DNA of 52,614 nucleotides, the filler included, from Asterionella formosa (taxonomy: Eukaryota), in the NCBI GenBank assembly GCA_002256025.1. It is 4 parts of 4 records of this genome, joined end to end, with 100 filler letters (N's around TTAATTAATTAA, not from the genome) between each part and the next. Parts side by side here need not be neighbours in the genome. Positions count along the whole stretch, not along the records: positions 39,552 to 52,614 come from NKIB01006986.1; 3 more parts are not named here. The stretch is one strand, 5' to 3'. The notes beneath the pieces were generated by a model. The model did not search any database and was not told where the DNA came from. It was given only the letters and a program-made list of their open reading frames with translations. The stretch's first letter is position 1. Every line of letters begins with the position of its first letter. A program made the translations under genes and the position numbers. Positions 1 through 52,614 of this stretch are shown here, piece by piece.

Positions 1-51
1 AAAGAAGGAAAGATTGCTTTTGAAGAGCATGGAAACCCAAACAGTTCTTCA

Positions 52-1344
52 TTGCGGATGAAGACTCTATTTCTACAGAGTCACAGTTCCATTCAGTGTC
101 GTATTTTGCTCCTCATTCTCCTGAAATCGCTGATAATGAAGAAGAACTCAGTGATTCTCATTCATTTGATGAACAAAATCATGCGAGGAATGAAAATATC
201 AGCGGAAATGTGGCAGACATCACTTCAGAAATAGAAATTGTTGAAATGTTGCAAAACCAAGAAATATGTCTCACTATCCGTCCAGAACATCAAGATGAAC
301 ATCATGAAAGCAGAGAAACTATTGCATTTCTAAAAGAACCGATATTCAAGAAAAAGTCTGAGCTAGATCAAGACCTCGAATTCAAGTAGATCAATGCAGA
401 CAGAGATGTGATACTGGATAAGGCAGTTGATGCTCTGAGTCAGGAACGAAGTCAGAAACACAAAATTGAATATTTTTCCAAATCATGCATGGAAGAAAAA
501 GAATTTCTTTGTAAAATCATTGAAAACAATCCAGAATGCAGCTAGCTACTTTTGTGAAGAGTCGGCATGTGAAATGTGTAGAGTTATTATGCCAAAGCAA
601 ATGGCATTTTCCTTGAGTTTGCCAAAGTCGCATGGACAACTAAAATTGTGGAAAGAATTGTACACTCGTATCCCGCAAGATATATGCAATTACGCCTCTA
701 TATTTTATGGAGTCAAAGGTATCAAAAAATCATCTTCAGATTTTAAAGATCTTGCATATTGGGACCTGAAACAATTACCTTGCTCTTTGATCCATTATAT
801 AATTCATGAACTTCATCCAAGTGATGTAAAGGGTATATTTGATCTGGATGAGAACCCAGAAAAGGGTAATAACAATCCATAAATATACCAAGGTGATTGT
901 CATCCACTTCATCACGAAAGTAACTATGTGCTAATTGTGTATTGTAAAAGATCAGATGAGGATGTAAACAATCAATTTGTGCATTATCTTTTTGCCATAA
1001 ATGATGGATTATGTCAAGTCCGTGACCCAGGAAAAGATGCAAGTGTGGATGAACATTATGGTCAAGTATTTCACCTTGCCCGTAAGTACTGCATCATCCC
1101 CCGATGCAGAAAAGAATTGGAATTGTTATGCACCGATACAGGATATCTTCCACAAGAATCCCATATACCTGAAGAAATTGGGTTCTCGGAATCCATCTAT
1201 ACTGGCACCAAAGCACCATTGCAGATCAGTATGGCCACTGAACATGATTCCATGTTATTTCAACCAGAAGATGACAGTAGATGGTCATATGGACCTTTTA
1301 CAATTGTGAAAGTTTTGGAAACTCTATTGCAATTAGAAAGGTAA
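52..1344 (+). pseudogene. Fragmented ORF series (96-389, 466-882, 928-1344) of unknown family, probably a decayed repeat-borne gene
   Basis: Three consecutive same-strand ORFs with protein-like composition, separated by stops or frameshifts. No recognisable domain. Confidence 0.35.
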
Positions 1345-3525
1345 GGAATGGCAAAACCAAATTTCTTGGCAAACATTGCACATTTCCGTATGGAGACTGA
1401 ATCCTGGAAAGTTTTAAAACGTCAGGTGGTTTAATAAGTACTAAGTATGCATTGGATTCTATTAGATCCATTAAAAATCATCATCGTCATCAATGTCCTG
1501 TTGATTAATGCGGTAATTGTAATCAGGTGAGAGTAGCAATTCCACTAGGAATCCTTCCATTTTCAGATCGATTCTTTTGTGAAAGTCCAGTGTAGATTTC
1601 CTTATAATAAACGAGTAAATCATCAGTACATTGATCAGTGAGACCATTTGAAACTGAACTTTCTTCCCTCACACTTTTTTATAAGTGGTTTCCCACCAAT
1701 GTCGACAAAATTGGTAGAATGACGAATATCGTTCTCTGAAATTTCATGGGTATCTGGATTGAAACCCAAATATTTTTGTTGCAATCGGAATTTTCCTTTC
1801 AGCACCAAAAGGCAAAATGCTTCTGTACTGGCATTGATCAGCGAACCAACAGAACGTGTTTGCAATTCACACTGTGCCCATAGACTGAGTTAAAATTTGG
1901 CTTAGTCACACCAGATTTGTCTCCTGTTAAAAATGGTTCTGCACGGCTTGTCCTGTCTATAAAATACACCGGAGCAAGAACATCACGCCAGACTTTTCTT
2001 GGTATCCATGGCTGGCTTCCCCTGTCAATATCCTTTGACTGCGCAAAACGATAAAGCGTCAACCACGCCCACCTAATAAAGTCATCAATATCCATAGCAT
2101 GGAAGTTAGCTAAATGCTTCTGTACTGGCATTGATCAGCGAACCAACAAAACGTGTTTGCAATTCACACTGTGCCCGAAGACTGAGTTGAAATTTGGTCA
2201 CACCAGATTTGTCTCCTGTTAAAAATGGTTCTCCACAGCTTGTCCTGCCTATAAAATACACGGGAGCAAGAACATCACGCCAGACTTTGTATCCATGGCT
2301 TCCCCTGTCAATGTCCTTTGACTGCGCAAAACGATAAAGCGTCAACGCCAACCTAATAAAGTCATCAATATTCATAGTCTGGAAGTTATATTCCGTTAGA
2401 CCAGCTGGTGTGTCATGAATTATGTTAGCATTTTTAAATTGAAACATATTTGATAAGAATATAATCACCGACTCAAAACATCATGATTTCGGAGCATCTC
2501 CCTGCAAGAACGTACCTAAGATTCCTTTAAATTGATTATTCAATACATTCTGACATTCTCCCGCTCAATTTTTTAATGCTCATGCCACCAAATGTTGATT
2601 TGATGTAATCTAAACATGCCTTGTTGGTACGTTCAATGGTCTGATTCATTGGAAGTATTGCATCAGAACCATTCCATATGAAATCGGCAAGCTCTGGGTC
2701 ACTCTCCACTTCTTTGCCTACCTAAATCCGGTTTCACTGTGTATAGCCAAGTTAGGCAACATTTGGCAAACCAATCCTGTTTGTGATTGGAAATGCCTTT
2801 CATACTACTTGGACCAGATAGGGCGGGATGTTTGATTCTCTTTGGGGACCAGAAAAAGCACATTATATTGATATTCTGTTTTACAGTACCTGCAATTCAC
2901 GAACTATAACATCTAACTTACATGTTCACAGCAAAACTTGGTCTTGAAAATAAGCATCTCAACCTTTGTGACAATTGATGGTTCAATTTTAGCTAAGCGA
3001 GAATGACGTTCTGATAAGGCTGCTGAAATTGAAGAGTATTGATAACCTCGTATGGACGAGTTTTGAACCGAATTACGACCTTTGTAGTGATTGAGTTCAT
3101 TGACCAATTGAGAATATCCTTTGGCAAGTGCAAAATGTTTTTCCCTCAGATTTTCATGCACTTGTTGGTCCGTGCGATTAGAAAATTTATGATATGGTAT
3201 CATGTCGTCCATTTGCATCCGGGAGTTATTAATGGCATCATCGATAGGAGCCAATTTTCTTGTATCAATAACTAGAAGTAGAAACGTCATCATCGCGGTC
3301 TGTATCAATTACGGGATCCTTTGTACTAGTAGCTGATGGTTTCCCCATCGACGATGGGTTATTACCCCCAACATCTTTCAATCGCCGATTGGGTTGCTTT
3401 GGATAATTGCCTATTCGCTTTTTCTTTGTTAAATCATTTTGGAACTGGCTTCTTTGTTCCATACCGGCAGTATTTGCCACATGTCGCTTGTTTCCATGAA
3501 CCTCTTTATGGTTTCCTGAAGACAT
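1342..3525 (-). pseudogene. Degenerate ORF remnants of an unclassified repeat family
   Basis: Minus-strand ORF pieces 1635-1865, 1838-2131, 2106-2468, 2913-3308 and 3265-3525. 1342-1425 is homologous to 32945-33028, and ~2855-3205 is homologous to ~35745-36180, so the sequence is multicopy. Confidence 0.5.
1816..2388. repeat. ~297-bp tandem duplication
   Basis: AATGCTTCTGTACTGGCATTGATCAGCGAACCAACA... starts at ~1816 and ~2113. The duplicated peptide LTLYRFAQSKDIDRGS..VWRDVLAPVYFI appears in two ORFs. Confidence 0.9.
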
Positions 3526-3744
3526 TGTACTACTTGATAACTGTTGTCGTTGTCTTCCTTAAAATTCGATGATCTTAAATTCAGGTGTTGCTAGTTACAA
3601 TGAAATGAATCATCAACCACTACAAATAATATTTTACGCTGTCTACATATGATGATACCATAAGACCAACAGTGCTGTTTACATTATCATATACAAAATC
3701 AGAACCGAGTTTGAGTAATAGCATATCTTGTTTTCAATTATATG

Positions 3745-4075
3745 ATTATACAATCCTGATACTATGATGCTTTAATGTCCCACGGTAGTAGCAACAGTTT
3801 TTTTTCTTATTACTCCGAATATCGTTTTTTAGTTTTATGATCATATCGTTTTTTAGTTTTATGATCATACAATCCTAAAACTCTGATGATTTACTGTCCC
3901 CCTGCAGTAGCAGCAGTCATGAACATATGGTGTTCTGTTGCTCGCTTATTACGCCGACTATTGTTTTTAGTTTTACGATCATATGATCCTAAAACTATGA
4001 TGATTTACTGTCCCACTGCAGTAGCAACAGTCTTGAACATATAGTGTTCTGTTGCTTGTTTACTACTCCGACTAC
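3745..4075. repeat. ~118-bp minisatellite, about 3 copies
   Basis: ATCCTRAWACTMTGATG..TTTA.TGTCCC..(C/G)(A/G)GTAGCARCAGT recurs at ~3750, ~3870 and ~3985. Confidence 0.8.
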
Positions 4076-4289
4076 CCCCAGTATATCACTTACTACCTGC
4101 TACTGGTACTCTGTGTATATATATAATAACATGTTATTGTCATATGATGTACCGGTACACATGAAGAACTCCCGCCCAAAAAAGGGGCTTAAACAATTTG
4201 CTACCAAAACCCTTGCGCTTATGACTTACACCAATTGAATGGTCTAAATAATTAGTTTCAACGGATGTAGAAAATATCGATAGAAACAA

Positions 4290-5140
4290 ATTTCAGAAAC
4301 AATACCGGTACACGTAGTCGTGGAAAACAATGAACATATAGTGCATTGAATATTTTCAAATTATGTATATGCGAGTTTGATCATCTCAACCATATCAGAT
4401 GTTCCTTATCGAGAGCGCCTTTGAATTTTATAAACGTATAAGACTTGATATATATATATATATATATTTACAAATTTTATTACTATATTCATGGCATATA
4501 TATTTTTGAAATCGTTCTGTCATGTTAACAAACAATGCCTGCTGCTTCACGAAAAGATACGTCATAGTAAAGCACATGACAAGAAAGTAAAGTTTACGCA
4601 ATACATAACGAAAAACATTGTGGCTTCGACACATTGCGCATTCGAAGGATGGAGAATGTTTAAGGTAATGAAGCCATCAATGTGGTACTTGGATGACAAT
4701 CGTTGGGAGGCAGGCAGCACAACAACAAATTGTTAACTAAACGCACATTTCCTTTTTTCTCAGTTGATTCAACAGCTCGTTTCATGTTTAAGATAGATAT
4801 ACGATGAAACAATTCAAATGATAGCATAGAGTTGAGCTGATTTTAGGATGCGTTGTAGTTATAATTTACATCGGGCGATCACGAGAAGTGAAAATTATAT
4901 GAGAAGGTTTATGATATTAATGAGAAATGTTGTTGATCAGTTTATATACATTGTGTGATGATAATTTTCTTGTTATCATTATACTTCAAGGTTGGTAAAA
5001 TATTAATAAATCATCATAGTTACAAGATACCTTGATCATATTTTTGATCCAAAAATTATCATATATACGAAAATCCTGTGCCACTTAGCGTACGATACCC
5101 GTGATTGTATATGCATGATACTTTTTATTTGCAGATGCAA
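4290..5140. repeat. Dispersed non-coding repeat associated with the Tc1/pogo-like remnants
   Basis: 4744-4781 matches 31242-31281. ~4790-5135 matches ~31925-32285. The 3' end (AAAATCCTGTGCCA...TTTTTATTTGCAGA) also occurs at ~23895-23965. 4316-4365 resembles 22637-22690. Confidence 0.75.
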
Positions 5141-5182
5141 CTTTCCGGTGAGAAGAGAGGGGGATGAGTAAAAACGAAAATA

Positions 5183-5949
5183 GTGCTGCAATTGAGACCA
5201 CGCAACTTCCTCCAGCACCAGGCGCTAATGGTCGTCCCAATCACAGCACCATGGCATTTTCAAGAAACAACCAGCAACGTATTCAATGAGCAACCAACAA
5301 AGTACAACACACTTCTTCATGATGAAATACAGCTGACAGCAGTTTCAGCAACCTTGACAGAATCGAATGCCGCTATCTCGACCATCACACCAGCAGGACT
5401 GAATCTAAAGGAAGGTATCACCAGCACCCTTCTTGACAAAGTTATTGAATTCAGAAACAAAGAGGATTCAAGGAATGGCATCAAGCTTGATCAGATGGCT
5501 CACCAACGGAAGTAGTTGGCGCTATGGGCAATCACGCAAAATAGAAGGTATACAGCATGAGTACTTGTGGCGGCTGGACGCTTTAACATGGGAACGGAAG
5601 CAGGAGGATATGACTAGGATGAAAAGAAGAGCAGAGGAGAAGGAGAGTGAGAAAGCAAATAAGAAAGTTATGTATTACACCGCAGCATTGAACAAGGTAC
5701 AAGCAATCAGAGCGCTTAATGAACAGGAACACGAATGGATGGTGGCGCAAACAAAAACAATGGTGTCTTGTCACAAACGAATTGGCAATGCGCCATTACC
5801 GACAACAAAACATCTACTGCTTACTTACCAGATATATTGATACGATGGGACGTGGCGATGCACCAGACCAAGTTGCCGGAGCTATATTGCAACCAGCAGC
5901 CTCAGCTGAAGAGGATGACGAGGATGAAGTCGTGGTGACAGAAGATTGA
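5183..5949 (+). mobile_element. Degenerate C-terminal part of a Tc1/pogo-like transposase-associated ORF
   Basis: EWMVAQTKTMVSCHKRIGNAPLPTTK..LL.RY.DT resembles QMSVAELKLFVRWDKQSGDLPVPQTRQALITRFDDT (30159-30464, minus) and the copy at ~15190-15660. Frameshifts are present. Confidence 0.5.
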
Positions 5950-6318
5950 TTTTTGTGTTCTGCACATTTTATCGACGTCAGTTGACGCAAGAAATCGGAG
6001 AAAATATGGAAAACGAGGTAATATTTTCTAATCGTTTACCATTAAAAAATATTTATACATGACGAAAAATATATGAATGGCTTAAGACCTCTAAAATGCA
6101 AAATGAACGACTTAAAAAGTTCGATATTATAAGATATACTTCCAATCGTTAAAATGATTCATTTATCTAGTACTTGCATGTACCAGTCGACCTCTATTTA
6201 AAGGGTTTTAATTGAAGTCCGGTGAACATATTCTAATTTTAGTCCAAAAACGGGGTATAGTGGTCTTGAGCAGTTTTTGACTGGTACCATGTTTGAGTCT
6301 TCCGAGTCATTCCCCTCA

Positions 6319-6905
6319 TGTTTTACTGCCTGGGAACACAAAAAGTAGTCAGTCACACGTCGTAACTTAGTCACACTTATTACTAAACTCTACGAATATA
6401 CTTTTCAACGTAGTGAGAGAAGGTAGTACCTGGTACCAGGTACCAGGTACTGGTACCTAAAGGTTCCATGCTATGGATGTCTGACCGACTTCACGCAGGA
6501 GCTATCATGACTGAGGCGGGACGGGTAAACTACGAATACCTTCCATATACCATGTACTGATGTGAATCATGCTTAAAACTACCGGTATGTATCCGTTACG
6601 TTTTACTGCCTTGGAACACAGATACCGATAGTTAGTCTGTCACACATCGTCACTTAGTCACACTTTTTCCTAAACTCTACGAATATACTATTCAACATAG
6701 TGAGAGTACCAGGTACCGGTAGTACTAAACGTTTCCATACCATGCATGCCTGACCAATTTCACGTAGGAGTTATCATGACTGAGGCGGGACCGGTAACTA
6801 CGAACACCTTCCATATACCATATACGTATGTGAATCATGCTTAAAACTACCTGTATGAATCGGTAGAATCTTTATATTTTGTAGTTATCATGACAGAGGC
6901 GGGAC
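6319..6905. repeat. ~281-bp tandem duplication plus a partial third copy
   Basis: GTTTTACTGCCTKGGAACACA...TAAACTCTACGAATATACT...TATCATGACTGAGGCGGGAC...GTGAATCATGCTTAAAACTACC starts at ~6320 and ~6600. TATCATGACAGAGGCGGGAC recurs at ~6885. Confidence 0.9.
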
Positions 6906-6959
6906 TAGATAGAATCGTGTGTGTTCGGTGTCGACTAAATATACGCATAATTAATCAAT

Positions 6960-7055
6960 ATGGTCAACTTCGTAAGGATGGGTTCAGGTGTAACATGGGA
7001 GAAGGAAGAGGACAAGTTGCTTGCTTGGTCCTGGTTTGCAGCCAGTGAAGACTTA
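6960..7055 (+). mobile_element. Myb/SANT-like N-terminus of a PIF/Harbinger accessory protein (fragment)
   Basis: GVTWEKEEDKLLAWSWFAASED resembles the W...ED..L..AW...SED start of Harbinger Myb-like proteins. The similarity is lost right afterwards. Confidence 0.5.
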
Positions 7056-7840
7056 AGCATTAGGCCTGTTGTTAATGTTGGGGAGGAAGGCGTGGAGAAG
7101 GCAGTGGGAAAGGAAGTGGCAACTCAGATCGCAGGAGCAGGGATAGACGCAGGGGCAGAGGCGACCTCAGAAAATGATCATGACATCGCCCCTAGTTACA
7201 TTGTCATCGTCTTCATCATCCTCTGCCTCGTCATTGCCATTGCCATCTGCTTAAATCGTCGAAAGCGCTCTCTTCCACGTTGAATGGGATGAATACAAAC
7301 TGATGGTGGCATACAATTACTGTTGAGATATAATGCTGAACGGACTAAAGTGACTAAAAAGAAAAAGGACAAAGACATCTCCAATTGTTGATACATCATT
7401 AGGAGGTACTCTCAGCATCAGTTGAGATAGTACTAAGACGTCTTGTTAGATTAATTACCGGTAAGCAAGCAGAATGATGAATGAAAATATTGCCTTTATT
7501 GGGGTTATAGTTAAACCGTTAGTTGCATCCTTACATGTGGTACGTAGTATTTCTTATAATAAATCATCAGCCAATAGATAGGTCCTGCATAAAGTCAACA
7601 TGGTATGTGTGGGACCTACAAAGGACCCGGATAAATGATTTTGTGTGAGAACTTTTAACCTAACCCTAACCACAAAACCCGCCTGCCTCTCATTGGAGTC
7701 AAACCAACATGACACCGGCCTTGCTGGCGGGCGTGCTTGCTTGTTGTTGTCAACAACAGCTACTGGTTGTACCAGACACGTGATCTTTTGACAAGCTGGC
7801 TCTCTCCTAGCACCATAGACCTGAAGTTCACTCCACCATT

Positions 7841-8225
7841 CTACCTCCTTAGAGCCACAAAATGACAGTAGAAATTCTTGGCGCAACCCCAGGAATAAAC
7901 AATTTCTTCTCCTACAAATTCACAGTGATATTTTGGTGTTTGGTCAAACAAAGACTCCCATTTCCCTTCCAATTGACTGCAACAAGATCTCTGCCCTGTC
8001 TCTTGCTCAAAATCTAGACAGATTCCCATCAACGACTTCAAAGAAATTTCTTTTTGCAAAACTCAAAATGCATCTTGCTTTCCATTTAATGTATAGTACT
8101 AGCTCTCACTCCAATCTTGATTTGTCGATAAATCCAAGCTCCCAAAGTACCTGACAACATTTGCAGATATCCCATCGGTTTTGAATTGTTACAGGTTTTT
8201 CGTTCTTTCCATCAACATACTTTTA
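7841..8225 (-). mobile_element. IS630/Tc1-like DDE transposase catalytic C-terminal remnant
   Basis: Across frameshifts it reads QVLWELGFID...LLQSIGREMGVF..DQTPKYHCEFVGEEIVYSWGCAKNFY. This matches the PK.HCE..(G)E.IE.SWG.AK..Y motif of Tc1/IS630-type transposases. Confidence 0.7.
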
Positions 8226-8392
8226 TCCTTACTTCCTTCGTGCATATCGGAATCCTAGCTAGTTGAGTCATCCAGCAATTTCCGCTCCAACTATTGTCTT
8301 GCCATCGTCTGTAAATTAAAAACCGTTAGGTCAAACAGTTTTGCTGTAAGACACACTGCCCCAGAAATTATCAGTATGCTGTACCATTTTTT

Positions 8393-8485
8393 GATTGATC
8401 ATACAAAAAAACAGATTGATCATTCAGAATTACGGATTGATCATACAGAAATACTGATTGATCATACCAAAAACTGATTGATATC
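8393..8485. repeat. 21-bp-phased GATTGATCAT array (5 copies)
   Basis: Copies start at 8393, 8414, 8435, 8456 and 8476; the last is degenerate (GATTGATATC). Confidence 0.85.
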
Positions 8486-9691
8486 AACTAACGTTTTGGC
8501 GTTCGATCTAAAGATAGTAATCGTGAGATCAAATCAGTTATTCATTCGGTCTAACCTTTGGAATGCTTTAGCTTTCGATCTAACGTTCATTACTACTGAT
8601 ATAAATTATTTCTCTCATTGATCAAACCTATTATCATGTTTGATCAATGATGAACACAAATCGAATTAAATGGATTGCTATTTAACACTCAAATATTCTA
8701 CTTCTGGTGACCCATACTTTCCACTGTGCATCCTCTATCAGAATGATCACACAGTGGTCTTCAATACCTTAATTTTCACTTCCGGTAGCTATGTTTAGAT
8801 CATTGCCTATTCAAAATGAAATGAGAGAGTAAACGAAATTGATGATGTTTGCTTCATTCGAACCTCTACCATTGCGAATGGCAGCAAGTCACATTCTCCA
8901 ATGTCCTTGTACGACTTTCCTGTAAGAGATAATAACAACAATGTTAGCAAAACTGTTGCATCAAGAAAGCAAAGCATCTAAACGAAGCAAGATATGTGCA
9001 ACCAAACGATCACATGAACAATCCATCACTCCAATTTCCGTCCAATCAACATAACGAGCATCAAATGAGAGTATAGTAACTTACCTATGCTCTCACTGTT
9101 GATTGATGGGTGACAGGGTAGCGTTGCTTGTTATCCCTCACATCTGCATATATGGAAGGGAAAGATGTTATTGAAGTCGAAATCCTAATTAATGGACACA
9201 GACACTACAATGCCTCTGCAGCATTGTGTACAAAAATATTAAGTGCGGTTTCTTACCTCGTAATTAGGTTGATTTTTATCGTTCGTCCTGAGGAAGTGTA
9301 GAAACTTTGAGTGGCAGGCAGCAGCGCACATGAACAGCAATACAATTTTATAGTTTGCTTCCGGTCTCACACGGTACAACCGATCATAAGCCCCTTGGTA
9401 GCCACAGTTGAGAAGCAAAACAATCATATAACTTACCTCTTCCCACCGGTTGGTTTGATACCGGTAGAAGGCTCTCTATCACCATTCCCTCATCAGTTTG
9501 TTATATGGAATAGAATGCATTACTGGCATGAATTATTTAACAATAACTCAACATTTCCTCTTCTTCAAAAAGTGTGTATAACATTCATCTCTGTATGTCT
9601 AGTAACTTTTTCGAAGGAACATTTAATACCCTAGCTACCAGTATGTATGATTAGATAAAATATACAAGACTTAACAGGAATTCGAATACCC

Positions 9692-9862
9692 GGTACTGTG
9701 ATACTCTACCGATTACTACGCTGGTACTGTGAAACTGTAGTTTTGCCCTACCAGCATTCCCTTCTTCCCCTTGTCTCAATACCCTGTCGGAACATGACGT
9801 GGCTACTGTGAAACTGTACCTATTACTACGCTGGTACTGTGAAACTGTAGCTTTGCGCTACC
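9692..9862. repeat. Duplicated TACTGTGAAACTGTA/ATTACTACGCTGG module (4 core copies)
   Basis: A ~60-bp two-core unit occurs at ~9692 and ~9803. Confidence 0.75.
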
Positions 9863-10008
9863 AATCCAATGTCTTTTACTGAGTATGTCGGTGCTGCATT
9901 GCTTCCGATCCAGCACTTGCCCACTGTCTAATCCTATAGTTGACAGACCATTATCCCTTTCTGCTTCCTTGTTCTGTTACAGTCACGTTTTTCTTGACAA
10001 CTTGACAT

Positions 10009-10805
10009 TTGCACGCTATCGATAGTGCCATATATCACCTGTTATCTGAAATGGCAAACGCTCAAAGTGCTACAAGGAATGAAACGATCTTGGTTGTGAA
10101 GGGGATACCGATCACAGATTTTTCAATCAGGAAAAACGTGTTTCTATGGATTTTTTCATGTCTGTTCAAGAGACAACGGAAGAGTAAGGAACAACTCCTA
10201 CTGGTTAGATACTTTGATTATGATGACAAAGGCAAGGAGACCAGACTAGATGACAGTATCCTGGATTTTGTTCTCAACAACCTCTATGTGGTCCTAGAGT
10301 CTGGCTTGTTTAACAAAACATCATTTGGAACTTCAAGGAAATCTCGGAATCATATAGGACCAGCGATGACTTTATGGAAAACTCACTTTCCTCGAGATTT
10401 TAGACTACATCAGAAAGACAACAATATGCCACCAAATGCACCCATGAACTACATCCAGACTGGCAACCATGTCCTGTTTCAATATTTAAAACTCCTTACT
10501 GGATAAATGGGAAAAATCACTTCCCTCCTCAACCTGTTGTTTCTTTATTTACTTTCCCAATCACTCCTACAGTTTCGGAACTCTTTGGTGACAAGTCATA
10601 GACTGCTTCTTCCGGATTGGCAAACATGTCTGGAGTGGCCTTTAATTTACATTTTGCTTTTGCTTTGGAAGGGGGAGATTTTATATCAAGTCTATCAGAT
10701 TCGATAGACTCAATTAGACGATCTGAGGAACTTGATGGGCTTAGGCTGTCCTATATATGGCCTCTGATGTTGCCAATAAAGAGATTTCTTAAAACAATGG
10801 GATAG
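10009..10805 (+). pseudogene. Fragmented ORFs of unknown function
   Basis: A 165-aa ORF followed by overlapping short ORFs in other frames. No domain recognised. Confidence 0.3.
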
Positions 10806-12159
10806 TACAATGTTATAAAGCAAATTTACAATTGTTATTTCGAACTCCCAGCTATTCAAAGTTCATTTGATGCTACTATTTCCTGAATGAAATGAAGCTA
10901 CTTCCTGATTAGTGATAAGAATGGAAGACCCATGATTAAGGCCATGAGCAACAAACTGCGCCGGATCTGTTCCATCTTCACTTTGATCCACATCTCATAT
11001 TGAAGAAAAGATTCGAAATACGGATCGATGTTCGAAATGGGCGAATTATGATCAAAAGGTATTATCTTCTTGATTTCGGTTGGATTTGGAATCGGGTATG
11101 GCCTTCAATGCATCGTTCTCTAATCCTGTCATATAAATTGACTAAAGCTTTTGATTTCGAGTAACAAACAAACAATTAAGCTTTGCCAGCATAATTCCCC
11201 ATCAATATCAAGACCCTAGTATCATTCTTCATAAGACTGAGATCATTGTCGTCGCCGCAAGAAGGTGTTTCATAAGGGATTGTTCAACAAACGCACATGG
11301 CATGTAAGAAATTCGATTACTGATATGTGAATGGAGAGATAATGACGAATACTACCGGTACAAGAATTGGATCAAAGCATAAACCGGTAGAGCATTCAAA
11401 TCGGAATGGCAACAAGGAACGCACCATTGTTGCACAGAATTCATTCTAATAGGATCGTTGTTGGGTACAAGGTTTACATACATGCAAGGTGATCTGTGTA
11501 AAGTCATAACCTTGTTTGATAAAACAATAATTGATCAAAGAGGAACAGCTATTGATCAATCAAACAAGCTATCAATATATCAAAACATTTGATTAGCAGA
11601 TTAGTTTTGATAACTATTATATATATATGACTTCTATCTATGCGTAAACTGATGTGTGTAAGCAAATAATCTGACAAAAAATTTGATTGACCACACCGAC
11701 ACGGTCATTGATACATCAAAAATATCATCAACATAACACAACATTTGATCAATATATCAACAATTTTGTTTAAAAGGTTCCTGCATTTGAACCCCTAGGC
11801 AAAAATTAAAATATTGCTTAGGGTTGCCGAAATTCCCTGGAACTAAGAATTTCATGTGCTAATTTGAATATCAATGATTCAGTTTGAAATATTCAAATGT
11901 GTGGAAATTTGCGCGTACGTGTATAGATTCCATTTCAAATGCATTAAATATGTATAAATAGATTCTACATCGCTGAATGTTTTAAATTGCTTTTCTACCG
12001 ATAGTAACACCTACTCGTATCAACAAATATGTTTCACATTCACGACCCGGCGGCTCCGAAAATTATTTGAATGTGCATACTAACGGTAGTAACGTACTGG
12101 TAAGCGTGCACTACCTCGTACTATGACCAATGATGATCAGGTACCTGGTACCGGTAGGC

Positions 12160-12270
12160 CTACCCGGTACTCGGTATTCCTACTCTACCCGGTACTCGGT
12201 ATTCCTACTCCGTACAGATATGGTTTTCGCATAGGTCTACCCGGTACTCGGTATTCCTACTCCGTACGGA
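12160..12270. repeat. CTACCCGGTACTCGGTATTCCTACT direct repeat (3 copies)
   Basis: Copies at ~12160, ~12185 and ~12237. Confidence 0.85.
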
Positions 12271-12650
12271 TACCGGTATACGGGTAGGATCGGCCAACAC
12301 CCAAGAAAATGCTTCATGTGTATCCAGTGTGGCCGGCGTTGGATTGCAAGACCTCGCAAACCGTGCCAATCGATCGGATATAAGGATAGCCAATCAGAAT
12401 ATGATTAATACAGCGGCCAATTACATTGGAACTTTTTGTAGACGAGATTTTACGACTACAAATTTTAGCACAAGACTACCATTCCGATGATGACGTTTCG
12501 GCGAGTAGTGATTCTGATTCCGACGTTTTGGTGACCGTTGAAAAGGCCGATATCGTCGAATTTTTGGACGACGATAGCTCAACGTTGGCAGGGTTTGAAG
12601 AAGAGTTAAGTACATAGGTGATCTTCATATAGCCCCAGAAGTTAACTTTC

Positions 12651-12773
12651 GGCGAGAAACTGCAGAAAGGAACTTCGGTTTTTTTACTAGGCCAAATAAA
12701 CGAGTTAGCCCGGTAAAATCCACTATTTTCAGCATAGTTAAAAAACCGAAGTTCCTTTCTGCAGTTTCTCGCC
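12651..12773. mobile_element. 123-bp MITE-like palindromic element
   Basis: Perfect 34-bp TIR GGCGAGAAACTGCAGAAAGGAACTTCGGTTTTTT, extendable to ~42 bp with 2 mismatches, around a short spacer. No TSD seen. Confidence 0.75.
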
Positions 12774-12863
12774 AGATCCTATATCCTGACGATATATAGC
12801 GTTGACCTATACCCCTACTTTGATAAATGACTGTATTTTAGCATGTGGAAAGGGTGTGTATTG

Positions 12864-13094
12864 CATCTAAGACGCGAAATACGCCACTTTTCGAAATTTC
12901 GTCTACGTATGAGTGTTAATTATGTGGTACTTCACATGCATTAATGCCACTCTTCACGTAAAAAAGATTACTTTTAACGGTTTCATGTGAAGTTTTAACT
13001 GTTTCATGTGAAGTTTTCACAATGAATTTTGAACGCGAGACTGAATTAGTTGATGTTTCAAATAATTCATTTGACTTTTCGAAATTTCGTCTAC
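12864..13094. mobile_element. End of a long-TIR (foldback-like) DNA element, truncated by the contig end
   Basis: Begins CATCTAAGACGCGAAATACGCCAC. About 150 bp is near-perfectly reverse-complementary to 13195-13368, including 21-bp subterminal tandem repeats. Confidence 0.75.
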
Positions 13095-13194
13095 NNNNNN
13101 NNNNNNNNNNNNNNNNNNNNNNNNNNNNNNNNNNNNNNTTAATTAATTAANNNNNNNNNNNNNNNNNNNNNNNNNNNNNNNNNNNNNNNNNNNN
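13095..13194. other. Artificial contig linker
   Basis: 44 N + TTAATTAATTAA (stops in all six frames) + 44 N. Confidence 0.98.
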
Positions 13195-13368
13195 AAAACT
13201 TCACATGAAACAGTTAAAACTTCACATGAAACCGTTAAAACTTCACATGAAACCGTTAAAAGTAACCTTTTTACGTGAAGAGTGGCATTAATGCATGTGA
13301 AGTACCACATAATTAACACTCATACGTAGACGAAATTTCGAAAAGTGGCGTATTTCGCGTCTTAGATG
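13195..13368. mobile_element. Opposite-orientation end of the same long-TIR family
   Basis: (AAAACTTCACATGAAACMGTT)x3 followed by sequence ending CGCGTCTTAGATG. It is the reverse complement of 12864-13017. Confidence 0.75.
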
Positions 13369-14858
13369 GGATATGAGGTCATTCAGACACTTTCACCTGG
13401 CCATTCTGGAGCTAGAAATGATAAACACATAGGCTCAGCTGGGACAGTCAGCATCAATGGATATTGTTCTGACATAGAAGAAGACATGGAGGACATGTCA
13501 TCCAACTGTGCTGCAACAACAACAAAAGCCGAAGTGCAAGCAAGTCATAAATTGTGAGTTTGTTTTGCATTTGCGCTACCTGTTGTGTCTAAAGCAACTG
13601 TTGAGCCTCTTGCACAGCATGAATTGCTCAGCCGGCACGATATTCCCTTTGAACAGCCATCCTGTTCCAAATTCAAATCAGTTGTGTTGTCCATACAATC
13701 GACGCGACAACGCGATTTGAACAGGCGATGCTGTCATTGTCAATGAAGATGAGTATTTTCCTTGACAAGGAGACTCTTGGTGAAAAGAATATATATATAT
13801 GATGTAAATTTGTCTTCGAAAAGGTAGGAAATATTTTTTGGGTTTCCATTCTAGCGATACTAGTAATGTATTTGTATTTGAAATACAACACAACTATTTG
13901 GCGTTAACGTGGAAAACACAGTACGCAAGATTGACTGGCGCGACTCACAAGATGACACCACAACTAACCATCCCAAAGCTGTGCATCTTTTTCAATTATC
14001 ATTTATAGTCTAAGCCACCGCTGTGGCGACTTTTGAGCTGTAAGCCACCTCTAAACGGATTAAACGCACGGTTTGAACTTAGTTTGGAAAATAAGCTATA
14101 TATTGTAACAAACTAGTAGTTCAAATTTATATAGGGAGTAAATACTTACGTACTTGTAATTGCTGCACTGTGAACATTGTTCATGAAGTTTTATCGCCCA
14201 AAGGTTGCTGACGACGCGAAATTGCGAAAATTGGATATTTTCACGTTTTCTCTATTGAGCAAGCATCAGCTTTTATATATGTATACATAGATGAGAATAT
14301 TCCTCGGCTAGAAAACTACTTTAGTATCCTCCCCAAAAATTTATTTTACATGTATTTGACATCATTGCTTGGTGCGCTTTGTTCGCTCGTGCGCCATAAT
14401 AAAGAGATACATTCACTTAGGAATTCCTGGTGCGTCCAAATGATTTGTACAAAGTTTAAATGCAAACACAACAAACACAGCAATCACCCATCACAATACC
14501 AATCATTATGATCTTGAAAGACCTCAACAAGACAAAGCCTTGCCTTGAAAGAAGTTGTCTCCTGAAGAGCTTGACTTCATTCAGATTTGCCTTAAAAATG
14601 TGATAAGGGAGCTAGAATGGAGCTAAGAGGGCTAACTTATTTCTGGGACAGCATTAGCTAAGCAAAGCATTTTCCTTTGGATATCTTTTAACTAAGTGAA
14701 GAATGAAATTAAAACAAATTGCTGAACTAGAAGTTATGTCTACTACTATGTCTACACTTCTCGTTTCCTAATTCAACCATCAACTGCAACCATGTCTACT
14801 TTGACACCTGAGCTTGCTTTATGGCCCTGCTAAACCTACTAAACCTCGCCTTTGCTTG

Positions 14859-15165
14859 AACGCTAATGGCAGATTTGCCTTGTTATTTCCCAGAAACCTA
14901 ATTCATAATTCATATGAAGTTGTCGAGGAGAAAGAGGATGACAACAATGAAGGTGTGAGTGAGCATTATGGAATCAGCCAACCGGGAGGCCCAAGATAAA
15001 AAGAGAAAGGCCAACCTCCTTTCTGTAACGCTGATGGCAGCTTGCCTCGTTATTTACCAGCAAACTCATTCATAATTCATATGAAGTTGTCGAGGAGGAT
15101 GACAATAATAACGGTGTGAGTGAGCATTATGGAATCAACCTGGAGGCCCAAGCTAAAAATAGAAA
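14859..15165. repeat. ~168-bp tandem duplication
   Basis: AACGCTRATGGCAG...TTCATAATTCATATGAAGTTGTCGAGGAG...GGTGTGAGTGAGCATTATGGAATCA occurs at ~14859 and ~15027. Confidence 0.85.
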
Positions 15166-15687
15166 GGAGACAGCGGATGCCAACATTTAGAGACAAAAGA
15201 AGACTATCATGACAGCAGGACTACTGGCCTCTGCACAAACCTCTGCCCTTGGGCAAAATATTCTTGCTGCTTCTACACTGGCGGAACAGAAGTGAATTTC
15301 GGAAATTTTCATTAGTACTAAAAAAAGAAAAAGGCAACAAGAGTTCAATACACTTCGCGGAAAAGTGCTGACATTGAAGGAACAGAACAAAAAAAAAGAA
15401 GAAATGTCTGTGACAGAGTTGAAATTTATTGTTCTTTGGTACAAAATAATCAGGTGATTTAACAGTCCCACAAACAAGGCCAGCTCTAATTACAAAATTT
15501 GATGACACCAATCACCATGGTTACCAGCAGCCGCCATTCCCTCTCCATACACCTTCTCCTGCTTTGGTTGTTGTTTCTGCACCTTCTCCTGTTGCTTTTC
15601 TTTCTCCCCTCATGACTGCTACTGAAAATGCACCATTCCGCGATGAAGTTTAAAAATCCGCTAGTAATTGGATGAGACCCTTCTGAT

Positions 15688-15910
15688 ATAAAAAAATTAA
15701 ATAAGTAAATTTTAAATTACGCTAGTATTGTTAAAGAACTAAACAATCGTAGAGGTTGTGAAGTCGCACTTGACCCCCAGAGGGCCTTAGACCTGCTTGT
15801 TTTCTGCCTCACTACCCGGATCCCAAGGGAATACATAAAGAAAGCAGATGGAGAATGCGGGATCGAACCTGCCACCTCTGAAGGTGAGCTAACCAACTAA
15901 GCTATTCCCC
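15688..15910 (-). mobile_element. tRNA-Ala-derived SINE (~223 bp) with 15-bp TSD
   Basis: tRNA-like head at 15910-15849, then a body and an AT-rich tail ending in T7. Flanked by TGAGACCCTTCTGAT (15673-15687) and TGAGACCCTTGTGAT (15911-15925). An empty site is present in the paralog at 29971-29985. Confidence 0.85.
15849..15910 (-). pseudogene. tRNA-Ala-like SINE head (anticodon arm deleted)
   Basis: GGGGAATAGCTTAGTTGGTTAGC...GAGGTGGCAGGTTCGATCCCGCATTCTCCA. It has an acceptor stem GGGGAAT/ATTCTCC with G3:U70, an A-box TAGCTTAGTTGG and a B-box GGTTCGATCC, but is only 62 nt. Confidence 0.8.
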
Positions 15911-16422
15911 TGAGACCCTTGTGATTTATATAATACATCAGAAGAATTCTCTGACAATAATGCTGCAAAAAAAGTGTAAAACGTAATGTGATACTAAGAT
16001 TAGAATTTTTTTAGAATGAACGGAGTAAAACACGGTTTTGGGGGAAAATATAGTACATATAGACAAAGAAAAATATGCACTGTCAGCCACCGCTATGCCA
16101 CAATCTTATTTACTTGGAAAAATTATATCTTCATCAGACTCATGGCTTGATACACCGAATCATAACTGATTACTTAGCTAATAGTATAGCAGAGAGCATT
16201 GTCTAACATGCACATGGTATTTCGATTGGTACTAAATTAATTAAATAATTTCATTCGGAAGATGGAGTAAAATAATGGTAGCATACAGTTTTTAAGTGGT
16301 AACATACATTTTCGAGGAAACTACTGTCCGCATCTGCTAGTGTTTATTTATGAAGGGAAATTTGGAACACATGGGGAAAAGTCGAAGATCATTTCAATTC
16401 AAAGGACCATGTCTGGTTCATT

Positions 16423-17430
16423 TCACGATAGGCCAAAGTATCTCAGAAGTACCAAGTCCATCTCCTCATCATCTGGTGCCTCTGAACAATCTTCCAGCTG
16501 TAAATGTTCTCCTCTAACTAACATTTTGGTTGATGGCAAGTTGTCTGATAAAACCACATCACCATGCATATCATCTAGCCATGCTCCCAACTGCAAGTGG
16601 CCAGATCTAAGCGCCATTCTGGGAGATAGTGAGTCTTCTGATAACCTCCCATGGTCATGATGATGATTTTCATCATCATCATCATCATCATTGAGGATAT
16701 CAAGAGCACACTGGAGAAAGGTAGTATATTCCAATCGATGGTCATTTTCTTCCTTTGTTGTATCATGCTGCTGGCAGGGGTGGATGTATTCCCGCTCTTC
16801 CAGCATTTCCATGGTATGGTGGTTCTCATAACCATAGAAAGACGACTGGCTGTCAGTGGATGCAACACCCCGAGGTGAGGATTGGTCGATATTGGGTACA
16901 TCATCACGATCTGATGCTCCGTTCTTAGAAAAGCAGAAATGACGAGCAAGAAATACTTTCCCATGTGAAGAACTTGGAGTTCGACCTCGATCGTGTTGGG
17001 GTGTGCTACCGTGGTCGGCTAAATGCTCTGGTGACTTGTTCTTAACTTGACCACTAGTCTTGTGTGATGCTAACAACGACTGCGCAGTGGAGCGATTCCT
17101 GTCACGCCGAGGAAGTGAAGTGTTGATGGAGCGGTTCTTAGCCGCATCTCTCAAGGCGTGAGAAACCTTTTGGTGAGCGATGGGTTCATTGGAGACATCA
17201 ACCCATTGCTGGTTAGAATCTCGGAGGAGGAACCGACAATTTTGAGCGCGGATGCGATCAATCAAAGACTTAATCGCTGTAATCCGGTCCTTTCTGGCAA
17301 TACCAGCTTCGAGGTACTCATGTAAATTCTCAAGGATAAAAGCGCGAAAAGCTTTGTTGCCAGGATGATTGAAACAACTCTTTGAGCGACCAAGGAGAAT
17401 GTCGGTATTAGTTGGTTCATTCAAAGTCAT
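16423..17430 (-). CDS. DUF6824-domain protein (diatom-expanded putative DNA-binding regulator), 335 aa
   Basis: N-terminal PTNTDILLGRSKSCFNHPGNKAFR...I...IR...RFL....W..VS.....QKVSHALRD is the family signature. The ORF is intact and has a low-complexity C-terminus. Confidence 0.88.
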   Translation of the reverse strand: MTLNEPTNTDILLGRSKSCFNHPGNKAFRAFILENLHEYLEAGIARKDRITAIKSLIDRIRAQNCRFLLRDSNQQWVDVSNEPIAHQKVSHALRDAAKNRSINTSLPRRDRNRSTAQSLLASHKTSGQVKNKSPEHLADHGSTPQHDRGRTPSSSHGKVFLARHFCFSKNGASDRDDVPNIDQSSPRGVASTDSQSSFYGYENHHTMEMLEEREYIHPCQQHDTTKEENDHRLEYTTFLQCALDILNDDDDDDENHHHDHGRLSEDSLSPRMALRSGHLQLGAWLDDMHGDVVLSDNLPSTKMLVRGEHLQLEDCSEAPDDEEMDLVLLRYFGLS

Positions 17431-17475
17431 GATGAAGGCACAATGAGTAGCAGAGTGATATTGAAATGGTGAAAG

Positions 17476-17588
17476 AATAAGGTGTTAAGCTCACGAATTT
17501 GTTATCACATTTGCGATTGCTGTCGCATCTATTCAATAAGGTGTAAAGCTCACGAATTTGTGATCACATTAGCTATTTCTGTCGCATA
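17476..17588. repeat. ~59-bp tandem duplication immediately upstream of the DUF6824 gene
   Basis: AATAAGGTGTWAAGCTCACGAATTTGTKATCACATT...CTGTCGCAT occurs at 17476 and 17535. Confidence 0.85.
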
Positions 17589-19592
17589 TTTAATGTAAAC
17601 AAAATTCAAAACAAGAGCACACATACAACATTCGTCAACTTCTAGTTTGTCTCTTTTTGGTTTCAAGAGCGATGTGTGTTTTAGGTTCGCGCTTCTCTTT
17701 TAGCAGACTTTTTCTTATGGAAAGGTATATCTAAACCGGTAGTCAGTATCTAACTCATTTGGCTTCTTGTTGCCTAAAACGAATTGAGATTTATGTCGTG
17801 CTTGTATTCTGTACACATAATGACTTCAAATACCGGCATAAATAATTTTTTCGGTTTGTCCAAACCGACAGCCAAGGTTACCATTCGTCATGGTCTTAAA
17901 TTTACGGTATCAGGTACCGCGGTATCTGGTAGCTAGCTACCTGATGGTTGTACTTCGATTTTCATGCAGATGGAGAGTCTTAAATACTGTTGAACAACAA
18001 GGATTTCGGCGCTATGGGAAATGAAAGAATATGGAAAATATTTGGCAATTAAATAAATTTAATTTTAAATTACCGTATTATTAGGAAGTACTACAAGTAT
18101 GCACCATTTCTTTCGACTCCTGCCGGAGTGGACTACATACCCATACATAGGTGCGTGTGCCATAATGAATTCATATATGTACTGGTAAGAGTTGTGATAC
18201 AGCCATAGTCAAATTATTAAATGCAAAAAGAATACATACATAAATTCAATTCTACGATATACTCCAGCAAGTTGCAGTAATTTTGCTGAACTAAAGATTT
18301 AGCTATCTTTATCCAAGATTAATTTGTAGATTTCAGCAAAATGACCGCAACTTGCTGGTTTGCCTCATGCCATTTCGGTTTGCTTACGTATCAATTCCAC
18401 ATGCATATACATACCGGTAATACATAATAATGCTGGGAGTTACCAGAAGGTCCGAATATTGCGAATATTTTCCCGAACATGCAGACCGAGTCCAACATAT
18501 ACCGGTAATCAAACGATGTAACCTTACCAGGTACCAGGTACATAAAATAAACACAGTATCCATACATGTTAGAGGTATACCCAAAGTTGATTCTTTTTTA
18601 TGTATTGTGTACATGATTTGTGTCGGTAGACTACCCGGTAGTAAATGTATACACACGTAGTTTGCACGGTTTCAACATAAAGATGGCTGAGGATACAGGT
18701 ACCTGGTACCGGTGTACACCAAAGATGTGGGTGACTACCCGGTAGCCGGTAGTACTCCGGGGTGACACTGTTGCTGTCTACCATCGCATATCATATACTA
18801 GATCACTATCACTATCTCAAAACCAAACCACGCACGAAGACATGGTATGCATAAGACATATATAAATATATATATGATGGCTACCCGGTACATAAATTAT
18901 GCGAATGAAGGCATGATACCTTTGATTTAGTAATGAATGAATTGATACAGCACACGATCTTTATAGAGTTGTACTCCTGTAATATATACTACACACCAGC
19001 TTGTAGTGCTACGTACGTCGTCATCCCGGCTAAATGGTGATTCCACTTGCAAGTTGATACATGTGTATCTCTTTGACAGCAATTTGATAAATCAACCGGC
19101 CGGCTTGTTGTTCCGAATTATACTTAGATTAATCTTATTTTAAGCCTAAAGTATTGAGACCAATCTGTTTTGCTTATTCTGCCATTTCCTTCCATTGTTT
19201 TCGCTTAAAGTAGGACCGTTTTGCTTAAAGTAGGTTTGCTTAAGGGTCGTTCTTATCATTCCGAATTTGCTCTATCATTTCCGGGTTGAGGGCAAAAAGT
19301 GACGGTTGGTATCAAAACACGGTATCAGCAACGGTAACTTGATGGTATCAATTTTGTATCATTGATACAAAATTGATACCTTTTTTTGCCCCCTCCAAAA
19401 ACAGTATCAGTGATACTGACGTTTTCACAATTTTGCTTAATGTATGATGTCACCATTTCAACCCTTCACTGCCATCACACCCACCTACTACCGGTACCTG
19501 TCATAATATAATCATATTATACTGGCAAGCACAAGACAGGTAACAGTGATATGACAGTCAAACAAACAAACCCATAATGCATCAGTAAATCC

Positions 19593-20679
19593 ATGAACAA
19601 TTTGAATGAAACAAAATCGCCTGTCCTTTCCTTCCAACACACCATACTCCCTCTCTCTGCTTCCGATTTTCTTGATCTGGGCCTTCTTCATGCAGGATTT
19701 GATGAGAATAGGAATGAAAGAACTTGCGATGCAACAAAACTTTCGGATCCTACAACATGGTGGAGAAGACCATACACAAGCAAACCTACCTGGCGTGCTC
19801 ATAAAGTTGCTGCAACAAAGATTAGAAGCAAAGATGATCGTTTTGAAAAGCACACTGATTTCTTTTTCCCTGATGGAATCAAGTGCTCCTTCAAGCATTT
19901 CAATGTCGCAGCGAAGTTGAAAGCGAGGTACCGGATATTGGAGGTGCCTATCTCTAATGATACCGGCTCAAAACTTCCATTGAAACAACTTGTGTCCTTT
20001 CACATGTGGAAGTTGATTATCATTGGAGAGGTCAAGCAGCTTGAAAAGCTCGAGATTTCTTCTGATGAAAACCTTACAGAAGCCCACAACCGTATGTCTA
20101 GAATGGTGTTACGAAAGAAGTGATACTTTATAAGAAATGATGATACTAACTTTCTTTCATTTATAACTATTAGGAATGGCATTCATTTATCCATTGATAG
20201 TGGAAATTTTAGCTGGCTACAATAATTGGTTGGACACCAGCTCTACTGATGAAACTCTCAGGTCATTATCGTCTGTCAACAACCATGGCGATGAGGATGG
20301 GATGCCAAATGATTCGGGTTAACAACATCTGGAATCTTCTATGCTCAATTCTGATAAACAAAAAGAAAATGACAAGCATGGGCAGGGTGGAAAGAGTCAA
20401 CATGAGTTCATCGAGAATGGTGCAAGTATTTCAACTTACAGTTTCAACCCTGCTGCATTGGAACACTATGTACCCATCCAAAACATGAAGAACAAGAGAA
20501 AACGAAATGAGAAAAAAAATGATGGTCACAGCGTGATGGAGCAGAATGTGTTGGCAATATACAACGATATGGCTGTCGAAGAACAGGCTTCCATCAAACG
20601 TGTTTGCGGCAGTAACATCAGTGAAAGCGGTAAACGTACCAATGCCAACAACAAGAATGTTACGACTACCACAACTTAG
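19593..20679 (+). pseudogene. Probable transposon-derived mosaic ORFs; the start resembles a diatom Harbinger-type (DDE_Tnp_4) transposase N-terminus
   Basis: LSASDFLDLGLLHAGFDENRNERTC resembles the L..GL...GF...R..R start of such transposases. The remainder is unrecognised. Confidence 0.3.
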
Positions 20680-21375
20680 AAGTTGCGATGATGTCGGGAC
20701 ACCAGAATAGAATGCACACATCGCAAGCATAAAAATTTGGATGGCAAAGCAGCATCGGCAACCATCGTGAATTGGAATGATGGGCAGCAATTATGGGAAA
20801 GTAATTGAGTAATTAGATACGATAAAAACTAAAGATAAAATCTTCCAACAGTCTACTCACCTTAAGTTAGCAGATATATTGAATTATGAATCATTGTTGA
20901 CAGATAGCTCTGCGGTGATGAGAAAATACAGTAGGGGGCGGAAAAATGGCGACTATTTTATGCTTTGACCAAGACCGCAACCGCGTCTACAAGTAGAAAA
21001 CATCTAATTCGTGTGATGCATCTTACAATGGCGATCATATGATCATATAAATTCGATTTATCATCTAATATGAATAATATTTATCGTCATAGAGAATATT
21101 GTATGTATATATATATAGATACATGTATTTTTGCATGTATACCATCACTTGCTGCAAACATCAACAACCGGTCAATCTGAATTTGAATCATTAGTGTTGC
21201 ATGAATAGGACAGTCATACATGGGTATATGTACATATCTGTTCTAGCAATCTATAGTTTAGAAGACATGATAGATATCCATATATGGATATGCATGTTCG
21301 AGTCTACTGTTGTGTGAGTACGGGTACCAGGTACTACTGTCTATAGTGTCATCTATTGTACTGTTCTTTTACCAA

Positions 21376-21932
21376 TATGTTGCACAGATATTTTTGTATG
21401 TAAACGCATGTACACGATTGATTTAAATTTAAATCATGCCCATCATAGGGATACCTCTATATGAACCGGTACCACACATATTTTTGCATGTAAACGTATG
21501 TACCAGTATACGATTGATTTGAATTTAAATCATGTCTATCATAGTGATACCTATATACCGGTACTATGTTGCACAGATATTTGTATGTAAACGTACTACG
21601 TGTACGATTGATTTGAATTTGAATCATGCCCATGATAGGGATAGGAATAGGTAGTGACTTTGGTATATCTAAAGGTGATTTAGGGTACGCAATATCACGT
21701 AGTCGTACAACAACGTGGCATTGGTATCTGCTGGTGATGAAGGGGACGCAATAAGACTTTCTCGTACAAACAAGGTGACATTGGTATCTATTGTCACCTC
21801 GTACTCAGGCTACAACATGTTCTTGTACAGACAAGGTGACGACATTGGTATCTATTGGTGACGGAGGGGACGCAATAACACGTTGTTCTCGTACAAACAA
21901 GATGACATTGAAATCTATTGTCACCTCGTACT
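21376..21932. repeat. Two adjacent degenerate minisatellites
   Basis: Three copies of TGTAAACG...ACGATTGATTTRAATTTRAATCATG (21376-21642), then about 5 copies of a ~60-bp AAGGTGACATTGGTATCTA unit (21650-21932). Confidence 0.75.
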
Positions 21933-21935
21933 GAG

Positions 21936-22471
21936 GTTAAAAGTAAGCAAGATCAAACAAGCTAAAAATTGTTATCTGTGATCTTATTTAATGGCAATCA
22001 TATCTAGCCAGAAAGTATGATCTGTAATTTTTTAGTGGTAAGATATAATCATGTTAAAAGTAAGATTAAAAAAACTAAAAATTGTTATCTGTGATCTTAT
22101 TTATTGGCAATCATATCTAGCCAGAAAGTATGATCTGTAATTTTTTAGTAGTAAGATATATTCATGTTAAAAGTAAGATCAAAAAAGCTAAAGATTGTTA
22201 CCTGTGATCTTATTTATTGGCAATCGTTTCTAACCAAAGCATGATCTGTAATTTTTTAGTAGTAAGATATATTCATGTTAAAAGTAAGATAAAAAAGCTA
22301 AAAATTGTTATCTGTGATCTTATTTATTGCCAATCGTATCTACCAAAGTATGATCTGTAATTTTTTAGTAGTAAGATATACTCATGTTAAAAGTAAGATA
22401 AAAAAGCTAAAGATTGTTATCTAGGATCTTATTTATTGGAAATCATTTCTAACCAGGAGGTATGATCTGTA
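21936..22471. repeat. ~110-117-bp tandem satellite, about 4.8 copies
   Basis: GTTAAAAGTAAG... units start at 21936, 22053, 22166, 22277 and 22386. Confidence 0.95.
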
Positions 22472-23463
22472 GCTAATTCATAAAGATTGATTCGAGCGAT
22501 CCACCCACTGGTAAATATTTTATGATTTGTACCATATGAAAAATTTCGTATGACTCCCGCTTATTGAGGGGCTTAATTTAATTACTTACTTGCAGGTACA
22601 AGAATTGATGCGGAAAAATTCAAAAACAGTACATCAGGTCGTGGAAAACAATGATATCCTCATGCATTGTATATATTTGAATTATGTGTAACCTTAATTG
22701 ATGATAGTATACACATTATGTGCATATATTTATATGTTTTCAAAATGTTATAAATATAAACATAGCCTATATATACATTTGAAATCATGTTTAGAGGTTC
22801 CTTGTCATGCATACATCTCTGCACTGTGACAAGGAAAACTGAAAGAACGAAGCTTCAACGCACCCAATGATGATAAACCTTGCGGCTTAGAAGCAAGAAT
22901 TGAAAATGGAAGATTGAACTGATTCTAGCTATGGTATGTCAAGAGTACATGCCAAGGTGATCAATTGTTGGGTTCACAAAGACTAGCAAAATGATTGCCT
23001 CCTTCCCTAGCAATTCAAAAGCACATTTCGCATTCAGCGGGATTCCACCAATGTCTGCCAAAAACTTGTAAATGATCTTGTTGGATCAATGAGCCACAGT
23101 TACTAGAACATCACTGACACATGTTTGTTTTTCAATCTTTCAGGATAATTTTAATCAAAATTTTTTGTTGTAAGTTATAAATTCCACTGGTCGAACGGTT
23201 TATTGATTTGTACTTATGTGATCATGATTGACTGACACATTATTTTACTGAATTATGCGAAAAGTTCATCGATATCTGGTAAGTGGAGCATGCTAAGCAA
23301 ACGGGACTGCAGTGTTGAGACGTAAACAAAACATGGCTAACGAGCTAGTAATTCCTTCTAGTTGTTGTTATAATTAGGAAATCAAAATAGATAAAATAGA
23401 ATCGGATCAAAAGGAAATGGGATTTGCAGCAAGTACTAGTCAGATGAGTTTCAGAATCTGAGT

Positions 23464-23602
23464 GGAAGGGAGGCGGGAGGTAGTATGCATCAAGATATTT
23501 GAAGGCAGGAGGCAATGCATTCTCAAGAGCATTGAAGGGAAGCGGGAGGCATGTATCAAGAGCATTGAAGGGAGGCGGGAGGCATGCATCAAGAGCATTG
23601 AG
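23464..23602. repeat. 33-bp tandem repeat, about 4 copies
   Basis: AAGAGCATTGAAGGGAGGCGGGAGGCATGCATC units, which translate as KSIEGRREACI repeats. Confidence 0.9.
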
Positions 23603-25420
23603 ACAATAGAAAAAGGGGAACATTGGCTGATTAAGCAACTGCACAAAATGTAGAAACATAAAAATGATTTCGTTATATAACTGTAAAATTACAATCCATT
23701 TCAAGCTATTTTTAACAGATATTTCGATTAGAGTTACCATCATATAAGGCAGGATAGGTATATGATAAAAGAATATACATCATAGGATAATGTTTTGATA
23801 ATTACATGGTGGTTTGATTATTATGAGTAAGCTTAGCCTGCTCACTTTCATAGTATGCATTTATCATACATATAACGAAATATGTATCATGCACAGAAAA
23901 ATTCTGTGCCAGTTATTTTATGATACCCCTGATCTTATATGTTCAATATTTTTTATTTGCAGACGCGTAGATCTTCAATAAAGCTATGACGGCCTATGAC
24001 TGCGGTTGATTGGCAAGAAGGCAGGCAAGAGTCTTGGTAATTGTAAGTCTTAGTTTGGGCATGGTGGTATTTCCATTTATTGGATCATCAACCACTGTTT
24101 GGATCAAGGAGAAGAATGCGAAAGGACTGATTTCTCTTGTTTGGATTCCCCCAGTCAACACCAAAAACACTGAAGTACGACAAGCAATGCTCCATAGAAT
24201 AAGCCTTAAAAACCGACCGCTTCACTAGATTTTTCTCGCCGACGTTCATGTGTCGTCCTATTTGTTCTCAATGGAAGCCTTGCAGATCAACGAAGTTGTC
24301 TTGGTCGCAGGTATTCCTTGCTCTGAGATTGGTGAAGGTCCCAAGTATGAATTACAAGACATCATGTTGGCACGAGTCTCATCCTTGCTTCATGCTGCTT
24401 CAACAGATGCTGAAATTTGATACAGGCAATTGCTGGCAAAGGAATTGAAGCCATAAGCCTATGTTTCGAATTGCAATACTGTTAACATAGCCGGTAAATT
24501 ACTTTCTTTCTCTATGAGTGAAGCAGGCAGCTATACCGGTATGTACATATGAAATAAGGTTCACCAGTATACCAGTACCGGGTAGGTATGTTTGTCTACC
24601 GGTATATAGTTTTAGCAGCCAGAATATGAATTAATAACTTCTACCGGTAGTTTAAGCAAAATATTGCTTCAAGTACTGGTAGTTTTGCTTAAAGTAGAGC
24701 CCATTTGCTTAAACTAAAGTAGTCCTTCAGTACTTTAACCCGAAATGACGATTCGTCAAATCTGTTTTTTCTGAATTAACTGAAAATATCAAATTTAGCA
24801 TAGTCTTGGTTTATTTTCGGCCGGCGGTGCCAGCCGATATAAGTTTCGAACTTTGATTTCTCAATGGCTGCCAAGTTGGGACGCATTTGTCAGGTTGGGG
24901 AATGACACGAAAAAGAAAAATTCCCGCAACTTGCTGGTACAATGATGCTGTAAAGTATTTTTGACTCCTGGTATGTTCCGGATATGCTGGTACCAGGTAC
25001 TGGTACCTGGTACCAGGGTTTAGGGGAGCAGGCATTTGTACATTGGTACCTATACCAGCATACAGGTACTAGTTGATCGAGTCGGGAATTGGAAACGGCC
25101 GCTGGCTGGTGGTGTAGAATATCAATTACCTCCTACCTGGTACCAGGTACTGCCCTACTGACATTGTACGTCTACAAAGCGCACCCCGATAGTTGAAGTG
25201 GAAACAAGTATACACTTGAGGGTGTACTTTTGTACGGCTAAGATACCTGCGGAGTATCGTTGAACCTGGTACGTGAGAGGAATTGAGTAGAGTCTATGTA
25301 AATGTATACAAAAAGTGTAGACTAACCACCAGATAACTGCCGTTTAGTGTATACCGGGACTTTTCCCAAAACGGGATGAAACTGGAAAAACTATTCGTAA
25401 ATTCAACTGCCCATTGGCAT

Positions 25421-25492
25421 TTGCACCACCGTTGCACCACAATTGCACCACCAATTGCACCACTTTACTTAGAGTAACCTGAATTGCACCAG
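25421..25492. repeat. TTGCACCA(C) direct repeats (5 copies) upstream of the recombinase-like ORF
   Basis: Copies at 25421, 25432, 25443, 25455 and 25484. Confidence 0.8.
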
Positions 25493-25637
25493 ACTATATC
25501 AAATCCGTGCAACTATATAAATATACATAACTGTATAGGAATACATGTGATCCTAAAAATTACAGCCCGCCAACATTTGATGAATAATTTGTCCACTTAA
25601 CTTGCCAATTTCGCATCCATATACTTGAATTGTCAGA

Positions 25638-26286
25638 ATGATTAAGAAGAATACACGCGGTGAGACTAAAAAGCTTGCCAATCTACCTCGGGATGTCTTA
25701 TTTGCCAAGGATACACCAGCAGATATTGAAGATAAAGTAGCCCAAGGAATTCTGAATGCTTTGGACAAATTGAAAAAGACATCTGTTGACCGACGCTTGG
25801 CAAAATTGACTGGTACAAGTGCACTCCGGTATCGTACAGAGATAAGCTATGAGGTTCACTTTCGTGGTCTTACAAAATTCTTCAAGTTGATTGGTGATTA
25901 TGAGTCACTGTTGATGCTTAGGGACAAATGTCCTGCAAACTGTCCATCGATGAAGGTAGAATCCCTTGTAATGTATGTATGGTGGAAATACAATGCACCA
26001 AGTATGACATTATTGGATCTTGGTGGAAAGGAAGTTTACGATGTCATGGGGCATCTTATAAAATGTCGTGGGGATTGGAATGCCCCTGAAAAGCGTAAGG
26101 GATTTCGTACGGCAGTATGGTGCATTCATAAGGCTCACAATCAAACTGGTAACTACATACAGGCTTGTCAAGACTGTCGTGATATGCCCTTTGATGAGTG
26201 GTATAAGGGATGCAGTACCCACAAGGGTCATCCTGCTCTACTTAGATCTGGTAATCCTGCATACGATTCGGTCTTTACAGATTGTT
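25638..26286 (+). mobile_element. N-terminal half of a putative Crypton-like tyrosine-recombinase ORF, truncated by the contig end
   Basis: Intact ORF with GL..F..LIGDYESLL.L...P..CPSM, C.G.W..P, F..AV..IH, a CxxC...GC..H cluster and GNP. From recollection this resembles stramenopile YR-element proteins. The catalytic R-H-R-Y region is not in the sequence. Confidence 0.5.
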
Positions 26287-26386
26287 NNNNNNNNNNNNNN
26301 NNNNNNNNNNNNNNNNNNNNNNNNNNNNNNTTAATTAATTAANNNNNNNNNNNNNNNNNNNNNNNNNNNNNNNNNNNNNNNNNNNN
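26287..26386. other. Artificial contig linker
   Basis: N44-TTAATTAATTAA-N44. Confidence 0.98.
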
Positions 26387-27200
26387 GTAGTGAATCCAAG
26401 AACTTGTTAAAAGGTAACGCACGCTCTGTCTTGTAGTGGAGGGACGATTGAATCTTCTTGGCGTCAGCAATCCTACGTGTGGAATTTCCTTCGCCAGCAT
26501 AGTGCCGCCTCAACGCGACCATGTCCCTACGACCGTCCTGATAACGAGAGATGGAACGAATCCAATTTTCTGTCTGTTCGCCCTGTAGAAAACCAAGTAA
26601 CAGTGTATGCACACGTCTCGCATCCGCAATGTAATACTGACCGTTAAGGGGGGCACGATGGATCATGCGCTCGTTGAATGAGCCATAATCGGCCTCAGCT
26701 TCGGGATCCTCCGCTTCTCTTACCACATAAGACAACGGTATGCCGCTAACGCCGGGAATGACAGCCAAGTAGTTGATAAAGGCCTTTTCCCACTCAGGCC
26801 ACTTCCTCTCATCTTTGAATTTTCCCGGATTGGCAGCCTTGGAATTAGTAGCCACGAGATCTATGTCGGACTTCCTGATCTGCGCAAGGCTCAACGATTG
26901 ATATAGAATCTCAACATTGAAATCGTTGTGGTCCGGAACGTCGTTAACTCGATGACAATCCTGGACCCAATGCATAACGCCTGTCAATTTCTTTGTGCGT
27001 CCAAGTCCAAAAACAATCTTAATGTTTGCCACGCTACGCTTCGCAAATTCGTCCGCCATGTCACGAATGTCCTTTTCTACTAGATAACGGAAGTCCTCAA
27101 ACTCGCTAATACCTGCTGCCATGATGTTCAAACGTTCGACAGCGACCTCAAAACCGATTGCCAACAGAACGTGGGCGACTCCGACCAAGTTATTCGCCAT
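26387..27200 (-). CDS. Gag N-terminus of a diatom Ty1/copia (CoDi-like) retrotransposon, truncated by the contig end
   Basis: PGKFKDERKWPEWEKAFINYLAVIPGVSGIPLSYVVRE, APLNG..Y.ADARRVH, DGR.DM.ALR.HYAGEGN and LHYK.ER.L.F.KFL are typical of CoDi Gag. There are no in-frame stops. Confidence 0.85.
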
Positions 27201-28267
27201 GATAATGAGTGGATTTGCTGGGAAAAGAGAATGATAGTAATTCGCAAACGCAAACGCATGTCGTCAGTGGATTCCCGCTGTAACGATTTTCGCAAACGCA
27301 AACGCATGTCGTCAGTGGATTCTCGCTGTAACGAATAGTACTTGTGTGCAGGCAGCACAGTTACGCCAATGCCGTCGTTGAGTGATCAGTTCAACTCCGG
27401 CCTCAATCGCTATCGCTCGCTGGTCGTCTGCGGATACCCGTCGGTACGACTCGAGTGCACACGGTCACCGACGCCTGCGAATGATCGTCATCATCCAAAT
27501 TCGGTACGCACACGTGACACTACATACTGAATATGAAAAATTCGTTACGAACACGTAATGCCAGACGCCTTGTCTCGATGGTTCAAATTCGACGCTCCTA
27601 TTCGCTCGCACTGTACGCTCTTCTCCGATTCAAAGATAACTCAAGTGGTAATCGATAGAGCGTTGGGTCTGATAAACCGAATAAATACGCTAGTGTTGTC
27701 GGCAGAACAACTTACATGGTGCACAAGGAAAGAAAGATAAAGGTTGAAAAGATAGACTTAAAGATATATAAACCTACGCCGTTCTAGCGCATTCGCTGCT
27801 CCAAGCTTGCACGCTGTATTATCGCTAAAACACTCTAACGACTAGTTAGTCCCCTGTACCGTATGACACGGTACATTCATCCACACGCCCATACTGCACT
27901 GCAATATTCGTTCACCTTCCCTTCGGTTGCCTTTTCTCGTTTTCTTCCTGTATAGGTATGTTTAACTGATATGTACGGAAGTGTAGGAGCGGTCGTCATC
28001 TGATGAGTCGCTATCGTTGCTCATTTCATCAGGCAGATAAATATGGATGAGTACCCTGGTATGCTACCACAAACCACGCAGTGCGTCCCATCATTTTCTT
28101 ATTGGTAGTAATCGGGTTTGTTAATATAACGATACACATGTAATAACATTCTAGTGCTATTTCTATTCGCTAAAAGTTTCGGTGCGAGATTTGACTATTC
28201 TAGGATTTGGTCGATGCGGTGGGAAAAAATATGAAAAGTTCGACTATTGATAAAAAATTTCTCAACA
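27201..28267 (-). mobile_element. Putative 5' LTR and leader of the CoDi element
   Basis: The minus strand reads TGTTGAG... from 28267, a canonical LTR start. A 48-bp tandem duplication lies at 27241-27334. The LTR 3' end and PBS are not confidently located. Confidence 0.5.
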
Positions 28268-29654
28268 AAGTGACGTGTATTGTTATTTTCAACTGCAATT
28301 GGCTTTGGTATTTGGTCGTTGCGGTGGCGATGCTCTTTTAAGGCTGGTTGCATCAAAAAAATAATTATAGTACCCTACGTAGAACTGGTACAAAATATAA
28401 TCCTTATCTCTATAGGTTTAAGGAATATCTCGCCAATTTATTTGCTTTGAACACCTCACCATGTTGCTAAATATTGCTGCCGTTCCTAGCGCAAAAGTGA
28501 TTCCCCAAAGACTTTTAGATGCGTTATTCTAGTCATGAGTGGAACGCTTTGGGGAATCAATTTTCACATGAAATTCGAAAAGTTGTAGCAATATCAGTTA
28601 TGGCTGCTATCAGCGACCCTGCCATTTATGTTGTTTGGTTGCCGGTCAATCAATTCAGGGAATATTGTCATGAAAGCACTCCCTTGGCGATTATATAAAC
28701 GTGAATACTTATAGATTTAAGAGGTATTTCAGTAAGGTATTTCCAAATCTATCTTTGGAAGCAAATGAGGTCGAGATTTCTACAGGCAGGATGGTGAAGA
28801 TATTTCGACATGAGAATCAAACAAAGGAAAAAAGGAGGCAGGCAATGACTTGTTGAGATTACAGGAAAGACGCATGATCGGTTCCTATGCTTCTTACTAC
28901 ATATGTATATTATCTGAGTGGGAAGATAAATAGAAGAGGCTGCTAAGAAGTGGAATTCGGGGTCATTGTGGTACCAGTACTGTCTCGCGTTTACTACGGG
29001 TACCAAGCTGCGGTCATTTTCATTAAACTAACTCATTACCTTCAGCAAAGTTACCGCCACTTGCAGGTACTCCCTCTGTCTAGTTACAGTTGCATCGATA
29101 ATTCAAATTTATCCTGGGCCATGTTGACTCCTACGATTTTCTCCGGCTCAATAGCCCTATTGTGCGGCTTGCTCTAAGCTACAGAATCATGTATTTACGG
29201 TATATTCGTTTTGAGGATTTTTGCCGTTAAACATCCCATGGTATGGTCCATGTCGGTGCAACAACCGTAGAAAGTATACGGAGTGACAATTATTCTATTC
29301 ATGTTATAATTATGATAGTGGCTTGTTGTATTTGGTTTCACACAAATATTTGACTGGCCAGCCGATGTGAAACAGCAGTTGGCGATATGTACATGAATGC
29401 AATGAATATGTCTTTGTAAAATTCGTTTCGATTAATTTATTTTCATGCTAATAATTTAATTACAGAAACCGAGTACATGTTCACGTCTATCATGTAACTC
29501 ATAAATAACGCATTTTTCGAGCAAGCCAACCCTCACTAAGCAATTCGGTATGTTGGCTACATGATCCTTCATATGCAAACAGTAAAGACACTGATGGTGT
29601 CGGCGAATCGATGCAACTGTTGTTGGACAGAGGCAGTAGTCTACCAGTTAAAAA

Positions 29655-31340
29655 CTGTAAGCCACCGCTATCTTATTACTACTCTATCTTCGGACTAAAA
29701 ATATTTATGTAATGCAACAATCAAAACTTGATGCAAGTACAAAGTGTATGTGAGAAGATGCTCTATTAAGTAGTCAGTTTTTTCAAAGTATTGAGCCATG
29801 AAGATATAATTTTTCCCATGTCACTAAGATTGTTGCATAGCAATGGCTTACAGTGACCATGTTTATTTTTACTCCATTTATAATACAAAAATTCTTTTCT
29901 TATTACTTTACGTTTTACAATTTTGCAGGGCAGCATCATCATCAGAGAATTTTTCTGATGAAAAATATAAATCACAAGCTTCTCATTCAATTCTTGCTAG
30001 TGGAGTCTCTACCTTCATCTTGGAATAGTGTATTATTAGTAGGACCAGTAGCAGCTATTGCAACAGGAGGAGGTGCAGCAGCAGCAACAGCAACAAAAAC
30101 AACCACAGCAGGAGGAGGTGCATAGTAGAGAGGGAAGCAATGGCATCTGCTGGTCACCTCAACGGTGATTGGTGTCATCAAATCTTGTAATTAGAGCTTG
30201 CCTTGTTTGTGGAACAGGCAAATCACCTGATTGCTTGTCCCAACGCACAAACAATTTCAGTTCTGCCACTGACATTTGTTTGAAGGTACTTTTTATCGAA
30301 GTGTGTGGTATTCTTGTAGCCTTTTGTTTCTTTAAACCTAACAACAATGTCCAAAATTCGCTTTCGTTCCAGTGTATTAGTAAGAATATTTGGCCCAAGG
30401 GCTGTTTGTGCAGAGGCCAGTTGTCCTGCTGTGATTCTTTTCTTATGTCCTTCGATCTGGGCAACTACTTTCTAATTTCTCCTTCTAGCTTATGTCTCGT
30501 CCTGATCAATTCCATTTCACACATCCTCACATTTGCAAAACTCATTCTTGCCTGTGATCTTCTTTTAAGGTGAGTAATTTGTGTTCTGCCTATTTTTTAG
30601 ATATTCATTTTGAAACAACAGTTTTGTTCACTACTGTCTCCAACCTGCCAGTCGTAGTAACTGGTACATAAACCAATCTGCACGTTTCCTCTCCAATTTT
30701 ACTCCTTTCTTTGCTGTGACTAACTGTGCATTTTATCATGAATCCTTACCAATAATATATCCCAAGCTTTTTGCTGATTGAAATTTGTTTCTCGCCGCTT
30801 GCTTGTTCACCTTTGTCATAGTTTCAGTACCAGCAATCAAAGAGTTGGCCAGCGTCAGTCCTTCAGAAGCAGAGATTGGAACTTTAATTTTTTCAAGTTG
30901 TTGAATTAGTCCAACGAGGTAAGGGTCAATCTCGTTTATTCGTGATTGATGTGGCCGTCCATGTTTGCTCATATGACGATGCTGACCAGCATTCTGAACC
31001 TCACGAATCTTCTTTATTTTGATTGCTGCTCTACTCCTGACTGTTTCAAAACTAACCTTCACATTTGCAGGATACCATTCCTTTCTATGGCAGCATCAAC
31101 GATAAAATCAATTGTTTCTTTCGAGGTACGTTTGTTGTATATTTTGCTGTTTAGCATTTTAATCATCTTCATGTACTCATCTGCACCTTCACTCAATGCA
31201 TTTTGCATCTGGGATTTGCTGCTCATGGAGGCAGCAAAATGCACATATCCTTTTTTCTCAGTTGATTCAACAGCTCGTTTCGCTTGTTGGGGAGCACCAA
31301 TGTAAAACAAAACAAAATTGGTAAGTGCTCTTGTCATTGG
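29655..31340 (-). mobile_element. Internally deleted pogo/Tc1-like element (CENP-B-type HTH remnant plus C-terminal region)
   Basis: HGRP...IDPYLVGLIQQLEKIKVPISASEGLTLANSLIAGT (30736-31062), followed shortly by the C-terminal VAELK..V.W.K..GD.PVP.T motif with no DDE region between. The candidate terminal motif CTGTAAGCCACCGCTA is at ~29655. Confidence 0.6.
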
Positions 31341-32799
31341 ACTTATTCACTTCTAATGGAACATCACTGACAGACACGCCACATTTACATTCTCTCAAAG
31401 TTAAGCTAACGAAAATGAATCGGTGAGTTTTATTTGGCAACATTGGAAACCTGAAACTTAGTTTCATTCAAGAATTTACTGACAATTTACTATTACAGAC
31501 TTATACATGATCACTTGCTTTGATTTGTCTGTGGTAAGTGAAGCAAGCAAGAGGATACGATGGAATGGCGTGATGTTGTGATGTCAGTGTAACATGTCTA
31601 GCTAACAAGTCATTCCTTCTCATTGTTACTGTAACTGCATAGGACAATAAAACCGATCAAACAACAGAATAGTCGGCGAGTTCAGAATGACACTAACAGC
31701 AGGGAGAGAGACGCAACATTAGTAAGGCATTGCTTGGCACAAGATTCAGAAAAGACGAAGAAAAGGGTGAGACAGGAACAATATGCATTGAGCCGAGTAG
31801 AGAGAGAAACGTTGGGTCGCTGGCATGTAGATTAATAGATAGTATTGCTAAATTTGATAGCTAAATTATGATCCATTTCAATCTATTTTGAACAATGCTT
31901 GTGATTAGAATTATGATCATGTTTACGATAGATTTACGAGGAAACAATTTACATGATAGCATGGAGTTGAGCTGATTTTAGGATGCGTTGTAGTTATAAT
32001 TTACATCTGGCAATCACGAGAATTGAAAATAATATGAGAACAAGGTTTATGATGTTGACGAGTAATGTGGTTGTTGATCAGTTGATATACATTGTATGAT
32101 GATAATGCTCTTATTATCATTATACTTCAAGGTCGGTAAAAAAATAAAAAATCATCATAGTTATAGGATACCTTGATCATAATTTTGATCCAAAAATTAT
32201 CATATAAACGAAAATCCTGTTCCACTTAGCTAGCGTACGATACACTTGATCCTATATGCGTGATACTTTTTATTTACAGACGCACGTAGTAGCAGACTTA
32301 AGTTCCAGTTTAGCACTTTGTTTTAATTCAGTTTTTTCTTGGCTGGTTGACAGATATCTGAGGGAAAATGCGTTGCTTAGCTCATCTGCAAATAAAAACC
32401 ATCATATTCCTATGATGCATCATAGGATTATGATCATCTGATCAATATTTTTCGTTGTATAATCAAATAGTTTTGATAAATGCCCTCGTAATTTATATAG
32501 TAACCCTTTTGACTATGTATATTTAATTTATATATTCTGTATTGTTTCCATGAGGCTCCTTTATTTTAATTTCCTAGTAGGATAATGTACCAGCTAAAAT
32601 ATTATACTTTGGCTCATCATCTTCGTCAGTCCTCACGCCGATTTTTGCAACAACGAGGAAATAATATGACAAGTGAAATGATTGTTTGCGAAAAAGCCTT
32701 CAATTTTAGGTTGAGTGATCATTATGTCTTTGAGTTATCATCATTTGCAGTGCATCTATGTTCATAATCATTCAATTAAGAGTTTACAGAGAAGAAATC

Positions 32800-34497
32800 A
32801 TGCAAACTCGGAAAGGTTCAGCACACAGCGCACATAGTGGATCTGTTCTGTCGACCAGCATTTTAATCTCGCCAATCAACTCATAAACCAACACATTCTA
32901 ATTGTTCTCGTTGACATTTTATATTCTCACATACTGCAATCAGAAAGGGATGGTAAAACCAAATTTCTTGGCAATTGGGCACAATTCTGTTTGGACACGG
33001 AGTCCAGGAAAGTTTTAAAACGTCACGTAGCAAGAGATCAAACAGAAGATTTGTTCTCCGTTGGACCTGTCCCACCAATCAAGTCAACATTCTTTCATCT
33101 TGGAACAGTTTTGTTTCAAGTCACAACGAAAAATTCTCTTGTGGATATGTTTCAGTTAGAAATAATTGTTCTTCAATTTTGTGTTGAAAAATTTTTGAGC
33201 TCCTATTTGCATTTAAAAATGTTGATCGAAGTATTTGGACGACTTCCTTGCAATTCTTCTTTCAAGAAAGATGATATTGTCTTCGTACAATCCAAGATTC
33301 AAACAAATGAATGAAAAAGTCGCTCCCTACAAATGGCATAATCATGCACCTCTTGGCCACATTTCTGGATGCATAAAAATTGTCAAATTTTTTTAACTGA
33401 TGATAGCCCTTACGGACTCAAATTGAAAAAGTTTACAGAATCATATCGAACTGCAGTTAAAAAGTGGAGAAGCAAAATTCCATTCAAAAGGATATGGAAA
33501 ATCTTAGATTTTTTGGGAGTGAAAAAGAACCAATAAAGGACCATAGCTTGGAATCATCCAATGTCATCATTTGTTAGGACAGTGTAGTTTGTGAAAACCT
33601 TGTAATAACTTAACTAGTAAATGAAACTATATTATCATTCATATTATTCTTCTATCTTTATCAAATTTCGCTTGCTAGTTTTTGGTCCCACCCACTCGAT
33701 TTCCATAAATGATGTGGAGGCATGATGGCAACATAAAAATTATCTTTCCGTATCTGTTCCAAAACTTGCTTCTTGCGGTTTCAGAGATTTCCTTGATCCC
33801 TGTGGTTTCAAAGCAGATACAACAAATGCTGCCGAAAGTATGTTATAAAATTCAGCAATGTTCAATTCAGTTCTATCATTGCATAAGGTGTATCGCCTTT
33901 CTCAAAAAACATACATTTATGAATTTTCATTTCAGCTGAACTTTTCAAGGAACGAATACACACTAAGAGAATGGTTGTTGCGTTGGAGAAAATAACATTT
34001 TCCCAAAGAAGTAGTTTTGCCGGAACTGTGTAGGAACTTGATCCATCTCCTTTTTCTCAGTTCACTTTGACCAAGTAAAACTATTCAAGACCAGAGACTC
34101 CTGCATTTGAATCATTGTTCCTTTTTTTATGGCAGCTGAAAACAGTAGTTTGGCCGTGATTCTTACTTTCAATTTTGACATGATAATAAAAGTCAATCCT
34201 TACAATGGAAACAGTACCAGGCGCAACCCCATCATCAAGAATTTTAATTCTTGCTTTTTCTATTGCTTAATTTGCTATGCTCTTTATGTAGTTAGTCCGA
34301 TTCGATAAATCAGGATGAACCAATTGAGACAACGGTGAACCCGAACTATGTGATACATGCCAATCTTATTAGGAACACCTGCTATAGTCCATATACCATT
34401 TGATGTTAAAGGAGAGAATTGAACTTTAACGGAAAGGGATGGTGAATGGATCTTGGTAGGCGAGATTCCCAAATTATCAGGCGAGATACTAGGCTGA
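32800..34497 (-). pseudogene. Degenerate ORF remnants related to the 1342-3525 family; insertion site of the copia element
   Basis: 32945-33028 is homologous to 1342-1425 (both can encode LPRNLVLP). Many stops. Confidence 0.4.
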
Positions 34498-34916
34498 GGA
34501 TAAAGTATATGGAATACAATGAGTTGAGAATTAATGTTTTAGTGATTAGAAACAATGAACCAAGTCATGCAACACTTATTGACAAATGACTGGAGATCTT
34601 TACTTATTGACAAGTGAACAATGAGATGCTCACTTATTGTTAAATGAATAAATGATGCTCACTTATTGTCCAATGAATGCGATTTCTTTTTGTCAAAGTA
34701 AGCAAGATCATTTTGCCGGGATCAAGGAAAGTGTGAGAAGTCTTGTTCAGAATTACATGAGTAATCAGGCAAGAACAAGACTAGATAGACTTTTAACAGA
34801 AAGCTCATAATATTTCAAAGTGTAAAGTGAAATACTTTCTACGCTTTAGTTATCTTAAAAGTAAGATCTGTGATATTTCACCTAGATATTTTATCACGTT
34901 TTAAAACGAACCTACA
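34498..34916 (+). repeat. 5' LTR (approximate)
   Basis: Matches 38878-39044 over the shared length and ends ...AACCTACA just before the gag ATG (34928). Contains ~29-bp ACTTATTG tandem units. Confidence 0.75.
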
Positions 34917-35744
34917 GGTCTAGAGACATGGTTACGGCCGTAGAGAAATCAGGTGAGACTGTTTGCTTGATCAAGTTTGATGGAAGCGAGACTACTTGGC
35001 ATGATTGGAGTATCAAGACTCTTCAGCTCTTGAAACCTAATGGCTTTCGGCATGTGTACGTCGAAGACACGAAACCCATCGATGATGATGCCTATTTGGT
35101 GCCTACTGATAATGACAATAAAAAGAAATATAAGATTAATAAATGACAAGGCATATCAATTATTGATTCTTAGTGTCAGTGGGATTGCATTTGGGATGGT
35201 GAATTGATGGATGGAGATGCTTTTCTTGCCTGGTAGTATTTGGAAGGATCGCTATGCTCGCTCTTCATCAAGTTACTGATTTGATTCAGCTTACAGGCGA
35301 ATTCAACGATTTTACTTTGGAGAGAACTAAAGCAGACCCAGATGAATAGAATGAGTCAAATTGATACATCATTCGAAAAGAATGAGGTCGAAGTCATTGC
35401 GCACATGATGAACAAGTTACCTAAAGAGTACAGTGAAGTCATTCCTTTTATTGAAGAATTGGGTATTATTACTTTATCAGACTTGAAATCTAAACTTCGG
35501 GCATTCTACAAAAGAAAGTTCAAGGATGTAAATACCAACGAGATTGCGTTGTCTGCAAATGGTAAATTCAAGGGACTATGCAAGAATTTTGGAAAACAAG
35601 GACACAAGGCAGCCGACTGCCAATCCAAGAACAATAAAGCAGGCGCGAACAAAGAAACGAAAGGCAAAGTTGTCAAATGTTTCAACTGCAACAAGTATGC
35701 TGGTCACATTGCTAAGAATTATCCTAAAGAAAAGAAAATGAAGG

Positions 35745-36180
35745 AAAGCACATTAGATTGATATTCAGTTTTACAGTACCTGCAATTCACGATCAAACTT
35801 ACATGTTCACAGCAAAACTTCTTGTTCTTGAAAAAAAACTCACAATCTTTGTGACAATCGATGGCTCGGTTCAATTTTAGCTAAGCGGTAAGCAGGAACG
35901 ACGTAATGATAAGGCTGTTGAAATAGAAGATACTTCATAACCTTGTATGGACAAGTTTTGAACCGAATTATAATCTTTGTAGTGATTGAGCTCATTGACC
36001 AATTGATAATATCCTTTCGCAAGTGCAAAATGTTTTTCCCTCAGTTTGTCATGTACTTGTTAGTCCATGCAATTAGAATCTTTTAATATCCTTTCGCAAG
36101 TGCAAATTTTTTCCCCTCAGTTTGTCATGTACTTGTTAGTCCATGCGATTAGAATCTTTTTTTATGATATGGTACCATGT
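35745..36180. other. Foreign fragment captured inside the copia gag-pol
   Basis: Colinear with ~2855-3205 and contains a ~77-bp internal tandem duplication (~36009-36160). Confidence 0.85.
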
Positions 36181-38877
36181 TTGTTGGTATTGTTGAAACG
36201 ATTGAAATTCATGAAGAAAAGTCAAATACAGATGATGATTTTGAAATAATTGACTGGACTACAAACAACAAGACGTTTTTTGACTATGAATATGTTGAAG
36301 ACACCGAGGTACCGAGGTCTACAGTACATGGAACGAAAACGAATATGCATTTGTTGGAGTGACAATTGAAATCGCGGATGATGAGATCAATAAAGTACAC
36401 AATGCAAGCATCAAAACCAGTGAGAGTAAAATTTGCGCATCAAGTGATGAAAATGAACGTTGGTTAGCTGATACAGGCGCAACCAGTCATATTACGTTAG
36501 CAGATACAAGCGCTACCAGTCATATTGTTACTATTTTCAATAAGTATATGACAAATGTGAAAGAAGTAAATGTACGCGTTGTTTTTGGCGATGGTAATGA
36601 AGTCATTTGCAAGGAACGCGGAAATATCTGCGTGCGAAACAAAGTGACCAATGAGACACTCTTGCTTAAGAATGTGGTCCTATATACACCTACCTTTCAT
36701 AAAATTTTATCAGCATTGGTACTATTGTAAGTAATGGTAAATACGAACTTGGTATGAAGCACAAAAAATGACTTTGACAAAAGCGGGAAAATCTGAGACT
36801 CTAGATTTTAAACGTGATCATTCGGATGTTTTGTACTTTTTCCAAGGAACTCGTGGAATTTAACCAGGGGGGGGGGAGTTATATTGTATCTGCAGAGGTC
36901 ATCACAACGAAATTGACCAGTATGGACATTAATAAAGCTCACGCTAAATATGGACATATTTGGGGAAGCAGTGTTGCAGGCTACTATGAAATCGCTTGGT
37001 ATCAAAATGACAGGTATGATGTATACATGTGAAGGATGTGCCCTAGCTAAGGCTAAAGCAAAAAGTGTTCCTAAAGTGACTGGGAGCAAGGCTACTCAAC
37101 GGGGCAAACGTTAATGCACAGATATTAGCGTTCCATAATAAAATTCGATATTTAGAAATGACTATTGGATCCTTGTTGATGACAAAATTATTGGAGTTTC
37201 TTTTTCAAGAAGAAGTCTCAACTTGCTTCAAAGATTGAAGATTTGACTAAACTCAAAACGGCTGAGTATGTTACCAAGTTTCTCCGTTGTGACAAACCGG
37301 GTAAAAACATCTCAGGTTTGACAAAATTATGTGAAAAATTCAATATTCAAATTTAGTTTACGGCACCCTACACGCTACAACAGAATGGAATTGTTGCGCG
37401 AAAGTTTGGAACCATTCCTCAACAAGCATGTGCAGCAATGTTTGCTGCAAAAGTTAATGATGATTTTCAAGGTTTACTTTGGGCAGAGGCCATTAACACC
37501 AACACACGAATCACTAACATTGTTGCCACATCTGATAGTGCAAAAAGTGCAGATGAGAAGTTTTACTAAAGGGTTCCAATGATTTACGATCACCGAATGC
37601 ATTTTGGCAGGATCGGATGGGTGAAATGTGCTAAGAAAACAAATAAACTCGAAGAAAAGGCCATTAAATGTGTGATGGTTGGTAATGCTAATAATCTTGC
37701 TGGAGACACTAACCGAATGCTTAACTCTCAGACACGAAAGATTATAAATAGTCGAGACATTCGCTGGGCTGATTGGCATGGTCAAACAAATCCAATTACA
37801 GGTTTGCGGGATTTCAATGTGGAAGGGGAAACAGAAATTGTTGATATTCCAATTGATGATGAAAAGCAAGACGAAGATGTTGTTCCTGTTGTATCACCTA
37901 TCCAGCAGGATATTTATTTGGAAACACTTGTTCAAGATTTCAGCTATCCGAAGCAGTGGGGAAGTTAGATGATGAGATCAACAAAAATTGCTGGAAAGCC
38001 AAATGATATTAAATGGTTCAAAAATGAAATCAAGAAACACTTCATAATTAAGGAGCTTGGCCCTTTGAAGAAGCATTTGGGAGTATAAAGTGGGACGCTA
38101 ATTGGAGTCGAGCATGGAGGATTTCGTTCATGTTATGCTCCAAGATTATCATGATATTTTTGGAAAGTATCCAACAGATGCATCAACCCCAGCATTGCCA
38201 GGAAATGTTCTCAGAAAGAATCCAGACAAAGTGACTCTCCATAAAGAAAATCGTTTAATGGTTGGAAAAATGTTCTATTTTGTGAAAGTTTGACCAGTAT
38301 GCGCAGCAAATACATGTCGTGAACTTTCTCAACATCTAGAGAATCCAGGAGATGCCCATTGGAGTGCTGTTGAACGTTTTTTAGGTTTCATTGCAACTGA
38401 TGAAAAGAACAGAAAATTAAAAAAGAGACCACCACATGAATTACGAGTTCAAGACGTGGTAGACAGCTCATTTGGGGACAATCCAGAAACCAGGAAATCG
38501 AGACGTGAATATTTAGGTATGATTGGTGGTGCATCGCTAGTGAATTGGATTTCGAAAGGACAGAAGATTTTTACTGTTTACAGCACTGAAGCAGAGTATT
38601 TGGCTCTATCAGATGGATCAAAGGAAACTACTTTTTTAATGAATCTACTCAATAAAGTCGAATATGTGGAAATGCTCAGTATCATTGCAGAAATAATACA
38701 GGTGCCATCTTTCTATTAAAGAATCAACAGGTTGGGTCAATAACTAGGCAGATTGATGAGAGGTATCATTACTCGATTACTTTGAAGAATCCTGCAGACC
38801 TACTTTCAAAGAATGACACTCATGCAACCCACTTTATGAATTGTACTATGGATTGTTGGTTTCGAGATCAGGGAGGG

Positions 38878-39044
38878 TGATAAAATATATGGAATCCAAC
38901 GAGTCGAGAATCAATCTTTTAGTTATTAAAAACCAAGACGCAAGACATGCAACACTTACTGACAAATGACTGGAGATGTTTACTTATTGACAAGTGAATA
39001 AGATGCTCACTTTTTGTCAAATGAATAAGTGATGTTCACTTATT
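38878..39044 (+). repeat. 3' LTR, interrupted at 39045
   Basis: PPT AGGGAGGG (38870-38877) is followed by TGATAAAATATATGGAAT..., homologous to the 5' LTR up to CACTTATT. Confidence 0.85.
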
Positions 39045-39451
39045 GGGCGCGCTCTGATAATAAAAATTATTATATCATGTGAGTATTATAACACAAATTA
39101 TTCTGGTGATCTGCTACATAATATCGTCCTTGCGCTCTGATAATAGAGATATTTTAGATTACTTCTCTGACATTATATATATTTTTAACTTTAATTTTCA
39201 ACAGTTACATTTTCATATCGATGCATCCTCTTGTATGCTATGCCACCTCTTGTTCATTATATGCATGAGTTCTATATATTCATCATCATCGGTCACTGAC
39301 CATGTCGACTTTCATCCCATCTCCTGATGATGATGACATTATGATCACATTGCTACTGTTAGCAATGTGCTATCCACCAGTTAATAGGATGCCATCGTTC
39401 AGGGAAAGTTTGACTGTTGATGAGGTCAGAAGAAGAAGTGGCAAAATCCGT
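39045..39451 (+). mobile_element. Left end of a PIF/Harbinger-like DNA transposon nested in the copia 3' LTR, truncated by the contig end
   Basis: Abrupt start GGGCGCGCTCTGATAA, with GCGCTCTGATAATA repeated at ~39132. The ORF from 39302 (SFRESLTVDEVRRRSGKIR) resembles the N-termini of diatom DDE_Tnp_4 transposases. Confidence 0.55.
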
Positions 39452-39551
39452 NNNNNNNNNNNNNNNNNNNNNNNNNNNNNNNNNNNNNNNNNNNNTTAAT
39501 TAATTAANNNNNNNNNNNNNNNNNNNNNNNNNNNNNNNNNNNNNNNNNNNN
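39452..39551. other. Artificial contig linker
   Basis: N44-TTAATTAATTAA-N44. Confidence 0.98.
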
Positions 39552-40741
39552 ATCTCCACGAAAATAGAGAACGACGCTTTGCTACTTGCTACCTGTATTA
39601 AGAATAACATGGAAAATACAATCGTAAAAGAAGTAAAGTAATAACACTAATAATGACAACGAAAATTGAGATCGCCGATAACAACATGAAGTCGCGTTTT
39701 TCTTGCGAGGTGAAGAACTCTCTCATTTTTCACAAGACGGAAATAATTGTCATATTAATACATCTTAGAAAAATGTGCGCTATCCTGTACAACTAAAGAA
39801 ATTTACTTAGGTCCATTATAAGGGAAATCTCTTCATTGTCCTGGGCCCCCCTTAAGTAAAATCAGTCAAATTCAGTCACGGCAGTGTACATTGGGGGGTC
39901 CAGGACAATGAAGTATACGGTAGTCGCACGGTATGGTACCAGTTTTACCCTGGTACAATTGCAAGTACCGGTAGTCCGGTACCAGGTACCTGGTACCGGT
40001 AATAATATACATACAGCAAGGCAGAATGACGCAAGAGGGAATTTACATACCAAGAAGATTGAGTTCGCAACATTGTTGCTTTTTTCAAACGACCACCATG
40101 CATGTACCATGTGGAATTTCAGGATATTTGAATAATTTAGCTTTGTTTTCTCAATAGTAGAATCCCCCGAAACCCTGGCTACCCGGTGCCATGGTACCAG
40201 GTATCTGGTAACGCTGGTCATAGTGAAGGGCAGAATGTGTCTGTTAGGCTGTTGATATCGATAGGTGTCCGAAGACTAGATGTAGTCTGAGGAATATCAA
40301 AATGGAAATCGACAGTGTGCGTACCGGTATGTAGATGATGATAGGCAGTAGCAGAAAGGAGGCGCGCGAGAAAGATGTTGACCGGTCATTCCAGGGCAGT
40401 ACTGGAGCGCGCTACCGTCGGAAGAAGTGCCACAAATTTCAACGAAGGAGGAGCGATGGCTGTTCACACACCCGGTAGGGGTTGCACTCCCCAAGTGCAA
40501 AGCAAAACGTTCTCCAGTTCAGTAATTTTACTAAACAAGGAGAACAAATAATAAAATAAATGGGAGGAGTGCCCTCTACCAACGAAGAACACTAAGCAAA
40601 CGATCCGCAACAAGTCTGCTAAGGTACGAATCGAAAAGCTTATCCTCGAACAAGCAAAATAAGTAACAGTGATGACTGAGAAATAGATTCTCCAATAGTG
40701 CCTTTTTGGCTTGAAAAGACGATTGCATATAATGCATGCTA

Positions 40742-41386
40742 TTACCGCCCAGGAAGGCGGATATCAATCACAGACTCTCGTAACTTTCTCGGGTCAAATT
40801 TCTGCATAACAACATCTCGGTACGAAGAATCATACAGTTCTTCGTTTACTGTAGATGATCCCTTGCCTGCACCACTAGCACCAGTACCCACCCCATCGAC
40901 GACAGCTTCAGCATAAGCCTTGACGAACTCATACTTTTCGAAGAAGGACTTAGTCGAGATGCCCATGCCTTGTAATTTCTTCTTCAATTCGCCCACCTTC
41001 AATTCATTCGCTTTGTTTATTTCTTCCTTGATTCGTTCCTCTCGCGAATTGCTGCTGCTGCTGCTGCTACCATCTCCGGCGCTCGACGAGGTACTCTTGG
41101 CGGAGGTGCTGGACTTGGGAGTCTTGCCCTCCTTTCTGGCTTGTTGAAGAGCCGCCACCATGTCCTTTTTTTCCAAAAAGGACTTTGTGGGAATTCCATA
41201 CGACTCTAGCTCAGATCGGATGTCTGCGGTCCTCATCTCATCAATCTCTGGTAATGCAGCCATTAGTAGTCTCGAGGACGCGAGCAAGACGGCAGGTCTC
41301 GGATTCATAACGAATCCATTGCTAAGTGTCATCAGGAGAGCAACAAACAAAAGGAGGGAAGCGCATAATGGTCGGAGGACTGGCAT
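40742..41386 (-). CDS. Probable plastid-targeted protein with two HeH/SAP(LEM)-like repeats, 214 aa
   Basis: A hydrophobic signal peptide ends LSNG|F (diatom ASAFAP-type motif) and is followed by a short Ser/Arg transit region. The repeats EMRTADIRSELESYGIPTKSFLEKKDMV and ELKVGELKKKLQGMGISTKSFFEKYEFV are separated by a Ser-rich linker. Confidence 0.85.
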   Translation of the reverse strand: MPVLRPLCASLLLFVALLMTLSNGFVMNPRPAVLLASSRLLMAALPEIDEMRTADIRSELESYGIPTKSFLEKKDMVAALQQARKEGKTPKSSTSAKSTSSSAGDGSSSSSSNSREERIKEEINKANELKVGELKKKLQGMGISTKSFFEKYEFVKAYAEAVVDGVGTGASGAGKGSSTVNEELYDSSYRDVVMQKFDPRKLRESVIDIRLPGR

Positions 41387-42535
41387 GGTTATAATTGTAG
41401 ATTCAGTGATGGTTCGGGGATCGTAAACGTATTAAACGAGGCAATAAGTATGCCTTCTCGTCGTCTTTGAGTGCGGGTGTCTTGTAATGAATGCGATTAA
41501 TGTCGCTCCGTACGATTGTTTCAAATATGAATGAGTTAATTTGGGAGTCGATTCGTTCTCGAATTTTTGCCCCTTGCCAGTTGTTTGGCTACCGTATACA
41601 TGGCTGCTGTTGTCCTTACTTGTCCCTGAACACACACACATCACTGCATACTACCAGGTACCAGGTACCAGGTACCGGTACCAGGTAGCTATGATTTGTA
41701 TTTCTGCTCATGTGTACCCAGGTACTACTGGTACTTGGTAATAGGTTGATATCTCAAGCATGCATCATAGCACCACAAATATTCTTGTACTCCAGTACCA
41801 CCTGGTGGTACCAGGTACTACATACCAGGCAAGGTGGTCCACCGTTCCTGTGGTACCTGGTACCAGTATCAAGTAGGGTACCAGTACAGCCTGGTTGCTG
41901 GTACCTGGTACTACCGGTATGTGGAAGTTATGTAATGGATGCTGGTGTGGCAAATGACTGACGTTTGCATACATGGGTTTTTCGTTGAAAGTAGGTACCT
42001 GGTACCAGGTACCTGGTACTTCATACGATGGCACCAGGCGGTACGTACGGCGTACTTTTTCACCGCAAGCAAACTACCGGGTAACGACAACAACACGAGC
42101 CAAGCAAGGGAGAAATTCCTTTTAAGCAATAACGCACAGGTATATACCGGTAAAAAGTTTCAGGAGAGGGGGTATCTGGTACTGTACATACCTTCTTGTC
42201 TACCTTTGCTTTCGCCGTTCGTTTTGACGTGGCGCCAATTCAACAAGGTGCAGCAAATCACGGTTTGAAGTAAAAAGAAAGTATACCTACGTTCTAATTT
42301 TTATTTTGCATGGTGCCGTAGGACGTACATACCGGTACATTTTATAAATACACTAAATTAATCATCTAGACATAGGAATATAACATGATTACCGGCACTC
42401 TATATATTACACAGCATATATGTTCTCTACTATGGTTTAATGCAAAATAGTAAGAAGAAATAAATTAGAAGCGCAAGCCGCGAAACTATATACCATGGTA
42501 GGAAAGAAAGTTTTTGCCGGACTCTCCTGTATCTT

Positions 42536-42747
42536 GATTGCTGAAGGTAAGACATAACCGAGGGTGGAGACTGCCTGGTGAGAGTATTCTTGTGTTCGAG
42601 GCTTGGGAGGCGGTGAGTAGGTTAACCAAACGAGTAGCGCCGTGGACGCCACTTGTTCAGTCAATCTGCGATGGCCTCCCAAGCCAAGTACACAAGATTA
42701 TGAGTAGGCAGACTCCTCCCGAGTAGGGTCTTACCTAGTAGGCAATT
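42536..42747 (+). ncRNA. Candidate rod-like structured RNA, copy 1
   Basis: Eight nested helices: GATTGCT/GGCAATT, AGGTAAGAC/GTCTTACCT, GGGTGGAG/CTCCTCCC, CTGCCT/AGGCAG, TCTTGTGT/ACACAAGA, GGCTTGGGAGGC/GCCTCCCAAGCC, GTAGGTTAAC/GTCAATCTGC and ACGAGTAGCG/CGCCACTTGT. The helices covary with copy 2. Confidence 0.6.
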
Positions 42748-42942
42748 CACAAACTAGCTAATGCTGCTCTTTTTGCTTGTTACAATCATTCTTGTGTGAC
42801 TATTTTTCATGCATATACTGGTAGTACCGGTATACTGGGTATGCGGCCGTCCATGCATTTTTGATGTGTCTAAACTTTTTCCCATGAAAATTCTACTCCT
42901 GACGTTACTGCTCGATGGTCTCTGCTGCTCAAACCTAAAATT

Positions 42943-43148
42943 GACTGCTGAAGGCAGTACACGCCCGAGGTGGTCTCATGCCTGCGAGTATACATGTGTT
43001 CGAGGCTTGGTGGCGCAAGAAGGTTGACCATACGAGTGGCGCCCCCGGCGCTGCGAGAAGGTCACCCTATGAGTGCCATCCCAGCCAAGTACACATGTGT
43101 ACGACGAGAAGGCATGTAGCCACCGAGAAGGGTATTGCTGAGGCAATT
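42943..43148 (+). ncRNA. Candidate rod-like structured RNA, copy 2
   Basis: Corresponding helices: GACTGCT/GGCAATT, GGCAGTAC/GTATTGCT, GGTGGT/GCCACC, CATGCCT/AGGCATG, GTATACATGTGT/ACACATGTGTAC, GGCTTGGTGGCGC/GTGCCATCCCAGCC, AGGTTGACC/GGTCACCCT and GTGGCGCC/GGCGCTGC. It shares the 3' tail CACAAACTAGCTA. Confidence 0.6.
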
Positions 43149-44959
43149 CACAAACTAGCTATTGTCGCGCCATTCGCTTACCTACTGCCCACTCATCGAA
43201 TGTAAATGTCAATTTTAGCTCACTATAGCCCATCATATAAAATATATTTCGTATATTTCCTATCTTCACATCGAAATTTGCAATGGGTCCGATATTGCGC
43301 ATCATTAAAATATATTTTGTATATTTCCTATCTTTGAATTTTGGCATTACAATTTGTAGCAATTGCCCCTCGGTTGTCCAGCCCTGGGATTGCCGAAATT
43401 GGCAAGGGGTCTACTTAAGGAAACCATTTAATTTACTCTACAGATTTTTATAATTTATATCTAGAATTCACCTCGTTTTTGTTCGTCTCCTGAAAAGTGG
43501 ACTCCGGCAATTCACCTTTCACCATGCCGATCGTCGTCCATCATTACCGGTTTGAAGCGAAATCAGTTCAGAGATGACGCCAGTAGCTATTCCTTGTCTA
43601 ACGGATGCGGTTGGTTGTTGGATTGCTTGTCTTCTCGAGGGATTCATGTAGTCGCATCGTCCATATTTCGTCGGACGAACAATGAAATCGATACATCTGA
43701 TGTTGGTGGCAAGTTTTTGCTCCGGTCATGCATGTGATGATGCTTAACGGATATTCTACCGGTAGTCAGCATCTAGTCTACATACGTACGTGGTACTGAC
43801 AACAACCATGCATGGTTTAAGCTAAACTTTAATGCTTACTTTGAGCACGTTATAATTTTATCGCGGTAGACTCGGTATTATCTTTACGAGACCAGAATGT
43901 TAAATTGTATCGTTCACATATTGATTCTTGATTTTATGTACCGAATGCCCGATTTCGTCCTCACAATTATAATTCTCACTCTCTCCTGCCTGCCGTTGCT
44001 CAATTTGGGCTTGCAACAGGAACTTTCGACTTTCTTACGAGCCCATCATCTGCTGTGTGTTACGCTTGTTAGAGCGGATCGGTGAGTACAACAGTGAACA
44101 CTGAATGTGATCGTAGATACAAAATTGTCGAAGTTCCGGCCCGATTTGATTGCTTCCATGGTCCGTTTTGATCCCTTCCATCGTGGTTTGTCGTTCCACC
44201 CTGTCGTTTTGTTTCGATTTTATCTATCTACATAAGAGCCAATGTGTTTATCGATAACTACTCTTTGACGACATACTGTTGTTGATCGTATTTGTTGATG
44301 TGTATAGTTGTTTACCATGATGTCAATATTGCCGTCAAGCAATGCTTTTCTTGTACTAAGGCACTTTGCTACATTTATACTACGAGTTTGTATCACAAGC
44401 TACATAAAAAATCAGCTAGAGAGAGCCAATAGTGCTGGTGCAGCGTGGCGATCACGCTTGCTCGGAATGGAATGATCAGGGTTGCTTGTTTGGTGGCCGG
44501 AGGAATGATGACTGTGGCGAAAATACTGCTTCTGGTGTCAGGCTACTACAGCGATGCGCATGGTTGCAGCAACCAGACCATTTACGCTACATAACGATGC
44601 AGGTCTTTCTTCTTTCGGTCTTCGATTGTGTGGTGATGGAAAGTCAAGCAATGGTCTGTTGCCTGTGTAAGTACTACAATGATTCACAATGCATGCGTCT
44701 CCATTGAAACTCCTATTTTTTACTTCATTTCTAACCCAAAACAATTTTTTCTATTTCTTATTTGATGCAACTTATTACATCGCATGATTTCATAGTTTGG
44801 TTGCTCCAAACATCATGTTCAAATTTCGTTGATGTTGCATCTTGTTACAATCATTCTCGTGTGTTTTACGCTTGTTGTACCATCTCCATGCATATTACCG
44901 TTATTCTGGTTGTCATGCTTAAAAATCGGCAATTTTACTGCCGAAAAATTCGATGTGCC

Positions 44960-45126
44960 CTATATTGCCCCAAAATAAAAATTACTTAAAGCCTAAAAAT
45001 TACTTAGAAGTTGTACCCGAATGGCAAGACGATAGCTGGAGCGGGAATTGCCGAAAGAAACTCCACTGTACCTCATATTGCCCCTAAATACAAAAATTAC
45101 TTAAAAAAACCAAAAATTACTTAGAC
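44960..45126. repeat. Duplicated AT-rich module upstream of eIF3b
   Basis: ATATTGCCCC.AAATA..AAAATTACTTAAA...AAAAATTACTTAGA occurs at ~44962 and ~45075. Confidence 0.75.
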
Positions 45127-45424
45127 ACCCACAGTTCTCATCGAAAAGCAAGACTATAGCTAGAGGGTGGGGATTGCTGCGCCATAATCAACCCATTCAG
45201 TACGTAGCCAACTCCTGCGACCATCAAACATTCGCCACCACACATAATCCAGACAAGGGCTACGTGAAGGTTCATACCCGGTTCTCCTACCTTCCAGTAG
45301 TACACAGTCACTCTGTCCATCAGATCGGCTCCATTGCAAAGGAAAGCTAAGGCTTCGTTCGCTCGACTTTCGATTGATTCATAGCGTCGACTGAACTGTT
45401 GAACTCGAACGCGTAGAATATAAC

Positions 45425-47560
45425 ATGGCCCCAATTATAGACCTGGAAGCCGAAGCCGCTGAGCTGGACGGCTACTTTTCGGACACTCCGTTGGAGCCCA
45501 AGCCCAACTATCCGAAGCTTCACGATACATTCGAGAATGCTGTCGTTATTACCAACCTCCCAAAAGTTTCAGACCTCAAAAAAGAGAAGCTGGAGAAGGT
45601 CATCATGAAGCTTCTGTCAAGAATTGGCAATCTGGCTGCAAATCCGGACACTGGCTTTAGTGGAATGCAAATGCCGGTTAGCAAGGAAACGGGAGGTACC
45701 ATGGGCTTTTGTTTTGTCGAGTACGAGACACCGGAAGAGGCCAAGAATGCAGTTGATGTCTTGCAAAATTACAAGTTTGACAAGAATCATTCTTTGGCAG
45801 TTATGCCCTTTGCCAGAGCGCAATATTTGGACTCTGTCCAGGCGAAGGAGTTCCAGCAGCCAGAGCCTGCTCCCTTCGTTGAGAAACCGAACTCGACAGA
45901 ATGGCTCGCTGATTCCAACCAGAGGGATGAATTTGTCACTAGGTTTGGTAAAGAGACGGTGGTGCACTGGTCAGATGGAAAGAATCCTCCTGTCGTGGAC
46001 TACGATGGATCGCGCGAGAAGGAAGCAGGTGTTGCCTGGTGTGAGTACTACTGCCATTGGAGTCCCAATGGAAGCTACTTGGCGACCTTGGTTCCAAGCA
46101 AGGGTGTCATTTTGTGGAGTGGTGCAAAGTATGACAAGACTGGCAGGTTCCCCGCCCCTGGAGTCGAGTTTATCATCTTTAGTCCTCAAGAGAATTACCT
46201 CTTGACCAGCAATAACCGTCGTGACGACCCCAATGCAATCAAGGTTTTTTCCATTCAAACTGGCAAGCTGTTGCGTGCGTTCCCCCTATATCCCCAGGAC
46301 TTTCAGCACGACAATGGGAACATTGCCCCTCCACCGTTTCAATGGTCACATGACGATGCCTATCTCGCGCGTATGGGCGACGGGCTCATTTCAGTATTTG
46401 AAACGCCTTCTATGAAGTTGCTTGACCGAAAATCACTCTTGACAGACGGTATTCACGAATTCCAATGGTCTCCCAAGGCGAATGTCTTGGCGTATTGGGC
46501 TCCAGAAGTAAAGAATTCTCCTGCACACGTGGATCTCATTGAGATTCCATCCCGTGCGAAAATCCGTCAGAAGAATCTTTTCAATGTTAGCAAGTGTAGT
46601 ATGGTCTGGCAAAATGAGGGAGAATACCTTGGAGTGAAAGTGACTCGTCACACCAAGTCCAAAAAGACAATGTATAACAATATTGAACTCTTCCGGCTCA
46701 ATGAGCCTGGGGTTCCCGTCGAGATGTTGGAAATAAAGGATGCAGTGATGGCCCTAGCTTGGGAACCTCGTGGGTCTCGATTTGCCATTATTCATGCCGA
46801 AAATCCATCTTCTACAAAGGTTGATGTTTCTTTTTACGACATGAAGAAAAAGGTTGAGGGCAGTACCAAGAAGGGGCAAAAGGGTGCTGCACCGAAAGAA
46901 ATCATTTCGGAGTTCAACAAAGTCCAAACTTTGGAAGGCAAGCAGTGCAATTGCATCTTTTGGAGTCCTGCTGGTTCTACCATCATTCTGGCATCGTTGG
47001 GAGAATCATCTTCGGGTACTTTGGAGTTTTATGATGTCGATACAGAGTGCCTTGTCATCAAGGAACATTACCGCTCTAATCAAGTCGTTTGGGATCCATC
47101 TGGTCGTACAGTAGCAACCTTAGTATCCCAGCCAATTGGTGGAGGACACTTTAAGTTTGCCATGGACAACGGTTACATTCTCTGGTCATTCCAAGGAAAG
47201 CAGCTCTACCAGCAGTCCTTCGAGGCGTTTTACCAGCTCAGTTGGCGTCCACGCGAAAACCTCCTTGCAAAATCAGAAATAGACAAAGTGAGAAAGAACC
47301 TCAAGAAGTACGAGCAGCAATTCGATATGCAGGATAAGGAACGTCAACGAGCTCTCAAGTTGGAAGAGACGAAAGGCAAGCGCGCTCAACGGCAGCGATA
47401 CCGAGACATGATGGGCCGTCTCCGAGCCATCCGTCACCGTCAAAAGGAAGATCGCAAGGCGCTTTACAATGGATACGACTCTGACGATGAGAGCAATTAC
47501 ATTACCACGGCTATTACTGTGGAGACTGTTGTGAGCACCAAGGAGGAGATTATTTCATAA
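45425..47560 (+). CDS. EIF3B: Eukaryotic translation initiation factor 3 subunit B (eIF3b/PRT1), 711 aa, intronless
   Basis: N-terminal RRM (VVITNLPKV, GFCFVEY, YKFDKNH), WD40-like propeller (WSPNGSYLAT, FSPQENYL, WEPRGSRFA, WDPSGR, DNGYILWSFQG) and C-terminal WRPR...KNLKKY helix. Confidence 0.98.
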   Translation: MAPIIDLEAEAAELDGYFSDTPLEPKPNYPKLHDTFENAVVITNLPKVSDLKKEKLEKVIMKLLSRIGNLAANPDTGFSGMQMPVSKETGGTMGFCFVEYETPEEAKNAVDVLQNYKFDKNHSLAVMPFARAQYLDSVQAKEFQQPEPAPFVEKPNSTEWLADSNQRDEFVTRFGKETVVHWSDGKNPPVVDYDGSREKEAGVAWCEYYCHWSPNGSYLATLVPSKGVILWSGAKYDKTGRFPAPGVEFIIFSPQENYLLTSNNRRDDPNAIKVFSIQTGKLLRAFPLYPQDFQHDNGNIAPPPFQWSHDDAYLARMGDGLISVFETPSMKLLDRKSLLTDGIHEFQWSPKANVLAYWAPEVKNSPAHVDLIEIPSRAKIRQKNLFNVSKCSMVWQNEGEYLGVKVTRHTKSKKTMYNNIELFRLNEPGVPVEMLEIKDAVMALAWEPRGSRFAIIHAENPSSTKVDVSFYDMKKKVEGSTKKGQKGAAPKEIISEFNKVQTLEGKQCNCIFWSPAGSTIILASLGESSSGTLEFYDVDTECLVIKEHYRSNQVVWDPSGRTVATLVSQPIGGGHFKFAMDNGYILWSFQGKQLYQQSFEAFYQLSWRPRENLLAKSEIDKVRKNLKKYEQQFDMQDKERQRALKLEETKGKRAQRQRYRDMMGRLRAIRHRQKEDRKALYNGYDSDDESNYITTAITVETVVSTKEEIIS

Positions 47561-47850
47561 GGGTCCATACATGTAAAGCAGTACTCAGACAGAGCATAAG
47601 GAATTGATACCGATCTGTGTTTGCTTCTAGGTAGATAATTGTATGTGCTTAGAAAGGCATTGTCGTTTTGAGAATGACGTGAGAACGTGAAACGAAGGAC
47701 AGAAGATTTTACTTCACCCACCTTCGCTGTATGATGTACTTCCCTTATCTAATTCTAAACACAGTGGTTGCTGGCAAGTAGAATGTATTTTATGACAGTA
47801 AAAAGGTTTTAGTTTGTATTTCAGTTTAATCATTCTCTATAATGTATTGC

Positions 47851-49286
47851 CTACTTGATATCAGCCTTGCGGTTTCTTTCACTGTTCTGGTTTTTTGGAA
47901 CATTACGACTTCGTAGACCCCGAGCAATAGCAGGCTTACGTGTAGGCGATTTTGTGGGAGCCTTGGTTGGAAGTACAATCGTGCGTTTCACACCGTAAAA
48001 GCCTGCATTCAATCTTCGCTCAATGGCAAATCCGCACCCCCTTTTTCCGTTCGAGTCTCTTCTGTTTTCCACCAAATAGTCATCGATGAGTTGTGCACGT
48101 GTGGCATTTGCTGCGTTGATCTTTTTCCAATACGAGTTCAAATCATTGTTAGTAGTGGCCTGGCAGGCCTGGAACGTTACCGCGATGTTCGTGACAGATG
48201 TGGAGAAAACTCCGTTGGTAACGACGAAGGTATAAGTCTCGTCCACGTTTGTTTGTGTGCAGTCAGCTCTGGTGACAAGAGGCATTTGATCGATGCAGCC
48301 ACACATGGGTGCTCCAGCGAGGTTCTTGGAATAACCACGGGAGTAAAGATGGTCGAACATTGAGACAAAGTATAAGCTGTTTCCGAGATAGCGAGAGGAG
48401 GAATCAGTTTTTTTGTTTGACCAAGCAAAGCCGTGGCAATGAGAATCACCTTCTCGACCCCCTGGAGATTGCGCATCAAAGAATGCCAGGCCGTTGTTCA
48501 TCTTATGAGAGGTTGGAGCGAGGCCGAGGTCAATGTAGCCTGTTGTTATAATTAATTGGGTAAACGAGAGAGCATGGTGTGAGCAACGACCGTGACATTG
48601 ATCGTCAAAGTTTGAGTTTTACTAGACTTACAAACATCAGTGTTGTCACCTGGATTTTTATTCGTGCAGTTGGCTGCGTAAGTGTTATCCGCGCATCCAC
48701 CGTTGTTGTCATTTGCTTGGCGATCCTGTACCCAGCAGCACATGGCAGCTTCGATTGCGCAGCTCTTAAAGTTCTGGATTTCCTCCGGGAAAGTAACGAT
48801 GGTCGAGGACGCAGTATCTCTAAAGGATCCGATGAAGGCTCCTTCGGTTTTACCTCGAAGGCCTTCATCGTCGTCTACGTGCTCGTTTAAGAAAGTATCT
48901 CCGTCGTAGAAGCGCTTGTACCAGGCGGGGGAAGTTGCTGCAGGATTGATTTTGTAGAAGTCTGAACTCTTGTTGTCACGTGCAGTTGCCCTGGCGGGGT
49001 TGCAGACCTTGGTTTGAAAATCCCCGGTAACGCTGGTAATGGTACCGAGAAGTGCAGCAAGGACAGCGTCAGAAGTGCTGCTGGCACAGTAAGGGCTAGT
49101 GGTAGCGGCAGTGAGAGCAGTTGTGAGAGCCGCTTTGAACGAGACCTCCTCACATCCCGATGTCGTAATAGGGGGTAAAGCATTCAAGCAATCTGTGATA
49201 CTGAGCTGACTAGTGGTTGCCACAGCAGCGCCGGACGTGGAGATGAGATCAAGGAGGAGTACTAGGGCGACTGTGATGGCGAGCAT
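47851..49286 (-). CDS. Secreted Cys-rich uncharacterised protein; two exons (49286-48632, 48539-47851), 447 aa
   Basis: Signal peptide MLAITVALVLLLDLISTSGA. Splicing a 92-nt GTAAGT...CAACAG intron (48631-48540) restores NTDVC|YID, identical to the paralog. Motifs include AAMCCW, HCHGF, GAPMCGC and ADC. Confidence 0.9.
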
Positions 49287-50564
49287 GCTGTCGTGTTTTG
49301 GAGATATCAATGGTAAATTTTTTGATTTTATGACCAGTGGGGGAGAGTTGCTTGTCAGAGGCCAGGATCAAAAACGATTTATCAAGAAATGAAAAGGTTG
49401 AAGGCGCGAAAGGAAATGCCAGGTCGGTCGGGTCTGGTTTGTAAACGAAGGTATGGAGACTGTAAATAGTCGCGCTGCATACAGGTCTTTTCGGAACAAT
49501 CACACTCGAACAGACATTCGTAATTATTACCAGACATTCTAGTTGGGAAAACATGATAGAGTCCGATGTCTCACAAAAATCCAGCAAGGGTATACCGGTA
49601 GGAATGATTACCTGGTACCTGGTACGGTAATTGATGCAAAAATGAACGATCTAGTTCAGACTGTATCAACCGGTACCCTGGTACGTTGATACGTGGTCCA
49701 ACAACTTATAGAACGAAAAGGCATTTCGAGGCCGTTTTATGCATAATATGTATGACTCCTGATTTTGTCGATTCGACATGCTCATGTCGCAAGAGTCGCG
49801 TCGGCTTGGTGAATTCAATAACACATTTGTGTCGCAACGCATGCACCGGCATCTGATGTCTCTTGGAAATACTGAGCATCATACATCAGTATCATATTAT
49901 TATTTGATCATGCTTCAGCAAAATAAATACAGTACAGTACCTGGTACCTGGTACCGGAAATATACAAAATACGTAAAGCAGGTACCTGGTACCGGTATTG
50001 GTATTTACTACCGGTATGCCGAAATCAAAAACAACTTCGATAACCCGTAATTCAAGACATCTCAAAATGACTCGTTCAGAGAGTCTTTTCTGAAACATGT
50101 CGACATACACGTCGCAGCAGTCGTGTCGGTTGGCTAAACATTGAATTTGAAAAACAAAAACATAGAAAGCCGTCAACAAAGCGACATTTCATAATGACTC
50201 GTTTCGGGAGTCTTTTCTGAAACACATTTCGATTATCTGTAAGAAAGTACCAGTACCCTGGTAGCAAGAATATTGCAATAGACATTTCAATACTACGACA
50301 TCAGACAGCTTTCGTGAAACATCGTTGCAGCCAGGTTTAAGTATTCCGACCGCAATGACTGCACAGAGTTCCGCGTTACAAAAGAGTATAGTATGACTAT
50401 TCATACAGTCGCCTCAAGGTACTGGAACCAACTAGATGATGGTACCTGGTACCTGGTACCAGGTACTATCTAGGACATGAGGTTGGAGTATTGTCGGAAC
50501 AAATCTCTCCCGAAACGCCATGAAAGCAGAATGTGCTCACAAAACCAACTTTTTCAACAAAAAC

Positions 50565-51692
50565 ATGAATCTTATACGCTCTCTCCTCCTAATCGCCTCC
50601 ATGGCCTCGGCCAGTCTTGCTCAGACCATACCTGCATCATGTTTCGTTGATAGCAATGGCGATTTTAACCTCACTCTCACGAGTTGCAACAAGTATTCCT
50701 TCGAAGCGGCGATTACGAATGCCATGTTGGCATTGCCCAACAGCACCGCCAGCAAATGTAGGTCATGGCTGACTGAGACAAGAAGACTCTTTCGGAATCT
50801 CTCCCTAGTTGCTGATGATATTCAGAACTTGTGCAATAAGACTCAAGTGGAGTACGCGAAGAATAACCGCGTAACCATGCGAGACCTCTTTGATGGTGTC
50901 TTCACCGAGAGTCCAATCAGGACGACTCAAGACGACTACCAGTTCTTTCTCGGGGGTACTGAGCTCAACACCGATGACAACAGTCCAACTGAGTCGCACA
51001 AAGCTATTCTCTCTGCTTCCGCCATTAAAGTCAAAACGCAGGTCTTGGAGTGGCCTGGAACTTCCCAAAACTTCAAAAGGTGTTCCTCGAAGGCTGTCAT
51101 CTGCTGTTGGACTGATGTGCCGGAATCGAAAACCAACACTGATGTATGTTACATCGACAACCGCGCCCCGTATGCTGGACAAGTCAGTGGCGGCTTCTAT
51201 TTATATCCGGCCGCATCTGAGGGCAGCGTCAACTGCCACGGCTTTACTGTTGGGGACGAACGATACCTTGAGTCGTATCGCTTCCGAGGCAATGCGCTCT
51301 TCCAGCTGGCTGTTAATCACGGTCTCCTGGAAAATAATTTTACCAGTGAAATTGCAGGAGCTCCCATGTGTTCCTGTGCGGATGATGCTCCAGTCATTGA
51401 TAAGGCTGACTGCTCCGAAATCAAGATTGACGAATCGTACGCGTTCAAATGGAGTATTACTGCTAACGCTACGCTGACACACTCTTTCAACGGCGTTAGT
51501 CTCGAGTCCTGCAAAGATGAAAGTGGGGCGGTTATTGGGCTAAGGGATCATTATTATTCCATGGTTGCGGCGGGCGTGGTCAAGCCAACCGCGCTCGGAA
51601 GTCGCCCTTTCAACAACACAGTTGTCGGTGATGGAAACTGTGGAGCAGCCATGACTTCGTTCCTTAAGTCTAGGAACTATACGTTTTATTAG
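50565..51692 (+). CDS. Secreted Cys-rich protein, intronless paralog of 47851-49286, 375 aa
   Basis: Start AAACATG with signal peptide MNLIRSLLLIASMASASLA. It shares NFK.C...A..CCW, NTDVCYID, EG...CHGF, GN.L, AGAPMC.C and ADC...DE.Y.F with the paralog. Confidence 0.9.
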   Translation: MNLIRSLLLIASMASASLAQTIPASCFVDSNGDFNLTLTSCNKYSFEAAITNAMLALPNSTASKCRSWLTETRRLFRNLSLVADDIQNLCNKTQVEYAKNNRVTMRDLFDGVFTESPIRTTQDDYQFFLGGTELNTDDNSPTESHKAILSASAIKVKTQVLEWPGTSQNFKRCSSKAVICCWTDVPESKTNTDVCYIDNRAPYAGQVSGGFYLYPAASEGSVNCHGFTVGDERYLESYRFRGNALFQLAVNHGLLENNFTSEIAGAPMCSCADDAPVIDKADCSEIKIDESYAFKWSITANATLTHSFNGVSLESCKDESGAVIGLRDHYYSMVAAGVVKPTALGSRPFNNTVVGDGNCGAAMTSFLKSRNYTFY

Positions 51693-52255
51693 GTTACTAT
51701 AAGCTACATCAGTATATTCGACATTCTGGGTATCGGGAGTACCATATATATATATATAGAAAGTAGTTCGGGAATTGTAGAGGTCAAGTGTTGCGATATC
51801 GTTATGTATGAGAATAGGACTCGTGAAGAATAAATAATTATGCCTCATGGTGATTGAGGCGGTATGGATATTTTCCACGATGAATTACTCGTAAGAACGG
51901 AACTTGTCATCACTCTAGCGAAACAGGTGTGAGGCGATGTATTCATCAATTGTTAACAGTAGCCTACCAGACAGCTTCCCATGACACAAGTGTTGGAACT
52001 TCATGTGAGGCATTGTTGAAGTATGAACTTTTCTAGATAGATCTATCATTAGAAAAATGAAGGCGATAGACAGTGATGTTCGCTTCTCTTTCGTTGCTAT
52101 ATTCTTATTGTGAGCTACTAAGCTAGTTGTTAGGCAGGTTTGATCGGTTTGAATAATCAAACGAACTATTCTCCACATGCCGTTTGCATTTGCCAGATCA
52201 TTCATTTATAGATAAACCCATGTTGACCTCACATTCATTGATCATAGGTTGATAC

Positions 52256-52614
52256 ACATTTATCATTACTAGATTCAAAAACTATCGGTCTTCCAAATAC
52301 AGATACCATATTCTTCATTGTCCTGGATCCCCCAAAGCACACTGCCGTGACTGAATTTCTTGATTGATGTTACTAAAGGGGGTCCTGGCAATGAAGATAT
52401 TTCCCAAATACTAACAGTATTAAACCTATGTATGATATTTCATTAGCTCTACAGGGTGCTAGCGTAGCACACATTTTTCTAAGATTTATTAACATGACAG
52501 GTTGATTAACATTTATCATTAGATTCAAGAACTATTGGTCTTACGAATACAGATACTGTATACTGGTACTTCATTGTCCTGGATCTCCCCCAATTTACAC
52601 TGCCGTGACTGAAT
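52256..52614. repeat. ~253-bp tandem repeat running to the window end
   Basis: ACATTTATCATTA..GATTCAA.AACTAT.GGTCTT...CTTCATTGTCCTGGATC...CACTGCCGTGACTGAAT occurs at ~52256 and ~52509. Confidence 0.85.

Follow-up and report, generated by a model that had tools for sequence, protein, structure and literature searches.

The transposons of diatoms have so far been little described. The systems closest to the repeat reported here, from the freshwater pennate diatom Asterionella formosa, fall into several classes. MITEs and foldback elements such as Drosophila FB are high-copy, dispersed and non-coding, measure a few hundred base pairs, fold end to end, decay as individual copies and commonly give rise to rearranged or deleted variants. 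The rolling-circle Helitrons end in 5'-TC and CTRR-3', carry a short hairpin that lies 10-12 nt inside the 3' end, and insert between A and T. Viroid and HDV rods, retrozymes and the retroviral constitutive transport element are unbranched rods of 200-300 nt with repeated identical purine-rich loops, G·U pairs and covarying stems. Among local motifs, in the K-turn a canonical stem is separated from a non-canonical one by a 3-nt bulge and then tandem sheared G·A pairs, the sarcin-ricin or loop E motif sets AGUA opposite GAA and is conserved among its members, and tandem G·A pairs in a Py-GA-Pu context are stable in DNA too. HUH enzymes recognize DNA hairpins, according to one report, in which Replitrons are detected in no diatom (PMC10288648). 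In a second study, by Christiansen and Znosko (2009, PMC2724281), the tandem mismatch 5'CGAG3'/3'GAGC5' ranks third by frequency in an RNA secondary-structure database and belongs to the few that contribute a favourable free energy, −0.69 or −1.74 kcal/mol.

The window analysed here, a stretch of 52,614 nt, contains two hairpins on the + strand, which an initial annotation had read as a tandem pair and a candidate undescribed structured non-coding RNA. They lie where it had placed them, 407 bp apart: copy 1, of a divergent minor subfamily, at 42536..42760, and copy 2, a mutated member of the major subfamily, at 42943..43161. Each comprises a core rod and a 20-nt 3' tail (42741-42760 and 43142-43161) and is devoid of the left outer stem found in a fuller copy. 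Start-to-start spacing is 407 on the 5' side and 401 on the 3' side, and the intervening + strand spacer (42761..42942) is repeated DNA too. The copies are 69% identical over 234 nt by BLAST, while a MAFFT alignment that includes their flanks gives a mean column identity of 81%. Their common tail, which the annotation had described as conserved, occurs exactly twice in the window against an expectation of 0.01, and neither nhmmer nor BLAST found a third hairpin anywhere in the 52.6 kb. CGAG occurs four times on the + strand of copy 1 and seven times on that of copy 2, CTCG in neither. Only copy 1 is followed by a T5 run, and no promoter or terminator common to both copies was found.

Each copy folds into a single unbranched hairpin. 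Copy 1 forms 77 pairs with a minimum free energy of −109 to −111 kcal/mol; against shuffled controls (−70.1 ± 4.7), the value of −111 corresponds to a z of −8.67. Copy 2 forms 76 pairs at −105.4 kcal/mol (z −7.56), and in neither case did any of 200 shuffles do as well. The opposite strand, which in an inverted repeat unavoidably folds as well, does so less stably, at −104.4 (copy 1) and −87.5 (copy 2). To these two sequences we added L013, a metagenome copy 89% identical to copy 2; alignable material amounted to three copies in full and half of a fourth. In the three-copy alignment, 93.7% of the cells of 74 predicted pairs are paired, and at nine of the 74 pairs both partners have changed; slid-partner controls gave 0-3 such pairs, and none of 500 shuffles did as well. 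Within the family, a change of A to T at 42978 is accompanied by T to A at its pairing partner, 43115. Among single mismatches, G·U outnumbers A·C in all three copies (L013 11 v 0, copy 2 9 v 0, copy 1 8 v 2); by alignment column, G·U appears in 18 and A·C in 6 (binomial p about 0.011). The unbranched folding, the differences that preserve pairing and the excess of G-T over A-C on the + strand, all read from the sequence by the initial annotation, are thus borne out. L013 itself folds at −160.2 kcal/mol (z −11.6), its other strand at −135.7; DNA parameters give −76.1 and −67.5, respectively. The strand with purine loops is the more stable one, by 24-30 kcal/mol under RNA parameters and by 8.6 under DNA parameters. 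Compensatory changes, the preference for G·U over A·C and purine loops on the + strand only support the conclusion that the hairpin is kept by selection with a + strand-specific signal.

The design of the hairpin is clearest in L013, which has an additional outer stem of 25 bp. Its unbranched rod of ~260 nt contains five CGAG/CGAG loops and one UGAAG/UGAG loop, all with tandem G·A, spaced 15-19 nt apart and separated by helices of 7-15 bp (7-8 bp at the apex); the tip is GC-rich and closes with a CCC loop. The outer stem arises where the tail after the rod pairs with the end of a neighbouring module, described below as region B. On one strand L013 has 10 CGAG and 0 CTCG, while 5,000 shuffles gave a mean of 1.36 CGAG and a maximum of 7. 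The CGAG/CGAG loops are exactly the C-G-closed tandem mismatch catalogued in PMC2724281; rRNAs and other RNAs carry it there as one local motif, whereas the rod repeats it five times at regular intervals. These are symmetric 2x2 loops without a 3-nt bulge, so the K-turn likeness suggested by the initial annotation fails. Its sarcin-ricin comparison fares no better, since the AGUA/GAA-like loop (UGAA / UAGUAG) is private to copy 1; the equivalent site reads UGAAG / UGAG in copy 2 and L013, and the UGAAG 5' side recurs in a second metagenome locus, L070. From the six G·A loops on one strand, the G·U preference and the covarying stems, we infer that in propagating copies the rod is selected as a single-stranded molecule of the + (purine-loop) strand. 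The loops cannot tell RNA from single-stranded DNA, given that tandem G·A is stable in DNA also.

Assembled contigs mapped onto 42200-43500, a 1.3-kb stretch, showed that the hairpins are a module of a high-copy dispersed repeat family. Twenty runs from 15 studies carry part of this stretch, with 971 contig pieces in the DNA metagenome run X2 and 602 in run X7. The 971 pieces span a wide range of likeness: 109 at ≥99%, 232 at 95-99%, 356 at 90-95% and 274 below 90%. Summed depth in X2 is 1,206-6,302 over copy 2 and the adjoining region A (1,600-4,400 over region A up to 43500), 73-641 over copy 1 and 98-388 over the spacer, compared with 6.78 over the unique flank at 42200-42507. Summed depth on the 1.3 kb is 100-900 times that of the unique flank, a ratio that may include other organisms and is not a copy count. 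Loose contig ends before 42946 (24 in X2, 17 in X7) and before 42541 agree with one another at only 0.38-0.58, so the flanks of the copies differ, and L070 carries the 5' arm of the hairpin behind an unrelated flank. Some contigs represent deletion variants, with joints at which 104-113 nt of the rod are missing. When metagenomes were scanned with a gapped 19-base pattern, itself a loose one, two of the 120 loci returned (L013 and L070) were related by BLAST; pattern scans of viral contigs gave 0 related loci among 15 in one scan and 0 matches in another, and both scans of prokaryote genome contigs gave 0 matches. Dispersal on this scale does not support a reading of the locus as a pair of cellular RNA genes.

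The copies in the window are decaying. Copy 2 departs from the contig majority at 11 positions, and at five of these (43017, 43030, 43070, 43087 and 43122) the majority has CpG where the window has TpG or CpA; in three of the five, the majority letters restore CGAG. At position 42701 of copy 1 the majority changes T to C in four of four runs, again restoring CGAG. CpG methylation is the presumed route of this decay. As conserved loop letters have been lost through CpG transitions at several sites, the window copies are themselves not under selection. The initial annotation had proposed selection on a single-stranded + strand structure; selection and strand specificity stand, for the family and not for these two copies.

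The hairpin module (H) is embedded in longer repeated DNA. Region A (43162..43699, +) continues from copy 2, and L013 positions 1-755 match window positions 43699-42946 at 89%. Within region A, 68 bp are duplicated in tandem (43224-43334) and the motif GGATTGCCGAAA occurs at 43387; structure at 43440-43720 is not significant (z −0.53). Region B (44618..45057, +) matches L013 749-1185 over 45055-44618 at 87%, and ends with an A-rich part, the left outer stem (45028-45051) and then TGCCGAAAG (45049-45057), which agrees at seven of nine positions with the hairpin start, TGCTGAAGG. A diverged second B end follows at 45049..45179 (+), where 45049-45177 matches 44939-45051 at 73% by BLAST; it closes with GGGGATTGCTG, which resembles the left outer stem, and the unique DNA upstream of eIF3b then starts. 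Far from this block, a fragment on the − strand at 8255..8305 retains the left outer stem, TG and the distal portion of the tail (CTAGCTA) with the hairpin core absent; 33 nt of it are 88-90% identical to the B end. Within the spacer, a 23-nt block (42776-42798) is shared with 44841-44863 at 22 of 23 positions (local score 41, where the best shuffle reached 25), and the last ~50 nt form a module present in another copy. When the whole spacer was considered as a B homologue, only the 23-nt block proved significant. A larger palindrome, in which region A would pair with the B end as its inverted copy, was likewise tried; only the 35-nt outer stem matched (BLAST, E 1e-4), the rest being at chance level.

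In L013 the homologue of 44618-45055, a 437-bp module, is joined directly to the hairpin start at 42946, while in the window the same module sits 1.5 kb downstream, the order being H (copy 2), region A, ~0.9 kb of further DNA, region B and the stub of a new hairpin start. With one junction (L013) and the stub at 45049 as its basis, this order suggests units of ~2.1 kb that may be able to sit head to tail; the junction of H start and B end probably marks where units begin and end. A protein-database search with a spurious ORF that crosses the hairpin returned five products, which were used for module order only. Residues 120-143 of P0121 match the minus-sense translation of 42757-42975, and P0122-P0124 join the B end to the hairpin in the opposite orientation. 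The latter arrangement is not predicted by a simple head-to-tail unit and fits either an H flanked on each side by a B-like module or an inversion internal to the palindrome. No coding signal was detected, and Pfam was blank for six ORFs of the hairpin region. The 24 window ORFs of at least 130 aa gave Copia-type pol pieces, DUF6824, SAP and a sub-threshold SR-25 in Pfam, and no Rep, helicase or transposase. ORFs upstream of the hairpin arm in L070, which bore some likeness to a DDE transposase, were dismissed when Pfam returned nothing for all four, apart from one chance-level RecO_N_2 match (E 0.25).

Comparison with described classes leaves the family unclassified. Rfam 15 gave 0 matches at gathering score in the whole window, in keeping with the initial remark that no known RNA family fits; at E ≤ 10, matches were at chance level only, namely mir-3136 (E 8.4) and OrzO-P (6.4) in 42300-43400 and SNORA35, SNORA8 and CRISPR-DR21 (E 0.9-3.5) in 43100-45400. 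No ribozyme family matched at E ≤ 10 in 42300-45400, as a retrozyme or viroid-like element would require. The rods of viroids, HDV, retrozymes and the constitutive transport element resemble the hairpin in length, loops, G·U pairs and covarying stems, whereas the hairpin belongs to a repeat abundant in the genome, with long non-coding flanks, no ribozyme match and an RNA form that is putative. A SINE is contradicted by the failure to find a tRNA, 7SL or 5S model at E ≤ 10, or poly(A) or a target-site duplication (TSD) at the copies. As LTRs of an LTR or TRIM element the two copies were rejected, since their likeness is a mere 70-80% or so and inspection of the sequence showed neither a PBS nor a PPT; an introner was rejected on account of splice-site-like ends in copy 1 only. 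HUH and rolling-circle transposons (Helitrons, Replitrons, bacterial IS200/IS605 with REP/REPIN) share with the family a strand-specific hairpin adjoining an element end and a head-to-tail junction, and like it they show no duplication of the target. In contrast to theirs, the rod is about ten times longer, and the window lacks a Rep or helicase gene. Helitron TC and CTRR ends are absent at the recurrent boundary, where the junction reads ...GGGAAT followed by TGCTGAAGG...; a CTAG is found 11 nt past the rod, and the repeat runs on for more than 500 nt beyond it. Literature searches on diatom foldback, MITE and Helentron elements and on tandem G·A hairpins in transposons yielded nothing relevant, and to judge from such searches the family is not in print.

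A rival explanation is a palindromic double-stranded DNA transposon of the MITE or foldback type. Under this explanation, the arms stay complementary through a transposase that binds both ends or through mutual conversion, with no selection on a single strand. It is consistent with the high copy number and differing flanks (971 and 602 pieces, and the L070 flank), the small non-coding palindromic unit, the A/T-rich surroundings, the decay of individual copies, the ability of both strands to fold and the fact that, with respect to the B end, the hairpin is found in either orientation. The initial annotation had reserved the MITE reading for many dispersed copies with TSDs and no transcription or significant covariation; the dispersed copies are there, but the covariation is significant and no TSD flanks copy 1, copy 2 or L070, few copies being complete. 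GATTGCTG does stand at either end of the block as a whole (42536 and 45172), yet other copies carry it within the element itself. Nor was a transposase partner or any inverted repeat at insertion ends found, and the rod, unlike a MITE, lies within longer conserved modules. A double-stranded palindrome further predicts equivalent arms and no strand bias, whereas the family has identical strand-specific CGAG/CGAG loops, all six mismatch loops of the rod being GA/GA on one strand (10 CGAG v 0 CTCG), 11 G·U against 0 A·C in its best-preserved copy, L013, and a purine-loop strand more stable by either parameter set. We therefore regard this explanation as improbable.

A multicopy family of cellular structured RNA genes, of which the window would hold two copies or pseudogenes, has still less in its favour and strikes us as quite unlikely. 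Covariation, G·U pairs, a conserved RNA-type loop motif, a conserved tail and the want of any matching known family agree with it, as does the presence of element sequence in contigs of a polyA RNA library, at depths of up to 532-666. These contigs mostly continue into unrelated sequence: in the unstranded polyA run X17, 23 of 26 contig pieces lie only partly on the stretch, and 97% run on into unlike sequence. Run X16 gave five pieces at depths of 1-4, and in X7, which is labelled RNA, the unique flank (5.4) and the repeat are covered in the same proportion as in the DNA run. The existence of diverged copies in their hundreds, with unlike flanks and with mosaics and deletion variants among them, the loss of conserved loop letters in the window copies, the lack of a common promoter or terminator and the inclusion of the rod in the longer conserved non-coding modules A and B also count against such genes. 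Long unbranched repeat-derived hairpins are known small-RNA sources in other eukaryotes, but hairpins serving as small-RNA precursors (hairpin-RNA or siRNA loci, derived from the repeat and silencing the family), though compatible with a repeat origin and with element sequence in RNA libraries, are very improbable here, as the helices are broken every 15-19 nt by conserved mismatches and conservation falls in the loops rather than in a duplex of about 21 nt.

The explanation that we favour, with reasonable confidence, is that the two hairpins are decaying copies of module H of an abundant, non-coding, unclassified diatom repeat, most likely a non-autonomous mobile element. Mobility of the family is read from copy number and differing flanks only, as no terminal duplications, autonomous partner or defined 3' end were found. 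The rod would be a platform of repeated sites recognized by the replication, integration or packaging machinery of the element, with protein presumably bound at the loops. The selected single-stranded form may be the RNA of the element, to which we give something near an even chance. Single-stranded DNA of a rolling-circle-type process is possible, if not favoured, and a form that is neither of the two seems doubtful. More speculatively, the rod may be the recognition module of an undescribed diatom mobile element or replicon, a non-coding unit of ~2.1 kb whose single-stranded intermediate would be RNA or rolling-circle DNA, with a multi-site scaffold; such an element is an unlikely proposal. 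Its unit ends would pair and so complete the 260-nt rod, the six evenly spaced tandem G·A platforms would form a scaffold for protein binding at multiple sites, and units would begin and end at one site inside the rod.

These results remove a false lead, in that the locus is not a new cellular non-coding RNA. The hairpin of a repeat here displays signatures usually taken as proof of functional RNA (covariation, G·U bias and conserved loops), which calls for caution in screens for non-coding RNA in repeat-rich algal genomes. Among eukaryotic hairpin repeats, the regular one-strand array of identical CGAG/CGAG tandem G·A loops is unusual. If a single-stranded intermediate and a binding protein were found, they could reveal how abundant unclassified diatom repeats spread.

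Both hairpins described in the initial annotation were recovered as single unbranched folds, copy 1 (42536-42760) at −111 kcal/mol (z −8.67; 200 dinucleotide shuffles, −70.1 ± 4.7), and copy 2 (42943-43161) at −105.4 kcal/mol (z −7.56, 200 dinucleotide shuffles). Neither native energy was matched by any of its 200 shuffles. The copies are 69% identical across 234 nt by BLAST and end in the same 20-nt tail, GGCAATTCACAAACTAGCTA, which is absent elsewhere in the window. The complementary strand also folds, as that of an inverted repeat must, at −104.4 (copy 1) and −87.5 (copy 2) kcal/mol, more weakly than the + strand. A third hairpin copy was found in the 52.6-kb window by neither BLAST nor nhmmer. 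Rfam gave zero matches at gathering score across the whole window, and at E ≤ 10 only chance-level matches within 42300-45400. The description of two related hairpins outside known RNA families therefore holds. Copy 1 carries a 5' splice-site-like AAG/GTAAGA at the base of its 5' arm (42544-42552) and CTTACCTAGTAG, followed by a boundary, at its 3' arm (42729-42743); these ends are probably coincidental, being absent from copy 2 and from the two related metagenome loci described next.

A metagenome scan with a loose pattern related two of 120 loci, L013 and L070, to the hairpin. Over window 42946-43699, L013 (1,185 nt) shows 89% identity, and directly upstream of its hairpin it shows 87% identity to 44618-45055. 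Its rod is longer, the 24 nt preceding the hairpin (GACGATAGCTGTAGCGGGAATTGC) pairing with the tail and the letters that follow it (GCAATTCCCGCTCTAGCTATCGTC); the middle of this tail differs from that in the window, and its partner has changed to match. The folding energy of these 291 nt is −160.2 kcal/mol (z −11.6), and that of the opposite strand −135.7. Its internal loops are five CGAG/CGAG and one UGAAG/UGAG, making six tandem G·A mismatches closed by Watson-Crick or wobble pairs and spaced 15-19 nt apart on each arm, and the tip is a 7-8-bp GC helix with a CCC loop. On the strand equivalent to the window + strand, CGAG occurs ten times in L013 (mean 1.36, maximum 7 in 5,000 shuffles), seven times in copy 2 and four times in copy 1, while CTCG occurs in none of the three. 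PMC2724281 ranks 5'CGAG3'/3'GAGC5' as the third commonest tandem mismatch in an RNA secondary-structure database and gives it a favourable free energy of −0.69 or −1.74 kcal/mol.

Covariation was assessed on a small sample of three sequences (copy 1, copy 2 and L013), bearing in mind that related sequences can outscore shuffles without any structure. Across 74 predicted pairs, 93.7% of cells pair; nine pairs are altered on both sides, against zero to three in controls with slid partners, and none of 500 shuffles reached the observed value. In the wider family, A>T predominates at 42978 and is mirrored by T>A at 43115, the position it pairs with. G·U pairs outnumber single A·C mismatches in L013 (11 versus 0), copy 2 (9 versus 0) and copy 1 (8 versus 2), and by 18 to 6 over alignment columns (binomial p about 0.011), with five of the six A·C columns coming from copy 1, the sequence aligned with the least certainty. 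A palindrome acting only as double-stranded DNA should be free of such polarity; from the G·U/A·C bias and the one-sided GA loops we infer selection on the + strand in single-stranded form. DNA parameters favour the same purine-loop strand (−76.1 versus −67.5), so RNA and single-stranded DNA are not distinguished by these data. The proposal that the structure is under selection is thus borne out by the covarying pairs, the wobble bias and the GA loops confined to the + strand. Inspection of the loops did not bear out the suggested K-turn and loop-E resemblances.

Parts of 42400-43300 are contained in 20 sequencing runs, which belong to 15 studies and are largely freshwater metagenomes, and assembled contigs from four runs were aligned to 42200-43500 (1,301 bases). 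The DNA metagenome run X2 contributed 971 contig pieces over these bases, falling into 109, 232, 356 and 274 pieces in likeness classes descending from >99% to <90%. Depth in this run was 6.78 on the unique left flank (42200-42507); summed depth was 73-641 on copy 1, 98-388 on the spacer and 1,206-6,302 from copy 2 rightward through 43500. Run X7 was alike (602 pieces, flank depth 5.4, maximum 9,035). We estimate 10^2-10^3 copies per genome equivalent, to an order of magnitude only, since summed contig depths may take in other organisms. Loose contig ends before 42946 (24 in X2, 17 in X7) and before 42541 are A/T-rich and agree mutually at just 0.38-0.58, and hence the hairpin copies occupy differing surroundings. 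Although X7 is RNA-labelled, the ratio of its coverage on flank and repeat is DNA-like. From the polyA library X17 came 26 contig pieces, some deep (one at 532), of which 23 align to the stretch only in part, with 97% continuing into unlike sequence; these contigs, which carry no strand information, show family fragments within other transcripts, or DNA.

In copy 2, the majority of contigs disagree with the window letter at 11 positions, five of which (43017, 43030, 43070, 43087 and 43122) are CpG in the majority and CpA or TpG in the window. Three of these five majority letters convert CAAG or TGAG back to CGAG, as does the majority letter at 42701 in copy 1 (four of four runs). Methylated repeats are expected to decay by CpG transitions, and transposon methylation occurs in diatoms. 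The loops noted as conserved are thus better kept in the family than in either window copy; the window copies are decaying and not themselves under selection. The reading as a new cellular ncRNA gene is not supported, the sequence being a module of a high-copy repeat.

The spacer between the copies (182 nt) has a 23-nt block in common with 44841-44863, and its last ~50 nt turn up again alongside the family in a further contig (P0121, a product retrieved with a spurious ORF across the hairpin). Directly after copy 2 comes region A (at least 43162-43699), which contains an AT-rich 68-bp tandem duplication (43224-43334; 43 nt at 91%, 29 nt at 97%) including TAAAATATATTT(C/T)GTATATTTCCTATCTT. A BLAST comparison gave no demonstration that region A is an inverted region B. 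After an intervening ~0.9 kb, region B (44618-45057) ends in a left outer stem (45028-45051), followed by TGCCGAAAG, a 7/9 match to the hairpin start. A diverged second B end (45049-45179) terminates at GGGGATTGCTG, with unique DNA to its right and then the eIF3b gene (45395-47557), which shows 70% identity to its counterparts in the pennates Nitzschia and Seminavis and 88% to metagenome proteins. The host is accordingly a pennate diatom, and the sequencing runs point to fresh water. A remote minus-strand fragment (8305-8255) retains left stem, TG and distal tail, the core being absent; just upstream, 8400-8470 (minus) holds four or five ~17-20-nt tandem units, each with GTATGATCAATC.

Neither window hairpin has the left stem, nor does L070; all three start at TGCTGAAGG after unrelated sequence, and three B ends halt at this point and carry no hairpin. 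Because B ends and hairpin starts break at this junction, and L013 joins both halves there, we infer that units start and finish at it. One junction and breakpoints from few copies suggest a unit of about 2.1 kb (42946-45048), able to lie head to tail. P0122-P0124, spurious ORF products from other assemblies, place a B end in window-plus sense before a hairpin in minus sense, which counts against a simple tandem model, the search query having been biased toward this arrangement.

Other features were noted in the window. Dense GGTACCWGGTACC-type short repeats, direct and inverted, with arms up to 30 nt and 80-100% complementary, occupy 41647-42030 just upstream of the block. The motif GGATTGCCGAAA / GAATTGCCGAAA, resembling the hairpin start, has its sole exact window matches at 43387-43398 and 45045-45056, with one-mismatch matches at 42535 and 43502 (minus) and a similar GGATTGCTG by eye at 45172-45180. 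Contig depth has a peak at bin 43388-43431, and the motif could be a repeated binding site. Window 27810-27914 matches L070 1-105 (105 nt, 90% identity), adjoining its truncated hairpin; the match reflects either a further repeat from this diatom lineage or chimerism of the contig. A 353-aa ORF with a DUF6824 domain (E 1.9e-19) lies at 16426-17484 (minus).

Pfam matched none of six ORFs in 42500-45400. Transposon proteins in the window are limited to fragments of Copia-type pol (36.3-38.0 kb), from an LTR retrotransposon pol gene broken into separate + strand ORFs (Pol_BBD, 36299-36727, E 1.3e-8; SH3_retrovirus, 37570-37965, E 3.4e-8) and separated from the hairpin block by a SAP-domain gene. 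Palindromic non-autonomous transposons resemble the diatom repeat in decay as well as in copy number, but the repeat lacks their strand symmetry. Rod-shaped cis-acting RNAs carry repeated internal loops, as does this hairpin, but it is without a ribozyme and is a candidate RNA only. Two of its features are shared with HUH and rolling-circle elements, namely the strand-specific hairpin located at an end and the head-to-tail junction. Helitron termini are absent from it, and the window yielded no Rep gene. Replitrons were not detected in diatoms (PMC10288648). Our literature searches found no published diatom element of this kind.

The pair in the window are worn copies of a hairpin module that belongs to an unclassified and abundant diatom repeat, and the hairpin structure is real and selected. 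Its interest is moderate and lies in the regular tandem-G·A rod and a candidate single-stranded intermediate.
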